From Nitrospirota bacterium (GTDB taxonomy: Bacteria; Nitrospirota; Nitrospiria; Nitrospirales; NS-4): a stretch of 64,000 bases of DNA. Positions 1 to 64,000 of this stretch are shown one piece after another. The translations under genes were made by a program, and so were the position numbers. Where the stretch lies: NCBI GenBank assembly GCA_005877815.1, contig VBOG01000107.1, positions 51,437-115,436 on the forward strand. The letters are read 5' to 3'. The notes beneath the pieces are model-generated. The model saw only the letters and a list, made by a program, of their open reading frames with translations, ran no database searches and was not told the origin of the DNA. Each line of letters opens with the position of its first letter. Within the stretch, counting starts at the first letter, position 1.

Positions 1-1265
1 CGGACGACCTTCTTGAGCTCCTGGTCCATCGCGCGCAGATCGCCCGGCAATGCAAAGGCCTGAAGTTTGGCGCGTGAACCGGTCTCGTCAATCACGTCGA
101 TGGCCTTATCCGGGAAGAACCGGTCAGTGATGTACCGGTCGGCCAACTTCACAGCCTCGGCAATGGCATCCTCGGTAATTTCCACGCCATGGTGATTTTC
201 ATACCGATCACGAAGCCCGCGAATGATGCGTATGGTCTCATCCACGCTGGGCTGCTGAACATAGATCGGCTGGAATCGGCGTTTCAGAGCGCCGTCTTTT
301 TCGATATGCTTGCGGTACTCATCCAACGTGGTCGCGCCGATGCATTGGATTTCACCACGCGAGAGCGCTGGCTTCAGCATGTTGGAGGCGTCGATCGACC
401 CTTCGGCCGCTCCCGCGCCAACCAACGTGTGCAGCTCATCAATGAAGATGATGATGTTGCCTGCCTGTACGATCTCCTTCATGACGACCTTGAGACGCTC
501 TTCGAATTGGCCTCGGTACTTGGTTCCTGCGACAAGGGAACCGAGATCGAGGGCAATGACCCGCCGATTCAGGAGATTGTCGGGCACTTCGGTGCCGACG
601 ATCCGTTGAGCCAACCCTTCCACGATGGCCGTCTTCCCCACGCCCGCTTCGCCGATGAGGACTGGGTTGTTCTTAGTCCGGCGGCTGAGAATTTGCAGCA
701 CGCGCTCGATCTCGTCACCGCGTCCGATAACCGGATCCAGCGTGTTCTCCTGGGCCAACCGTGTCAGATCCCGCCCAAACTCATCCAGCGCAGGAGTATT
801 GCTCTTACGGTCTCGTTCGCGCGGGGAACTCTTCCTCAAGAAGGTCACCGTCAACTGTCGCGCCGTGAGTAGATTGGCACCTAAACTACGCAAGATCTTG
901 CCGCCGATGCCTTCTTCTTCCCGCAGAAGCCCCAACAGCAAATGTTCGCCGCCGATGTGGTTGTGACCCAACAAACGGGCCTCCTCGACGGCATATTCAA
1001 TGACTTTTTTCACCCGAGGGCTGAAAGGAATTTCACCGAATGTCATCGTGGTGCCGCCGCCGGGAAGGTTGCGCTCGATCTCAAGTCGCACCTGCTCAGA
1101 AGACAGGCCCATCTTCTTGATGATCATTAGGGCAATACCATCGCTCTCACGCAGAATGGCTAAGACCAAATGCTCCGTCCCCAGATAATCGTTCTGGTGA
1201 CGCTCAGCCTCTTCCCGCGCCAACACGATGATTTTTCGGCCTTTGTCGGTGAATCTTTCAAACAT
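1..1265 (-). CDS. clpC: ATP-dependent Clp protease ATP-binding subunit (3' end outside window)
   Basis: Manual translation of minus strand from ATG at 1265: [32 protein letters not shown] (Clp N repeats), [44 protein letters not shown] (Walker A). Not in the ORF track because it is truncated. Confidence 0.93.
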
Positions 1266-1439
1266 CCTGTCTCCTCTCGATAAGGGGAGCCTGAAGGTTT
1301 TTCGGCCGCGTGAATTCTGTGGTTATTCTATCTTTCGTACTCTCAGGTGTCAAGCGACTGAATGCGTTGCTTCCATCGCTAGACGCGGGGGGGAAGATCC
1401 CCGTTTTACTATACTTAAGTAGTAACTCCAGACCATTCG

Positions 1440-1469
1440 TTGACACGCTGACAACGGCACGTTTACAAT
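1440..1469 (+). promoter_or_regulatory. sigma70-like promoter for nadK
   Basis: TTGACA (1440-1445), 18 bp spacer, TACAAT (1464-1469); ATG at 1478. Confidence 0.6.
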
Positions 1470-1477
1470 GGCGCCAC

Positions 1478-2335
1478 ATGAAACACATCGGAATATTGAT
1501 TAAACCGGGCTTTGTCGACATCACATCCCTTCTAGAGGACTTGGTGCCCTGGCTTCGCGCCCGTGGTAAAACGCCTCTCCTCGCCCCCCTGGCCGCGGCT
1601 CTCATCGGTGAGCCAACGGCCTATCCTCCGCCGGAAATGGCGGCCTTGGCGGATTTGCTCATTGTCTTGGGAGGCGACGGTACGATGTTGGCCGGCGCCA
1701 GGCTGCTCGAAGGCCGTCCCGTGCCGATTCTGGGCGTCAATGTCGGAGGCCTGGGATTCCTCACCGAAATCACGCCGGACGAAATTTATGACGCCCTCCA
1801 GGACATCTTTTCGGACGCCTTCCAACAGGAGGAGCGGCTGATGCTTCGGTCGCGTATCATCCGGCACGGACAACAAGTGGGAGGCGCGTCGGTTTTAAAC
1901 GACGTCGTGCTCAGCAAGGGTACGTTGACGAGAATGGTGCAGATGCAAGTCTCCATCAACCATCAGCTTGTCACGAGCCTCCGCGGTGATGGACTGATTA
2001 TCTCCACTCCGACGGGTTCGACCGCATACTCCCTCTCATCTGGCGGCCCGATTCTCAACCCTTCGGTTCATGCCTTGATTTTGACGCCGATTTGTCCACA
2101 CACGCTGACAAACCGACCCATCGTGATTCCGCAGGATGCGCAGGTCGAGGTTGTGATTACGAGCAAAGAAGAAGGCGCCATGGCCACCTTCGACGGCCAG
2201 GTCGGCATCGCCCTCCATCACTCGGACATTGTCGAGATCCGCGCGGCGGAGCACAAAATGAAGCTGGTTCGCTTTCCCGACCGGACCTTCTATGAAGTGT
2301 TGCGAGAAAAACTGAAGTGGGGGGATGGGGCTTAA
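1478..2335 (+). CDS. nadK: NAD kinase
   Basis: GGDGT motif, LND, DGLIISTPTGSTAYSLSSGGP; start moved to MKHIGI. Confidence 0.96.
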   Translation: MKHIGILIKPGFVDITSLLEDLVPWLRARGKTPLLAPLAAALIGEPTAYPPPEMAALADLLIVLGGDGTMLAGARLLEGRPVPILGVNVGGLGFLTEITPDEIYDALQDIFSDAFQQEERLMLRSRIIRHGQQVGGASVLNDVVLSKGTLTRMVQMQVSINHQLVTSLRGDGLIISTPTGSTAYSLSSGGPILNPSVHALILTPICPHTLTNRPIVIPQDAQVEVVITSKEEGAMATFDGQVGIALHHSDIVEIRAAEHKMKLVRFPDRTFYEVLREKLKWGDGA

Positions 2336-3708
2336 CGCGGGACTGAGGCACTCTTGCATTGCGCCTTCTGCTTTCTGATGACCTCCAGCATCTCGTCGTT
2401 CGTAGGAAATTTGAATTCCTCAATATCTCGACGCTGTCCTTCTACGCGTTCCATTTCCGCCAACGCTTGCAGATCCGCAACCCGCACGAGTGCAGGGTTT
2501 CGCTCCAGTAGCAAGGACTCCAGATCACGTGTTTTCCCGGCAAGCTCCTGGTCTGAGAGCGCTGGCCTGCTCGCAAGATATCGAGATACCACTTCGCTGC
2601 ACCATTCGCCATCACGTTTCGCGACTCCTACCAAGCCTTCGCTCGCCTTCCGCGCCCACCCGCACAGGAAGACGCCTGGCAGCACCTCGCCGGCACTCTC
2701 GTCGAAAGCCTGAAACAGACTGTCATCGGGATCGTTCGACGTCCGAGTGGGATTACAGACGAAACAGCCGTTCCTATAAGGTAACCCCACCGTCTCGTCC
2801 ACCCGATCTCCCACCGCAAACACCACGCTGTCACACGCGATGGAGTAATAGGTCTTCAGACCGACCGCGGCCATGTCGCCGCCTTTTGCTTCGAGCTTGG
2901 TATCTTCCATCTCAAGACCGGTGACGCGGTTCTCGGCATTCGTGAGCACACGTTTGGGGGATGACAGGAAGTGGAAGTAGATTCGCGTTTGGCTTTCGGT
3001 AGGCTCGCCTTTGGTGAATTCCGCCTGCATGTCGGAGAAGATCTTCTCGGGCGATTGCCCGACGACTTCCAATCTGGCGGCCACACGCTCGATTTCCTTC
3101 CTGAGAGCGGTCCGATCAATGTTCTCGCAAACGGCCCGTATTTCCTTCGGATTATATTTGCGCTCTCCGGGCCCCCTCCGCACGATGACATGAATTTCGG
3201 CGACTCGCTTTCGACGCGACAGCCAGTGGGCGATGTCCACCATGACGTCTCCGATACCGATCACCGCCACGCGCTGTCCCATTTCGAACGGTCGCGTACT
3301 GAATCCCGGCAGCAGGTTGAAGTGATACACGCAGTCCTTGGCATGATAAACGCCCCGGGCGTTCTCGCCTTCCACACCGATTGTCTTGGTGCCCTGGGCG
3401 CCGGTGGAGAACACCAGCGCGCTCGGCTGAAAGCCGCGCAACTCAGAAACGGTCAAGTGCTTCCCGTTTCCCACCGACACGTTGCCGAAATAGTGGACGT
3501 TGGGACGAGTCAACATCTCCCAATAACCTTTTCGCAGTCCACCTCTCAGCTTGTGTTTTGTCGGAAAAATGCCGTATTCGGCCAGTCCGCCGAACTTAAT
3601 GTCCCGATTCAACACGATGACTTCATGACCTTGCTTGGACATCACGTTGGTCACCGAAAGCCCGGCCGGCCCCGCGCCAACGACAATGACAAGGTGTTTG
3701 CCGCTCAT
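2332..3708 (-). CDS. FAD-dependent oxidoreductase, adrenodoxin reductase/FprA-like ferredoxin-NADP+ reductase family
   Basis: N-terminal VVGAGPAG, GGLAEYGI, second Rossmann VIGIGDV, RRGP, C-terminal GWARK. Confidence 0.75.
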   Translation of the reverse strand: MSGKHLVIVVGAGPAGLSVTNVMSKQGHEVIVLNRDIKFGGLAEYGIFPTKHKLRGGLRKGYWEMLTRPNVHYFGNVSVGNGKHLTVSELRGFQPSALVFSTGAQGTKTIGVEGENARGVYHAKDCVYHFNLLPGFSTRPFEMGQRVAVIGIGDVMVDIAHWLSRRKRVAEIHVIVRRGPGERKYNPKEIRAVCENIDRTALRKEIERVAARLEVVGQSPEKIFSDMQAEFTKGEPTESQTRIYFHFLSSPKRVLTNAENRVTGLEMEDTKLEAKGGDMAAVGLKTYYSIACDSVVFAVGDRVDETVGLPYRNGCFVCNPTRTSNDPDDSLFQAFDESAGEVLPGVFLCGWARKASEGLVGVAKRDGEWCSEVVSRYLASRPALSDQELAGKTRDLESLLLERNPALVRVADLQALAEMERVEGQRRDIEEFKFPTNDEMLEVIRKQKAQCKSASVPR

Positions 3709-3736
3709 GGGTAGATGGCGTGTCCCACGCGGATGA

Positions 3737-5194
3737 TCATCCTCCGGCGCTGCCCGGTTTGCCGCCACTCAGCCCCGGTTCGGTCATCCGCCAAGGGTCC
3801 AGAAGATGATCCAGTCGCGACTCGGACAGGAGATTTTTCAACCGCGCAACCTCCCGGACGGTCTTCCCGGTCTTATGGGCTTCCTTGGCGATCGCGGCCG
3901 CGGCCTCGTACCCGATCTCCGGCGCAAGCGCCGTGCACATCGCCAAGCTCTGTTCAATCCCCGCCTGGCAGCGTTCGCGATCCGCCGTAATGCCTTCCAC
4001 ACAGCGTCGAGAGAAATTCTCGGCCACCTTGGTCAGGAGCTCGATGGATTGCAGAAGATTGTGCGCCATCACCGGCAGCATCACGAGCAATTCAAAGTTG
4101 CCTGCCTGCCCCGCCACCGTAATTGCGACGTCGTTGCCGATGACCTGCGCCGACGCCATCATCACCGATTCGGCGATGACCGGATTGACTTTTCCGGGCA
4201 TGATGGACGAGCCGGGTTGGGTTTCCGGCAATACGATCTCACCCAGCCCGCAGCGAGGGCCAGATCCCATCCATCGGATGTCGTTGGCAATTTTTAGCAA
4301 GCTCACGGCAATGGTTTTCAGGATGCCACTGGTCTCCACCAGCGCGTCTTGCGCCGCCTGAGCTTCGAAATGATTCGGAGCTTCCTGAAAGGGACACGCT
4401 GTTTCCCGCGTGAGTTCCGCAATCACGCGGCGGGCGAACTCAGGATGCGTGTTCAGTCCGGTGCCGACCGCCGTGCCCCCAAGCGCGACCTCTCCCAATG
4501 ATGCACGCACGCGTTGGAGTCGCACGAGGCCAAGCTCAATTTGACGCGCGTAGCCGGAGAACTCCTGCCCTAGCCGGATCGGAGTAGCGTCCTGCAGGTG
4601 CGTACGGCCGATCTTGATGACAGCATCGAATTCCTTCGCCTTCGCGGCCAATGCGGTCCGAAGACGTGTGAGTGCCGGAACCAGCGCGCGGTCCACCTGT
4701 TCCAAGGCTGCCACGTGAATCGCGGTTGGGATCACATCATTGCTCGATTGACCGAGATTGACATGATCGTTCGGGTGGACGAGCTTACCGCCGCGTTGGC
4801 CGCCGAGAATCTCCGCAGCCCGATTCGCAATGACCTCATTGACGTTCATGTTCGTCGAGGTGCCGGAGCCCGTCTGAAAGACATCTACTGGAAAGTGCTC
4901 ATCCAAGCGCCCGTCCGCCACCTCCTGGGCTGCTGCCTGAATCGCGGCAGCGATCTTCGCGTCCAAAAATCCCAACTCGGCATTCACGCGCGCCGCCGCA
5001 GCTTTCAGCAGGCCCAACGCCCTGAGCATGGATCGCGGAATGCGAAGAGCGCTGATGGGAAAATTTTCAATAGCACGCGCTGTCTGGACACCATAATACG
5101 CATCCGCGGGGACGGCCAGTTCACCCATCGTATCGCGCTCAAGTCGCGTTGCTTTTCCGGCTGTGCCCTGAGCTTTTGATATTTTTTTGTTCAC
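3737..5194 (-). CDS. fumC: class II fumarate hydratase
   Basis: FQTGSGTSTNMN, GRTHLQDA, GSSIMPGKVNP signature. Confidence 0.9.
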   Translation of the reverse strand: MNKKISKAQGTAGKATRLERDTMGELAVPADAYYGVQTARAIENFPISALRIPRSMLRALGLLKAAAARVNAELGFLDAKIAAAIQAAAQEVADGRLDEHFPVDVFQTGSGTSTNMNVNEVIANRAAEILGGQRGGKLVHPNDHVNLGQSSNDVIPTAIHVAALEQVDRALVPALTRLRTALAAKAKEFDAVIKIGRTHLQDATPIRLGQEFSGYARQIELGLVRLQRVRASLGEVALGGTAVGTGLNTHPEFARRVIAELTRETACPFQEAPNHFEAQAAQDALVETSGILKTIAVSLLKIANDIRWMGSGPRCGLGEIVLPETQPGSSIMPGKVNPVIAESVMMASAQVIGNDVAITVAGQAGNFELLVMLPVMAHNLLQSIELLTKVAENFSRRCVEGITADRERCQAGIEQSLAMCTALAPEIGYEAAAAIAKEAHKTGKTVREVARLKNLLSESRLDHLLDPWRMTEPGLSGGKPGSAGG

Positions 5195-5273
5195 AAAGTC
5201 CGTCCTGCGATGCGCATAAGGGCGCGATTATAATCCAATCCGAATCTTCCGCACAAGACGCCACCACCAGCAA

Positions 5274-6410
5274 TTAGGCCCGCTGATCCAGCGGAATATA
5301 CCGTCGGCCATGGTCGCCCTCATAGATCTGGTCGGGACGGTAGAGCTTGTTCTCCTTCATCTGTTCCAGCCAATGCGCCAGCCAGCCGGAGACGCGCGCC
5401 ATGGCAAAAATCGAGGTAAAGGTATCGGGCGGGATGCCCATCTGCTCGTACATAATGCCGGAATAGAAGTCCACGTTGGGGTAGACCTTCTTCTCGGCAA
5501 GCCGTTCCAGGCAGGCCCGTTCCACTTCCTCCGCCAATGCGTAGAGAGGGGACTTGCCGCAGTGCGCGAAGAGCGTCTGCGCCAAGCGTTGAAGAATCAC
5601 CGCACGCGGGTCTTTGACTTTGTAGACCCGATGCCCGAACCCCATAATGGGGGTCTTCGCCCGCAGTTTTTCATCAATGACAGCTTGGACACGATCCGTG
5701 GATCCGATCTCGCGCAGCATGGCCACGACCTCCTCATTCGCACCGCCATGCAAAGGCCCCTTCAGCGCGCCGATGGAGGAGGCCACGACGGTGTATGGAT
5801 CGGCCAGTGTGGATGCCGTCACCAGTCCACAGAATGTCGAGGCATTCATCGTATGCTCCGCATGAAGAATCAGACACGCATCCAGGACGCCGGCAACCAG
5901 CGTGTCCGGTTCCCGATCCGACAACATGTACAAGAAATTAGCCGTGAAGCCGAGATCATCGCGAGGCGCAATCGCATCGTCGCCGTGCCGCACACGGGCG
6001 AAGGCCGCGACGATCGTCGGCTGCTTGGCGATCAGGCGAACCGCCGACCAGTAATTGTTGTGTGTGTCCCGAACATTCCGACCGGGATAGAACATTCCCA
6101 GTGCGGCGACCGCCGCCTGCAGGGCGTCCATTGGATGGCCGTGCTCCGGGAGACATTTGATGAGATCGGTGATTCGAAACTTGATTCGTCGGTGGCTCAT
6201 CACATCGGCTGTAAAGGCATCCAATGCGGTGCCGTTGGGAAGGCGGTTGAAGAGGAGAAGGTAGGACGTTTCCAAAAACGTACTGTTCGCAGCGAGGTCT
6301 TCAATCCGGATCCCGCGATACTCGAGAATGCCGGCTTGTCCGTCCACATCGCTGATCTTCGACCTCGCCGCAGGCACTCCGGCGAGACCAGGCATGAAAT
6401 CGTGTGGCAT
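5274..6410 (-). CDS. gltA: citrate synthase
   Basis: HAEH, GPLHGGAN, MGFGHRVYK, PNVDFYSG. Confidence 0.96.
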   Translation of the reverse strand: MPHDFMPGLAGVPAARSKISDVDGQAGILEYRGIRIEDLAANSTFLETSYLLLFNRLPNGTALDAFTADVMSHRRIKFRITDLIKCLPEHGHPMDALQAAVAALGMFYPGRNVRDTHNNYWSAVRLIAKQPTIVAAFARVRHGDDAIAPRDDLGFTANFLYMLSDREPDTLVAGVLDACLILHAEHTMNASTFCGLVTASTLADPYTVVASSIGALKGPLHGGANEEVVAMLREIGSTDRVQAVIDEKLRAKTPIMGFGHRVYKVKDPRAVILQRLAQTLFAHCGKSPLYALAEEVERACLERLAEKKVYPNVDFYSGIMYEQMGIPPDTFTSIFAMARVSGWLAHWLEQMKENKLYRPDQIYEGDHGRRYIPLDQRA

Positions 6411-6533
6411 ACGCCTCCGTCAGTATCTAACGACAGCGATTCTCTGCCTGTCAATGTGCGTCTTCAGATGCATACCCATTGCGGGTTGCAAACCTACCAA
6501 CCGTTCGCCATACTTTCCGCTGCTGTGAGTACC

Positions 6534-6862
6534 GTGACACTCCACAAAAAACAGATTACCGCGATGATGGTGGGTTTGGCCGTCTTTGTCCTCGCCATGG
6601 GTCTCCACCAGACGGGCCTTCCGCAACCATGGCCTCTAGATTGAACTGGCGTTTCCGCTCGGCGCGCTGGCCGTGACATTTGCCGCGGCCTAGCCGCCTA
6701 CAAGCAGCGCAACTTTTCACTGGCCAAGCAGCGGTTCGAAAGCGCCCTCGCAATCGATCCTTCCGATGGACCCAGCCGGGTCTATCTGCACCGAACAGAA
6801 GAGTATCTTCATCAGCCGCCCCCGCCGATTGGGGCGGTGTCTATATTCTCAAATCGAAATAG
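6534..6862 (+). pseudogene. remnant of a CHASE2-type adenylate/guanylate cyclase (N-terminal TM start joined to C-terminal TPR-like tail)
   Basis: TM segment ITAMMVGLAVFVLAMGLHQTG ending in stop 6644; WRFR in another frame; then GLAAYKQRNFSLAKQRFESALAIDPSDGPSRVYLHRTEEYLHQPPP with a frameshift into DWGGVYILKSK*, the typical C-terminus of such cyclases. Confidence 0.65.
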
Positions 6863-6900
6863 GGAAGATCCGCGTGGCACGAACACGTGTGGGACCGATC

Positions 6901-7014
6901 ATGACGTTCACGATTGCGATGGCACTCCTCGCCGGTTTCGTCTCCGCTGAGATGGTCTTCGTCCAGGGAAAGACCGCAAGGCTCAGAGCGGTAAACAATT
7001 ATAGAGCTTGCTAG
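6901..7014 (+). pseudogene. possible truncated secreted (SH3-like) protein fragment
   Basis: Signal-peptide-like MTFTIAMALLAGFVSA then EMVFVQGKTARLR, ends after 37 codons at the convergent gene. Confidence 0.3.
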
Positions 7015-7394
7015 GCCTCTTCGAGACAGGCGACACAACGCGAGGGCGCCACGTGTGCGTCCTGTTCCTGCTGCGTCAGACTGAACGGGGCTTGGCACAG
7101 TTCGCAGACATGAATGTCGAAGACCGGGAGGCCTTCAACGTCGAAGCGTGTCGGGAGCAGTAAGTCGGCTGGGTCGTACCCCAACATCACATTGTCGGCA
7201 AACTTCACCACGGCAAGACGGACATTGAACTTCTCCCAATGCGCCACTTGACCTTTGCGACCTAGGGTATGATCCGCGGAGACATAGACGGGTTGGCCGA
7301 ATCGGCGATGCCGAAGATCTCGAAGATTTCGAGCTTGAGGCGTCGCGACGGCATAACCCGTCGCCTGCGCAAATCGTCCTTCTTCCACGCCCAT
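7011..7394 (-). CDS. hypothetical protein with C-terminal zinc-ribbon-like motif
   Basis: 127 aa, GGAG upstream of ATG, CELC...CVAC. Confidence 0.65.
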   Translation of the reverse strand: MGVEEGRFAQATGYAVATPQARNLRDLRHRRFGQPVYVSADHTLGRKGQVAHWEKFNVRLAVVKFADNVMLGYDPADLLLPTRFDVEGLPVFDIHVCELCQAPFSLTQQEQDAHVAPSRCVACLEEA

Positions 7395-7525
7395 TCAAGA
7401 ATCTCCATTTTCGCGGTCGAGCAGTCTATACCATTGGCATCAGGGAGGGTCAAGGGCTCCGCTGAATGCTTGACAACGTGTCCGATCCCTGTGATATGAC
7501 CGTGGCCACAATGGTGGATGCGCGC

Positions 7526-7876
7526 ATGGACAAATTGACCGTGTACCAAAAGCCGACCTGCTCCACCTGTCGTGCGACGCTGTCGCTGTTGCGAGAAGCC
7601 AAGGCGCCTTTTGTGACGATTGATTATTTTGCCACTCCCCTGTCCGTCGCAACGCTCAAAAACCTTCTCAAAAAGCTTGGGATGTCGCCGAGGGACCTCC
7701 TGCGGACCGGCGAGGAGGTCTACAAGAAGCTCGAACTGGACAAGAAAGCGGTCTCAGACGTGGAATTGATCAAATTGATGGTCGTGTACCCGGAACTCAT
7801 CCAGCGGCCCATCGTAGAAAAAGGAGACCGGGCAATTCTTGCCCGGCCCGCGGAAAGCGTCAAAAGCCTGCTGTAA
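7526..7876 (+). CDS. ArsC/Spx family reductase
   Basis: YQKPTCSTCR, PELIQRPIV, LARP. Confidence 0.88.
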   Translation: MDKLTVYQKPTCSTCRATLSLLREAKAPFVTIDYFATPLSVATLKNLLKKLGMSPRDLLRTGEEVYKKLELDKKAVSDVELIKLMVVYPELIQRPIVEKGDRAILARPAESVKSLL

Positions 7877-7920
7877 CCTTCCTCATCACAAAACGCTGGC
7901 CAGCGCGACCTTTTCAACAA

Positions 7921-7955
7921 AAGAGGGCCGCCGAGAATGTCCCGGCGGCCCTCTT
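7921..7955 (-). terminator. intrinsic terminator between convergent ArsC-family and HU genes
   Basis: 13-bp inverted repeat AAGAGGGCCGCCG/CGGCGGCCCTCTT, T-rich tail on minus strand. Confidence 0.8.
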
Positions 7956-7974
7956 CGTAAAGTCCCAAAAAGAA

Positions 7975-8259
7975 TTATTTCTTCAAGACAGCATCCTTGC
8001 AAGCCTTGGCAACCCGGAACTTCACAACACGCTTTGCGGGAATTTTGATCGGTTCACCAGTCTGAGGGTTGCGCCCCATTCTCGCTTTTCGGTTCATCAG
8101 CACCAGTTTTCCGATTCCCGGCAACGTAAAGGTGTTCTTCGCCTCTTTATGGGCCAATGACGCCATCTCGTCGATGAATATCCCCGCCGCCTTTTTGGTG
8201 ATTCCCACTTTACCGGCGAGATGCTCCGTAATTTGAGATTTGGTCATCGCTTTTGCCAT
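7975..8259 (-). CDS. hup: HU family DNA-binding protein
   Basis: MTKSQ, ARMGRNPQTGEPIKIPAKRVVKF; GGAG RBS. Confidence 0.93.
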   Translation of the reverse strand: MAKAMTKSQITEHLAGKVGITKKAAGIFIDEMASLAHKEAKNTFTLPGIGKLVLMNRKARMGRNPQTGEPIKIPAKRVVKFRVAKACKDAVLKK

Positions 8260-8373
8260 ACCATCGCTCCTTTCATTTCGAACCGCTTCGCGGTCCATTC
8301 GAACGTTGAGCACCTATTCAGTTTCTGTTTCCTATAGTGTCAGTGAATCTGCCCGGCTGTCCTGTGCTTTTGG

Positions 8374-9243
8374 TTACGCCACCACCCGAGTCCGCTCCGG
8401 CTGGACTCGATAGAGATTCCACGATGCTCCGATGACGGAGAGTCCATAGATCAGCCACTTCGAAGGATCGAAGTTGTACCACCGGGCTCCATTCCGATAA
8501 TCCCGCTGATGTGCGTGGTGATAATTGTGATAGCCCTCTCCGAAGGTCAGCAGCGAGACCACCCAGCTATCCCGACTCGAATCGGCGATGGTGTGCGGCT
8601 GATCGCCCCACAGATGGCAGACGGAATTGATGCAGAATGTGGAGTTCAAGACGAGGAAAGTCCTGCCCAAACCGGCCAGGAGAAAGCATCCCAGTCCGCC
8701 GACCCATCCGCCATAGAGCGTCCCGACCGCCAGCGGAATGGCCAGACCGGACAGAACGATCAATACGTAATAGCGATGCTGCCACATGATCAATGGATCT
8801 TTCCGGAATTGAAGCGCGTACTTCTCGTGGGTATGTGAAGGATTTTTATAGAAAATCCAGAGAAGATGACTATGCCAGAACCCACGAAGGGCATTGTAAG
8901 GATCTTCCTCTTGATCGCACCGTGCGTGATGCCGGACGTGATCTGCGCACCATTTATACGCGGAATTCTCCAATGCCCATCCGCCGGCGATCAACAAAAC
9001 CGCCTTGACCCAAGGCCTGCATTCAAAACTTCGATGGGAGATCAGACGGTGATAACCAACGGTGATGCCCAAACCCGAAGCGAAATAGAGCAGGACGGCC
9101 ATCGTCCAATCAACCCAGGTGTAGCCGACGTAGTACCCGAACAGCGGGACGGCGACGACCGCGCCGAGCATAACGAGAGAGAACAACGATAAGGCGGTAT
9201 GGTCAAATCGAACAGACGCCGGATTGCCTGTGGTTCGCTCCAC
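8374..9243 (-). CDS. membrane acyl-lipid/acyl-CoA desaturase (delta-9 family)
   Basis: His boxes HRLISH, HVRHH, GEGYHNYHH; DPSKW; likely GTG start at 9243 after GAGG. Confidence 0.92.
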   Translation of the reverse strand: MERTTGNPASVRFDHTALSLFSLVMLGAVVAVPLFGYYVGYTWVDWTMAVLLYFASGLGITVGYHRLISHRSFECRPWVKAVLLIAGGWALENSAYKWCADHVRHHARCDQEEDPYNALRGFWHSHLLWIFYKNPSHTHEKYALQFRKDPLIMWQHRYYVLIVLSGLAIPLAVGTLYGGWVGGLGCFLLAGLGRTFLVLNSTFCINSVCHLWGDQPHTIADSSRDSWVVSLLTFGEGYHNYHHAHQRDYRNGARWYNFDPSKWLIYGLSVIGASWNLYRVQPERTRVVA

Positions 9244-9614
9244 TCGATACCTCGCTCTAGGTGAAGAGAACACGTTGTCTTCGTGAGAAGGGATTACGGC
9301 CACCTGGAGTACCAAGTATACAAAAGTGTTATACAAGAATTCCAGATAATTTTTTTCCGGCAAAAAGAGCGCGCCAGCTTAAAAGCCGCATCAACCGTGG
9401 CAAATGGCGCGACTCTACATAAGGAAATCAAGGAAAGCAAGAGGAAAGAATATTTGTCGGTATTGCCCCCGGGCCATACAAACAACGGGTGAACCGACGA
9501 AAGAGATACGTGTCACGTGAGTTCAACGTACGCATGTACTAATACGTATTCAACTACCGCCTCAGGAAAAACAATTTTGGAATAAAAAATCGAGATTGAA
9601 TTCCGAAAGAAAGG

Positions 9615-9650
9615 ACGGTACGGAAGCTCCTTGGGGAACCTCCGTACCGT
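9615..9650 (-). terminator. intrinsic terminator of RRM protein gene
   Basis: ACGGTACGGA...TCCGTACCGT stem followed by CCTTTCTTT on minus strand. Confidence 0.7.
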
Positions 9651-9679
9651 ACAATGTGATCTGACGTGATGGCAGATGT

Positions 9680-10009
9680 TCAGTACCGGCCGCCGCGATC
9701 TCCTCCGCGGCCACCGCCACCGCCCGCCCCGCCGAACCGGCTGCCGCCGCCCGAGCGGCTTTCCTGGGGCTTCGCCTCGTTCACGGTCAGCGATCGTCCA
9801 TCGAGTTGCGTCCCATTCAGAGCGCTGATGGCCTTCTTCGCTTCCTCCGGTGTGGACATCTCCACAAAACCGAATCCGCGCGACTGTCCTGTGTATTTGT
9901 CGGTGATCACCTTCGCCGAGGTCACAGAGCCCTGCTGGGCGAACAGATCATTCAACTGCTGCTCGGTCACTGAATAAGGCAATCCGCCGACATACAACTT
10001 GGTACTCAT
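9680..10009 (-). CDS. RRM-domain RNA-binding protein with Gly/Arg-rich tail
   Basis: RNP2 LYVGGL, RNP1 RGFGFVEM, VNEAKP; strong GGAGG RBS. Confidence 0.95.
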   Translation of the reverse strand: MSTKLYVGGLPYSVTEQQLNDLFAQQGSVTSAKVITDKYTGQSRGFGFVEMSTPEEAKKAISALNGTQLDGRSLTVNEAKPQESRSGGGSRFGGAGGGGGRGGDRGGRY

Positions 10010-10267
10010 GGTACCTCCTCCACTAAGGACATTGTCTTGAAGGTGAGGGAGCCGAGAGGGAATGGCAGCCGGGACTGGGCGATGTCAGAAGCAACGTCAG
10101 AACTGGCTTTCCGTTTCAGATTCCTACCGCAAGGCAACATCGGGTTCCGGGCCTCGTCGTTTCCTGACGCCATCGCGTGGCCCACGGCGATGACGCAGAA
10201 GACACATAGCACAGGGAGACAATGAAAGCAACGTCCATATTTACTTCCAAGCCCGTCTCCCGGAGAG

Positions 10268-10296
10268 TTGACGGAAGGGCGAAGGACTTGTATAAG
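10268..10296 (+). promoter_or_regulatory. sigma70-like promoter for tRNA-Thr
   Basis: TTGACG, 17 bp, TATAAG. Confidence 0.5.
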
Positions 10297-10364
10297 ATTT
10301 GATACTTCGGTCCTGATTCCTCTCCAGGTCTTCGTCCGCGCTCCTGACAAGACCTGCCTTAAAG

Positions 10365-10439
10365 GCCGGCGTAGCTCAGTGGTAGAGCAGCTGATTCGTA
10401 ATCAGCAGGTCGGTGGTTCAATCCCACTCGCCGGCTCCA
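10365..10439 (+). tRNA. tRNA-Thr (CGT)
   Basis: Cloverleaf: acceptor GCCGGCG/CGCCGGC, anticodon loop TTCGTAA, GGTTCAA T-arm, encoded CCA. Confidence 0.96.
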
Positions 10440-10472
10440 CATTCTTCAGGCGCACCTGTGATCTCGTGGTTC

Positions 10473-12353
10473 CTATCGCGTCCGTCTCGCCTTGGTCAGT
10501 GAGAACGCACCGATGGGCCCGTCCGGGTCTAAGGACGGCAGAATGACGGGGACCTGTTCCTTACCCAACTCCGCAGCGCTCGATGCCACGTGCGCACGCA
10601 GGTAGGCGAACAACTCGCCGACATCCACCCAGCCGTTATCGTTCATATCGGCCTGCCCCCGGATTCCTTTGAGGAATTGATACGTGAAGAGGCCATGCTG
10701 CCCCGCTTCCCAGGGAAGGGAAGGCCCGGGACTCGGGGACGACGCGATCAGAACGTTGCGGCCTTTTGTTCGCAGACCGGGCGCCTCCCAGAGGAGGCCG
10801 GCTGGTCCCGCCTGTCCAGTACCTTTCACCGTGTTAAATGCCACATCGGCAAGCAGAAGGTTCAACCGTGAAGGAATCCTGTTCAAGACCTCTTGAAGTC
10901 GCGTGAGTGAATAGCCACGGGGCGCGCTCTCTGGTGCGCCGGTGTCGTATGCCAAAATCGACATCTCGTGATTCGGGGCATTGAGCAAACCACTTCCCAC
11001 GAGATACACCAGCACGATTCCCGATGACTTGGCCTTTCGCGGCAGCCAATCTTCGAAGGTACTTTCAATGTCCGCCAATAATGCGCGATCATCGGTCAGC
11101 ACACGAACGTTTTCCGCCGGGAAGCCGGCAAGAGCCGTCAAGTGCTTCCCGACGATTTCGGCGTCGCGTTTCGCGAATTTCATTCGCGGCACCCCCTCGT
11201 CCCGATAGCTGCCGATACCGATCACGACGGCATACGAGGTGCGCCGTTCAAATCCCTGAGGCCGCGGAGGCACTTGGTCCACGTCGACTGAGAGCACCTC
11301 CAGCGATTCGGACGGTGCGTCCTTGACACCCGGCTGCACCATTGCCACGAATCGTTTTCGCGTCGACACTCCAAAACCTCCGGCTTCCGTAATCTGCACC
11401 ACCAACTCTGCTTGTTGATCGGCAAGAGATGCCGACAGGGTCGAGGAGATCGTGACCTGTTTCTTTTCGCCCGGCTGGATGTCGCCCAAAAATGTGGGCG
11501 AAGTGAATTCTTTGACCAATGCGGCCGTGCCCGAGAGAACGGCCGCGACACCTCGAGCGACCCCTGGGCCGCTGTTGGCGACTTCCAGCCGAATGAGGAC
11601 CTTTTCTCCTCCTTCAAGGATCTGGTTATGGTTTTCATCTTCCAATGACGCTCGGAAGCTCAGGGTCGGGGATTCGGCACTACTGCGCGGTTGAGCAGCG
11701 GCACCCGCCGCCAACTCTTGCCGCGTTCGAAGCCGGATCGCGGCATCCCTGATCCTGACCGCTTGCGTCAGACTCTCAACGACACGGTCTGAGAGTTTCT
11801 CTATCGCCTCGGTCACCGGCAACATAATACCTTGGACTCTGCACTCGGTGCCGTCCGTACGCGCCGTCCATTTCCCCTCGGCCTTGATGACGTCGTTGAA
11901 CAAACTCTTGCCTTCCGTGTCCGAAACACTGATTCGCAAGCGGATGAGGACCTTGAGCGGATATTCCCCAATTTCTCTTCTGGGAATATTGAGATTGATC
12001 TCGGACGTCTCCAGCACCGCGCTCAATACGGCATCCGCGGGCTCCTTGGCCGCCGTCCCTTCAAACGTTTTCTCGAAGACCTGCGCAGCGTCAGCCTTCA
12101 CTTGTTCTGCCAGCCGCTCGCCGAGAGGAATGGCCTGCGGCACATTGCAAGAGTCCCGGTAATACATCTGCGCTTGTTTCAAGGCGTCGGGAAGGTCGAG
12201 ACGCACCGACAGAGGAATGCTCGGCGTCTGAGGTTCGCTGGATTTGAATTCGAGCCGTGGAAAGACAACTTTTTGACCGCACCCCGATGTCGCGCCGAGA
12301 AGCAGAAGGAGTAGTGCCAGAGTTGGCCTTACCAGGCGATACGAACAGGACAA
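10473..12353 (-). CDS. lipoprotein with Ig/CARDB-like middle region and C-terminal caspase (peptidase C14)-like domain, probably inactive
   Basis: Lipobox-like ATSGC; YAVVIGIGSY, AKRDAE, HGLFTYQFLKGIRGQADMNDNGWVDVGEL, QVP; start uncertain (TTG 12353 after GAGGAG). Confidence 0.75.
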   Translation of the reverse strand: MSCSYRLVRPTLALLLLLLGATSGCGQKVVFPRLEFKSSEPQTPSIPLSVRLDLPDALKQAQMYYRDSCNVPQAIPLGERLAEQVKADAAQVFEKTFEGTAAKEPADAVLSAVLETSEINLNIPRREIGEYPLKVLIRLRISVSDTEGKSLFNDVIKAEGKWTARTDGTECRVQGIMLPVTEAIEKLSDRVVESLTQAVRIRDAAIRLRTRQELAAGAAAQPRSSAESPTLSFRASLEDENHNQILEGGEKVLIRLEVANSGPGVARGVAAVLSGTAALVKEFTSPTFLGDIQPGEKKQVTISSTLSASLADQQAELVVQITEAGGFGVSTRKRFVAMVQPGVKDAPSESLEVLSVDVDQVPPRPQGFERRTSYAVVIGIGSYRDEGVPRMKFAKRDAEIVGKHLTALAGFPAENVRVLTDDRALLADIESTFEDWLPRKAKSSGIVLVYLVGSGLLNAPNHEMSILAYDTGAPESAPRGYSLTRLQEVLNRIPSRLNLLLADVAFNTVKGTGQAGPAGLLWEAPGLRTKGRNVLIASSPSPGPSLPWEAGQHGLFTYQFLKGIRGQADMNDNGWVDVGELFAYLRAHVASSAAELGKEQVPVILPSLDPDGPIGAFSLTKARRTR

Positions 12354-12484
12354 TACCACACTCCTCGACTGTGCAATCCAGGCATCCAACCGAAGCCTTA
12401 TACAGCATGTGCTCCATGAAGGCAATGCAAACGTGGTGCGCACGAGAGTTGACCGTCTCATCGCGAAGCCGTTAGCATGAGGCG

Positions 12485-13363
12485 ATGCACGCCTCGCGCT
12501 CGCATGGCCATCACTGGCTTCTCCTGACCGATCTCCTCAGACTCCGCAACCAGACAGGCTCGCTGCTCTTGTTGTTTCCCACCCTTTGGGCGCTGGTTAT
12601 CGCCAGCAACGGACGTCCGCCGATGTCCCTGGTTGTCGTGTTTGTCGCCGGTGTCTTTCTGATGCGAAGCGCGGGCGTCGTCATCAATGATTGGTGGGAC
12701 CGCGACCTGGACCGCAATGTGACCCGTACACGCAGTCGCCCGCTGGCATCCGGCGCGCTCCCTCCCCATGTCGCGATAATCGTTTTTGTCGTGTTGCTCA
12801 TCCTGGCTGCAGGGCTTCTGACGAGCCTCAACTTCCTCACGGTCATGCTGGCACCCATCGCCGTCCTGCTCGCGATTGCGTATCCCCTTGCCAAACGCGT
12901 CACCGCCTTGCCTCAGGTGGTCTTGGGAATTGCCTTCGGGTGGGGTGTCATCATGGCATGGACGGCCGTGCGCAATGACCTGTGTTGGATCCCGATCGGA
13001 ATCTTTCTGGCGACAGTCTGTTGGGCGGTGGGATACGATACGATTTACGCTCTTCAAGACATCGGCGATGACATGCGCATCGGCATCCGCTCGACTGCCC
13101 TCCTCTTCGGCCGCCATGTGTGGGTGGCCGTGGCCCTGTCCTTCGCCGTCATGATTGTCATTCTGTCTGTGGTCGTCATCACCTCGGAGATTGGATGGCC
13201 TTTCTACGCGACGCTATTAATTGCCGCATCGGTCTTCGGCCATCAGGCCTGGAGGGTCAAGCAAGGGATTTCGCAGACGGAGGCATTCGGTCTCTTTAAG
13301 CAGCACGCATGGCTCGGCGCCCTGATTCTTGCCGGTATGTGGATCGGCGCTTGGCTGCGCTGA
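12485..13363 (+). CDS. ubiA: 4-hydroxybenzoate polyprenyltransferase
   Basis: NDWWDRDLD, RTRSRPLASG, YDTIYALQDIGDD. Confidence 0.92.
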   Translation: MHASRSHGHHWLLLTDLLRLRNQTGSLLLLFPTLWALVIASNGRPPMSLVVVFVAGVFLMRSAGVVINDWWDRDLDRNVTRTRSRPLASGALPPHVAIIVFVVLLILAAGLLTSLNFLTVMLAPIAVLLAIAYPLAKRVTALPQVVLGIAFGWGVIMAWTAVRNDLCWIPIGIFLATVCWAVGYDTIYALQDIGDDMRIGIRSTALLFGRHVWVAVALSFAVMIVILSVVVITSEIGWPFYATLLIAASVFGHQAWRVKQGISQTEAFGLFKQHAWLGALILAGMWIGAWLR

Positions 13364-13377
13364 CACGACTCTGGTCA

Positions 13378-14175
13378 CTAAGAAGACGCGGGTAGCGGCT
13401 TCTCGGGCGGCGGCGCATTCAACGTCTTAAGGAACATCATGATGGCTTTGGCGTCATCATCGCTGATGCCCAGGTTCGGCATCTTCGTTTCAGGTTTCAT
13501 GCTCTGGGGATACTTGATCCACCGGTACACCCAAGATGGGTTCAGCCGGAAACCCGCACGGTCCAGTTCGGGGCCGACTTGCCCGCCGGTCTTCCCGACT
13601 GAATGACAGGCGTTGCAGCCGTACTTGTTGAAGTAGAGTTGCTTGCCCCGCCCGGTCAATTGCGCCTCTTCGTCGGAACTCGCCGTGACCAGAGGCTTGG
13701 GGACCGCCGCCATCTTCGGCCGTTCCTTCTTGAACGAGTCCCAGTCAGCCTTTTCAAGCTTCATGCCATGCAGCGTCCGGACATAGGCCACGAGGGACCA
13801 GAGTTCTTGTTCCGAGAGCGTGTATTTGAAGGTCGGCATGGTCGGGACGGCAAACTCATCGTCGCCGATCTTGTCGCCGACATTCGGAGTGGTATCTTTC
13901 ATGTCCCGCGAGATCGTCTCGAAGATTTCCGTGTCCTTCAGCGTGCTCATCTCATCCTTGTTCGAAAGATCCTTGGGTTTCGGATCAGGCATGAGCTTCC
14001 AATTGAAGCCTACTCCGGGCTTGCCGTTCGCGCCGTGGCAGTGCGAGCAGTAGTAGGCGTAGAGGTCCGCGCCTTTTTTGACATGCTCATTCTGGAACAG
14101 GGTGCATCCGGCCACACCGACCAACACCGCCACGGCTCCCACACCCACCAGACCCACGACGTATTGCGACTTCAT
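13378..14175 (-). CDS. diheme cytochrome c lipoprotein
   Basis: CSHCH and CNACH, lipobox-like VAGC; ATGA overlap with upstream gene. Confidence 0.88.
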   Translation of the reverse strand: MKSQYVVGLVGVGAVAVLVGVAGCTLFQNEHVKKGADLYAYYCSHCHGANGKPGVGFNWKLMPDPKPKDLSNKDEMSTLKDTEIFETISRDMKDTTPNVGDKIGDDEFAVPTMPTFKYTLSEQELWSLVAYVRTLHGMKLEKADWDSFKKERPKMAAVPKPLVTASSDEEAQLTGRGKQLYFNKYGCNACHSVGKTGGQVGPELDRAGFRLNPSWVYRWIKYPQSMKPETKMPNLGISDDDAKAIMMFLKTLNAPPPEKPLPASS

Positions 14176-15122
14176 GCCGGTTGCCCTTTTTTCACCTTCC
14201 GAATAATGACGAACTCCACGCCGGCCGCCAGTACAACGGCGACAAGACCATAGAGGTAGACGGAATAGTCCATCGGCGGTTCCGCATTGAAGTACCACCA
14301 TGAGGACACGGCCTTCTGCGAACCCGATTCCTTGAAGTCCCCGCTCTCCAGTTTCTTGCCGTCCCAGACGGCGAAGGCGATATTGGGGAAGGTCCCTGTC
14401 TGGAACTGAGCATCCTGCGCATCGGTGGTGGTGAGGGCACGCACAAAGACAATCCGCCACACCCCCGTGACTTCTTCTTCCACAACACTCGTCTCTTCAT
14501 CCACGATGGGGTCGCCGGTCTTGGCATCCTTCATCGGCTCCCCTTTCGCGTCTTTTCGCAGGGCTATCTTCCGCACCTTGTAGTTGATCTTCGTCTTTTC
14601 GGGCTTCCACACGGCCTTCGCCTGAACGTCTTGCTGGGCCTCTTTTTTGAGGGTCCCGAATCCCTTCGCCGTCATATCGGCAGCCCCCGGAGTGTCGTTG
14701 CGCCAATACCAGATATTGACCGGGCCGCCTTCGACCTGGCCCATGGGCTGCCCATGGGCGAAGTGAGCCTTCTTATCCCCGACCATGAATTCAAGCGCGG
14801 CGGCGTCCGCCGGATCTTGTGTGGGATCAGCGTATTCGAGCAGAAACGCAATCTGTTTGTTGTTATGGACGGCGCGAACCTTGACGGACTTGACCGTGAC
14901 TTGTTGGATCCGCTTCTGCCAATGGACTTGGGGCGACAATGGAAACTCTGTGACGGGAAGCGTATTCCAGGCAGCCGCCGTGGGATCGGTCGGGAGGTCG
15001 CCCTGCACCAGCTTGGCGCGCACGACCACGCTCTCCTGAGAGAAAACGGAGGAGGGGGACATCAGTCCTGCTCCCGCCCCGATGAGGAGCGCAAGCAGTC
15101 TGCAATGGGTGCCCTTCATCAT
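14172..15122 (-). CDS. ethylbenzene dehydrogenase gamma-like (DOMON heme b) protein, C-terminal TM anchor; NxrC-like candidate
   Basis: Signal peptide, VKVRAVHN, VNIWYW, WRIVFVRAL, IAFAVWDG, QKAVSSW. Confidence 0.8.
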   Translation of the reverse strand: MMKGTHCRLLALLIGAGAGLMSPSSVFSQESVVVRAKLVQGDLPTDPTAAAWNTLPVTEFPLSPQVHWQKRIQQVTVKSVKVRAVHNNKQIAFLLEYADPTQDPADAAALEFMVGDKKAHFAHGQPMGQVEGGPVNIWYWRNDTPGAADMTAKGFGTLKKEAQQDVQAKAVWKPEKTKINYKVRKIALRKDAKGEPMKDAKTGDPIVDEETSVVEEEVTGVWRIVFVRALTTTDAQDAQFQTGTFPNIAFAVWDGKKLESGDFKESGSQKAVSSWWYFNAEPPMDYSVYLYGLVAVVLAAGVEFVIIRKVKKGQPA

Positions 15123-15125
15123 GAG

Positions 15126-15848
15126 TTACTCCCAGGTCCTGGGCTTCTGCCCGGCACCGGCGTATTCGGCCATGATAATTTTCCAGATCTGATCGTCTGA
15201 TAACTCAACTTCCCAACGTGGCATCGCTGATTTCCAGGGATGGCCTTCCACGGAAAGACCCACTCCCCCCTTCTTGATCCGCCAGAACAGGTAGGATTCC
15301 TGGAGCATCGCGATGGTCGTCGGATCTGAGAAGTTGGCCGGTTGCGGGTTGAACCCGTCTGAGGCCGGGCCGTTGCCGTTGAACTTTGGACCATGACAGG
15401 GCATGCAATACGCGAAGTAGAGACCTTTCCCCATCATCACATTGTCAGGTGTATTCGGAACCGGGTTCGAAAGTCCGACGAATTCGCCCGGGGGTGCCGG
15501 GTGAATGGTCCGGTTCTCTGAAGGCGGCTGAGAGCTCGGAACAAAACCACTGTACGTCTGCCACCCGACCAGCAATGGGAACAACACCAGCACCGCCAAT
15601 CTGGCCATCTTGGTTGTCCCCTCAATGCCTTCCCCACTGAGGAAGCGAAAGATCGGACCTAACAGCGCTTCCGTGGATTCTCCGCTCAGCGTCCCGTAGA
15701 CGATGATGCCGATGGTGGTGAGGAACAGGTAGAGCCAGATGAGACTCATCGGCAGGGGCGCCGTGAAGAGGGGCAAGATCAACTTCAAGAACAGGAAGAT
15801 CGCCCCTAAAAGGATGCCGCCCTTCAGCGCTAACGAGGAACTTTTCAT
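15126..15848 (-). CDS. membrane-anchored monoheme cytochrome c
   Basis: Three TM segments, CMPCH, SAMPRW. Confidence 0.87.
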   Translation of the reverse strand: MKSSSLALKGGILLGAIFLFLKLILPLFTAPLPMSLIWLYLFLTTIGIIVYGTLSGESTEALLGPIFRFLSGEGIEGTTKMARLAVLVLFPLLVGWQTYSGFVPSSQPPSENRTIHPAPPGEFVGLSNPVPNTPDNVMMGKGLYFAYCMPCHGPKFNGNGPASDGFNPQPANFSDPTTIAMLQESYLFWRIKKGGVGLSVEGHPWKSAMPRWEVELSDDQIWKIIMAEYAGAGQKPRTWE

Positions 15849-15882
15849 CTGCCTCTCCTCTCACCCTGTGTACTCACGGCAT

Positions 15883-16716
15883 TCACAACGGCTTGGCTGT
15901 CGCCTTCGCGTCCATGAGATAGGCCATGAGATCGTCGAAGTCTTTGAGCGCCAGCTTCCGATCGAACCCCTGATGATCCTTGCTCCCCAGCTTGGGCTCG
16001 GATAACACCAGGCGCCGCAATCCGGGGTCCGTCTGCCTTCCGAGTACCGGCAGCAGGTCCGTTTTGCCCTTCTCGGCGACGCCGACGGTATGGCACTTAG
16101 CGCACAGCGCTCGAAACACCTTTTGGCCGCCGGCCTTGTCGCCTATCACCAAGACCACGTCGTACGGCGCCTCGATTTCAGATGGGTCAACGGTGATCTC
16201 CTCGCCCGACATGCTCTGAAGAAACGCGATGACTGCATAAATTTCATTTTTGTTCAAGCCGATAGGCTTTTTGTTGATGTACGGCATTTTCGCGGGGAAA
16301 AACTTCGGCGGTCCGACGTGCTGGTAATCCATATAGACGTAGGCCTGTGGCTGCGTCAGACTTTCATAGAGGAATTGCCGGGTCAGTTTGGCCCCGACAC
16401 CTTTGAGATCCGGGCAGCGTCCTTCGCTGCTGCCAATCGTATGACAGAGCGCGCACTGTCCTTTGCCGAAAAAGATCTTCTGCCCGATGGCGGCCAGATC
16501 CTTCTTGTCCTTGATGGAGGCAACGTCGAACTTCTCGACGGCGGGCGGCAAGGACGCCATCTGCGGCACCCCGAGCGCGACCAACGAAAAGGCACCCAGC
16601 ACCATTGAGACAAAGGCGACCACCCGAATGAAGCGAGCCTTCACGAACAGCAGGAGGGATGCCCCCACGCCGACCACAGTCAGCCCGATCACCTGCAGCA
16701 GTTGGACTTCAGTCAT
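15883..16716 (-). CDS. membrane-anchored diheme cytochrome c
   Basis: Two TM segments, CALCH and CAKCH. Confidence 0.87.
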   Translation of the reverse strand: MTEVQLLQVIGLTVVGVGASLLLFVKARFIRVVAFVSMVLGAFSLVALGVPQMASLPPAVEKFDVASIKDKKDLAAIGQKIFFGKGQCALCHTIGSSEGRCPDLKGVGAKLTRQFLYESLTQPQAYVYMDYQHVGPPKFFPAKMPYINKKPIGLNKNEIYAVIAFLQSMSGEEITVDPSEIEAPYDVVLVIGDKAGGQKVFRALCAKCHTVGVAEKGKTDLLPVLGRQTDPGLRRLVLSEPKLGSKDHQGFDRKLALKDFDDLMAYLMDAKATAKPL

Positions 16717-16731
16717 GTGCCCTCTCCGTTC

Positions 16732-18564
16732 CTATTGACGCACCACTGGGACCGGACCTGCTCCGACGACCGGCACCCGCGTTTCCTTTTGCTGGGGCTT
16801 TTTTTCGCCGCCCAAAGAGGCCACCCAGAAAATAAACGCGACCATGAGGCAGAACAAGAAAGTGTTCAGCGACATGAAAGCCGCGGCATAGCCCAGAGCC
16901 GGGGAATAGGCGTAGGGGGAAGTATCCTGCATCACGCCATAGATATGCCAGTGGACCCGGGATGAAGAACGGGCGTACCCCATGAGGGTCATCAGCAGTA
17001 TCACCATGACCGCATTCAGGACCAGCGCGTAGCCGGCACGAGCCGGCATTACGCCCCACACCATCTCTGTGGTGGTTTTCGCGCTCTTCATCAGGAGTCC
17101 GGTCAACGGGGTGACGGTGAGTAGCACGAAGAGGACGATCAGCACTTGCGTTGTCGAGAATTTATCGATGCGGGTGATCGCCGGCACAAAGTACCCCCAG
17201 ACGCCGAGCACTACGATGACGATCGCCGCAAGCCCGAGAATCACGCCCATAACCGCCTTCGCGGCTTTCGCCCATGCGGCGGTCTCCTGCTTGCCAGCGC
17301 GCCAGTACATGATGAAGCTCATGAACGTGACCAGGATCATGAGATTCGCCACGGTCATCTTGGCCGACATCACGCCGAAGACGCCGAGCAGCGGGTGATG
17401 GGTGCCACCCATCTTGCGGGCTTCCTCAAGGCTAGCCACCAGTGAGTGGGGAGTCATCCAGATACCCAGGCACACCAGCAGGATCACCAGCATGATCAAG
17501 ATCGGCCGGCGATATTTCGGCTCCGAGCCGGGGATTCGATACATGATCCCAAGCCAGAAATAATAATTCGCCCCAAGAAACAAAATCCCAATCAGCATCG
17601 CCTGGAGAATGAACAGCCACGACAGAAAGCCGCCCATTAAGGTAATGCCCATCTGCTGGTTATACTGGTACACCTCCCGCATCAACCAGTAGCCCGCAAA
17701 CGGCAGAGGCAACATGCCGAACACTCCGATGAAGTTTCCGACGTAGCCCATCCAGTCATAGTGCACGCGCTCCTCCTGGCTGGTCGTCATCAAATACTTC
17801 AACCCTGCATAGGCGCCACAGAGAAAGCCGCCTAGGACCACGTTTGCGATCAAACGATGCACATTCAACGGCCACCACGTCGGATTCCAGGTGGCCGCCC
17901 AAGCCTTGGCCCACATGCTGCTTTCAGTGATCACAACGGGGCTCGTCTGAAAGGTCGCCCAGGAGTTCGGCACGATCATGATGAATAACGCGAAGACGTT
18001 CAATAGAAAGCCCAGGAACAGATGCATTCCTTTCTTGCGGCCCTGCATCGCGTCCCAGCCATACCAGTACAGATAGAGCGTCGCGGTCTCCAATAGAAAG
18101 AGCGCACTGTAAACCAGGAACGACGGAAAGAAGACGTCCGTCAAATAGTTCATGAGCTTCGGATACAGTCCGATCAACAGGAATAGAAGGATTCCGCCGA
18201 ACAAGGCAGTAGTCGCGTAGGCGGAGGTCAACAGTTTCGTGAATTCCTTCGCCAGCTTATCGTACCGGGGGTCCTTGGTCCGTACACCCACGATCTCGCA
18301 GACCCAGGCGAAAATCGGAACGCCGAGCACAAAACCAGCCAACAGCAGGTGCTGCTGGGCGACGATCCAGATGAGGTTCCGGCTCCCGATACCAGGGACA
18401 TCGCGATACTCAACCGCAGCACCCGCCGGCGCTTCCTGTGCCATGGCCAACCCGAGGGGAGCGGCCAGTACCAACACAAGCATCACCAGAAGCGCCGCAT
18501 AGGCCCAGACCCGCTCCGAGCGTCTCATTTCGCGTGGATGGCTGTTTCGGTGTTCCATGACCAT
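16732..18564 (-). CDS. cytochrome bd-like oxidase subunit I (CydA-like)
   Basis: AQQHLLLAGFVLG, LLETATLYLYWYGW, LNVHRLIAN, many TM helices; GGAGAG RBS. Confidence 0.85.
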   Translation of the reverse strand: MVMEHRNSHPREMRRSERVWAYAALLVMLVLVLAAPLGLAMAQEAPAGAAVEYRDVPGIGSRNLIWIVAQQHLLLAGFVLGVPIFAWVCEIVGVRTKDPRYDKLAKEFTKLLTSAYATTALFGGILLFLLIGLYPKLMNYLTDVFFPSFLVYSALFLLETATLYLYWYGWDAMQGRKKGMHLFLGFLLNVFALFIMIVPNSWATFQTSPVVITESSMWAKAWAATWNPTWWPLNVHRLIANVVLGGFLCGAYAGLKYLMTTSQEERVHYDWMGYVGNFIGVFGMLPLPFAGYWLMREVYQYNQQMGITLMGGFLSWLFILQAMLIGILFLGANYYFWLGIMYRIPGSEPKYRRPILIMLVILLVCLGIWMTPHSLVASLEEARKMGGTHHPLLGVFGVMSAKMTVANLMILVTFMSFIMYWRAGKQETAAWAKAAKAVMGVILGLAAIVIVVLGVWGYFVPAITRIDKFSTTQVLIVLFVLLTVTPLTGLLMKSAKTTTEMVWGVMPARAGYALVLNAVMVILLMTLMGYARSSSRVHWHIYGVMQDTSPYAYSPALGYAAAFMSLNTFLFCLMVAFIFWVASLGGEKKPQQKETRVPVVGAGPVPVVRQ

Positions 18565-18571
18565 CTCTCCT

Positions 18572-19423
18572 CTATTTCCCCTTCCGCTCGGGTTTCTTCG
18601 ACTCTTTGCTTTTCGCGTCTTCGAGCGACGCCAAAATAGCTTCCGCCTTGGCAAGGGAGTTCTCCGTTTTCTTGAGCGCGTCCTCAGGTTTCATGGGTTT
18701 GGCGGGTTTGCTGACCTCCGGCATCTGATAGTCCTGATGAGGATGCGGCGTCGTCACGGGAAGAACCATCCAAAAAGCTATGGTCACCAAGACCATCGCT
18801 GCGCCGAACGACGTGATCATGAGGCCAACATCATCCGGTACGCGTGCAGAATCCCATTGCCGCACCCGCTCGAAATAACTCGCCGAGCTCGTCGTGCCGG
18901 AGGACGCGATCAGGCGCTTGATGCACCACCCGAAGAGTTTGAGCCAGATCAGCAGCAACACCAGGGCGAGGATCGTCACCGGGATCGTCCATAGGAGCAG
19001 CTCGACGGTGATCTGTTCTGCAATGGGAAAGTGAGGAAACACCTTCTTGATGAGTCCGATGATCCCGGCCGCGACCTTTTTCCCGACATCGACAGCACCG
19101 CTGACGGCATAGTAAGAGATTCCGAGAACCAACCCGCCCAAGACCGCCCCTTGCCACCACAGCGTGAAGCCGACAGGCGCGTCGATGTCCAGGCCGAGAC
19201 GTTCGAGAAAGACCGTTCTCGCCGTCAAGCCCAGCGCCCAGATGTCAATCGGGATGGAGACCAACAGCAGGGCAATCAACCCTCCGCCTTCCCACGGATT
19301 GATCCCGGCCGCCAGCAGCAATAGCGCAACGATCAGTTTAAGCGGGAATCCGGTCCAGAATGCGGACCAGGACACCGCCCAGGCGAGCTTGACCGACGGA
19401 GTCTTTTCCGGTGATGGCGTCAT
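18572..19423 (-). CDS. hypothetical integral membrane protein in respiratory operon
   Basis: About 5 TM segments, HPH motif near C-terminus; tight spacing with neighbours. Confidence 0.7.
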   Translation of the reverse strand: MTPSPEKTPSVKLAWAVSWSAFWTGFPLKLIVALLLLAAGINPWEGGGLIALLLVSIPIDIWALGLTARTVFLERLGLDIDAPVGFTLWWQGAVLGGLVLGISYYAVSGAVDVGKKVAAGIIGLIKKVFPHFPIAEQITVELLLWTIPVTILALVLLLIWLKLFGWCIKRLIASSGTTSSASYFERVRQWDSARVPDDVGLMITSFGAAMVLVTIAFWMVLPVTTPHPHQDYQMPEVSKPAKPMKPEDALKKTENSLAKAEAILASLEDAKSKESKKPERKGK

Positions 19424-19428
19424 CCCCG

Positions 19429-20514
19429 TCAATCCAAAAACTCGCGGTTCAAAATCGCCGACACCGTCAACACCGTAATCCCGATCATCACAACGGCCCA
19501 ACAGAGCAGTGCGATCGGCCGCTTGAAGATGTTGCGTTCGGGATTCCGGTCAATAAACGGCAGGGCCACCAACAGCAGCATGAACAATCCCGGAATGGCG
19601 ATTGCGCCCAGGAACTGCCCGAATTCACCGGAAAAGACCTTCCACCGCAGCAGTTGAAAAAGAAACAGGAAGTACCACTCCGGCTCGGGATGATAGTCCC
19701 CGGGATCGGGGGTCGCCTGCTCCAACAATTGCACCGGCTCGATCAGCGCAAGCGTCGAGATGATGAGAAAGACCACCCCCATCGCCATGATGTCTTTCCA
19801 GACCTGGCGGGGGAAGAAGAAGTCGGTCTTGGCCTTCAATTCGTCGGGCGTGCCGCGGAACGGTCCGGCAGGTCCCGCCGATCGGAACAAAAACAGGTGC
19901 AACCCCGCGAGTCCCATCAGGGCGCCAGGGAGAATCATCACGTGAATAACGAAGAATCGGCTGAGCGTCATCTGTCCAGGCGTCGGACCACCCTTGAGAA
20001 ATCGGGCGAGAAAATCTCCGATGACCGGCGTCTTATCCATAATCTCCACACCGACCGTCGTCGCCCAATAGGCCCGCTGATCCCACGGCAGGAGATAGCC
20101 GGTAAATCCAAACGCCATGACGAGTCCGAAGAGCGCCAGCCCCACAAGCCAGACCATTTCCCGTGGCTTTTTATATGCGCCCCACAAGAACACCTGCGAC
20201 ATGTGGGCAAAGACCATTACGACCATCGCCGAGGAACCCCAAAAATGGTAGCTCAGGATGTACCACCCGTAATCCACCTCATGGATGATGAACTGCGTGC
20301 TGGCATAGGCATGGTCCGCGCTGGGGATGTAATAGAACATCAGCAGCATACCCGTGATCGCCTGCATGATGAAGATGAACAGGAGGACCGACCCGAAGAC
20401 GTAGGCCCACCGTGAGCCACCCTTGATCGGCTCCTTCATCAACTTTGCTTCGAGGGTTTTGAGGCCGATGCGCTCCTCGACGAAGTCGTAGACTTGTTGG
20501 AACAAGGCGTTCAT
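19429..20514 (-). CDS. petB: cytochrome b of Rieske/cytochrome b complex
   Basis: YHFWG...FAHM, FTGYLLPWDQRAYW, RFFVIH...LH, PEWY. Confidence 0.95.
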   Translation of the reverse strand: MNALFQQVYDFVEERIGLKTLEAKLMKEPIKGGSRWAYVFGSVLLFIFIMQAITGMLLMFYYIPSADHAYASTQFIIHEVDYGWYILSYHFWGSSAMVVMVFAHMSQVFLWGAYKKPREMVWLVGLALFGLVMAFGFTGYLLPWDQRAYWATTVGVEIMDKTPVIGDFLARFLKGGPTPGQMTLSRFFVIHVMILPGALMGLAGLHLFLFRSAGPAGPFRGTPDELKAKTDFFFPRQVWKDIMAMGVVFLIISTLALIEPVQLLEQATPDPGDYHPEPEWYFLFLFQLLRWKVFSGEFGQFLGAIAIPGLFMLLLVALPFIDRNPERNIFKRPIALLCWAVVMIGITVLTVSAILNREFLD

Positions 20515-21459
20515 TTAGGCGATTCTGACCTGTTCTCGCTTGCCCGCCTTAAACTCAATGTCGATCACCTCGATCTCGCCCGCGGGCGAGATCTTGATCG
20601 GCAGCACGTCCAAGGGGCGCGGCGCCGGACCGTCCAGGACGGTGCCCGCCACATCGTAGATGGAGAGATGGCAGGGGCAGAGGAACACTTGGCCGCGGGT
20701 CTTGTGTGATCTCCATTTATACCCGCATCCAAGATGCGGGCATTTGCCTGAATAGGCGACATACGGCACCGTCGCTCTGTTTACCCACACGACATTTCCC
20801 ACGTTATCGGTGAAAGTGATATCCCCGTGCTGATAAATCTGCTTGAGCGTTGCCGGAGAGGCCTTCACCACCCAATTGTTCTTGTCTTCCTCGCGTTGAA
20901 GGACCGAATCGCGGAAGGACTTCTTGAAGGTGAACTGCACGCCGATGTCCTCTTGTTTGATCTTGCTGGTGTTCCCGATCTTCCACCATCGGTTGTCGAA
21001 CGGCGCATACATCGGTTTCATGACGTATTGCAGGACGGGCCACACAAACGGGAACCCGATCAACACCCCCATCAGCGTGGTAAAGCCCGTAAAAAACGTG
21101 CGGCGGGCGCAGCTTCGCTCTAATTCTGGAAATGGGACGAAGATTTCGCCAGGTTCGGCGTGAATCCGGTCTTCCAGGTGGGGAATCTCCACCTCTTTGG
21201 AGGACAGAAAATCGGCCCGAACGAACGCCGGGAACTCCGGAACCTGTGCCGATTTGCAGCTGAGCTCGACCGTATTCTCATCAGCCGACCGGATCGTCTC
21301 TACCGGCACTTGGCGTTCGGTCCCATTGGACTTGACGACGATGTGGCTGACCTCCAGCGTCAGGGGATCGGCAATCACATGCGAAACTTCGCCGATGGGG
21401 CCGTCCAGGCAACGGACCGTGGATTTGATTTTCGGTTGCAGCCCCATATGTTCCATCAT
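20515..21459 (-). CDS. Rieske 2Fe-2S protein with N-terminal PRC-barrel-like domain
   Basis: CPHLGC and CPCH boxes, GPAPRPL; internal RRTFF plus TM helix. Confidence 0.93.
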   Translation of the reverse strand: MMEHMGLQPKIKSTVRCLDGPIGEVSHVIADPLTLEVSHIVVKSNGTERQVPVETIRSADENTVELSCKSAQVPEFPAFVRADFLSSKEVEIPHLEDRIHAEPGEIFVPFPELERSCARRTFFTGFTTLMGVLIGFPFVWPVLQYVMKPMYAPFDNRWWKIGNTSKIKQEDIGVQFTFKKSFRDSVLQREEDKNNWVVKASPATLKQIYQHGDITFTDNVGNVVWVNRATVPYVAYSGKCPHLGCGYKWRSHKTRGQVFLCPCHLSIYDVAGTVLDGPAPRPLDVLPIKISPAGEIEVIDIEFKAGKREQVRIA

Positions 21460-21474
21460 GTCCCGGTGCAGGCT

Positions 21475-22308
21475 CTATTTCTTGATCGGCTTGGGCGTTT
21501 CGACCGAGGTATCCTTCAGACTGGACAGATAGGCGATGAGCGCGTCGACTTCCTGATCGGCCATGAGTTCCTTATATTTGTCGGGCATCAATTTCTTGGC
21601 ATATTCCTTGTCGAACCCCTCGGCCATCCAGGCTCGGGGGTTCAACAGTTTTTCTTTGAGCTCTTCCGGCTTCATCAGATTGCCGATGTTGTCGAGAATA
21701 GGCCCGCGCTTTTTCACAGACCCTTTGCCGCCGATCTTGTGGCAGTTGTAACATTCCTGCAACTCGTACTGATCTTTGCCGAGCGCGATCAAATCACCCC
21801 CACCTCCTGCGGACTTCGCTGCCGCGGCCCCGCCGGTGCTTCCTGTCGAAGCAGCGATCGACTTCACTTCCGCCCCGCCGATCGTCTCAAGGCGCTTCAT
21901 GATGGCCTGGCTTCGTGCGTTCAGTTCTTCGCTCCGCTTCAGCAGCTCATCCACCTTGCCCTTCTCGGTCATGGCAAGTTTTGGCTTCACGATTTTGTCG
22001 ATTTTGCCTTTCTCCACCGAGGGATCATACTGCGGCAGCACATTGGCTCCTGCGATGAACGCCCCGGAGACCAAGGCGTAGAACGCGACCAACGCAGCGA
22101 TTGCTTTGGCACCGGTGAAGCTCGGCAAGGCCGGCGCATCAAGGAGAATATAGACAATGGTTCCCAATAATACATAGAGCATGAACATGATCTGAAAGAC
22201 GGGCGGAAAATGCATCAGCTTGGCCGCGACGAACACCACAACGGCAATGACGGCCCCAAGGATGCCTTTGGTTACAACGAGACGGAGAAGACTTTTCTCT
22301 TCCGGCAT
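21475..22308 (-). CDS. membrane-anchored monoheme cytochrome c
   Basis: Three TM segments, CYNCH, LMPD. Confidence 0.87.
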   Translation of the reverse strand: MPEEKSLLRLVVTKGILGAVIAVVVFVAAKLMHFPPVFQIMFMLYVLLGTIVYILLDAPALPSFTGAKAIAALVAFYALVSGAFIAGANVLPQYDPSVEKGKIDKIVKPKLAMTEKGKVDELLKRSEELNARSQAIMKRLETIGGAEVKSIAASTGSTGGAAAAKSAGGGGDLIALGKDQYELQECYNCHKIGGKGSVKKRGPILDNIGNLMKPEELKEKLLNPRAWMAEGFDKEYAKKLMPDKYKELMADQEVDALIAYLSSLKDTSVETPKPIKK

Positions 22309-22314
22309 GGCTTC

Positions 22315-24180
22315 CTATTTGGCGCCGGCGGGCACCGGCACCGCCTTCGGGACTTCCGCGACGGCCTTGTCCTTGCCAGTGCGCAGCGTCAATACGATGG
22401 CAAAACTGACGATGATATAAAAGGTCACCGTGATGCCCGTGATCAACCAACTGGAATACGCCAACGTCGGTGTAAAGGATTCCGGAGTAAAGTCGTACTG
22501 GAGGTTGAACACGTGGAAATACTTTCGGGTCAGCTCCCGTACGACGCCCATGAGTCCCATCGTCCAAATGGCGCTGAAGGCCAAAAAGACCAGGACGAAC
22601 TGGCTCACGAAGTCAATTTTTCCCCAGATGATCCGCCCGTTGCGCAACGCGCGGTTATACATGATGTAATTAATGATCGTGACGAATACCAGCGTGAAGG
22701 CCGCTGCGTTCTTCGCGGGCATCAATGCCAGCATGTCCCACGAGATGGTGATAAAGCCCAGGCTGACCTCTCCGTGAGGCAGACTGAGAGAGCCATCATC
22801 GGGGGCGAGCGCTTGGGTCGCGACGAAGGCATGGGGCGTCATCCAAATGGCATTGCCGATGATGACCATGAGGAACGCCACTTTCACCATCGTCTGAGAG
22901 GACACCGTCCAGGGAATTATTTTTCCGATGAGCAACCAGGCTCCAACATAGACGGCTGGAATGATGAAGGCCATCTTGTCGGGGATGGGAAACTTCGTCC
23001 AGACCATCATGAAGACGACGGGCACACTGACCATCAGCAGCAATGTTGCAAGGGACATCCGGATCCGCTCAATCCCTTCGATCCGTTTCATGCTCAACCA
23101 GATGTAATAATTACTCGCAAGAAAGATGAGCCCGACCATCGCGCCCTGCATCTCGAAGAACATAGAGAGTTGATCGGCCATCATGTATGGACAGATCGAC
23201 GCGTCGTAATCGCACAATTCGTAGGCCAATAAGTAGCCGGCGAAAGGAAGGACCAGCAGCGCACCCACCCCGATCATGTTTCCCACGAAACCGAACCAAT
23301 CGTAAAAGGCCCGATCCTCATCGGTTTTCGAGGCCAGATACATGTAGGCGGCGATGAGGCCTGCGATGAACCCGCCAAACACCACATTGCCGACGGTGCG
23401 ATGGATGTTTAACGGCCACCAAGTGTAGTTGTCCATCTTATCCCATAGCGTGGCGGTCGTTTCGATGAACGTCTTGAGGTCCAATCCTTCGGCGGACTTG
23501 ACCGGCGTGTTCATGAACGAGGTGGGGCCGTCGATCACAAAGAGCGTAACCAGGCCCACGATATTCAGCAACGCGCCAAGCGCGATGTGCCGACCCTTCT
23601 TCGGACCTTGCAACGCGTCCCAGGTATACCAATACAGATACAGAATGATCGTCTCCGCGATGAACAGGAGCGGGTAGATGATCGCGAAGACCGCAAAAAA
23701 GTGGTTGATCAGCCATGCGGTGAACTGGGGATACGTGGCGAGCAGCACGAAGATGAAGAGTCCCCCTGTGAGGGCCGTCATGCTGTACAGAATGACCGTG
23801 ACTTTCGTGACTTCCTTGGCCAGCCGTTCGTACCGATACCGCGCAGCATAGTTCTCTCCGCTCAGCCAACCCAGAATCTCGCTCACGACGATGAAGATCG
23901 GCGCCCCGAGAATAAACGCGGCGAAGAGGATGTGGAGTTGCGCCACGACCCAGACAGCGGCGCGGTTCCCGCCGAGAGGAAAAGTGTGCGCCTTGGGCTC
24001 GGGAAGTTGCGCATAGGCGGCCGCCACGCCAAGCAACAGGATGAGTGTCACCGCAAAAGCCGCCGTCACGCCGCTACTCACCGCAAAACGCGGCATCCGC
24101 AGCCCGGACGTGTTCGTGCGCCATTGCATCCACCGGGCCGCCGAAGAACCGCCCGGCGCTTTGAGTCGCCAGATCTTCAT
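22315..24180 (-). CDS. second cytochrome bd-like oxidase subunit I paralog
   Basis: AQLHILFAAFILG, AETIILYLYWYTW, LNIHRTVGN; paralogous to 16732-18564. Confidence 0.85.
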   Translation of the reverse strand: MKIWRLKAPGGSSAARWMQWRTNTSGLRMPRFAVSSGVTAAFAVTLILLLGVAAAYAQLPEPKAHTFPLGGNRAAVWVVAQLHILFAAFILGAPIFIVVSEILGWLSGENYAARYRYERLAKEVTKVTVILYSMTALTGGLFIFVLLATYPQFTAWLINHFFAVFAIIYPLLFIAETIILYLYWYTWDALQGPKKGRHIALGALLNIVGLVTLFVIDGPTSFMNTPVKSAEGLDLKTFIETTATLWDKMDNYTWWPLNIHRTVGNVVFGGFIAGLIAAYMYLASKTDEDRAFYDWFGFVGNMIGVGALLVLPFAGYLLAYELCDYDASICPYMMADQLSMFFEMQGAMVGLIFLASNYYIWLSMKRIEGIERIRMSLATLLLMVSVPVVFMMVWTKFPIPDKMAFIIPAVYVGAWLLIGKIIPWTVSSQTMVKVAFLMVIIGNAIWMTPHAFVATQALAPDDGSLSLPHGEVSLGFITISWDMLALMPAKNAAAFTLVFVTIINYIMYNRALRNGRIIWGKIDFVSQFVLVFLAFSAIWTMGLMGVVRELTRKYFHVFNLQYDFTPESFTPTLAYSSWLITGITVTFYIIVSFAIVLTLRTGKDKAVAEVPKAVPVPAGAK

Positions 24181-24218
24181 GATCCTCGCCGATCCCTTCT
24201 ATCCATGCCGGAAGTCAA

Positions 24219-24800
24219 TCACTTCCCACCCTTCGCAGGAGCCGGCTCTGCCGGCTTGCCGTCAGTCGCCGGAGCGGCCGCGCCAGGCGCGCTGGCAGGT
24301 GCACTCGCTGCCGGAGCCGGCTTGCCGAGATCTGCCACAGGTACCCACTCTTGCCTGGCCACGTCATAGGCCATCCCGGGAAGACCGAAGTTGCGCTCAT
24401 AGGTCATCACCTTCCAACGGTCCTCTTCGTTCAACTTGCTTTTCCAGGCCTTCATTTTGGTGTTCGGAACGCCTTCCGAAATCCTCCAGAGCCAGACGCT
24501 GTCCGAATACAACTTCATCCGTTCGCCTTTCCGGAAGTCACGAGCCCCGGCCTTCACCGGCTTGCCATCCTTGCCGTGGCAGGAGGAGCAGTTCACATCG
24601 ATATTCTTGACCCCTTCAAAGATTTCTTTGCCTTCGGCCATGATCTTCGGGTCAGTCCACCAGCCCGCCGGCATATGCTTGTCCGCAAACTCCGGGGGAG
24701 CAGGCGGCGGAGGGGCCGTGCTTTCCTTCTCTTCCGCACATCCCACAAGAAACCCTGCACCGCTGATCAACACCATTCCAAGGACATATCGGATGTTCAT
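24219..24800 (-). CDS. monoheme cytochrome c lipoprotein with Pro/Ala-rich tail
   Basis: LVGC lipobox, CSSCH, GVPNTKM. Confidence 0.87.
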   Translation of the reverse strand: MNIRYVLGMVLISGAGFLVGCAEEKESTAPPPPAPPEFADKHMPAGWWTDPKIMAEGKEIFEGVKNIDVNCSSCHGKDGKPVKAGARDFRKGERMKLYSDSVWLWRISEGVPNTKMKAWKSKLNEEDRWKVMTYERNFGLPGMAYDVARQEWVPVADLGKPAPAASAPASAPGAAAPATDGKPAEPAPAKGGK

Positions 24801-24931
24801 AGCCGTCTTCCGCTCCTTTCGCCTCATGATCTGCGTCTTAAAAATAGTGCCCTGCGCATAAAAAAGACGCTTTTCCTGCGGGTGACCTTACCCACAAACA
24901 AAAGCGCCTCTGCGAATGTTCTTCCAAGGAC

Positions 24932-25489
24932 TTAGCGTTTCTTTCTCCGCCGTTTTGATTCCGTCGCCCGCTTTCGGCGGCCCCACATGACTGCGGCCAA
25001 GGCAGCCGTGCCAATCAACACCCCTCCGGCAACATAGGACCACGTTCGATCGCCGGCGTCCGGGTCTTGGTCCAATGAGGGTCCAAAATTAATTTTGGCT
25101 TGTCGTTCGGTTTTCGCGTCGCGAGGATTGAACTCGGCTCGAACGTCTTTCGCATCCTCTAATCCGACCTTCTCCTCACGGACAGAGATTTGCACTTGGT
25201 CACCCGCATTGTCATTGTGGAGATGGAGAACCGCTTTGTAATATCCCTTCCGGTCGGTGTATGTCGTGACGCCTTCGATCTTCTGATCCCGTAGATCACG
25301 GACGTATACCCGGGCATCGCCGACCGGCGTGCCGTCCTTGTCCCGCACATATCCTGACACGGTGAATCGGTGATCTGTTTCGTGCATGGCATCCGCCGGA
25401 CCGGGCCACATCATTTCGGTCCCGATACACCCGCATGCCAGAGTGAGGAAGAAGACCTTGAGACGACGCGAAGGCCACGATTGCATCAC
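24932..25489 (-). CDS. exported beta-sandwich (carboxypeptidase regulatory-like) protein with C-terminal TM anchor
   Basis: Signal peptide, FTVSGYVRDKDGTPV...TDRKGYY, C-terminal TM then basic tail. Confidence 0.7.
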   Translation of the reverse strand: MMQSWPSRRLKVFFLTLACGCIGTEMMWPGPADAMHETDHRFTVSGYVRDKDGTPVGDARVYVRDLRDQKIEGVTTYTDRKGYYKAVLHLHNDNAGDQVQISVREEKVGLEDAKDVRAEFNPRDAKTERQAKINFGPSLDQDPDAGDRTWSYVAGGVLIGTAALAAVMWGRRKRATESKRRRKKR

Positions 25490-25680
25490 CGTAAAAATAA
25501 CTTAAAAAACCCCTAGAAAGCGTGGGCCTATCTAACATAGACGCCTACTTTTGTCAATAAATTTTGCGGAGTTTGGAGGCCTGTTTGTACGTCGTTTCAT
25601 GCGGGTCACAGGAGGGGCGCCTTGACACCATGAATGGACACCGGTTAGCGTCTGCTGCCGTGAAGAAAATCAAGAGGAAC

Positions 25681-26472
25681 ATGCCGAAGGGGGAACTTCG
25701 CCGGCCGACCTTCGTCATTGGATACGCGGCTCCGGAACCCATCCCGCCGGGGTTTCTCGTCGCCTGGTTCAATGACGAATACGGGGGTCCGCTGAAGATC
25801 GACGTCTCACCGGATTTTCAGGTCACTCAGTTCGAAGCTCATCACGGTCCGTGGAGTGCGCTCGTCGACCCCAATCTTCCCCCGTCTATCTCCGATCCAT
25901 GGCGTGAACGCCTCGGATGGGGTCACCAAAGAAGCGCACACGTCCTTCCGCTTCGTCCGGTGGGGCTCGACGTGCGAGACGTGGTGCTACACGTCGCCAG
26001 ACTTGCGCGAGGCCTCACGCTACTGACGGGAGGAACCGCACACGATGTCGCCACCGAAACCTATTTCAATCCGTCGGATTGGACGGACCGCCCGCTTCGT
26101 CAATTTCGCATAGCCGATCACCTTCGCATCGAGCAGGTAAGTGGCCGAGAAGACGGGCGGGTGTGGTTCCATACTAGGGGATTATCGAAATTCGGCCTTG
26201 AGGATATCGAAGCATTTCGACCGGCCGGGCTGTCTGAACGGTCCACGATCGAAGCGCTCAGCGAGATCGCCGAAGCGCTGATTGAGCGAGGCAAATCACC
26301 GACGGTCGGAGAGCAGTTTGACGTGCCGGCTCTGAACCGGTCGGTTCGCATCGTGCGCCATCGAACGGATCAGTCCTATGGCATCCTGCTGCACCTGAGG
26401 GAGATCGAATGGGATGAGCCTGGGGCAAATGCGGGCTCCTCCCCGTTGAGAAGGAATCTGGAGGACCGTTAG
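25681..26472 (+). CDS. hypothetical protein (DUF4261-like C-terminus)
   Basis: GAGG RBS before MPKGE; HTRGLSKFGLEDIE motif. Confidence 0.6.
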   Translation: MPKGELRRPTFVIGYAAPEPIPPGFLVAWFNDEYGGPLKIDVSPDFQVTQFEAHHGPWSALVDPNLPPSISDPWRERLGWGHQRSAHVLPLRPVGLDVRDVVLHVARLARGLTLLTGGTAHDVATETYFNPSDWTDRPLRQFRIADHLRIEQVSGREDGRVWFHTRGLSKFGLEDIEAFRPAGLSERSTIEALSEIAEALIERGKSPTVGEQFDVPALNRSVRIVRHRTDQSYGILLHLREIEWDEPGANAGSSPLRRNLEDR

Positions 26473-27266
26473 GCCGTCTGCGGCGGTGGCGATGCAAGGC
26501 CGAAGATATCGGCGTAGGCCGCCCCGAACATGCATCCTGAGAGGGCAATCCCCAATCCGCCACCGATCATCGTTCCACTGAGGAGGCCGACCATCATTCC
26601 CAGATTCACCTGAGCCCCCGTCTCTGGCAGCACGAGAGGCAGATCATCAAGACTGACTTCCGGAAAGTAGCCGGTTAAGACGTAGCCGAGCGGAAAGCCC
26701 AGCAGCGCCGCGCCGAATATGCCCCCGCCCATGATCAACAACAACATCACCCCCGTCAACCAGAAGATCCCCCACCAGTTCCGGGTCACCACCCGGCGGC
26801 TTGCCTCGAGTGCTTGCCAGGCTCCCAGGTGCCGGTCCGCAATCAGCATGTAGGAAAAGCTGTAGGCCACGATCAGATAGATGCCAGGGAGCACGAACAA
26901 CAGAAGTCCGGCCGCGATCAAAAGAAGCGCCAGCACGGTGCTGACCACCAGCCTCCCCACGGTCTCCCAATCAGGAAAAAAGTCCGCGAACGTAGAGGTC
27001 CGGTTTCGAAGTTGCCCCCACGTCGCCATGGCAATGCCGGCCATCATGATGACCTGCACGGCAATACTTAGAAGCTGCCCGAAGACAGGCGTCAGCAGTG
27101 GGAGCGCTTGCGAAATGACGATGAAGACAAGGGCAAAAGCGATGAATCCGAGGGGATAATTTCTGAACGCCTGCCAACCTTCCTCAAGATAATTGAAGGG
27201 CTGGACGGCATATCCGTTGGAGATGAGATCCTCCAGGGAGCGGGGCTGGGTCGGTCCGTCCGCCAT
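26469..27266 (-). CDS. hypothetical integral membrane protein
   Basis: 265 aa, multiple TM segments, LPGIYL and ALEASRR pattern of small conserved membrane families. Confidence 0.7.
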   Translation of the reverse strand: MADGPTQPRSLEDLISNGYAVQPFNYLEEGWQAFRNYPLGFIAFALVFIVISQALPLLTPVFGQLLSIAVQVIMMAGIAMATWGQLRNRTSTFADFFPDWETVGRLVVSTVLALLLIAAGLLLFVLPGIYLIVAYSFSYMLIADRHLGAWQALEASRRVVTRNWWGIFWLTGVMLLLIMGGGIFGAALLGFPLGYVLTGYFPEVSLDDLPLVLPETGAQVNLGMMVGLLSGTMIGGGLGIALSGCMFGAAYADIFGLASPPPQTA

Positions 27267-27287
27267 GCTGGTGCCCGCCGGGGAAGC

Positions 27288-27671
27288 TCAGAGATGTCCG
27301 CGCGCGCGCGCGTCGGCCGCGATGCGGTCTGCCTCGGCTTTTCGGTCCGATTCCTTTTTCTTCACCCACGCCTCCCACGATTTTCCAGAGGCGGTGTCCT
27401 CGCCCGTGAACATCACCGCGACGATCTCAGCATAGCGGATTCGACGGGGGGTGGAATCTCCTGCAAGATACATTTGAAGCGAAGGCGAGGGGTCATCGGC
27501 GCACCGGTTGAAAATGTACCCTTCAATGCGCTCTCCGGATCGCAGTTCCAGCGTCACATCGCCGCGGTAATCGAACGCCCGCTCCAGCGCTTCCGCGAGA
27601 TCGGCGGGATTCGTCGGACGATAGCTCCGCGCTTCACATCGTCCGGAGCTGTCGAGCGTCGTGTCGGACAC
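27288..27671 (-). CDS. conserved-looking hypothetical protein, possible Sm-like fold
   Basis: AFDYRGDVTLELRSGERIEGYIFNR; 14 bp downstream of hpnH. Confidence 0.65.
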   Translation of the reverse strand: MSDTTLDSSGRCEARSYRPTNPADLAEALERAFDYRGDVTLELRSGERIEGYIFNRCADDPSPSLQMYLAGDSTPRRIRYAEIVAVMFTGEDTASGKSWEAWVKKKESDRKAEADRIAADARARGHL

Positions 27672-27685
27672 GGATCGGCGGGCGA

Positions 27686-28702
27686 CTATCGCGCGGTCGG
27701 AATTAATGTTGCCTGAACGGTCCGGGTGAAGCCCTTGAAAGACCCGAAGGTATCGTTGACGGCCGACGCTTCATACCCGCAGTGCACCATGCAATCCGCG
27801 CACTGCTCGTGCCGTCCGGTTCCGTATTGCTCCCACTTCGTCTTATTCATGAGTTCCTGGAAAGTGGCCGCGTACCCTTCTTGCAACAGATAACAGGGTT
27901 TTTGCCACCCGAAAATATTAAAGGTGGGGTTGCCCCATGGGGTACACTGATAATCCTTCTTCCCCATGAGAAAATCGAGGAAGAGAGGCGACTGATTGAA
28001 CCGCCACCCTTTCTTCGGATGATGAAGGATGCGGCGGAACAGGTCGCGGGTGCGCTCCCGCTTCAGGAAATTTTTCTGGTCGGGAGCCTTCTCGTAGCTG
28101 TATCCTGGAGACACCATCATCCCTTCCACTCCTAGCTCCATCATCGCATCGAAAAATTGCCTCACGCGCTCGGGTTCAGCATCGTTGAACAGGGTCGTGT
28201 TAGTGGTGACGCGAAATCCACGGCTGAGCGCAGCTTTGACCGCCTTCACCGCGACCTCATAGATCCCGTCTCGACAGACGGCCAGATCATGCTCTTCTTT
28301 GAGCCCATCCATGTGAATGCTGAAGGTCAGGTATTTGGAAGGCGTGTACTCATCCAGCTTGCGCTCCAACAGAATGGCGTTCGTGCACAAATAGACATAT
28401 TTTTTCCGGTGGACCAATCCCTTCACGATCGCGGCCATTTCGGGATGGATCAGCGGTTCCCCGCCGGGAATACTGACGATCGGCGCGCCGCATTCTTCAG
28501 CTGCCTTCCAACACTGCTCGGGGGTCAAGCGCCGGTCGAGCACATGATCCGGGTACTGAATTTTTCCGCAACCGGCGCATGCCAGGTTGCACCGGAACAA
28601 CGGCTCCAGCATCATCACAAGCGGATACCGCTCAACACCCTTGAGTTTTTGCGTCAGCACATATTTGGCGACCGTGAACATCTGCAAGATCGGAACAGCC
28701 AA
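27686..28702 (-). CDS. hpnH: adenosylhopane synthase, radical SAM
   Basis: YPLVMMLEPLFRCNLACAGCGKI, CTPWGNPT, CADCMVHCGYE; TTG start after GGAGG. Confidence 0.93.
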   Translation of the reverse strand: MAVPILQMFTVAKYVLTQKLKGVERYPLVMMLEPLFRCNLACAGCGKIQYPDHVLDRRLTPEQCWKAAEECGAPIVSIPGGEPLIHPEMAAIVKGLVHRKKYVYLCTNAILLERKLDEYTPSKYLTFSIHMDGLKEEHDLAVCRDGIYEVAVKAVKAALSRGFRVTTNTTLFNDAEPERVRQFFDAMMELGVEGMMVSPGYSYEKAPDQKNFLKRERTRDLFRRILHHPKKGWRFNQSPLFLDFLMGKKDYQCTPWGNPTFNIFGWQKPCYLLQEGYAATFQELMNKTKWEQYGTGRHEQCADCMVHCGYEASAVNDTFGSFKGFTRTVQATLIPTAR

Positions 28703-28901
28703 GGCATGCCCTCCATGTGTAGCTGCTAAACCGCGCCTCGAGGAACGCGTAGCCAAATGCGATAAGAAGTTGGGAAATCACTCTATCATCGGATGGAGCC
28801 TACGTCAATGCTGACGATCCGCCAGAAGCGCTTCCGCATGACTGTGCAGACCATCGTGCGAATGGTATGATACGTCCCTAGAGAGAGAGGGCCTGAAAGA
28901 A

Positions 28902-29309
28902 ATGCCGCACTTCACGAGACGCCTCACGACGTGGCTGTTTGCCATCCTGACCTTGGCCTCGACGGCCAGTGCCGGCACCGTCGATCTGACCGGGGAATGG
29001 GAAATTCAAGAAGAGGAACGGACGTATACCGCCACGCTCGATCGCGACGGCAACGGCACGTACACGTGGCAAAACGGCCGCATTGCAACGACCTCTTCTA
29101 CGGACGGCCGATGGGAAGGACTATGGACGCAAACCGGAAATGACCGCGAGGGGGGGTTCGAGATCCAGCTTTCCAGCGACGGCTCGCGAGCGGAGGGCAA
29201 GTGGTGGTACACCAGAGTGGGACAAACCATCATTCCCCCGCGGGAATGGGGCGGTCCCTATACGTGGAAGCGATTAACGCCTGCGCCCGTTTCCTCGTCC
29301 GCTCCCTAG
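28902..29309 (+). CDS. small secreted beta-rich hypothetical protein
   Basis: Signal peptide ASA, DLTGEW start, Trp/Gly-rich strands. Confidence 0.7.
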   Translation: MPHFTRRLTTWLFAILTLASTASAGTVDLTGEWEIQEEERTYTATLDRDGNGTYTWQNGRIATTSSTDGRWEGLWTQTGNDREGGFEIQLSSDGSRAEGKWWYTRVGQTIIPPREWGGPYTWKRLTPAPVSSSAP

Positions 29310-29339
29310 TTCTTCTGGCCTTCCGTTCAGCGCCCCGAG

Positions 29340-30563
29340 TCATTTCCACTCGGCGCGTAAACTCACGATCACCTGATTGCGATCGAACGAGGTGGTACCC
29401 AGCGAAGAGAAGCTCTGCATGAATTTCGTGTAGGTATATGTCAGCGATCCAGTGAGCACCCGTGTAATAGCGTAGTTCAGTCGCAAGACCGCGTCATAAG
29501 AACGAAACAATAGATGCTCCCCGGTCACGTTGGATTGGTTGTGCGCGTAATCGGCCACTGCGGTCAGCGTGAGAGGATCAGTCACGCGATGCAGCAGTGC
29601 GACCTTGAAAATCTGACTTTCCAACGGCAGCGCGGCCACCGCAAAACTCGGCAGAACTGATCTCGTATAGGAAAATGTGAACGTCGAATTCTCCGCCGCC
29701 CTCCACTGCAATGAGGCATCGCCTATGAAGCTCACCCGGTTGGTGGGTTGAATGTCGGCCGCCCCTGCCGCAAGATTCATCGTGAGCCTCTGATTCAGCA
29801 CACGGGCCCAGCCCACCGTTCCGCCCTGGGTCGTAAATCCTGGTACCTGCCCTCCGGCAAAGTCCGCTTGTTGGTATTGATAGGTGAGACTTACCGTGTC
29901 GTCACGGGAAACCTTGAATTGGGGTCCGGCATTGACGGTCTGAAACGTCGTCCGAAACAAACCGCCTTGCTGGGGATTTCCCAGGACGGTGCCAAACCGA
30001 AGAATCGAGTGCGTATAGGAAGCCCGTAGGTTCGTCAGGGCAGACAACTCGAAGTTGCCGTTGGCGGACGCCGTGTTCGTATAGGTATTGACGCGTTGCG
30101 GCTGGATCCCCGTGGCGAAAGGATTGAACCCTGCCGTGGCGCTGACAAATGCCGGCAACTCAGGAGTGAAGAAGAACGACTCTGCGACTTGCAGCTTCGC
30201 CCGCTTATCCAAACGCCCGACGAGCTGATCGAGATTCAGAACGAGCGAGCCATTCGCGGCCACGTAATTGAGATTTGAATTCTTCGCATAGCTTCCGACG
30301 ACCAAACCGCCCCGAAGACTTCCCTCCACCAGCCGGCCCGTATAATCGGCTCTCAGCTCCGGCGCCACGGTCGTGACGAAATCTTCCGTCTTACGACCGG
30401 TCGCGAACAGCACATTGCTGTCATAGCGCTCCGATACGACAAGCGCCGGCACGAATTTTAGTTCGGCCTCTGCGGGCGGCGCGTTCGACACCATCCCGAT
30501 CACTGTCAGCACGAACACCAACGATGGAACCGTCTGCCAGGATCGATGGGACTGATGCCGCAA
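29340..30563 (-). CDS. outer-membrane beta-barrel (polysaccharide-export-associated BBP2-like)
   Basis: Signal peptide, ERYDSNV, alternating beta strands, C-terminal RNQVIVSLRAEWK. Confidence 0.7.
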   Translation of the reverse strand: MRHQSHRSWQTVPSLVFVLTVIGMVSNAPPAEAELKFVPALVVSERYDSNVLFATGRKTEDFVTTVAPELRADYTGRLVEGSLRGGLVVGSYAKNSNLNYVAANGSLVLNLDQLVGRLDKRAKLQVAESFFFTPELPAFVSATAGFNPFATGIQPQRVNTYTNTASANGNFELSALTNLRASYTHSILRFGTVLGNPQQGGLFRTTFQTVNAGPQFKVSRDDTVSLTYQYQQADFAGGQVPGFTTQGGTVGWARVLNQRLTMNLAAGAADIQPTNRVSFIGDASLQWRAAENSTFTFSYTRSVLPSFAVAALPLESQIFKVALLHRVTDPLTLTAVADYAHNQSNVTGEHLLFRSYDAVLRLNYAITRVLTGSLTYTYTKFMQSFSSLGTTSFDRNQVIVSLRAEWK

Positions 30564-30820
30564 TGTGGGCCTCCTCAATCAGATGCACGCAGTTCTTACG
30601 TGTTCACCTTACCGTGCGAACTTATAAGGTCATATCGCTACTGTCAAGATGTACTGCCGATACCCATCTTTTGATGGTAATGCTGCCAGAAGGATGGACG
30701 ATGGACAACTCTTCGTGCGGCATTCCCTCTATATTTTAATACTAAAGATGGATTTACTAGAGAAAGTCCTTTCCCTATGTTGCGCATAGCTGAATCACGC
30801 CGAATCATTAGGAGGCGTTC

Positions 30821-31555
30821 ATGAGAACTGATGCAACAAAGGAATCGGTCCAGTATATGGAAACCATCGCCGAGAAACGGGTCGGTCCGGGCATTCTCAT
30901 GCTGACATCATCCATGCAACTGCTCTATCGGGATCGACGCTCCTGGGAACTCTGCGCCCAGATTAACAAACATCAGAGCGGGAAAGCCGCGAACGGCGTG
31001 TTGCCACCTGCCGTCGCTGACCTCTGCGTGAAAATAATGAAGGCGCTGCAGGTACGTCCCGAGGCCAAGGACTGGGAGCAGTTTCAGTTGCGGCGGATCG
31101 TCGGCGATCCGAAGCGTCCCATTTTGCTGTGCGGACTCGGGCTCCCCGATACAACCGGCAGCCAACAATCCCGGATCCTCATCATGATGGAAGAAATCGG
31201 ACGTCGGCAGGAGAGTGCGACCGAGGAAGCCAAGGAACGCTTCCATTTAACGGATCGGGAGATGCAGGTGGTTCAGAATCTCTTGAAGGGATGGACCAAC
31301 AAGGAAATCGCGAATGAACTGGGTGTCACGGAACAGACCGTCAAAGAGCATATCAAGCACATCATGGAAAAAACCCAGACCACCACGCGAACCGGCATCC
31401 TCGTGCAAGTCATTCATTTTGGTTTAGAACGTGAGACCCCGCCCGCGGTCGCCGAGCCTCCGGCTCCTAAGGACGAGAAGCCATCGCCCGCAAGCGGCAA
31501 GACACCCTTATTCAGCAAAGCCAACGGGGCCATTCGAAAGGCGGTCAGCCTCTGA
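30821..31555 (+). CDS. LuxR-type HTH transcriptional regulator
   Basis: LTDREMQVVQNLLKGWTNKEIANELGVTEQTVKEHIKHIMEK; GGAGG RBS. Confidence 0.9.
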   Translation: MRTDATKESVQYMETIAEKRVGPGILMLTSSMQLLYRDRRSWELCAQINKHQSGKAANGVLPPAVADLCVKIMKALQVRPEAKDWEQFQLRRIVGDPKRPILLCGLGLPDTTGSQQSRILIMMEEIGRRQESATEEAKERFHLTDREMQVVQNLLKGWTNKEIANELGVTEQTVKEHIKHIMEKTQTTTRTGILVQVIHFGLERETPPAVAEPPAPKDEKPSPASGKTPLFSKANGAIRKAVSL

Positions 31556-31586
31556 GGGAGCATACGAACGTCCCGCGGAGAATCGG

Positions 31587-31662
31587 TGGAGGCGCCGAGC
31601 GGGTTCGAACCGCTGCATCGCAGTTTTGCAGACTGCTCCCTTAGCCACTTGGGTACGGCGCC
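31587..31662 (-). tRNA. tRNA-Cys (GCA)
   Basis: GGCGCCG acceptor, anticodon loop CTGCAAA, GGTTCGAA, CCA end. Confidence 0.96.
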
Positions 31663-31696
31663 TTTCGTCAGAGTATAGCGGGAACCTGGCTGGAAA

Positions 31697-32869
31697 TCAC
31701 AGCTTGAGGACCGGTATCTCTCCCTTCCGAGGAGAGGTGGAGGGTGAGTGCTCATCGACGTCATGTCCCTGGCGGTCATTTCCGCTGTTCCCAGATATCT
31801 CGGCTTCTCTTTCCTTCGCCATGATTTCCACTTCGGCAAGCAAGGTTTCCATTAAATCCTCGGATTTTACCTTCCGCACGAGTTTGCCCTGCTTGAACAG
31901 AATCCCATGGCCCTCTCCGCCGGCAATTCCGATGTCCGCCTCTTTGCCTTCACCGATCCCATTGACGACGCATCCGAGAACAGAGACATTCAGGGGCACC
32001 TTGATGTGGCCCAACCTCTTTTCGAGTTCATTGGCTAATTTGACGACGTCGATCTCCACCCGGCCGCACGTGGGACAGGCGATGACATTGACACCGCGAT
32101 GCCTCAACTCAAGAGACTTCAGGATTTCAAAACCGACCTTCACTTCCTCCACGGGGTCGGCCGCCAGCGACACGCGGATGGTATCCCCGATACCGTCGGC
32201 CAGCAGCATCCCAATGCCAATCGCGGATTTGATGGACCCGGTGAGCAAGGTCCCCGCCTCGGTGATGCCAAGGTGCAAGGGGTAATCGGCCTGCAGCGAA
32301 AACAACCGGTAGGCGTCCACGGCCATATGGACGTCGGAAGCCTTCAATGACACTTTCATATTTGTAAACCCGATATCCTCGAGCGCATGGACTGCGTTCA
32401 AGGCCGATTCGCATAGCGCTTCCGCCGTCGGATAGCCGTATTTCGTCAGCAGCTCACGCTCCAGCGAGCCGCCGTTCACGCCGATGCGAAGAGGGATGTT
32501 CCGGTCCCGCACCGCTTTGACCACTTCCTCTACTTTCCACCAGGCGCCGATATTGCCGGGATTGATGCGAACACAGTCGACGACCTCCGCGGCCTTGAGA
32601 GCCAGGCGGTAGTCGAAATGAATGTCGGCAATTATCGGGATCTGTGTCTGAGCCTTGATCGCAGGCAGCGCATCAGCTGCCTCCGGAGTATTGACGGTTA
32701 CCCGGACAATCTCACAGCCGACCTGTTCCAGTTGATGAATTTGTTCGACCGTCGCCCCGACGTCGGCGGTATCGGGCGTCGTCATGGATTGCACCACGAC
32801 GGGCGCTCCCCCGCCCACCGGGACCCGCCCAACCTTGATTTGCTTCGTCTTGCGGCGTTTGATGAACAC
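31697..32869 (-). CDS. ispG: (E)-4-hydroxy-3-methylbut-2-enyl-diphosphate synthase
   Basis: VQSMT, ADIHF, RINPGN, CPTCGR, GCVVNGIGE. Confidence 0.97.
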   Translation of the reverse strand: MFIKRRKTKQIKVGRVPVGGGAPVVVQSMTTPDTADVGATVEQIHQLEQVGCEIVRVTVNTPEAADALPAIKAQTQIPIIADIHFDYRLALKAAEVVDCVRINPGNIGAWWKVEEVVKAVRDRNIPLRIGVNGGSLERELLTKYGYPTAEALCESALNAVHALEDIGFTNMKVSLKASDVHMAVDAYRLFSLQADYPLHLGITEAGTLLTGSIKSAIGIGMLLADGIGDTIRVSLAADPVEEVKVGFEILKSLELRHRGVNVIACPTCGRVEIDVVKLANELEKRLGHIKVPLNVSVLGCVVNGIGEGKEADIGIAGGEGHGILFKQGKLVRKVKSEDLMETLLAEVEIMAKEREAEISGNSGNDRQGHDVDEHSPSTSPRKGEIPVLKL

Positions 32870-34768
32870 TTATCGGCGCTCGTGGAGGCCCAGGCTTATT
32901 GGAGCCAGAAGCGCTTTCGCCTCATCATAGATGCCGTCTGCCGTCAGAAGATACTGCACACGAAGAAGATCTTGGGGCCCCTGTTCGATATATTTATCTG
33001 GCAGACCGAGCACTCTCGTCGGGATAGAGAAAATGCCCTGATCGGCAAGAGACTCCAGCACGGCAGAGCCAAACCCGCCCATTCGGCATCCTTCCTCGAC
33101 GGTCATCAGGCACTTTATTTTTTTCGCGACCTCCGCGATCAACACATGATCGAGCGGCTTCACGAATCGCGCATTCACCACGGCCGCTGAGATGCCTTCC
33201 TCTGCCAGTCGCTCCGCCGCCTGAAGAGCGGGCATCACGGTGACGCCGACAGCCATCAACGCAATGTCGCTTCCCTCCCGAAGCAGCTCGCCCTGGCCGA
33301 TCGGCAAACGCTTCGGAAATGGATCCATCTGGGTGCCAAGGGCGCTACCGCGGGGATACCGAACCGAGGCCGGACCCTCGTAGCTCAGGGCGGTCTTGAT
33401 CATATGCTGCAGTTCGTTCTCATCTTTCGGAGCCATCACGACCATATTGGGCACATGGCGAAGATAGGCGTAGTCGAAGGCCCCGTGGTGCGTCGTCCCG
33501 TCTTCGGCCACCAATCCTGCCCGATCAATGAGGATCGTCACGGGCAGGTTCTGCGTGGCGACATCATGGACGACCTGGTCGTAGGCTCGCTGCAGGAACG
33601 TGGAATACATGGCCACGACCGGCCTGGCGCCTTGAGTCGCCAGCCCCGCGGCGAAGGTGAGCGCATGTTGCTCGGCAATCCCGACGTCGTGAAATCGCTC
33701 GGGAAACTCCTTGGCAAATCCCGCCAATCCGGTCCCTTCGCTCATCGCCGCCGTGATGGCCACGATCCGGCGGTCTTCCCTCGCCAACCGGGTCAACGTG
33801 TTCATGGCCACCGCGGTATACGACGGCTTACCGGATGACTTCAAGGGACGTCCCGTCTCGCGCGCGAATGCCGGACAGGCATGAAACCACACCGGATCTT
33901 TCATGGCCGGCTCGTACCCCAACCCTTTTTTTGTGATGACATGCAGCAGCGTCGGTCCTTTGAGCTTCAGCACATTCTCGCACGTCCCCAAAAGGTGTTC
34001 GAAACTATGACCGTCAAGCGGACCCACATAGCGAAAGCCTAACTCCTCAAACAGAAGCCCCGGCAGGATCAGCCCCTTGGCCAGTTCCTCGGCGCGGTGC
34101 GCCATCCTGCTGATGGAACTCCCGATCATGGGGATGGCCCGTAGCAGATGTCCGGTTTCCTCTCGCATCCGTGTGATGAACTCTCCGGTGAAGGTGCGGT
34201 TCAAATAGGCCGAGAGGGAGCCCACGTTCGGCGAGATGGACATCTGATTGTCATTCAAGATCACCAAAAGGTCTTTTTGCAATCCTCCCGCGTGTTCCAT
34301 GGCTTCCAAGGTCATCCCGGATGTCATGGCACCGTCACCGACGACACACACAACCTTGTGATCCTGCCGTTCCAAGTCGCGCGCGACTGCCATCCCCACT
34401 GCGGCGGATACCCCCGTCCCGGCATGACCGGCATTGAATGTATCGTAGATGCTCTCTTCGCGTTTGCAGAACCCGCTCAATCCTCCATATTGCCGCAGCG
34501 TTGAAAATTGCTGCCGGCGCCCCGTCAGAAGTTTATGGGTATAGGCCTGATTGCTCGTGTCCCATACAATCTTGTCCTTGGGTGTCTGTAAGACATAGTG
34601 CAACGCCAGGGTCAATTCCACGACACCTAAGTTGGACGCCAGGTGTCCGCCCACCGCGGACGTCACTGAGATGATTTGTTCACGAATCTCCTCGGCCAGG
34701 AACGGAAGCTGATCAACCGGCAGGCGCTTCAAATCCGCAGGGGACTCAATCGTCTTGAGAAGCTGCAC
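32870..34768 (-). CDS. dxs: 1-deoxy-D-xylulose-5-phosphate synthase
   Basis: GGHLASNLG, GDGAMT...LNDN, DVGIAEQH, DRAGLV; GTG start after GGAGG. Confidence 0.97.
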   Translation of the reverse strand: MQLLKTIESPADLKRLPVDQLPFLAEEIREQIISVTSAVGGHLASNLGVVELTLALHYVLQTPKDKIVWDTSNQAYTHKLLTGRRQQFSTLRQYGGLSGFCKREESIYDTFNAGHAGTGVSAAVGMAVARDLERQDHKVVCVVGDGAMTSGMTLEAMEHAGGLQKDLLVILNDNQMSISPNVGSLSAYLNRTFTGEFITRMREETGHLLRAIPMIGSSISRMAHRAEELAKGLILPGLLFEELGFRYVGPLDGHSFEHLLGTCENVLKLKGPTLLHVITKKGLGYEPAMKDPVWFHACPAFARETGRPLKSSGKPSYTAVAMNTLTRLAREDRRIVAITAAMSEGTGLAGFAKEFPERFHDVGIAEQHALTFAAGLATQGARPVVAMYSTFLQRAYDQVVHDVATQNLPVTILIDRAGLVAEDGTTHHGAFDYAYLRHVPNMVVMAPKDENELQHMIKTALSYEGPASVRYPRGSALGTQMDPFPKRLPIGQGELLREGSDIALMAVGVTVMPALQAAERLAEEGISAAVVNARFVKPLDHVLIAEVAKKIKCLMTVEEGCRMGGFGSAVLESLADQGIFSIPTRVLGLPDKYIEQGPQDLLRVQYLLTADGIYDEAKALLAPISLGLHERR

Positions 34769-34868
34769 TGTATCCCTCCATGGAACCGACCTGATCTGTC
34801 TTGGAATGGTCTGAATAGTAAGTGAAATCGCGGTATTGTGACACAACCAAGGCGATCGTGTCAATGGA

Positions 34869-35921
34869 TTACAGCCGATGGTTTTGAGGGAGACGGTATG
34901 TCAAAACCATGCCGAGTGTAAAATCAGGCGCGGAATCCCGGATGAGATCCAAGTTTTCCACCCCATAGACTTGGAGAAGAAAGTCCTGACTCATCCGGCA
35001 TCCGAACGCGAGGACAGCTTCCGTCACCCCGTTGTCTAAGCCGTTGCTTCCCGTTCTCCCGAACGGCGACTGATAATAGTCGAACTGGCCGACGACGGAG
35101 AATTTCGGCGTGATCATGAATTCGACACCAGACATCGCCGTCCAATACGCGCGAAGCGCCAAATCGAGGTAATGTCCCGTGGGTAACATCTGATTCACGT
35201 TGAGATAGAAGACGACTCGATTCCATACCGTCTTCTGCAACACCAACCCCACTCCAAGATCCGCCACGCCAGTCCCAAACGCGCGACTTTTGTCTCCGAT
35301 CGGCACTTTTATGGCCGTCCGTAGCGCAATCGCCGGAAGATACGTGCTCTCCACAAACAGCAACGTCTTTGTGTACACGACGGTGTCGCTCAGACCAAAT
35401 GCACCGTTCGTGCCCTGGAGAAGCGGCTGACCGTTTCGTGCGAGCACATACGTGAATCCCTGATGCTTTAATTGCTCACGTATCGGAGCGGATCGATCGA
35501 AGAGACGTTCGGTCGCCGTAATCAGCCCATCCAGGGCGCCCGAATGATTGTAGCGGGAAATGACCTCGATGCCGACCTCCGTGTTCTCCATCGCTCCATA
35601 TCGAATGTCCAAAGCAGACCGCAGTTGATTCAACTTGAGCACGGCATTCACGCCCGTATTCGAGTCTCTGATGATGGTGCTGGTCTCTGCGAAGTCGCCA
35701 CGGATCATAAACTCGCCGCGGCTGACCGGAATTGCCGACTCCCCCGGCATCTGAAGCGACAACCCTTGGATCGGTTGGTAATTCCGTACCGGAACGGGTC
35801 CTTGCCCTTCCATGATCTCTGCAGCGAGAGTCTGTCCGGCAGACGAGAGCAACATGCTAGTAAGAAAAAATAGGATGGAGACCTGCCGACAGCGGCACGA
35901 TGGACAAGAGATGTTCAACAA
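34869..35921 (-). CDS. exported beta-barrel-like protein (DUF3187-like)
   Basis: Signal peptide, GPVPVRNYQP, GVENL...APDFTL. Confidence 0.65.
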   Translation of the reverse strand: MLNISCPSCRCRQVSILFFLTSMLLSSAGQTLAAEIMEGQGPVPVRNYQPIQGLSLQMPGESAIPVSRGEFMIRGDFAETSTIIRDSNTGVNAVLKLNQLRSALDIRYGAMENTEVGIEVISRYNHSGALDGLITATERLFDRSAPIREQLKHQGFTYVLARNGQPLLQGTNGAFGLSDTVVYTKTLLFVESTYLPAIALRTAIKVPIGDKSRAFGTGVADLGVGLVLQKTVWNRVVFYLNVNQMLPTGHYLDLALRAYWTAMSGVEFMITPKFSVVGQFDYYQSPFGRTGSNGLDNGVTEAVLAFGCRMSQDFLLQVYGVENLDLIRDSAPDFTLGMVLTYRLPQNHRL

Positions 35922-35960
35922 TACCTCAGGGTTTCCACGAAGGGATGTTCCCTAGACGAG

Positions 35961-37217
35961 TCAGAATGGAAAGTCCAGCCCCGCGAACACCGCATTCCCA
36001 TCGTTGCTCTTCGCAAAATCGACCCGTCCCACAACATTCGGGCGCGCGATGGCCCGAAAGCCGATGCCGGGATTGGCCTCGTATTGCGAGAAAGCCCGGT
36101 ATCGGAACGTCCTAGTCACCTTGCCAACATCCAGGAACGGAGCAGTCTCGACCTCTGCGACTGTGCCCAAGATTCTCAAATGAAAGAGCTGAATCCGCTC
36201 CTCGAAATTGAACAGGAGGGCATCGTTATCCACGAAACGCCCCACCCCGTACCCTCGCAACGAATTCTGTCCGCCCAGTGTGCTGCGCTCGAAAAATGGA
36301 ATGGCGTCGCCGCCGACGGTCGCGTCGAATTTCGCCCGAAACGCGAAGGTATATTGCTTGGTTTCGTTCGGAAGCAACCGCCGGTATTCAAAGCCATATC
36401 GGCTGAAGACCGTTGTGGCCTCCGCCGTCAGGGATTGGGCCAATTCAGCAAACATGCTGAAGAATGAGCCGATCGTTGGGGTCACAGTGTCATCCCGCGT
36501 GTCTTGGAGGAATCCGAGCTTATGTCCCAAGATTGTGGCTCCGTTCATTCCTTTGACGAAGGGAAAGACCACACGGCTGGATGGCAGATTCCTGTCATTG
36601 TCTGTATCCCCGATGGTGTCTCCTACCAGACCCCCAGTTTGAATCTCCACATTGCGAAGGCGTTCCGTGATCGTGACCCGGGTGCCCGGCCCGATATAAA
36701 GCCCGCCGGTGACAAGAGCATAGAGCTCGCGGTCCGTGTAATTACTCTCATTGGCCGCCGGCGTCTGGCTGCCGAGTCCGAAAAAACGCGCGGTGGCGTT
36801 TTTGAAAAATCCGCCGCTCGCCTCCAGGCTGTACTGCCCTCCGGAAAGGTAGAGATTGCGTGAGCTGAGAATGAATTTGCGCTCGATCCTTTCGGTGAAC
36901 GAGGTGATGAGAGTGATGTCCTGCCCGCGGGCGGGATATTTGAACAGGTTCAGGGTGAACCGGGACCCCAGGAACTGATTGTGGACGTACATGGGGGCTA
37001 CGATTTCATTGATCCGGCCGTCCGCGTCGCCATAAATGAACGGGACGATGACCCCGACATCAACGCCGTCGTTTTTGGAGGTGGAAACAGCGGGAATGAT
37101 AAAGTAGTTCGGATCCTTCGCATGCCCGCGCGTCTCGGTGAACGGGATCAGCGCGAGTGCGGCAATCAGAAGGCAGCCCCGGAGGCCCCATGAGGCTCCG
37201 CCGAGTTTCGTCATCAT
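35961..37217 (-). CDS. Omp85/BamA-TamA family barrel without POTRA domains
   Basis: LGGQNSLRGYGVGRFVD (VRGY-like motif), C-terminal LDFPF. Confidence 0.8.
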   Translation of the reverse strand: MMTKLGGASWGLRGCLLIAALALIPFTETRGHAKDPNYFIIPAVSTSKNDGVDVGVIVPFIYGDADGRINEIVAPMYVHNQFLGSRFTLNLFKYPARGQDITLITSFTERIERKFILSSRNLYLSGGQYSLEASGGFFKNATARFFGLGSQTPAANESNYTDRELYALVTGGLYIGPGTRVTITERLRNVEIQTGGLVGDTIGDTDNDRNLPSSRVVFPFVKGMNGATILGHKLGFLQDTRDDTVTPTIGSFFSMFAELAQSLTAEATTVFSRYGFEYRRLLPNETKQYTFAFRAKFDATVGGDAIPFFERSTLGGQNSLRGYGVGRFVDNDALLFNFEERIQLFHLRILGTVAEVETAPFLDVGKVTRTFRYRAFSQYEANPGIGFRAIARPNVVGRVDFAKSNDGNAVFAGLDFPF

Positions 37218-37224
37218 CCTACGA

Positions 37225-37845
37225 CTAAGGAGCGTCGATGCCTTTCGCCTTTTCGCGAAGCTGCTGTGCCAGTGCCTCAAACGACTCCTTATTAATGATG
37301 CGACGGAACTGTTCCCGATAGTTTTGGACGAGCCCTGTGCCCTCGACCACAACATCATAGACCCGCCATTCTCCGGAATTGTTATGCATTTTATAATCGA
37401 TCGGCACGATGGATTTCCCGGTATCAATCTGAGTTTTGACCTCGGCATAGTCTCCATCCGTAGTCTCTTTCAGGTACTGTACTTTTTCTCCGGAGTAGTT
37501 CTCGATCCTTCCGATGTAGGTATTGACGAGTAAGGTTTGAAATGATGCGACAAATTCCTTCTGCTCCTCCGGCGATCGCTTCGCCCATTCTTTCCCTAGC
37601 GTGCGCTTCGCCATTTCCGCATAGTTGAACCGGTGGCCGACCACTTCCTCCAACCGGACTCGGCGATCTTTCTTCTTGTCGAGTTTTTTCAATCCCGGAT
37701 CTTCAAGAATCTTGATCACCTCATCGATCGTCTGCTTCAGAGCGTCCGTCGGCGGCCCCGCCCAGGCTGTATCGGCAGAGGCCGCGCCGAGAAGGATCAC
37801 CGCGGCCATCACCGCGATGCCCAGCCCGTTTTTCACATATCCCAT
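37225..37845 (-). CDS. mlaC: MlaC/Ttg2D (HpnM-like) periplasmic lipid-binding protein
   Basis: WRVYDVVVEG, LVQNYREQF. Confidence 0.88.
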   Translation of the reverse strand: MGYVKNGLGIAVMAAVILLGAASADTAWAGPPTDALKQTIDEVIKILEDPGLKKLDKKKDRRVRLEEVVGHRFNYAEMAKRTLGKEWAKRSPEEQKEFVASFQTLLVNTYIGRIENYSGEKVQYLKETTDGDYAEVKTQIDTGKSIVPIDYKMHNNSGEWRVYDVVVEGTGLVQNYREQFRRIINKESFEALAQQLREKAKGIDAP

Positions 37846-37868
37846 TTCGATCTCCTTCGCATCGATCC

Positions 37869-38315
37869 TTATTTCACATTTCCATGGATGAATTCACCGA
37901 TGACCGATTCCAGATCGATTCCGGATTCCGTGTCGCGAATTTTCGCGCCCGGCGGCAATTCCTTGTCGGACCCGCCGGGAGTGATCGCCACATACTTGTC
38001 CCCGATCAACCCGCGCGTTTTGATCGAGGCGATCGCATCTCCGTAGATTTTCACGTCCGGCTTCAACGCCAATGTGACAAGCGCCCGTTCCCCATGGAGG
38101 CTGATGCCCTTCACCTGGCCGACCTGAACGCCCGCGATCTCAACGGTCGAACCCGCCTTCAAGCCGGCGACCGAATCGAACTCGGCCTGAATGTGGCGTT
38201 GATGGCTCGATCCGATCACCTCCAGTTTGCCGAGCTTGACGGCAAGATACGTGAGGGCCGCAATCCCGATCAGGACAAAGATGCCGACTATCACTTCAAT
38301 TTTGGTGTCATTCAT
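37869..38315 (-). CDS. mlaD: MCE-domain protein
   Basis: FDSVAGLKAGSTVEIAGVQVGQV, GLIGDKY. Confidence 0.92.
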   Translation of the reverse strand: MNDTKIEVIVGIFVLIGIAALTYLAVKLGKLEVIGSSHQRHIQAEFDSVAGLKAGSTVEIAGVQVGQVKGISLHGERALVTLALKPDVKIYGDAIASIKTRGLIGDKYVAITPGGSDKELPPGAKIRDTESGIDLESVIGEFIHGNVK

Positions 38316-38321
38316 CGAGGC

Positions 38322-39167
38322 CTATCCTTGTGATTGTTCCGTTCCTGTGGCCGCTGCGATTCCGGATGATTCGCACTGGCCGCCGACGTTAATAAATTCG
38401 CGAACGACGGGATGTGTCGTTCGCTGGAACTCCTTGGCAGTCGCCATCTCGACAATGACGCCGTCCAGCAGCATCGCTACATAATCGGAAATGCCGAAGA
38501 CTTCAGGGATCTCATGGCTGACCATCACGGCCGTAAAGCCGAACCGGCGTTGAGTCTCCACAATCAGGTCGTGGATCGTCCTCGCCAGCAAGGGGTCGAG
38601 CCCTGTCGTCGGCTCATCGAAAAGCATGATCTCCGGCCCCATGACAAGCGCGCGCGCCAATCCGGCCCGCTTCCGCATGCCACCGCTCAACTCAGCGGGA
38701 AATTTATGGCCCATATCTGGGAGACCGACCTCCTCAAGCATGGCCCGGACCTTCTGCTCGATCTCGGTTTCGGACAGTGCGGTTTTTTCGCGCAGGGGGA
38801 AGGCGACATTTTCAAACACCGACAGTGAATCGAACAGCGCGGCACCCTGGAAGAGCATCGCGAATTTTTTTCGCACCTCATTCAGCTGGTGAGCTCCCAA
38901 TGTGGTGATATCCACATCATCTACCAGCACCTGCCCTCGATCCGGTTTTAACAGCCCGATGAGATGCTTCAGCAGAACGCTCTTGCCGCCTCCGCTGCGG
39001 CCGATGATTGTCGTCAGCTTGCCGCGTGGAATGTCGAGATTTAGGCCTCTTAAGACAGGCTGCCCGCTGAATGTCTTCTCCACCCCGATCAAGCGAATGA
39101 CGGGATCACCGGACACCTTCCCTGTGTCCATTTGAACGGCGGCCGTGTTTGCGTGAGGAACGCTCAC
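38322..39167 (-). CDS. mlaF: Mla ABC transporter ATP-binding protein
   Basis: GRSGGGKS, LSGGMRKRAGLARAL, FDEPTTGLDP. Confidence 0.92.
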   Translation of the reverse strand: MSVPHANTAAVQMDTGKVSGDPVIRLIGVEKTFSGQPVLRGLNLDIPRGKLTTIIGRSGGGKSVLLKHLIGLLKPDRGQVLVDDVDITTLGAHQLNEVRKKFAMLFQGAALFDSLSVFENVAFPLREKTALSETEIEQKVRAMLEEVGLPDMGHKFPAELSGGMRKRAGLARALVMGPEIMLFDEPTTGLDPLLARTIHDLIVETQRRFGFTAVMVSHEIPEVFGISDYVAMLLDGVIVEMATAKEFQRTTHPVVREFINVGGQCESSGIAAATGTEQSQG

Positions 39168-39937
39168 AAGAGGACCGAGGTCAAAAAATAATCCCAAATA
39201 AGAATCAGCACAGAGGCCAGGACCACGGCCTCTGTCGTGGCTTTGCCGAGGCCCTCGGCGCTCATGCTGGTGTGGTACCCCTTGTACGTGCACACCCAGG
39301 TCACGATCAACCCGAAGCTCAGCGCTTTCAGAAAGCCTCCGGAGACGTCTTTCCATTCGACGCTGGATTCCATCGAACTCGTATAGGCGCCTGAACTGAC
39401 GCCAAGGAGTTGCACGCCGACCAGATAGCCTCCGTAGATGCCGATCAGATCGAAGATCGCGACCAGCATCGGCAAGACGAGGACACCGGCCAGGACTTTC
39501 GGAGCGATGAGGTATTGCATGGGGCTGATGGCCATCGTGTCCAGCGCGTCGATCTGCTCGGTAATGCGCATCAGCCCGATCTCAGCGGTCATGGCGGAGC
39601 CCGCCCTGCCGGTGACCATCAGCGCGGCAAGCACCGGTCCCAGTTCCCGGATGATGCTGAGCGCGACGGCGGACCCGAGGAGTCCTTCTGCACCGAATTT
39701 GCGGAGCGAATAATAGCCCTGAAGCCCCAATACCATCCCGGTAAAAGAGCCGGTCAGCACGATGACAAACAGGGACTTCACCCCGATAAAATGCATTTGT
39801 TTCAGCACCTGCACAAACCGAAACGGCGGACGGACCATCCAGGCAACCGTGCCGATCAGGAACAGCATCATTCGACCCATCTCCCGCAGGAGCCCAAGCG
39901 TGTGTCGGCCAAGACCGGCGACGGCGGTATCGATCAT
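39164..39937 (-). CDS. mlaE: Mla ABC transporter permease
   Basis: RELGPVLAALMVTGRAGSAMTAEIGLMRITEQIDAL. Confidence 0.93.
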   Translation of the reverse strand: MIDTAVAGLGRHTLGLLREMGRMMLFLIGTVAWMVRPPFRFVQVLKQMHFIGVKSLFVIVLTGSFTGMVLGLQGYYSLRKFGAEGLLGSAVALSIIRELGPVLAALMVTGRAGSAMTAEIGLMRITEQIDALDTMAISPMQYLIAPKVLAGVLVLPMLVAIFDLIGIYGGYLVGVQLLGVSSGAYTSSMESSVEWKDVSGGFLKALSFGLIVTWVCTYKGYHTSMSAEGLGKATTEAVVLASVLILIWDYFLTSVLL

Positions 39938-40737
39938 CGCTGCGCTCCTATAGCCATCATGGAGATCTTTGTTTCTGTTGGCGGGACATGCGCGCCCAGG
40001 ACGATCACCAAGGCGCAAAAAAACTTCCGCAGGCTCTCAGAGGCGTGATCGGCATGGCGTTTCATCTGCCACAGACCCGGCATGATGGTCGGCCGCTTCA
40101 GGAGTTCCCAGAAACAGCGCGCAGCGCCAAAAGGCGCAAACCACAGATTAAAGTCCATGGGCAGATCTTCAGCGACACGGTCCGATATGGCACGGACGAC
40201 CAGGAATGGAACACCGGCGGAAACGGCCACCTGTGCGATCGGCGCACTTTCCATGTCTACGGCTATCGCTCCGGTTCCGATCGCGAGGGCCTCCTTTTCG
40301 CTGGCCTGCCACAGGACACTTTTGACGGTGACCACAGGACCTTGACTCCACGTGATGACAGCATCACGCGCAGCGATAGTACCGCGTTCCCGGAATCCGA
40401 TCTCGGTCTGGATCTCGCTTCGAGCGGTGTCCACAGACCAGTCAAGAACCCGAGTGCCGATAATCACGTCTCCGATCCCGGCAGCCCCTAAAGACCCCGC
40501 ATATCCGGTCGAAATGATGGCATCCGGTGACCATTCGCTGACCGCTGCTTCGGTGGCTTGCCGGGCGGCTCGCGGACCGGTTCCTGTCTGCAGGAAGTAC
40601 AGTTCTAGATCACCGAGCCGGCCCATGCAATAAGGAAATTGTCCCAGGCGGCTTCTAAAGAGAGGTCCGGCAGATCGGCACGCTGTCTGCGCCGGAAGAA
40701 GCTCACGGCGCGAGGCCGCTAAAACAGCCACGCGCAT
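39934..40737 (-). CDS. hpnG: hopanoid-associated nucleoside phosphorylase
   Basis: GYAGSL, AVDMES, RAISD; directly downstream of shc. Confidence 0.8.
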   Translation of the reverse strand: MRVAVLAASRRELLPAQTACRSAGPLFRSRLGQFPYCMGRLGDLELYFLQTGTGPRAARQATEAAVSEWSPDAIISTGYAGSLGAAGIGDVIIGTRVLDWSVDTARSEIQTEIGFRERGTIAARDAVITWSQGPVVTVKSVLWQASEKEALAIGTGAIAVDMESAPIAQVAVSAGVPFLVVRAISDRVAEDLPMDFNLWFAPFGAARCFWELLKRPTIMPGLWQMKRHADHASESLRKFFCALVIVLGAHVPPTETKISMMAIGAQR

Positions 40738-40739
40738 GA

Positions 40740-42893
40740 CTACGCTTCCAGGCGGAGATGTCCGTGCATGCGCTGGTGTTCTCGGATTTCGTCCGCGCGG
40801 GACCGGCCCTTGGACTTGAGCGATCGATACATCGCAAGGGCCCAGAGTGGAAAATACTGACTGTAGCCATGGTAGCGAAGATAAAAGACGCGGGGGAACC
40901 CTGTCCCCGTGTGCATGCCTTCCGGCCAGGATCCGTCAGCGTCTTGATGGCGAAGAAGATAGTTGACGCCGCGCATGACGCTGAGGGACTCCATCTCTCC
41001 GGCACATAACAGCCCTATCAACGCCCACGCGGTCTGAGAAGCCGTGCTGAGACCGACGCCATGCGCCTCCTCCTCAGCATAGGAGAGACACGATTCCCCC
41101 CACCCGCCGTCAGGGTTCTGTTTGGAGACGAGCCAGATGACCGCGCGACGGACATACTCCGCCTGCATGTCTTCACCGATCGCCTTGAGACCGGCCAGCA
41201 CCGACCATGTGCCGTAAATATAGTTCACGCCCCACCGCCCGTACCACGAGCCATTCTCTTCCTGCGTCTTCCGGAGAAATCGCAGAGCACGCACCGCTGC
41301 CGGATGAGACAAGCCATACCCCAATGCTCCGAGCATCTCCAACTCCCGTCCGGCGAGGTCCGCCGTGCTGGGATCCAACAACGCCCGGTGATCCGCGAAC
41401 GGGATCTGATTGAACAGCATCTTATTGTTGTCCTTGTCGTAGGCTCCCCAGCCGCCGTCGCTGCTCTGCATGGCGAGCGTCCACTCCGCACCCCGTTGCA
41501 TGGCGATCCGCTGAAGATCGGGCTCCGGCGTCACGATCTTCGACAGCGCGATCACGACCGCAGCCGTATCATCGTTGTCGGGGTAATATTCATTCTCGAA
41601 CTGGAAGTACCAGCCGCCGGGCTTCGCGTTCGGAGAGGAGACGATCCAGTCTCCGACCTTGTTGCATTGGCGTGCTAAGATCCAACGAGCGGCGCGGACC
41701 AGCGCCGCGTGATCCTGAGGAAGGCCGCTTTCAATGAGCGCGCTCAGCGTCAGCGGCGTGTCCCACACCGGCGAGAAGCAGGGCTGCAAATGCAACGTGT
41801 CACCCGCATGAACCTCCAGCGCTTCAATTTCACCCAATGCCTTCCGGAAGAGAGCATCGTCGGTCTCATGTCCAAGACACCGGAGTGCAATGACGGAATT
41901 GGCCATCGCCGGATAAATCGCGCCCAAGCCGCCTTCTCCCGCCATTCGCTCGAGCATCCACTCTGCAGCGCGCTCGATCGCTTTTTTCCGGAGCCCTTTC
42001 GGGACGAGCCAATCATAGACCTTGAGGGCCGCATCCAGTGTGATAAATGCGTTCTGCCACGTGAGCCAGCGCTGATCCTTTCGGAAGGGAGGCTCGCGCC
42101 TAAAGTTCACGTCCTTGCGGGGAGTCGCATACAACTCCGCGATGCCCTGTTCCATGGAGACCCGACAGACCGGCTTCGCATTAAAGATGATCAGCAAGGG
42201 GACCAGCACCGCCCTGGACCAATACGAGAGGGCATAGAGACTGAAAAAGGTATGCGGCGGCAAGAGGATGATCTCGGCCGGCATGGTCGGCAGACCGCGC
42301 CAGTCATACTGATCGAACAAGGCCAACGTGATCTTGGTAAACACATTCGCCCGAACGACGCCCCCCTTGCTGAGAATGACTGAGTGGGCTTTCTGCATAA
42401 ACGGTTCTTCGGCAGAAATGCCAGCCAGCTTTAAGGCAAAGTAGGCCTTCACCGAGGCGCTGATATCCGGTGGACCACCGTGGTAAATGGGCCAGCCGCC
42501 ATCCGATAATTGCGCCTCGATCAGGTGCCGAACGGCCTTTCGCTGTTTCTCCAAGTCTACGAGGCCCAAGAACCGTCTGAGCATTATGTATTCAGAGGTC
42601 AGGGTCGTATCCGCTTCAAGCTCGTGGACCCAATACCCGGCCTCATCCTGACGGCTCAGCAACCACGCCTGTGCCCGCCGGACCGCTTCATTCAGCGTCG
42701 CTCCCTGATGGGGAATGTATCCCGATTCGCTCCACCGAGGTTGCGCGGGAGCCTGCGAGAATAAATTGGGATTGCCGCCCACGAGGCGCATCAGGCGACG
42801 CGCATTCTGTCGGGCGCGCTGCTGCATATGCGGAGGCGCCGCGGAGAGAATTCTTTCAGACCAACTGGTCAGAAGACCGAGCAGTCGCTTCAC
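40740..42893 (-). CDS. shc: squalene-hopene cyclase
   Basis: YPDNDDTA (DxDD), QW repeats, GTGFPRVFYLRYHGY. Confidence 0.97.
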   Translation of the reverse strand: MKRLLGLLTSWSERILSAAPPHMQQRARQNARRLMRLVGGNPNLFSQAPAQPRWSESGYIPHQGATLNEAVRRAQAWLLSRQDEAGYWVHELEADTTLTSEYIMLRRFLGLVDLEKQRKAVRHLIEAQLSDGGWPIYHGGPPDISASVKAYFALKLAGISAEEPFMQKAHSVILSKGGVVRANVFTKITLALFDQYDWRGLPTMPAEIILLPPHTFFSLYALSYWSRAVLVPLLIIFNAKPVCRVSMEQGIAELYATPRKDVNFRREPPFRKDQRWLTWQNAFITLDAALKVYDWLVPKGLRKKAIERAAEWMLERMAGEGGLGAIYPAMANSVIALRCLGHETDDALFRKALGEIEALEVHAGDTLHLQPCFSPVWDTPLTLSALIESGLPQDHAALVRAARWILARQCNKVGDWIVSSPNAKPGGWYFQFENEYYPDNDDTAAVVIALSKIVTPEPDLQRIAMQRGAEWTLAMQSSDGGWGAYDKDNNKMLFNQIPFADHRALLDPSTADLAGRELEMLGALGYGLSHPAAVRALRFLRKTQEENGSWYGRWGVNYIYGTWSVLAGLKAIGEDMQAEYVRRAVIWLVSKQNPDGGWGESCLSYAEEEAHGVGLSTASQTAWALIGLLCAGEMESLSVMRGVNYLLRHQDADGSWPEGMHTGTGFPRVFYLRYHGYSQYFPLWALAMYRSLKSKGRSRADEIREHQRMHGHLRLEA

Positions 42894-43051
42894 GATTCCC
42901 TTACACCTTCCTGCCTAATGAATCCGAGATCCCGGTGAGCAAATACGCGGCATTTCTGCAGTACGGGTATAACAAACGTCACCAGCAGTGTCAAGATTAC
43001 TACGGAGCCACCCCCCGGACATCCGGGACATCGAGCGCGAGGATGACAGAC

Positions 43052-46000
43052 CTATACGGTCGTCAGGAGCTTACTGAGTCTGACCGAGACCAGGGCGGAG
43101 ATTCCCGGCTCTTCCATGGTCACCCCATAGAGAGAGTCCGCCACCTCCATCGTCTGCTTGCTGTGGGTGATGACAATGAACTGGCTGTTGGATGCCAGCC
43201 TTTGGAGCACCCTCGTGAACCTCACGGTATTCTCTTCATCCAGTGGCGCATCAATCTCATCAAGCACGCAGAACGGCGTGGGACGGATCAGAAAGCTTGC
43301 GAAGATGAGGGACATCGCCGTCAACGCCCGTTCCCCCCCCGACAACATAGTGATATTCTTCAGCCGCTTTCCGGGCGGCTGGGCGACGATATCCACGCCC
43401 GGTTCGCCCCCCTCCTCGTCCTCAACCAGAAACAACTCGGCACGCCCGCCGTCGAAGAAGGTCGTAAACATCTCGCCGAACGTTGTTTGAAGCTGTTCGA
43501 AGGTTTCCATAAACAGTTGCTTGGTCTCCCGATTGATGCGGGAGATAATGGCCTTCAGCGAGGCGACCGATTGCGCGAGATCCTCCTCCTGTTTCAGCAG
43601 GAAATCGAGCCGATCTTTCAGCTCGCGATGTTCGTCAATCGCCATGACATTCACCGGTCCCAAGTCCTGCAACCGTCCGCGCTTCAGTGCAAGCTTCTCG
43701 CGTGATGGGCCAATGTCTTCATCCCGGACCTCGTCGCCGACCTCCGACACCGCCGTTTCGAAATTCACACCGTAGGTTCCCGTGAATTGCGCGTCATACC
43801 CTTCGAGGCGAAGCTGGGCCTCCATGCGAAGAAGCCGTACGCTCTCCTGTTCCCGGTGAACTTCTTCAAGACGCTGCCGGGCCCGGTTCCATTCGCTCTC
43901 CTGAGCACGAAGGGCGGCGACACGCAACGTCTGCGCCTCTTGATGCTCCTTTAACCGCTGTCTGGCCTCGTCCACGCCGTGAATGATTGCAGGCAGCGAC
44001 GCCTCCGTCTGCCGTCGTTCGTCGCATGCTGCCTGTCCAGCGCTCAGTAATCGTGCCGCCTCGCGCTCCAGTTCAGAGAGCCTGACATGTCGCACCCCAA
44101 TGGCGTCCTCGTGCCGGCTGATATCGCGACGCGCCTGATCGAGACGGTCGCAGAGCGTTGCTTTCTCCAATCGCACCTGTGCGACCACGGCCTGTTGATG
44201 AGTGAACGCGTCCTCATTCGCCGCCACGTCGTTCTGCCGTTCGACCAGTCCCTGTTCGGCCGCCAGTTTTTGAGATTCCAACCGCTCGAGCTCCTCTCGG
44301 AGAGACTGCTCGGAAGCGGTCAACGCGTTCAGCTCCGCTTCGGCAGCCAGACGCTCGGCAAGCGTCGTCTCAATCCGCTGCCGCCATTCGGTCACGTCCT
44401 CTTCAGCCCGTTGTTGGTCCTTTCGCTCGCTCAGCACAGCCATTTCCAAAGTGCGCACCTCGGCTTCCAAGGCTTCGAGCGGCAGAGCAGCCGATTGAAA
44501 TGACTCTTCAAGAATCCCCCGCTCCGCCCGGGCTCTCTCAACCCGGCGTTCCAGATCTTCGATTTGTGCCGTCAGCGACAGCAGTTCCCGTTCACGGCTG
44601 ATGGCGCCGACCGCCGCTCCGATAGGAGTTCCGCTCACCATTCCCTCCGGCGTCAGAATCTCTCCCTTGACCGTGACCAAGACCGCGCGCCTCGCCTCGT
44701 TCATAGACGCCCACACCGTGATCGCGCGCTCAAGACTATCCACGATGACGACGCCTGCGAGCAGGTACTGCACCAGATCTTCGTACCCGTCCCGTGCCCG
44801 CACCAACGACAATGCTGAACCAAGGACGCCCGGCCCGTCGAATGTCACGGCAGGCGGTCCGCCAAACAGCCGTGGCCGTCGCGGAAGAAAACTGCCCCCG
44901 CCCAGTCCTTGCGCCTTCAATGTCTCTAACAGCGACACGGCCTCAGAAGGCGTTTCGATCAGCGCGCTCACGAGTCGATGGCCAAGTACCGCTTCAACGG
45001 CGGCCTCATATTCCGCGGGCACCGTCAACACCTGTGTCACCGTCTCCCCGAACCGGTCCGTGACCGACGGAGGCAAGATGACGGCGTCTTGCTTCACGGC
45101 ATGCAAAGCCTTCCCTCGGGCGATCGACACGGTCAGCTTTTCCTGCAGTCGAACGATCTGCTGATCGCATTCCGCAATGTCTGCTTTCAGGCGATGGGCT
45201 GTCTCTGCATGATCACCGCGAGAGGTGCCGGATGCCGCCAATTGCGTTTCGAGTTCCTGTTTCCGAACGGTATGCGACGAAAGGGCAACAGTCACCGCAT
45301 CGAGCCTCGCCCCTGCCCGGACCCGGTCCTGCTCCAGCCGTTCGACCCGTCGCGACAGTTCACCGGCCCGTGCACGATCGCTTGCGAGGCGGTTTACCGC
45401 GGCCGTTCCCGCCAGGACATGTTCCATCACGGCGGCGCGCGCCGACTCCAGCAACGCTTGGCTTTCGCGATACCGTTGTTGAGCTGCGGACAACGCGGTC
45501 TCAACCTCTGCTGCCAAATTCGATGTGAGGGCAAACGCCGCTTGCAGTTCTTCGGCCGTGACGCGAAGGCCCTTCACCTCCGTCTCCGCATCGCGTTGCT
45601 CGGTCCGAACATGCTCGACATCCGCCTCCACACGCCTGCGCTGTTCTTCGAGAAACGCAATTTTTTGAACCATGAGTTCGATGGCCGTTCCGGCTTGAGT
45701 CATCCGTGCTTCCGCAGCCGCCATCTGTTCACGTACCGCCGAAAGCGCCGTTTCGCTATGGGTCACCTCCAACTGCATTGTCTCGACAGATGCCGCATGG
45801 CGTCCGACGACCGCCACTTCTGCACTCTCGCGCATGTCCAGCTCATTGAGGCGCCGGTCGTTCTCATGGCGTTCACCCGCCACTTCCCGGTAATCGTGGA
45901 CTAAGACCCGCAACTCCAGCCGTCTGACTTCTTGACGCAGCGCTTGATAGGCTTCAGCCGCACGCGCCTGGCGCTCCAGGCTCCCGAGCTGCCGCTTGAC

Positions 46001-46627
46001 CTCATTCACGATGTCCCGGACTCGCAAAAGATTTTGTGTCGTCGCATCCAACTTGCGGAGCGCTTCGGCTTTTTGTTTCTTGTAACGGATAATGCCGGCG
46101 GTTTCTTCGATTAGCTCCCGCCGTTCGAGTGGCGAGGCTTTCAAGAGGCGGTCAATCATTCCCTGCTCGATGACGGTGTGCCCTTTGCTGCCGGCTCGGC
46201 TATCGAGCAACAAGCTCCGGATGTCTTTCAATCGGCATGGGGTCTTATTGATGAAGTACTCGCTGACACCATCGCGGAACAGCCGCCGCGTGACCATGAC
46301 TTCGCGACATTCTTCCAACGAGTACGGCAAGGGGGCTGGAGCCGCGTCAGTTGGCGATGGCCCATTGTCCACTGCGCCCAGTATCAGAGAGACTTCAGTC
46401 ATCCCATGGGGTTTTCGTGACTCGGTGCCATTGAAGATGACATCCTCCATACGCTCGCTTCGCATCGCCTTGGTGCTCTGCTCGCCGAGCACCCACAGGA
46501 TCGCATCGAGAATGTTGCTTTTACCGGTTCCGTTCGGCCCGACCACAGCCGTAATGCCGGGCTGGAAAAACAGGCGGGATTCGACGAACGATTTGAACCC
46601 GTTCATCTCCAATTGTTTGAGATACAT
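43052..46627 (-). CDS. smc: chromosome segregation protein SMC
   Basis: GFKSF, GPNGTGKSN, long coiled coils with hinge, LSGGE, LDEIDAPLD. Confidence 0.96.
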   Translation of the reverse strand: MYLKQLEMNGFKSFVESRLFFQPGITAVVGPNGTGKSNILDAILWVLGEQSTKAMRSERMEDVIFNGTESRKPHGMTEVSLILGAVDNGPSPTDAAPAPLPYSLEECREVMVTRRLFRDGVSEYFINKTPCRLKDIRSLLLDSRAGSKGHTVIEQGMIDRLLKASPLERRELIEETAGIIRYKKQKAEALRKLDATTQNLLRVRDIVNEVKRQLGSLERQARAAEAYQALRQEVRRLELRVLVHDYREVAGERHENDRRLNELDMRESAEVAVVGRHAASVETMQLEVTHSETALSAVREQMAAAEARMTQAGTAIELMVQKIAFLEEQRRRVEADVEHVRTEQRDAETEVKGLRVTAEELQAAFALTSNLAAEVETALSAAQQRYRESQALLESARAAVMEHVLAGTAAVNRLASDRARAGELSRRVERLEQDRVRAGARLDAVTVALSSHTVRKQELETQLAASGTSRGDHAETAHRLKADIAECDQQIVRLQEKLTVSIARGKALHAVKQDAVILPPSVTDRFGETVTQVLTVPAEYEAAVEAVLGHRLVSALIETPSEAVSLLETLKAQGLGGGSFLPRRPRLFGGPPAVTFDGPGVLGSALSLVRARDGYEDLVQYLLAGVVIVDSLERAITVWASMNEARRAVLVTVKGEILTPEGMVSGTPIGAAVGAISRERELLSLTAQIEDLERRVERARAERGILEESFQSAALPLEALEAEVRTLEMAVLSERKDQQRAEEDVTEWRQRIETTLAERLAAEAELNALTASEQSLREELERLESQKLAAEQGLVERQNDVAANEDAFTHQQAVVAQVRLEKATLCDRLDQARRDISRHEDAIGVRHVRLSELEREAARLLSAGQAACDERRQTEASLPAIIHGVDEARQRLKEHQEAQTLRVAALRAQESEWNRARQRLEEVHREQESVRLLRMEAQLRLEGYDAQFTGTYGVNFETAVSEVGDEVRDEDIGPSREKLALKRGRLQDLGPVNVMAIDEHRELKDRLDFLLKQEEDLAQSVASLKAIISRINRETKQLFMETFEQLQTTFGEMFTTFFDGGRAELFLVEDEEGGEPGVDIVAQPPGKRLKNITMLSGGERALTAMSLIFASFLIRPTPFCVLDEIDAPLDEENTVRFTRVLQRLASNSQFIVITHSKQTMEVADSLYGVTMEEPGISALVSVRLSKLLTTV

Positions 46628-46749
46628 GCGATCTCCTCTGTGAGCGGCCTTCTACCATATCTCGTGGGGAATTGTAAAGTAAAACACCGGATATGGGGCA
46701 TGTCTCTGCACATCGCCTATCCAAGAGGGTCGCCTCTAGCGACCAAACC

Positions 46750-46778
46750 TTGACCCCCCAAGCACGCTTGTTTAGAAT
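46750..46778 (+). promoter_or_regulatory. sigma70-like promoter of ole/FAS cluster
   Basis: TTGACC, 17 bp, TAGAAT, 48 bp upstream of oleA ATG. Confidence 0.6.
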
Positions 46779-46826
46779 GCCACCGCTCCCGTCAGCCATA
46801 CAAAAACCCCGACACCTCTCCAGTCG

Positions 46827-47873
46827 ATGAGATATTCGAACGTCTGTATTGAATCAATCGGGTATGAGTTGCCGAAACACATCGTGACTTCGGCGGAGAT
46901 TGAAGCCCGCCTCAGCCCATTGTATGACCGGCTACACCTTCCTTATGGGCGCCTTGAGCTCATGAGTGGCATTCGGGAGCGGCGCTTTTGGGAGAACGGT
47001 ACGAACCCGAGTGATGCCGCGACCATGGCAGGCAAGTACGCCCTGGCCCTGGCCGGTATACCTGGAAGCCAGATCGAGTGCATCCTGAACTGCTCGGTAT
47101 CGCGGGATTTTCTGGAACCTGCAACGGCTGCCCTGGTGCACGCACGGTTAGGCGTAGCCCCGAAAGCCGCCGTCTTCGACATCTCCAATGCCTGCCTCGG
47201 AATGCTCAACGGCATGGTGACGCTCGGCAACATGATCGAATTAGGCCAGGTCAAAAGAGGTCTGCTTGTCGCCGGAGAAAATGGAAAACCGCTGGTTGAA
47301 ACGACCATCCGGCAACTCCTTGCCGACCCGGAGATGACTCGCAAGAAGTTCAAAGATACCTTTGCCTCGCTGACCATTGGGTCCGGCGCCGCAGCGATCG
47401 TCATGACCCACGCCTCCGTCTCGAAGGACCATCACCGCCTCCTCGGCGGCGTCGCGGAGAGCGCAACGGAGCACAATGATCTGTGCCGGGGGAGCGCTGA
47501 TACGGGCCTCGACTCGGACAGCGAACCCGCCATGTCGACCCAGTCGGAGGTGCTGATGAAAAGTGGATGTGCGCTGGCCGGGCGGACGTGGGCGGACTTC
47601 AAACAGGAACTTGGCTGGACAGACGCGGAGGTGACCAGGACGTTCTGCCATCAAGTGGGCGTGGCCCATCGGCGCCTCCTGTTGGAGACCCTGAAGCTTG
47701 ACCCCTCGATCGACTATCCGACGGTCGAGTTTTTGGGGAACATGGGGTCGGCATCGCTGCCCGTCACCATGGCCCTCAGCATCGAGGCCGGCCATGTGCA
47801 CCGCGCGGACAAGCTTGCCCTGCTGGGCATCGGCAGCGGCCTCAATTGCCTGATGTTGGGAGTTGAATGGTAG
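46827..47873 (+). CDS. oleA: OleA head-to-head acyl-CoA condensing thiolase
   Basis: SRDFLEPATA (OleA catalytic Glu region), NACLG, HQVG, GNMGSAS, LGIGSGLNC. Confidence 0.9.
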   Translation: MRYSNVCIESIGYELPKHIVTSAEIEARLSPLYDRLHLPYGRLELMSGIRERRFWENGTNPSDAATMAGKYALALAGIPGSQIECILNCSVSRDFLEPATAALVHARLGVAPKAAVFDISNACLGMLNGMVTLGNMIELGQVKRGLLVAGENGKPLVETTIRQLLADPEMTRKKFKDTFASLTIGSGAAAIVMTHASVSKDHHRLLGGVAESATEHNDLCRGSADTGLDSDSEPAMSTQSEVLMKSGCALAGRTWADFKQELGWTDAEVTRTFCHQVGVAHRRLLLETLKLDPSIDYPTVEFLGNMGSASLPVTMALSIEAGHVHRADKLALLGIGSGLNCLMLGVEW

Positions 47874-48748
47874 CGACGTCTTTTCAAGAGCTGTATCCTT
47901 TTCAATCTCACTACCTGCCGCTCGACGGGTTAAAGTACCACTACCTGGACGAAGGATCGGGAGATCCCCTCATCATGCTGCACGGGAATCCAACCTGGTC
48001 CTTCTACTATCGACGCCTCATCGCAGAATTCCGCAAGACATATCGCGTGATCGCCCCCGATCATATGGGCTGCGGCTTCTCCGACAAACCGCAAACCTAC
48101 GCCTACCGGCTCGCGCAGCACATTGACAATCTCGATGCGCTGCTGCAACACCTGGACCTCAAACGCGTCACCCTGTGTCTTCACGACTGGGGCGGACCGA
48201 TCGGTATGGGATGGGCCCTACGGCATCCCGAACGAATCTCGCGCTTCGTCATCTTCAACACCGCGGCCTTCCCGTCATCACGGATTCCTTTGCGCATCAA
48301 CCTCTGCAAATTGCCGGTTGTCGGCGATCTGGCGATCCGCCGATTGAATGCCTTCGCGGGATTGGCACTCACGATGGCAACGGCCCAGCCCCAGCGCATG
48401 ACCCGCGCGGTCAAGGACGGCTATCTCGCGCCCTATGACAGCTACGCCAACCGCATCGCACACTTGCGGTTCGTGCAAGATATCCCGATGCACTCGGGCC
48501 ATCCGACATATGCGCTGATCAATGACATCGGAAAGGGGCTCGCACGCTTTCGGCAGACGCCGATGCTCATTATTTGGGGCGAACAGGACTGGTGTTTCAC
48601 CCCTGAATTTCTCGAGCGGTGGGTGGAATATTTCCCGCACGCGAAGGTGCGGCGCGTCAGTGATGCCGGCCACTACGTGGTGGAGGATGCCTACGAGCGG
48701 ATCATCCCATGGCTTCACGAATTCCTCGCCGCACACCCTCTGACATGA
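47867..48748 (+). CDS. oleB: OleB beta-lactone decarboxylase (haloalkane dehalogenase-like)
   Basis: HGNPTWSF, HDWGG, GHY; position after oleA. Confidence 0.88.
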   Translation: MVATSFQELYPFQSHYLPLDGLKYHYLDEGSGDPLIMLHGNPTWSFYYRRLIAEFRKTYRVIAPDHMGCGFSDKPQTYAYRLAQHIDNLDALLQHLDLKRVTLCLHDWGGPIGMGWALRHPERISRFVIFNTAAFPSSRIPLRINLCKLPVVGDLAIRRLNAFAGLALTMATAQPQRMTRAVKDGYLAPYDSYANRIAHLRFVQDIPMHSGHPTYALINDIGKGLARFRQTPMLIIWGEQDWCFTPEFLERWVEYFPHAKVRRVSDAGHYVVEDAYERIIPWLHEFLAAHPLT

Positions 48749-50412
48749 TGCCGCTGACATCCTCGGCGGTCAGTCCGGACCTTTTGAACATCGCACGCCA
48801 CCTGCCGGCGATGGCCATGCGCCATCCGGAACAGGATGCCGTCATTCATTCGAAGGACGGCTCTCGCCTGACGTTTCGTCACCTCAATGAAGATGCCGAC
48901 CGGTACGCCCATGGATTAACTCGACTCGGGATCCGCCGAGGCGCTCGAACGCTGGTGATGATTCGTCCCGGTCAGGAGTTCGTCGCGGTGGCTTTCGCCC
49001 TGTTCAAGATGGGCGCGATCTCCGTGCTGTTAGACCCCGGCATGGGACGAACCAGTCTCTTGCGCTGCATCGAGGAGGTGGAACCTCATGCGTTCATCGC
49101 CGTCTCCATGGCGCATGCCGCCCGCCTCCTCCGGCCACGCGCATTCAAGAGCGTGAAGCATTGGGTCACCGTCGGCCCCCGATGGTTCTGGAGTGGGCCC
49201 ACGCTCTCGCAGATCAGGGCACTGGAACGTCAATCGCGCGAGTTCCCTTGCGCCGACACACGAACCGATGAGACCGCGGCGATCCTATTTACCTCCGGCA
49301 GCACGGGGATCCCCAAAGGCGTCGTCTATGAGCACGGCATGTTCGACGCCCAAATCCGTTCGCTCCGCGAGTCTTACGGCATCAGGGAGGGGGAAATTGA
49401 TCTTCCGGCGTTTCCACTCTTCGCCTTGTTCAGCGTGGCAATGGGAATGACGGTTGTGATTCCCGATATGGATTGTTCACGCCCGGCGCGGGTCAACCCC
49501 GAAACGTTCGCCCGGACGGTTTTGGAGTATGGCGTCAATCAATCGTTCGGATCCCCTGCGATCTGGGACCGCGTGGGCCGCTACTGTGCCGGAAGACAAC
49601 ACGTCCTGCCTTCGCTCACCCGCGTTCTCATGGCTGGAGCTCCCGCGCCGCTTCATGTCATCGAACGCCTACGACATATTCTCCCCGAATCCGGAGACGT
49701 GCACACCCCCTACGGCGCAACGGAGGCGCTGCCGGTCTCCTCCATCAGCGGCAGAGACATTCTCGGCGAAACGGCCGAACGAACGCGCGCAGGTGACGGC
49801 ACCTGCGTCGGCAAGATGTGTCCAGGCATCACGCTTCGCATCATTCGCGTCTCGGAGGAACCGATTCCAGCGTGGAACGACAGTCTGGCGCTTCCGGCAC
49901 ATGAAATCGGCGAGATCGTCGTGAAGGGTCCTGTCGTCACACGCACGTACTATCGGAATGACCGGGCCACGTCGCTGGCAAAAATCAAGGACGGCAATGC
50001 CTGGTGGCACCGCATGGGAGACGTCGGCTATCTGGATGACCATGGACGGCTCTGGTTCTGCGGGCGCAAGGCCGATCGCGTGGACACCGCAGTCGAAACC
50101 TTGTACACCGAGCCATGCGAAGCCATTTTCAACCAGCATCCGGCGGTGTCGCGCTCGGCGCTTGTCGGGGTCGGCCGCGAGAAAACTCGACGACCGGTCA
50201 TGATCATCGAGCCGCGCCGGGGCCATTTTCCGCGAAGTCCCGAGACCGCCGTGCGATTCAGTCATGAACTCCGGGAGCTCGCGAAGGGCCATTCGGTGAC
50301 GTCGTCTATCACCGCGTTTCTGTTTCATCCAAACTTCCCCGTGGATGTTCGCCACAATGTCAAAATCTCCCGGGACATGCTGGCGCTCTGGGCTGAGGAG
50401 CGAATGCGGTGA
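48745..50412 (+). CDS. oleC: OleC beta-lactone synthetase (AMP-dependent ligase)
   Basis: FTSGSTGIPKG, YGATE, HRMGDVG, PVDVRHNVKI. Confidence 0.9.
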   Translation: MMPLTSSAVSPDLLNIARHLPAMAMRHPEQDAVIHSKDGSRLTFRHLNEDADRYAHGLTRLGIRRGARTLVMIRPGQEFVAVAFALFKMGAISVLLDPGMGRTSLLRCIEEVEPHAFIAVSMAHAARLLRPRAFKSVKHWVTVGPRWFWSGPTLSQIRALERQSREFPCADTRTDETAAILFTSGSTGIPKGVVYEHGMFDAQIRSLRESYGIREGEIDLPAFPLFALFSVAMGMTVVIPDMDCSRPARVNPETFARTVLEYGVNQSFGSPAIWDRVGRYCAGRQHVLPSLTRVLMAGAPAPLHVIERLRHILPESGDVHTPYGATEALPVSSISGRDILGETAERTRAGDGTCVGKMCPGITLRIIRVSEEPIPAWNDSLALPAHEIGEIVVKGPVVTRTYYRNDRATSLAKIKDGNAWWHRMGDVGYLDDHGRLWFCGRKADRVDTAVETLYTEPCEAIFNQHPAVSRSALVGVGREKTRRPVMIIEPRRGHFPRSPETAVRFSHELRELAKGHSVTSSITAFLFHPNFPVDVRHNVKISRDMLALWAEERMR

Positions 50413-51410
50413 AGGCCCTCGTCACCGGAGGCGGGGGGTTCCTGGGCCGGCATATCGTCTCCAAGTTGCTGGCACGAGGCGATTCGGTCCGAGTGCTGGG
50501 GCGTCAGGCATACTCCGATCTGGAAGCGCGGGGTGTCGAAACAATCCGGGCCGATCTGCAGAATGCGACGGCAGTTGAGCAGGCCTGCCGTGGAATGGAC
50601 ATGGTCTTCCATGCGGGGGCCCGGACCGCCTATTGGGGGGCCTGGCGCTCGTTCTACGGAACGAACGTTCTGGGGACGCGAAATGTTCTCGAAGGATGCC
50701 GGAAGGGCGCTGTGCGCAAACTGATTTATACCAGCACGCCGAGCGTCGTGTGGGCCCACGGAGGCCTTGAGGGAATGGACGAGTCGGTCCCCTATCCTGA
50801 TCGGTATACGTGCCCCTATCCCGCTACCAAGGCCATCGCCGAACGGCTGGTCTTAGAGGGGAACGGCGTCGGTGGTCTCCTGACCGTCTCCCTGCGGCCC
50901 CATCTGATTTTCGGTCCGGGCGACCCACATCTGTTCCCTCGGATCATCGAGCGCGCGTGTCGGGGGCAATTGGTGCAAGTCGGAGACGGCACGAACAAGG
51001 TGGATGTCGTCTATGTGGAGAACGCGGCCGACGCCCACCTGCTCGCCGCCGACAAGCTGGGGGCTGGTTCGCCAGTCAATGGTCATGCATATTTCATTTC
51101 ACAGGGAGTGCCCGTGGTGCTCTGGGCATGGATTAATGGGATACTGGAGCGGATGCAGTTCCCTCACGTCGGCCGGAAAGTGTCGTACGGAATGGCCAGG
51201 GCTGTTGGAGCGGCGATGGAGATCGCCTATACTGTGTTACCGCTGCCTGGGGAACCGAGAATGACGCGCTTCCTGGCAGACCAATTGGCCACCTCGCATT
51301 ACTTCGACATTTCCCGCGCGCGCAAGGACCTCGGCTACGAACCTCGGATCAGCACCGAGGACGGATTGGACCGAACGATCAAGGCGCTCCAAAGTGGTTC
51401 TCTAAATTGA
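50409..51410 (+). CDS. oleD: OleD 2-alkyl-3-oxoalkanoate reductase (extended SDR)
   Basis: TGGGGFLG, YTSTPSV, YPATK, LRPHLIFGPGD. Confidence 0.88.
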   Translation: MKALVTGGGGFLGRHIVSKLLARGDSVRVLGRQAYSDLEARGVETIRADLQNATAVEQACRGMDMVFHAGARTAYWGAWRSFYGTNVLGTRNVLEGCRKGAVRKLIYTSTPSVVWAHGGLEGMDESVPYPDRYTCPYPATKAIAERLVLEGNGVGGLLTVSLRPHLIFGPGDPHLFPRIIERACRGQLVQVGDGTNKVDVVYVENAADAHLLAADKLGAGSPVNGHAYFISQGVPVVLWAWINGILERMQFPHVGRKVSYGMARAVGAAMEIAYTVLPLPGEPRMTRFLADQLATSHYFDISRARKDLGYEPRISTEDGLDRTIKALQSGSLN

Positions 51411-51415
51411 CTGCC

Positions 51416-52978
51416 ATGGCCGACATCGTCTTAATCAATCCGCGTTTCGAGATTTCCTTCTGGGGTCTGGAACATGTCCTGCCGATCATGGGGAAAAGAG
51501 CCAACATGCCGGTGGGCAGCTTGCCGCTGCTGGCGGCTTTGACGCCGGCGCCGCACCAGGTGACGCTGATCGATGAGAATGTCGAGGCCATCGACTTCGA
51601 GCGCGTGGCCCGGGCGGACATTGTCGGGCTGACCGGGCAGATCGTGCAGCGTTTTCGCATGCGCGAGATCCTGGCCGAGCTCAAGGATCGCGGTGCCTGC
51701 ACGATCGTGGGCGGGTCATGGGTCAGCGTGCAGGAGGACTACTTTGAAGGCCTCGCCGACGTCATTTTCGTGGGCGAGGCGGATGAGAGCTGGCCGCGCT
51801 TCTTGCGGGAGTGGGAACAGGGCCGGCACCAGGGTCGCTACCAGCAAGCCCAGCAGACCGACATGAGTACCGTGCCGACGCCGCGCTTCGACCTCTTGAA
51901 GATGCAGCACTACCTGTTCGGCAGCGTGCAGTTCTCACGCGGCTGTCCCTTCAAGTGCGAGTTCTGCGATATCCCGATCAACTTCGGCCACCGTCCGCGG
52001 CTCAAAACTTCCGCCCAGATGATGGCCGAGCTGGATGCCCTGCGCGCCCAGAACACCGACATCGTCTTCATCGTCGATGACAACCTGATCGGCAACAAGA
52101 AAGCCATCAAGGTGCTGCTCCGCGACCTGATTGACTACCAGCGAGACCACGGGTATTTCTTTCACTTCTTCACCGACACGTCCCTGGACCTGGCCGAGGA
52201 TGCCGAGCTGATGGACCTGATGGCCCAGGCCAATATCGTGGCTGTCTTCATCGGCATCGAAAGTCCGAACGAGGACTCCTTGCGTGAGACCAAGAAGTTT
52301 CAGAACGTCCGTGCCGGCGGCTCGATGCTGGAAAAGGTCTGGCGCATCCAGGAGGCGGGCATGGAGGTGATGTCCGGCATGATCCTGGGTTTCGACCACG
52401 ACAACGCCGGCATCTTCGAGGCCCAGCTCGAATTCATGACGCGGGCCCGCATCGTGGATACTTCGGTCGGCATGCTCTATGCCATCCCGAAGACGCCTTT
52501 GCATGCCCGCCTGGCCGCCGAAGGACGCCTCGACCCGCAAGACGATTCCGAATTCGGCACCAATGCCATCCCCTTGAAGATGAGCCGTGAAGAGCTGCGG
52601 GACGGCTACATCAAGGTGATCAGCGATCTGTACGAGCCCAAGGCGTTCTTCGGCAGGCTGGAAGATCTGGTGCTGCATGGCCACCTGGACTATGGCAGGG
52701 CCGTGAGACGCTACTGGCGCGGCCATCCCCGGGCCTGGTTCAAGACCCAGGCCAAGAACCTGGTCCGTTCTCTTGTGCTGTACCAGCGTTTGATGTGGGG
52801 CATTCCGGAAGGTTCGCTGCGCCGCGAATACCGCCGCCGACTCGGCCGCCTTTTACAGTTCAGCCGCAATCCCAGTCTTTTCCTGATGTATGTCATCAAA
52901 TGTGGCTTGCACTACCACCAGTACACCCGTGCCAGCCAAATGGCTGCTGGCGTGAGCCGGCCGTTGATAGGGGCCTAA
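51416..52978 (+). CDS. cobalamin-binding radical SAM protein (HpnP-like/DUF4070 type)
   Basis: N-terminal B12-binding domain (LIDENVE, IVGG, FVGEAD), RGCPFKCEFC, VDDNLIGN, FIGIES, GFDHD. Confidence 0.88.
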   Translation: MADIVLINPRFEISFWGLEHVLPIMGKRANMPVGSLPLLAALTPAPHQVTLIDENVEAIDFERVARADIVGLTGQIVQRFRMREILAELKDRGACTIVGGSWVSVQEDYFEGLADVIFVGEADESWPRFLREWEQGRHQGRYQQAQQTDMSTVPTPRFDLLKMQHYLFGSVQFSRGCPFKCEFCDIPINFGHRPRLKTSAQMMAELDALRAQNTDIVFIVDDNLIGNKKAIKVLLRDLIDYQRDHGYFFHFFTDTSLDLAEDAELMDLMAQANIVAVFIGIESPNEDSLRETKKFQNVRAGGSMLEKVWRIQEAGMEVMSGMILGFDHDNAGIFEAQLEFMTRARIVDTSVGMLYAIPKTPLHARLAAEGRLDPQDDSEFGTNAIPLKMSREELRDGYIKVISDLYEPKAFFGRLEDLVLHGHLDYGRAVRRYWRGHPRAWFKTQAKNLVRSLVLYQRLMWGIPEGSLRREYRRRLGRLLQFSRNPSLFLMYVIKCGLHYHQYTRASQMAAGVSRPLIGA

Positions 52979-52986
52979 CTCTCGTC

Positions 52987-54222
52987 ATGATGGATAAGCA
53001 CCGGCGCATCGTCATCACCGGCATCGGCCTCACGGCCCCGAATGGCAATACGTTGGACGCCTTTCGCGCGAGTCTGTTGAAGGGCGTTTCGGGCGTCGTT
53101 CCGTTTGAGACCCGTTATATGGGGAAGGTGCTCGCCGGCGTCTGCACATACGATCCGTTGAAGTATCAGATGAAGAAAGAAGTGCGGCGCGGGACGCGGG
53201 CGGGATCCATCGCCATCTATTGTTCCCGTGAAGCCATGGCGGATTCCAAGCTGGATTTCGTATCGTTCGACAAAAGTCGCGTCGGCGTCTATCTCGGCAT
53301 CACGGAGCACGGCAACGTCGAGACCGAGAACGAAATCTACAACATCAGCCAATTCAACTACGATACCAAGTTCTGGTCGCATCACCACAATCCCCGAACC
53401 GTCGCCAATTCTTCGGCGGGCGAGGTGACATTGAACATGGGCATCACCGGTCCGCACTATACGATCGGTGCCGCCTGCGCCGCGGGGAATGCCGGCGTGA
53501 TCCAGGGGGCGCAGATGCTGCTGCTCGGCGAGGTCGACATCGCACTGGCCGGCGGCGTCTCCGAGAGCATCCATACATTCGGGATCTTCGCCAGCTTCGC
53601 CAGCCAGGGAGCGTTGGCATCCCATCCCGACCCCGCCAAGGCCTCGCGGCCCTTTGATCGCGACCGGAACGGCATCGTCTGCTCGGAAGGCGGCTGTGTG
53701 TACGTGCTGGAGCGCCTCGACCATGCCGAAGCGCGGGGCGCCCAAATCTATGGAGAGATCATCGGCTATCACATCAATTCCGACGCGACGGATTTTGTGC
53801 TTCCCAATGCGGAACGGCACATCGAGTGCATGCGGACTGCGCTCAAGAAAGCCGGGCTCGGCCCGCAGGACATTGACGTTGTCAGCACGCATGCCACGGC
53901 CACCCCGCTGGGGGATATCCAGGAATGCATCGCGCTCCGGACGGTCTTTGCCGACTGCCTGAATACGCACTTCAACAATACGAAGAGCTTCATTGGTCAT
54001 GCCATGGGCGCGGCCGGTGCCTTGGAGCTGGCGGGCAATCTCCCCTCCTTCGACGACGGCCTGATCCATCACACCATCAATGTGGACCATCTCGACCCAG
54101 ACTGTGCGCTGGACAATTTGGTCTTGCACGAGCCGAGGCGGGTGCGGCATGTCACCTACGTACTGAACAATTCCTCCGGCATGCTGGGAATCAACTCCGT
54201 GGTGGTTGTAAAACGCGTGTAA
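52987..54222 (+). CDS. fabF: beta-ketoacyl-ACP synthase (FabF/FabB family)
   Basis: IVITGIG, GAACAAG, SRPFDRDRNG, THATAT, IGHAMGAAG (Cys-His-His). Confidence 0.9.
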   Translation: MMDKHRRIVITGIGLTAPNGNTLDAFRASLLKGVSGVVPFETRYMGKVLAGVCTYDPLKYQMKKEVRRGTRAGSIAIYCSREAMADSKLDFVSFDKSRVGVYLGITEHGNVETENEIYNISQFNYDTKFWSHHHNPRTVANSSAGEVTLNMGITGPHYTIGAACAAGNAGVIQGAQMLLLGEVDIALAGGVSESIHTFGIFASFASQGALASHPDPAKASRPFDRDRNGIVCSEGGCVYVLERLDHAEARGAQIYGEIIGYHINSDATDFVLPNAERHIECMRTALKKAGLGPQDIDVVSTHATATPLGDIQECIALRTVFADCLNTHFNNTKSFIGHAMGAAGALELAGNLPSFDDGLIHHTINVDHLDPDCALDNLVLHEPRRVRHVTYVLNNSSGMLGINSVVVVKRV

Positions 54223-54278
54223 ATCGTGTATTTTTTGACGCCGATTGTGACCAGCGAAAACGTCGGGGAAGTCGACTG

Positions 54279-54530
54279 ATGACCAATGACCAGATCAAGC
54301 ACGCGGTGCTGCAGATTATCGCTGTCATCGCACCGGATGAAGATCTGAGTCACGTGAAGAGCGATGTCGCGTTGAGGGATCAGTTGGAACTGGATTCCAT
54401 GGATTTCCTCGACATCGTGATGGAATTGCGCAAGCGGTACGGGGTCGAGGTGCCGGAAGGCGATTATGGACAACTCGCCAGCCTCGACAGTTGCGTCATC
54501 TATCTCGCCCCGAAGCTCAAAGACAAGTAA
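54279..54530 (+). CDS. acyl carrier protein
   Basis: 83 aa acidic, LELDSMDFLDIVMELRKRYGV. Confidence 0.92.
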   Translation: MTNDQIKHAVLQIIAVIAPDEDLSHVKSDVALRDQLELDSMDFLDIVMELRKRYGVEVPEGDYGQLASLDSCVIYLAPKLKDK

Positions 54531-54603
54531 TCGTCTCTCGCTCCGTCTTTCCGACGTTCTCTCAGCTGTGAGCGCCCACGAATTTCGGTATAATCCAGCC
54601 GCC

Positions 54604-56004
54604 ATGGCCCAGACTCACTACGATGTCATCATCATCGGCGCGGGGATGTCCGGCATGGCGGCAGGCATCAGGCTGGCATATTTCGACAAGTCCGTCTGCG
54701 TGTTGGAGCGGCACTATGCCGCGGGTGGGCTCAATTCCTTCTACGCATTGGACGGGCATCAATTCGATGTCGGCCTTCATGCCATGACGAATTACGTCCG
54801 GCCCGGCACGCGCGGCGCTCCCCTCACGAAAATCTTTCGCCAATTGCGCTTGACGCCGGAGGATTTCGGATTGGCGCCGCAGCATCATTCCGAGGTGCGC
54901 TTCCCGGGCAAGACGCTCCGTTTCAACAACGACTTTAGATGTTTCGTCCAGGACGTCGTCGACAACTTCCCCGCACAGGCTGACCACTTTGTCAGGCTGG
55001 TGAAGCACATCCAGGAATACGACGAACTGGACCTCGAGGCGCCGCCGCGTTCAGGGAGAGCGGTCGTCTCCTCCTTCCTCAGCGACCCTTTGCTGACGGA
55101 CATGATCTTCTGCCCCCTGATGATTTATGGGAATGCTCAGGAGCGCGACATGGAATTCGGCCAGTTCGTCGTGATGTTCAAGAGCATCTTCTGCGAAGGC
55201 CTCGGCCGCCCGCGGGAAGGCGTGCGGCGTATCATCACCGCGCTCCGACGAAAACTACGTGAGGTCGGCGGGACCGTCCGGATGAAATGCGGCGTCCAGG
55301 CACTGAATGCCGAAGGCACGCGGATCACCTCGGTGACCTTGGATACCGGCGAGATCCTCACTGCCAACACGATCCTCTCGTCGGCGGGATATGTGGAAAC
55401 GATGCGCCTCTGCGGAACAGACCATGCCACGCTGGCTCCGATGGAAGGCCGGCTGTCCTTCGTGGAGATTATCTCCATCCTCGACCAGCCGATGAAACAC
55501 CTCGGCCACGACGCCACCATCATCTTTTACAATACCGGCAAGGAGTTTCATTACGAGACGCCGAAGAACCTGGTCGACGCGCGCAGCGGCGTCATCTGCT
55601 GCCCCGACAACTTCCTCTTCGACAAGCCGCTTCCGGAAAGCATGATCCGGCTGACCTGCCTCGCGAACTTCGACGGCTGGAACGCGCTTGACGAACCGGC
55701 CTACCTTCGAGCCAAGACGGAGTGGCTTCCGAAGATCCAGCAGGAAGTGCTACACTTCATCCCCGATTTCAGACACCATGTCGTCTACACCGATTTCTTT
55801 ACGCCGCGGACCATCCAGAAATGGACGGGGCATCTCAATGGCGCAGTGTACGGCGCTCCCGAGAAGCTGAAAACCGGAAAGACTCCCATTGAGAACCTCT
55901 TCATCTGCGGCACAGATCAAGGTTTCCTCGGCATCGTCGGAGCCATGCTGAGCGGCATCTCCATGGCCAATCTTCACGTGTTGAAAAGAGCCCATGCCCG
56001 CTGA
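54604..56004 (+). CDS. phytoene desaturase (CrtI)-like FAD oxidoreductase 1
   Basis: [25 protein letters not shown]...NGAVYG, NLFICG. Confidence 0.85.
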
Positions 56005-57448
56005 CTGGCTGAAAGACGTCAAACACGACTACGACGTGATCGTCATCGGCTCGGGATTGGCGGGCCTGACGGCAGCCAACCGCCTGGCCACCTGCGGCTA
56101 TTCCGTGCTGCTGCTCGAGCACCATTATAATTTCGGCGGCATGGCCACCTGGTTCAAACGCCGGGGCAACCACATCTTCGACATTTCCCTGCATGGCTTT
56201 CCGATCGGCATGGTGAAAACATGCCGCAAGTACTGGTCGGCCGACATCGCCGATTCCATCGTGCAGATCAAGGGCATCCGCTTCGATAACCCGCAGTTCT
56301 CCTTCACCACCACCTTTGACAGGACCGACTTCACCGACAAGCTCGTCACCTATTTCAAGATCCCGCCGGCCACGGTGGAGGCCTTCTTTCAGTTTGCCCG
56401 GAGCATGAATTTCTACGACGATCAGGCGATGACGACTCGCGATCTGTTCCAGAAATACTTTCCCGGCCGTCACGACCTGTGGCGTCTGCTGATGGAACCC
56501 ATCGCGTATGCCAATGGTTCGACGCTCGACGATCCGGCTATCACCTTCGGCATCGTCTTTTCGAATTTCATGAACAAGGGTGTGTACACGTTTCAAGGCG
56601 GCACCGACAAGCTCATCATGAAGATGAAAGCCACGCTGAAGGCCCACGGGGTCGACTTGCGCCACCATGCGCTGGTGGAAAAAGTGCTGATTGAAAAGGA
56701 ACGGGTCGCCGGCGTCGTGTGCAACGGGCGCACGATCCGTGCGAAGGCGGTCCTCTCCAACGCCAACCTGACCGCCACGATTCATTCCCTGGTCGGCGAC
56801 GAGTATTTCGGGTCGGACTTCATCCGGGAAGCCAGAGCCGTCCGGCTGAACAGCAGCAGCTGCCAGGTGTACATGGGGATCCGCAAAGGGGAGACGATCC
56901 CCAACATCGGCGATCTGTTCTTCACCTCCTCCCACCCGGTGTTTGACTCCGAGGCGCTGAACGCCATGGACGTGACCAGCCGCACCTACTCCCTCTACTA
57001 CCCGGACACGCGCCCGGGGTCGGACCGCTACGCCATCGTGTGTTCGACGAACGCCAACTACAGGGATTGGGCCGCGTTGAACGAGGATGCGTACCGACGG
57101 GAAAAAGAGCGGCTCATCGAAGGCGTCGTCGCCACGCTCGAGAAATATCTTCCCGGCGTTCACGGCAAAATCGATCATCTTGAAGCCTCGACGCCCCGCA
57201 CCTTCGAGCACTACACCCGGCATGTCAACGGAGCGTCGTTCGGCACCAAGTTCGAGGGGCTGAAGGTCAGCCAGAATCTTCCCAAACAAATCAGCGGACT
57301 CTTTCATGCAGGATCCGTCGGCATCATCATGTCCGGCTGGCTCGGCGCCATCAACTATGGGGTGATCGTCGCGAACGAGATGGACAAACATCTGCGGCAG
57401 GCCACGGGGTGTATGGTTCAGTCTCCGGCCATGGCGACCCATGAGTAG
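55994..57448 (+). CDS. phytoene desaturase (CrtI)-like FAD oxidoreductase 2
   Basis: [41 protein letters not shown]. Confidence 0.85.
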
Positions 57449-58193
57449 GGCGAGCTTCGACTACAGCAGTCAGACGATCGTCGTGACCGGAGGCACCCGC
57501 GGGATCGGCCGCGCGATTTCCCGGCGGTTCCTCGACGCAGGGGCAACGGTGGTGGCGACCTACACCGCCAACCGCGATGCCGCGGACGAGTTCAAGACGT
57601 CAGCTGGGCCTGCCGCCGACCGGTTGCATCTGAGGAAATTTGAGGTCGAGGATTACGCGCAGGCGAAGGCGTTTTATGCCTATCTCGAAAAAGAACACAA
57701 ACACTTCACCGTGCTGATCAACAACTCGGGCATCCGGAGGGATTCGGTCCTTGCGATGATGCCGCTGGACGACTGGCAAAAGGTGCTGGACGTCAACCTC
57801 ACCGGCGCGTTCAACATGTCCAAGTTGGCCGTCCTGATGTTCATGGCCAATCGGTATGGCCGCATCATCACGATCACGTCCCCCTCAGGACGTTTCGGGT
57901 TCGAGGGGCAGGCCAATTACGCCGCCTCCAAGGCCGGATTGGTCGCGATGACCCGCTCGCTCTCGAAAGAAGTCGCGTCTCGCGGTATCACCGTGAACTG
58001 CGTCTCGCCGGGGCTTATTGACACGGACTTCATCGCGGATCTCCCCGACAAGTTGCGCAAGGAATATCTCGCCGCCATTCCCCTGAAGCGTTTCGGCACC
58101 CCGGACGAAGTGGCGGCCAGCGTGCTCTTCCTTGCATCGCGCGATGCGGACTACATCACCGGCTCGGTCCTCTCGGTTGACGGAGGCATGTAG
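57441..58193 (+). CDS. fabG: 3-oxoacyl-ACP reductase
   Basis: [27 protein letters not shown]. Confidence 0.9.
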
Positions 58194-58670
58194 GTGGCGC
58201 CCCGTGACCACGTCAACGAAGCCCTGGCGCTGATTCCCCATCGCCCGCCGTTTCTTTTTCTCGATGAGATCCTCGAGCGAAGCACCACCCGCATCAAGGC
58301 ACTCAAGACGCTCGATCCTGAGGAACCATACCTGACCGGACATTTTCCCGGCCATCCCATCATGCCTGGCGTCTTGCTGTGCGAGTGTATCTTCCAAGCC
58401 GGGGCGGCACTCCTTTTCGGTCGGGGGACGATCCCATCAGGCACGGTCCCGGTACTGGCGAAAATCCAGAACGCCCGGTTTCGCAGGCCGGTGAGGCCCG
58501 GTGCTCGCCTCGTGATCGAGGCGGAGATTAGCGAAGAAATCGCGAACGCCGTCATTATGAAAGGCGCCATCACGGTTGATGGACACAATGTGCTGCGCAC
58601 CGAGTTCATCGTGACCATGGCATCGCTCGGCGCGCCGCTCGATGAGCCGAGGAACGGGAGCCTGCCATGA
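58194..58670 (+). CDS. fabZ: 3-hydroxyacyl-ACP dehydratase
   Basis: [35 protein letters not shown]. Confidence 0.9.
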
Positions 58671-59470
58671 GCTTTCTCGGGTTGGAGGGCAAAACCATCG
58701 TCGTGTTCGGCGTGGCCAACAAGAAATCGGTGGCCTTCCATATCGGCCAGGTACTGGATGAGGCAGGCGCCAAGGTGGTCTATGTGGTGCGCTCCAAAGA
58801 ACGAAAAGATACGGTGGCCCGGCTGTTGCCGGACGCGGAGATCCACGTCTGCGACGTCGAACGCGAACACGACATTGTGGCCGTGGCGGCGGACATCATG
58901 CCGGCACATCCGGTCATCCATGGGCTCGTGCATTCCATCGCCTTCGCCGACTATCACGGCGGCCTGAAGGCGTTCCATGAGACCGATCGCAAGGCCTTCC
59001 TCCAGTCGGTAGACATCTCCTGCTACTCGCTGATCGCCATCGCCAAGGCCTTCAAATCTCATCTGGCGCCGGACGCCTCGGTGGTCACGATCTCCATCTC
59101 CACAACAAGGATGGCGGCTGAAAACTACGGCTTCATGGGACCCGTCAAGGCGGCGCTCGATTCGACCATCTGTTTTCTCGCCAAGTCCTTCAGCGGCTCC
59201 TCCCATGTGCGCTTCAATTCAGTCAACCCGGGGCTGCTGAAGACGTCGGCGTCAGCGGGCATCCCAGGCTATGCCGATGACTATCTCTACGCCGAACGCC
59301 TGACGCTCCGAAAGAAAGGCGTGACGACCAGGGAAGTCGCACATGCCGCGGCGTTCCTGCTCAGCGAACGCTCGTCGGGCATCAATGCGCAGGGCATCGT
59401 CCTCGATGCGGGGATGTCGGTGAATTACTTCGACAAGGAGCTGATCAAGCGGGCGATGAGGCCTGAGTGA
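58667..59470 (+). CDS. fabI: enoyl-ACP reductase
   Basis: [34 protein letters not shown]. Confidence 0.88.
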
Positions 59471-60418
59471 ATGCGCGGCCTGGCCCTTCTTCTCGTCTTC
59501 GTATCGAGCTTCTTCTATCCCGCCGCACTTCTCTCCGCCGATGATGTGCCACTCGGTTTTCAACCGTGGCAGATTGTTGAGACCAAAACGGGTCACGTCG
59601 TCACCTTCGACGACCTATTGACGCAGGTCAATGGCGCGGACGTCGTCTACCTCGGGGAGGAACACCGGAACGCCGCCCATATCGAGTCTGCGATCAAGGT
59701 TCTTCACGGGCTTGTAGCCCGCCACCGGCGTCCCATTGTGGCGATGGAGATGTTCGGCTGGGACGGCCAGACGACCCTGGATCGCTACCTGAATGACCCG
59801 AAGATGTCCAAGGAAAACTTCATGCATGACGCGCGCTGGAAGGAGAACTGGGGAGGCGACTACTCTGACTACGCGCCACTAGTCAACCTGGCGCGTGACC
59901 GGGGATTACCGCTGCTCGCGTTAAACCCACCGCGACCCCTGGTCCGGCGAGTCGCAAAGGAGGGGCTGGCCAATGTTAAGGACGACTCCGATATGACGCG
60001 GTGGGGCATGCGTGACGAGGTCTTGTACGAAGACGGCGCCTATCATGACATCATTCTCAAACAGCTTCGTTCCTGCCATACGGGCCTTGCCGATGAGGCG
60101 TACCAACGGATCTACCAGGCGTCCGTGTTCCGGGATGAAGGCATGGCGAAGACGATCTCGCAAGCCCTGCATCGACTGTCCGAGGGCGGCGGTCCCATCG
60201 TCAGCTACACGGGGGGAGGCCACATTCAGTACGGCTTACCGGTCCCCAACCGCGTGGCGAGAAAAGAGCGTCGGCCGGTGCGCCAAATCACCGTCTATCT
60301 TCAGGGCTTCGATCCAACGCGGACAGAAGAGATTCACGCGCTCTTGCGGGAAGGCATTGCGGACTACGTCTGGCTGACGCCGCTCAGCACGCACGGCCCT
60401 TCCGGACGGTGCCTGTAA
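59471..60418 (+). CDS. ChaN/Tiki-superfamily exported protein
   Basis: Signal peptide, VVYLGEEH, AMEMF, RDEGMA, GGGHI. Confidence 0.8.
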   Translation: MRGLALLLVFVSSFFYPAALLSADDVPLGFQPWQIVETKTGHVVTFDDLLTQVNGADVVYLGEEHRNAAHIESAIKVLHGLVARHRRPIVAMEMFGWDGQTTLDRYLNDPKMSKENFMHDARWKENWGGDYSDYAPLVNLARDRGLPLLALNPPRPLVRRVAKEGLANVKDDSDMTRWGMRDEVLYEDGAYHDIILKQLRSCHTGLADEAYQRIYQASVFRDEGMAKTISQALHRLSEGGGPIVSYTGGGHIQYGLPVPNRVARKERRPVRQITVYLQGFDPTRTEEIHALLREGIADYVWLTPLSTHGPSGRCL

Positions 60419-60460
60419 CGACTGTTTTGCCGATCTTCGGCGAGGAAGTCGACCGTCGTA

Positions 60461-61462
60461 TTAATAATAGGTCGCGAGCTGGATGACTTGCTGGACGCTG
60501 CGAAGGTCGAAATGGCCAGCCTCGGCGAAGATCATGAGATGCGAGAGGGTTTCTTCATGCGGCTTCTGCTCGTGATAGTACCGCGGGTGGGTCATGCTTT
60601 CATAGACGTCGGCGACCGCAAGGATGCGGGCAAATTCACCGAGGGGCGGGCCCTTTTTCTTCGCCGGATACCCCATCCCATCCAACCGCTCATGGTGATC
60701 CAGCACTGCCTCAATGACCGCTTCCGGAATCCCCGGCGTGAGATTGAGAACATCCGCGCCGTACTCCGGATGGCGCTGCAGGAGATCGTGATCCTCCTGG
60801 GTCAAATTTAATTTCGTGAGCACGTCCTCCGGGATGCGCGCGTGTCCGATATCGTGCATGACAGCCGCCGTGCCGAGATCCATCAGCCGCTCATCAGAAA
60901 ATCTCCGCATGATGCCCATGGACAGGACCATCTTGGCAATGTTGACGCAATGCGCAAAGGCAAACCGGTCGGCTTCCTGCACTTTGGCGAGATGTTTCAA
61001 CCCCACCGGTTTTTTTGCGAGCGACACGATGATTTCATTGACCAGCTTCATCACGCGGTCGACGTTGATCGCTTTTCCCGCCCTGGCGAGGGCCATGCTC
61101 TCCTGTACCGTAGACTCCGCTTCACGCTGGAGTTTCGCGGCCGTCTCTAACCGCGCCTGATAGTCATCGTCCTTGGGCTCGGGTTCCTTCTCTTCGAACG
61201 GCGCGATTTCCGCGTAGACCGCTCCGCAGGATTGGAGCTTATACAGCTCATTCTGGGTGCGAATCATCATGCCGGGACCGTCGAACATGCTGCTAAAGAC
61301 GCAGGGCCTGTCCAGCGAATAGATCGTCATCCCGATGCGAAGGCGCAGGGCAAGGATTTTCTGTTTCTCTCGTGTATCGGCGTTCAGAGGCGTTAGTCTC
61401 CCAGGTCCGTGGCTGGCCCCTATTTTATCCTGTCTTTTCCGTACGTCAAGACTCTTCGACAT
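60461..61462 (-). CDS. HD-GYP c-di-GMP phosphodiesterase family protein
   Basis: MHDIG, HHERLDGMGYP, ILAVADVYESMT; start uncertain. Confidence 0.88.
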   Translation of the reverse strand: MSKSLDVRKRQDKIGASHGPGRLTPLNADTREKQKILALRLRIGMTIYSLDRPCVFSSMFDGPGMMIRTQNELYKLQSCGAVYAEIAPFEEKEPEPKDDDYQARLETAAKLQREAESTVQESMALARAGKAINVDRVMKLVNEIIVSLAKKPVGLKHLAKVQEADRFAFAHCVNIAKMVLSMGIMRRFSDERLMDLGTAAVMHDIGHARIPEDVLTKLNLTQEDHDLLQRHPEYGADVLNLTPGIPEAVIEAVLDHHERLDGMGYPAKKKGPPLGEFARILAVADVYESMTHPRYYHEQKPHEETLSHLMIFAEAGHFDLRSVQQVIQLATYY

Positions 61463-61467
61463 TAAAG

Positions 61468-63042
61468 CTAAAAGACGATGGTGTACTGGAGGCGGGCCCG
61501 GTTCTCGATCAACGAGACATTGCCACCGACGTCCGCGCCGCCCAAACGCGTCGTGATGACGCCGTAATCGAACTGCAGCTTATTCTCGTGACCATTGAAA
61601 TACCAGTTTAGCCCGCCAACCGTGGAGGTGATCATGTCATGCCCCAGTTGGGTGTCGGGATCCATCGAGCCGTAGCGACCCACGACCTCCAACTTCGTCG
61701 GAATGAGAAAATATCCCCCCTGAACATAGTAGCCGGTGGCATTCCCGACACGGTGCGCGGACTCTCGCGTGTCCACGTTCCGAACAAAACCCTCCGCCTG
61801 GAGCGACAGGCCCTTGTACTTGAACACGAAATCAAGGCCTGTGGTGCCGATATTCACTACGCCTTGATTCAGCAAGCGCCCGTTCCCCAACGACGCAATG
61901 GCCGTGGAAACTTGGTTGCTGCTGCCTGCACCAGTGGTATTCGTCTGTAGACCGCCGTTGTACCCATAGCTCGCGCCGACCGCCAATTGCGGTGTTTGTG
62001 AATTCTTCAAGTCGCCTTCCGGGTACCCCGGCTTGCCCAGCAGATCCGCGGTGATTCTGCCGACATACATCAGTTCATTCGCATTGCCGGGAGTATTCAA
62101 GCCAAGTCTATTGATGTTAATGCCCACCCCGTTGAACACCCCCATCGCGTAATTGATGGGGTATTTTGTCTGATCGCTGAAAAATGTCACGCCCTGATCG
62201 CGGCGATCAATCACATTAGGGACGAAGGCCTCCGCGACGAAATTCCGATCCACAAACTGCAGGAAGGCGGAACTTTGAAACTCCTGGCGACCAAAGTGCG
62301 TCCGAAATTGCCCGATCCGCAAATTCGCCCAGGGGATCTGTTTCAGTGTTAGATAGGCATCGTAGAGTTGCGCCGTAGAACGGGACCCACCTTGCTGCGT
62401 CGTCGCATCGTTCGTATCGCTCCGGAACTGAACGAAGTATTCAGTCTCCGGATTAAAGGCAAAACCCTCGAACACCAACCGGACGCGGTGCACGCCGAAC
62501 ACATCCACGCTCTCGCCGTGCTTCAACGGCGTAATCGCGCCTGTCGAAGAGACCAACGGAAAATTCTTGCTATCGCCAATCGTATTGTAGGCGGTGTTGA
62601 AGTGGCTGTCGGTGAACCGCGGTTGTATCCGGAGACGGATTTTCAAGCGAAACGTGTCCTTGAACTGCGTATAGATTCCCCGATCATAGCCGAATTTGAT
62701 ACCCTTCCCGAGATCCACCGTCGTATCGGAATCAGGCGTTTTGGCTGGGTCTGCCTTTGCGGTTGGCTGTTGCGCCTCTGACGGCTTCGCCGCAGCTGGC
62801 TGGCCCGTCGAGGTATCCGGCACGACCGGCGGCTGCGATCCCCCCGGCGCCCGCTCAGCATCGCGAATCGCCTCGTCATACTCAGACTGCGTAATGATGC
62901 CTTTTTTCAGCAAGAATTTGAGGGCCGCGTCAGCCGCGACGGCGGGATCCCAGAGAACCAGAATGACGCCTGCCGCAAGAAGAGCGGCCGTCCATCGTTC
63001 CCGCGCGCGCCTCACCTGTCCCGCAAACGTCACGTGTGCCAT
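61468..63042 (-). CDS. phosphate-selective porin OprO/OprP-like
   Basis: Signal peptide, LLKKGIITQSEY N-domain, RVRLVFEG, GLNWYFNGH, C-terminal Phe. Confidence 0.8.
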   Translation of the reverse strand: MAHVTFAGQVRRARERWTAALLAAGVILVLWDPAVAADAALKFLLKKGIITQSEYDEAIRDAERAPGGSQPPVVPDTSTGQPAAAKPSEAQQPTAKADPAKTPDSDTTVDLGKGIKFGYDRGIYTQFKDTFRLKIRLRIQPRFTDSHFNTAYNTIGDSKNFPLVSSTGAITPLKHGESVDVFGVHRVRLVFEGFAFNPETEYFVQFRSDTNDATTQQGGSRSTAQLYDAYLTLKQIPWANLRIGQFRTHFGRQEFQSSAFLQFVDRNFVAEAFVPNVIDRRDQGVTFFSDQTKYPINYAMGVFNGVGININRLGLNTPGNANELMYVGRITADLLGKPGYPEGDLKNSQTPQLAVGASYGYNGGLQTNTTGAGSSNQVSTAIASLGNGRLLNQGVVNIGTTGLDFVFKYKGLSLQAEGFVRNVDTRESAHRVGNATGYYVQGGYFLIPTKLEVVGRYGSMDPDTQLGHDMITSTVGGLNWYFNGHENKLQFDYGVITTRLGGADVGGNVSLIENRARLQYTIVF

Positions 63043-63104
63043 TCGTACGGCTCCCTTCATTATTATGTTTGCTAACTTAATAAAGTTAAGTGCACCATAA
63101 GAGC

Positions 63105-64000
63105 CTATTGCTCACGACCGGCGCGGTCTGGGCGATTTCCCGACGAGGCCGAAAGAGCCGGGGGCGCCTCTGTTTCCAAAGCCGCCGGCCTCTGCGTGGT
63201 AAAAAAGATGTATAAGAGGTAGATGTCTATTACAATCGCTATCGCCATGAGGGTATACGCCCATGGACTCTGGATCAATTTCAGATCGATCAGCACGCGG
63301 GAGAGCCCAAAACCGACCACCCAGACGTCAAAACTCATGCAGATGCGACGAAATGTTTCGGGATCGAGTCGTCTAATGACGTATGCTCCAAGCGGAATGC
63401 CAAGCAGCACGCTCGGCACAATCGTCGAGAAAATGCCCTCGCTCTCCGCCGTAAACAGGCCCAGGTAGTAATACACAATGGCGGTCAAGCTGGACTCAGC
63501 GACACGGATCAATCCGAGGCCGGCCCGAAACTCTCTTTTGACAAGGCCCTGATTGTTGAACAACACCGCGAGCGGCGGACCGGAAACCGTGGTGACGGAA
63601 TACAGGAAGCCCAGCCCCGTCCCGAAAGGCACGCCAATGAGATGTTCCGATCGAATCGGCCTTCGAATCCCCGCGGCCTGAATGAGGATCAGCGGCAGAA
63701 GAAACGCGTACGTGACAAATTTGATCCAGCCCGGATGGAGCGAGGCGAGAAGGTAACTGCCGACGGCGATGCCAGGCAATAGCCCAATGAGAATTGGATA
63801 GATCCTCTTCCAGACCGCCGGAATGCTCTCTCGATTGATAAACAGAACATACACATTGATAAAGACTTCGATGAGAACCAGAGCCGGGTTCAGGATCCGA
63901 TTGGTATAGAAAATGAGCGCGACCGGGACGGTGAGCGATGAAAAGCCATACCCCAGCGCTCCATTCACAAACGCGGCGAGAAAGGTGATCCCCAGAAGGA
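63105..64000 (-). CDS. TauE/SafE family exporter (5' end outside window)
   Basis: AAFVNGALGYGFS, TTVSGPP, hydrophobic throughout. Confidence 0.82.
   Translation of the reverse strand, partial: LLGITFLAAFVNGALGYGFSSLTVPVALIFYTNRILNPALVLIEVFINVYVLFINRESIPAVWKRIYPILIGLLPGIAVGSYLLASLHPGWIKFVTYAFLLPLILIQAAGIRRPIRSEHLIGVPFGTGLGFLYSVTTVSGPPLAVLFNNQGLVKREFRAGLGLIRVAESSLTAIVYYYLGLFTAESEGIFSTIVPSVLLGIPLGAYVIRRLDPETFRRICMSFDVWVVGFGLSRVLIDLKLIQSPWAYTLMAIAIVIDIYLLYIFFTTQRPAALETEAPPALSASSGNRPDRAGREQ

Follow-up and report, generated by a model that had tools for sequence, protein, structure and literature searches.

A gene cluster from a Nitrospirales family that lives in soil and is uncultured is probably a self-contained operon that has spread horizontally and directs the synthesis of a long-chain polyene hydrocarbon, and in which a fatty acid synthase (FAS) module with two CrtI-like flavoproteins replaces Pfa as the supplier of the Ole pathway. 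The cluster lies in a stretch of 64,000 nucleotides of contig VBOG01000107.1, hereafter called the window, and its core is the 11-gene unit oleABCD-fabF-acp-crtI-like x2-fabG-fabZ-fabI. Ole genes were listed in five phyla in 2020, Nitrospirota not being among them in the accessible text of that source (PMC7158056), and an OleC-like gene is present in only 1 of 200 other Nitrospirota genomes; within the literature searched, the ole/FAS cluster is the first record for this phylum. The novelty ascribed to it in an earlier note was nonetheless overstated, since a cluster of FAS and phytoene-dehydrogenase-like genes was proposed in 2009 (PMC2649909) and the module is very widespread. The cluster is a new variant of a kind already known but uncharacterised.

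Layout of the cluster and its Ole enzymes

The features are listed below by window coordinates and strand, with the Pfam or NCBIfam models that they match.

46750..46778, +, sigma-70-like promoter match TTGACC-17-TAGAAT (consensus match only)
46827..47873, +, oleA, head-to-head condensing thiolase (Pfam ACP_syn_III and ACP_syn_III_C; NF006720)
47867..48748, +, oleB, alpha/beta-hydrolase of the beta-lactone decarboxylase type (Abhydrolase_1)
48709..50412, +, oleC, AMP-dependent beta-lactone synthetase (AMP-binding; NF006754)
50409..51410, +, oleD, NAD(P)H-dependent 2-alkyl-3-oxoalkanoate reductase (3Beta_HSD; NF042422)
51416..52978 (or from 51407), +, B12-binding radical SAM (rSAM) protein with DUF4070 (Radical_SAM, DUF4070, weak B12-binding)
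52987..54222, +, fabF-like ketoacyl-ACP synthase of the module (ketoacyl-synt N and C domains)
54279..54530, +, dedicated acyl carrier protein, ACP (PP-binding, 29.9 bits)
54604..56004, +, CrtI-like flavoprotein 1 (Amino_oxidase, NAD_binding_8)
55994..57448, +, CrtI-like flavoprotein 2 (Amino_oxidase, FAD_binding_2)
57441..58193, +, fabG-like ketoacyl-ACP reductase (adh_short_C2, 203.5 bits)
58194..58670, +, fabZ-like hydroxyacyl-ACP dehydratase (FabA domain, 86.8 bits)
58667..59470, +, fabI-like enoyl-ACP reductase, cluster-specific (adh_short_C2, 180.9 bits)
59471..60418, +, ChaN-like (Cofac_haem_bdg) protein (PF04187, 176.8 bits)

Pfam and NCBIfam assignments bear out the 12 co-directional genes that had been described from oleA to fabI, all on the + strand, together with their tight spacing: the genes overlap or abut, the only gaps being one of 8 bp upstream of fabF and two around acp, of 56 bp on its upstream and 73 bp on its downstream side. 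The ChaN-like gene is a thirteenth co-directional gene and abuts fabI; no homologue of it was found in the related clusters, whose next gene has the opposite strand, and its product is probably outside the pathway. For the sigma-70-like promoter attributed to the operon there is a candidate site upstream of oleA, with 10 of 12 consensus matches, in the 199 bp that separate oleA from the divergent smc gene, but such sites are no commoner than chance (four in the 14-kb region scanned, against 3.9 expected). The arrangement is not an assembly artefact, because at least 18 soil DNA runs contain at least 67% of the sampled words (20 runs are listed, from 16 studies) and contigs of run X3 span both junctions of the rSAM gene (49500-51922 and 52499-53341).

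The four Ole enzymes, the roles of which are described in the literature (PMC7158056, PMC7064751), are encoded in the same contiguous order oleA-B-C-D as in Xanthomonas campestris, Shewanella oneidensis and Micrococcus luteus. OleA scores 441 with the NCBIfam model NF006720 (cut-off 285) and 242 bits with the Xanthomonas OleA-type structures 3row, 3s21 and 4kti, as against at most 69.5 bits with FabH, and its gene shows 78-82% identity to the oleA of related Nitrospirales clusters. OleB matches Abhydrolase_1 with 119.9 bits, has top NCBIfam and PDB matches of the haloalkane-dehalogenase-like kind and shows an HDWGG elbow in its translation; the presence of oleB suggests that the pathway ends in an olefin and not in a beta-lactone. 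OleC matches AMP-binding with 190 bits and NF006754 with 716.6 (cut-off 478); its homologues align from residue 17-26 onward, and the true start of oleC may be the ATG pair near 48745. OleD matches 3Beta_HSD with 184 bits. The best specific matches of OleC and OleD are olefin-specific NCBIfam models, although both proteins remain under the equivalog cut-offs, OleC with 605 and 569 for the olefin beta-lactone synthetase models (cut-offs 900 and 850) and OleD with 377.6 bits and E 5.7e-113 for NF042422 oxyalk_red_OleD (cut-off 580). The window genes further differ from the OleABCD systems of those three bacteria in sharing one operon with a private FAS.

Association of the module with the Ole pathway

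The 11-gene unit is collinear in eight other Nitrospirales loci, some of which end early at contig ends, and the loci that flank it are unrelated between Nitrospirales genomes. Its FAS/CrtI half is found in at least 541 species genomes from at least six phyla (541 with a relative among the 599 pattern matches listed). Among the best 80 loci, many of them incomplete, FabF is adjacent in 67, ACP in 68 and the second flavoprotein (CrtI2) in 46. An OleA-like gene adjoins the module in 30 of them, and one or more of OleB, OleC and OleD in 14, with three gene orders among the latter. The synteny with ole recurs at these 14 loci in Nitrospirota (7), Planctomycetota (3), Verrucomicrobiota (3) and one unclassified MAG.

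OleC is present in 71 of the 201 Planctomycetota sampled, and these 71 genomes divide into 33 with the first flavoprotein (CrtI1) only, 34 with a PfaA-like protein only, 2 with both and 2 with neither, while the 130 OleC-negative genomes include 1 with CrtI1 and 6 with PfaA; such counts ignore phylogeny and are inflated by kinship, and some of the PfaA-negatives may be wrong, two first-look candidates having been scored per genome. Among the 131 Verrucomicrobiota sampled, CrtI1 accompanies OleC in 23 of the 24 OleC-positive genomes, the exception having a PfaA that exceeds the cut-off, and no PfaA over the cut-off was found in the window's own genome, which is 92.9% complete. The module-positive genomes include those of the cultured strains Planctomicrobium sp. 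SH661, in which the same scan found no PfaA, and Thalassoglobus neptunius KOR42. This split between module and PfaA among OleC-positive genomes indicates that the module behaves as a Pfa-independent supplier of the Ole pathway. The principle is that of the Pfa-Ole system of marine gamma-proteobacteria, in which a dedicated synthase makes a polyunsaturated chain that passes to OleABCD and yields hentriacontanonaene, C31:9 (PMC6463001), and module and PfaA fill the same niche among OleC-positive Planctomycetota (33 vs 34). There is no architectural homology between the two, Pfa synthase being a multidomain type I PKS/FAS with FabA-like dehydratase/isomerase domains whereas the window encodes discrete type II proteins and two FAD enzymes.

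We consider it unlikely that the module serves a lipid of its own, for example a membrane fatty acid, polyunsaturated or conjugated, or a long-chain ketone via OleA alone, and is simply co-located or co-regulated with oleBCD. Such a role would accord with the Chloroflexota, in which an OleA-like protein and the module occur without OleC in all three genomes and none of 22 loci has oleB, oleC or oleD within 10 kb, so that a complete Ole pathway is not needed for the module to work with OleA. It would also accord with the large chromosomal distance between module and oleC in many Planctomycetota (G064, for example) and with the antiSMASH-type 'ladderane' clusters of soil Verrucomicrobia, which the accessible text of PMC7298704 reports without known function. 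However, the genes from oleA through fabI overlap or abut in Nitrospirales, module and PfaA are nearly mutually exclusive among OleC-positive genomes, and there is one OleA-type gene per genome (a single copy in each of five genomes checked), lying in Chloroflexota beside the module. Moreover, 35 of the 36 Planctomycetota that have the module also have OleC, as do 23 of the 26 such Verrucomicrobiota, again counted without regard to phylogeny; genome G268 has the module and lacks OleC.

The radical SAM gene and the fab paralogues

The rSAM gene between oleD and fabF starts at ATG 51416 or TTG 51407, its homologues aligning from MADIV... onward. It had been taken as an integral step of the pathway, and a methylated or cyclised product had been built upon it. 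Neither is supported, the second because it depended on the first: of the seven Nitrospirales loci that span the oleD-fabF junction, six lack the gene there and have gaps of only 3-33 bp, and homologues (44-68% identical) have no ole, FAS or CrtI neighbours in 87 loci, in which only weak generic matches (23-31% identity) were seen. On these sequence comparisons the gene appears to be a lineage-specific insertion, probably a recent and laterally acquired add-on that is dispensable for the pathway in relatives.

That the enzyme instead performs an integral tailoring reaction, giving a polyene hydrocarbon that is methylated or cyclised in ladderane-like fashion and unknown elsewhere, seems to us decidedly improbable. 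The gene is certainly intact, with a CxxxCxxC motif in its translation and 5-8 bp from both neighbours, and its junctions are identical in independent soil assemblies. Its only orthologue among 60 relatives, in genome G002, keeps the oleD-rSAM pair, which is also spanned by an RNA-library contig in a G002-like variant; but G002 keeps it without oleA, oleC, CrtI1 and FabI, so that in this genome the pair has no tie to olefin synthesis. A different B12-rSAM gene (28% identical) follows CrtI1 in a Deltaproteobacteria-labelled locus (L037), and rSAM genes are also found in the Desulfotalea and Kuenenia clusters (PMC2649909); yet the Desulfotalea hydrocarbons are reported as acyclic in the authors' response attached to that source. 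Membership of the ladderane B12-rSAM family was rejected, the window protein scoring 54.9 bits with TIGR04072 (rSAM_ladder_B12) against a cut-off of 360.

The fab genes of the cluster are, as had been supposed, a dedicated second set, linked in function to ole, with 55-86% identity to cluster genes of other phyla and 34-45% to the genome's own housekeeping copies. They are not the sole copies, a standard fabH-fabD-fabG-acpP-fabF set being present on contig C132, away from the cluster, and a second FabZ (45% identical to that of the cluster) on contig C70. The FAS had been called complete, which is an overstatement: the cluster is without fabD, fabH and an ACP synthase, and fabD and fabH are on C132. 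The cluster FabF, ACP, FabG and FabI are under the NCBIfam equivalog cut-offs, which the fabF, acpP and fabG products of C132 pass. Specifically, FabF scores 307.5 with TIGR03150 (cut-off 493.75) and is 34% identical to the housekeeping FabF of C132 as against 64-86% to the cluster FabF of other phyla; the ACP is under every NCBIfam ACP cut-off and 54-91% identical to cluster ACPs elsewhere; FabG scores 273 with TIGR01830 (cut-off 297.75) and is 40% identical to its housekeeping counterpart; the FabI-like protein reaches 178 with the best FabI model (cut-off 370); and FabZ is a marginal pass (NF000582, 115.2 vs 113). The FabI-like gene follows the cluster in its distribution, being present in 15 of 20 genomes of the family and in none of the cluster-less genera.

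That these genes are the organism's housekeeping FAS placed beside ole is hardly credible, even if the FabI-like protein is the sole enoyl-ACP reductase found in the genome, where FabK was looked for and not found: this reading was rejected on the second fab set of C132 and C70, the copies of which pass the equivalog cut-offs that those of the cluster, FabZ apart, fail, and none of the five cluster-less family genomes (genera g2 and g3) has any FabI, so that the housekeeping reductase of the family must be another enzyme.

Flavoproteins and the proposed route

Both CrtI-like proteins are under the NCBIfam cut-offs, protein 1 scoring 62.6 with crtI_fam (cut-off 238.1) and protein 2 scoring 82.6 with the same model and 111.7 with carot_isom. 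Protein 2 has diverged deeply from its paralogue, protein 1, with which it shares 24% identity. Phylogenetic trees show CrtI1 and CrtI2 in separate clades with 100% support each and with the same phylum groups in both, a parallel structure of ancient clades which implies that the pair stayed together as the module spread among phyla. The AF2 model of CrtI1 (pLDDT 89.3) predicts a carotenoid-desaturase fold, the best matches being the carotenoid desaturase 4rep (TM 0.73), 3ka7, CrtI 4dgk and PDS 5mog (TM 0.56-0.67 for the latter two; probability 1.00), and the translation shows a GxGxxG FAD motif at its N-terminal end. In contrast with this likeness to CrtI, CrtD and plant PDS, sequence identity is only 16-19%, both window proteins fail crtI_fam and no carotenoid genes lie near the window cluster.

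A precedent is UfaD, which takes part in furan fatty acid synthesis in Rhodobacter sphaeroides. This phytoene-dehydrogenase-like fatty acyl desaturase is a FAD enzyme of the superfamily and desaturates an acyl chain beside an existing double bond (PMC7380195). UfaD differs in acting on a phospholipid-bound methylated 18:1 chain and in needing O2 in vivo (PMC7380195), whereas the window flavoproteins are paired and lie beside an ACP and FAS. Anammox homologues did not substitute for CrtI in lycopene synthesis and gave no new fatty acids when expressed in E. coli in 2016, according to the accessible text of PMC4790861.

The 'ladderane' type clusters of Desulfotalea psychrophila and Kuenenia stuttgartiensis resemble the module in gene content, with FabF, ACP, FabZ, FabG and amine-oxidase-type flavoproteins as far as the source describes them. 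They differ in that their FabI is located elsewhere (PMC2649909) and their rSAM genes belong to other families, and the accessible text of that source does not take up a connection with ole. The FASII cluster of D. psychrophila has phytoene-dehydrogenase-like genes, including the neighbouring DP2405 and DP2406, and this bacterium makes C31:8 and C31:9 with no known PUFA pathway, according to the accessible text of PMC2649909, in which Rattray et al. proposed in 2009 that such clusters form a new anaerobic PUFA route. A module acting as a Pfa-independent supplier of Ole fits that hypothesis for C31:8 and C31:9.

For the window we infer the following route. FabF, FabG, FabZ and the FabI-like protein, together with the two CrtI-fold flavoproteins, would build a special acyl chain, most likely polyunsaturated, on the private ACP, with malonyl loading borrowed from the housekeeping FabD. 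The flavoproteins may create double bonds or keep those already there, through dehydrogenation beside an existing one (the reaction of CrtI and UfaD) or through an isomerisation like that of CRTISO. OleA would then join two such chains head to head, OleD reduce the 3-keto group, OleC close the beta-lactone and OleB decarboxylate it to the cis-olefin, the putative product being a polyunsaturated hydrocarbon of the C31:8/C31:9 kind. The module would take, as a non-orthologous substitute, the place that the Pfa synthase has in Shewanella, where it feeds Ole; the polyunsaturated chains for long hydrocarbons seem to be supplied by this gene set instead of Pfa.

Gene content and setting of the operon

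The region between positions 46827 and 59470 of the window contains 12 genes, all on the + strand and overlapping or abutting each other except at three places: 8 bp separate the rSAM gene from fabF, and acp is preceded by 56 bp and followed by 73 bp of non-coding sequence. In their order, the genes encode the following proteins.

Proteins encoded by the cluster at window positions 46827-59470 (+ strand)
OleA, +, matching NF006720 (441 bits vs. a cut-off of 285)
OleB, +, haloalkane-dehalogenase-like alpha/beta hydrolase
OleC, +, AMP-ligase having two olefin beta-lactone synthetase models as best specific matches
OleD, +, 3beta-HSD-type reductase with the OleD model as top match
rSAM, +, radical SAM protein of the B12-binding type, also having a DUF4070 domain
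FabF and ACP, +, from Pfam/NCBIfam assignments
CrtI1 and CrtI2, +, two CrtI-like Amino_oxidase/FAD proteins with a mutual identity of 24%
FabG, FabZ and FabI-like reductase, +, from Pfam/NCBIfam assignments

On the basis of these Pfam and NCBIfam identities, the earlier note was right in recognizing a co-directional ole-FAS cluster of 12 genes. Its description of the FAS as complete is too strong, given that fabD, fabH and ACP synthase are absent from the cluster. The upstream neighbour is a divergent smc gene, separated from oleA by 199 bp that contain a promoter-like TTGACC-17-TAGAAT element. Downstream, a ChaN-like (Cofac_haem_bdg) gene at 59471-60418 abuts fabI on the same strand, forming a 13th co-directional gene; the N-terminus of its product resembles a signal peptide, and the gene was not seen adjoining related clusters. 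The host MAG, from an uncultured organism, spans 2.65 Mb and is 92.9% complete. The stretch occurs almost whole in 18 runs of soil DNA (the 20 runs listed derive from 16 studies; coverage by run X2 is limited to 14 of 30 bins).

The Ole proteins, the fab genes and the flavoprotein pair

The genes oleA, oleB, oleC and oleD are all present, contiguous and co-directional, and follow the same order in related Nitrospirales loci and in the homologous locus L046. OleA scores 242 bits against the Xanthomonas OleA-type structures 3row, 3s21 and 4kti vs. at most 69.5 bits against FabH, which identifies it as a thiolase-fold protein of OleA type and not as FabH, and its alignment to 3fk5 shows that the motifs SRD(F/Y)LEP, NACL, HQV and GN(M/I)G, which surround the catalytic residues, are kept. 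In OleA-type enzymes, as known from Xanthomonas, these residues are the catalytic Cys, His and Asn plus an extra Glu. OleC matches NF045786 with an E value of 9.6e-182 (605 bits vs. a cut-off of 900) and NF045785 with 569 bits (cut-off 850), and passes NF006754 (716.6 vs. 478 bits); OleD matches the 2-alkyl-3-oxoalkanoate reductase model NF042422 with an E value of 5.7e-113 (377.6 bits vs. a cut-off of 580). Searches of PDB sequences gave no match for OleC at E ≤1e-30 and no Ole-named entries among the matches of OleB and OleD. The OleA-type gene occurs in single copy in each of the five genomes checked.

The possibility that the fab genes of the cluster represent the housekeeping type II FAS can be rejected, because their products generally miss the equivalog cut-offs and a second set is present in the host genome, where contig C132 carries fabH, fabD, fabG, acpP and fabF while contig C70 carries fabZ. 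The C132 copies of fabF, acpP and fabG pass the NCBIfam equivalog cut-offs with 668, 128.7 and 334.5 bits, respectively. Among the cluster proteins, FabF (307.5 vs. 493.75 bits), FabG (273 vs. 297.75), ACP (at most 36 bits vs. cut-offs of at least 66) and the FabI-like reductase (178 vs. 370) all fail, and FabZ passes marginally (115.2 vs. 113). The cluster fab proteins show 34-45% identity to the genome's own copies vs. 55-86% to cluster proteins of other phyla. The FabI-like protein is the sole enoyl reductase found in the host MAG, in which FabK was looked for and not found. It is present in 15 of 20 genomes of the host's Nitrospirales family and in none of the five from two cluster-less genera, thereby coinciding exactly with the cluster; in the neighbouring family, all 18 genomes encode an ordinary FabI (31-33% identity). 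The dedicated FAS proposed in the earlier note is therefore sustained by the separate housekeeping set, the failed cut-offs and the tracking of the cluster by the FabI-like gene. The housekeeping enoyl-ACP reductase of the host's family should be an enzyme of another kind, since no FabI was found in the five genomes sampled from the genera without the cluster.

Inspection by eye of the translated sequences reveals a Cys and two His motifs in FabF, an 11-residue motif in FabZ, YxxxK in FabG, Y-x6-K in the FabI-like protein, GxGxxG in both flavoproteins and CxxxCxxC in the rSAM protein.

The two flavoproteins lie well below the cut-off of the crtI_fam model TIGR02734 (62.6 bits for CrtI1 and 82.6 bits for CrtI2 vs. 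238.1), and the sequence search of CrtI1 against the PDB gave weak N-terminal matches only. The AF2 model of CrtI1, the one protein modelled (109-row alignment, pLDDT 89.3), retrieves carotenoid desaturases as top Foldseek matches, namely 4rep with a TM score of 0.73, followed by 3ka7, 4dgk (CrtI) and 5mog (PDS), at identities of 16-19%. CrtI1 is accordingly predicted by this model to have the CrtI-type FAD fold. In the FastTree phylogeny (109 rows), very long branches set the CrtI1 clade apart from the CrtI2 clade with 100% support; in either clade the Nitrospirota are monophyletic, and the groupings by phylum run in parallel. The pair is therefore ancient and was kept together as the module (the FAS/CrtI half of the cluster) spread. 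Four loci labelled as Planctomycetota, Desulfobacterales or Deltaproteobacteria (L012, L024, L035 and L037) nest in the Chloroflexota clade of the same tree, which indicates either cross-phylum transfer or mis-binning; the module genes of L020 and L024 are near-identical.

Distribution of the module and its relation to Pfa

Eight other Nitrospirales loci, several of them cut by contig ends, show the order oleA-oleB-oleC-oleD-fabF-acp-crtI1-crtI2-fabG-fabZ-fabI. These related clusters stop at fabI, and their flanks show no relationship among themselves or with those in the window, including genes for glutamate synthase, GGDEF proteins and adenylate cyclase. CrtI1 is found in 14 of 20 genomes of the host's family, in none of 40 from three sister families and in none of 200 from 26 other families; one of these 200 genomes has OleC. 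Within Nitrospirota, the cluster is thus limited to one family.

Beyond this phylum, a genome scan with the CrtI1 alignment gave at least 599 pattern matches, at least 541 of which encode a relative. The best 80 module loci belong to Nitrospirota, Chloroflexota, Planctomycetota, Verrucomicrobiota, Desulfobacterota-type MAGs and Cloacimonadota. Among these 80 loci, many of which are truncated, the adjacent genes encode ACP in 68, FabF in 67, CrtI2 in 46, FabZ in 37, FabI in 31, OleA-like proteins in 30, FabG in 27, OleB/OleC/OleD in 14 and a distant rSAM in one. Depending on the lineage, the ole genes are positioned before the module, after it or on both sides. Tandem duplication of OleA-like and FabF genes was seen in L012 (5817-9818) and L019 (3-5065), a Planctomycetota chromosome and a Dehalococcoidales MAG, with the arrangements fabF-acp-oleA-fabF or oleA-fabF-acp-oleA-fabF.

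OleC accompanies the module in four of five further genomes of other phyla. Chloroflexota are the exception to this coupling: the three genomes considered (G061-G063) have an OleA-like protein and the module without OleC, and none of 22 Chloroflexota loci (L013-L031, L034, L036, L038 and L041) has oleB, oleC or oleD near the module. The gene order in Dehalococcoidia-type MAGs is OleA-like-fabF-acp-crtI1-crtI2-fabG-fabZ-fabI. OleA alone is expected to yield a keto acid or ketone, and organisms of this type may thus make a different lipid.

The module was compared with Pfa, the type I PUFA synthase, by co-occurrence counts that ignore kinship, with only two first-look PfaA-like candidates scored per genome. 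In an even sample of 201 Planctomycetota, 71 genomes have OleC (E ≤1e-80), and these divide into 33 with CrtI1 only, 34 with a PfaA-like protein only (E ≤1e-100), two with both and two with neither; among the 130 OleC-negative genomes, CrtI1 occurs in one and PfaA in six. The Verrucomicrobiota (n = 131) include 24 genomes with OleC, CrtI1 being present in 23 of them and PfaA, at a score above the curated cut-off, in the other; three OleC-negative genomes carry CrtI1, as weak matches of 35-39% identity. Among cultured strains, Planctomicrobium sp. SH661 has both the module and OleC, and its scan for PfaA found none; Thalassoglobus neptunius KOR42 has OleC together with the CrtI-like gene. PfaA was not found in the host MAG (92.9% complete), where the matches to TIGR02813 reach at most 113 bits vs. 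1010 and come only from FabF, FabD and the cluster FabF. Hence, the module seems to substitute for Pfa in feeding the Ole pathway. The two OleC-positive planctomycetes that lack both the CrtI-like module and PfaA-like genes are G119 and G156; within the planctomycetes, G119 also yields the highest match of the rSAM protein (51% identity).

Considering the synteny in the eight other Nitrospirales loci together with the co-occurrence of OleC and CrtI1, the coupling of ole genes to a synthase of their own, as the earlier note envisaged, is well supported. The idea can be sharpened beyond that note, with the module as the probable replacement of Pfa.

The radical SAM gene and the likely product

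The gap between oleD and fabF measures 3-33 bp in six of the seven Nitrospirales loci spanning this junction and 673 bp in the seventh. The conserved unit therefore comprises 11 genes, into which the rSAM gene has been inserted. Both flanks of this gene are bridged by contigs of one soil run. Non-homologous ORFs also lie between crtI1 and crtI2 in L006 (11483-12758; 101 and 285 aa) and L055 (11444-12304; 286 aa), and L060 has an insertion between 10929 and 11867; together with the rSAM gene of the window, these evidently indicate that the operon tolerates insertions.

An rSAM orthologue is present in one of 60 relatives, G002, with 96% nucleotide identity and beside oleD (89%). The pair occupies positions 1384-3982 of L100 (contig C2 of G002), equivalent to 50410-52984 of the window, and a TetR regulator adjoins it. 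This genome, which belongs to the same family and is 99% complete, lacks oleA, oleC, CrtI1 and FabI, and the SMC proteins of G002 and the window share no more than 59% identity. The combination of a closely similar gene pair with a divergent SMC and no other cluster genes argues that a two-gene piece moved laterally, and the pair in G002 looks like the result of a recent transfer. Two RNA-library runs contain 6% of the sampled words, but their contigs cover only oleD and rSAM, at approximately 90% and 97% identity and with a junction of 81 nt vs. 17 nt, so that they come from a G002-like variant and not from the organism of the window, and have no bearing on whether its operon is transcribed. 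In this variant, oleD and rSAM are joined on an RNA-library contig.

The other closest homologues of the rSAM protein (65-87% identity, best 120 listed) bear the labels Gemmataceae, Isosphaeraceae or Planctomycetota where named. Neighbours of ole, FAS or CrtI-like type were found in none of 87 homologue loci (80 from metagenomes and seven from planctomycete genomes), the matches obtained being weak and generic (23-31% identity); the conserved neighbours in 30 long loci are an alpha/beta hydrolase (11), an ABC ATPase (7) and an SDR (7). Membership in the ladderane family TIGR04072 (rSAM_ladder_B12) was rejected with 54.9 bits vs. a cut-off of 360, the best scores to any named rSAM family all fall far under the cut-offs, and Atlas returned generic B12-rSAM/DUF4070 clusters only. 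Given the six of seven junctions without the gene and the 87 loci without such neighbours, the radical step and the methylated or cyclised product suggested in the earlier note find no support as a general feature. The rSAM gene is a peculiarity of the lineage of the window.

As the product of the pathway, a polyunsaturated olefin of long chain length is the most probable. Rattray et al. (2009, PMC2649909) described clusters that combine FASII genes with genes for rSAM and phytoene-dehydrogenase-like proteins in Kuenenia and in Desulfotalea psychrophila (DP1860, DP2405 and DP2406); in the latter they detected C31:8 and C31:9 but no known PUFA pathway, and they suggested that PUFA arise by a new anaerobic route. 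Compared by description, the likeness to our cluster consists of FabF, ACP, FabZ, FabG and amine-oxidase-type flavoproteins. According to later work, anammox genes expressed in E. coli gave no new lipids and neither anammox CrtI homologue made lycopene (Javidpour et al. 2016, PMC4790861), ladderane-type mechanisms were still proposals only in a 2026 review (PMC13459092), and the function of 'ladderane' clusters in soil Verrucomicrobia was unknown (PMC7298704). Acyl desaturation by a phytoene-dehydrogenase-like enzyme has been characterised for UfaD (PMC7380195), and n-C31:9 has been described as characteristic of Gemmataceae (PMC7534041).

We consider it unlikely that the type II FAS and the CrtI-fold pair constitute a third bacterial route to polyunsaturated chains, independent of Pfa and desaturases, to which, in this lineage, the newly captured B12-rSAM adds a further alteration of the chain or the olefin. 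If so, the rSAM protein would, for example, methylate a carbon or close a ring, giving a hydrocarbon so far unknown in nature, and the operon would stand naturally midway from simple polyenes to chemistry of the ladderane type.

How bacteria lacking Pfa synthesize C31:8 and C31:9 has been a question since 2009 (PMC2649909), and CrtI-like enzymes acting on acyl-ACP underlie every proposal of ladderane synthesis (PMC2649909, PMC4790861, PMC13459092). To these matters the window adds an operon of 11 genes that is minimal and self-contained and includes ole, thereby defining a gene set for reconstitution, and a comparison in which the module and PfaA replace each other in OleC-positive genomes of two phyla, leading to a testable prediction. 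A 2020 survey lists ole genes in five phyla, Nitrospirae not among them (PMC7158056); in the literature searched we found neither a link between ole and FAS/CrtI genes nor ole genes of Nitrospirae, which the supplementary lists of PMC7158056 and PMC7064751 may name. With the present results, ole genes are now found in a soil family of Nitrospirota, which bears on the use of polyunsaturated hydrocarbons as biomarkers of soils and sediments.
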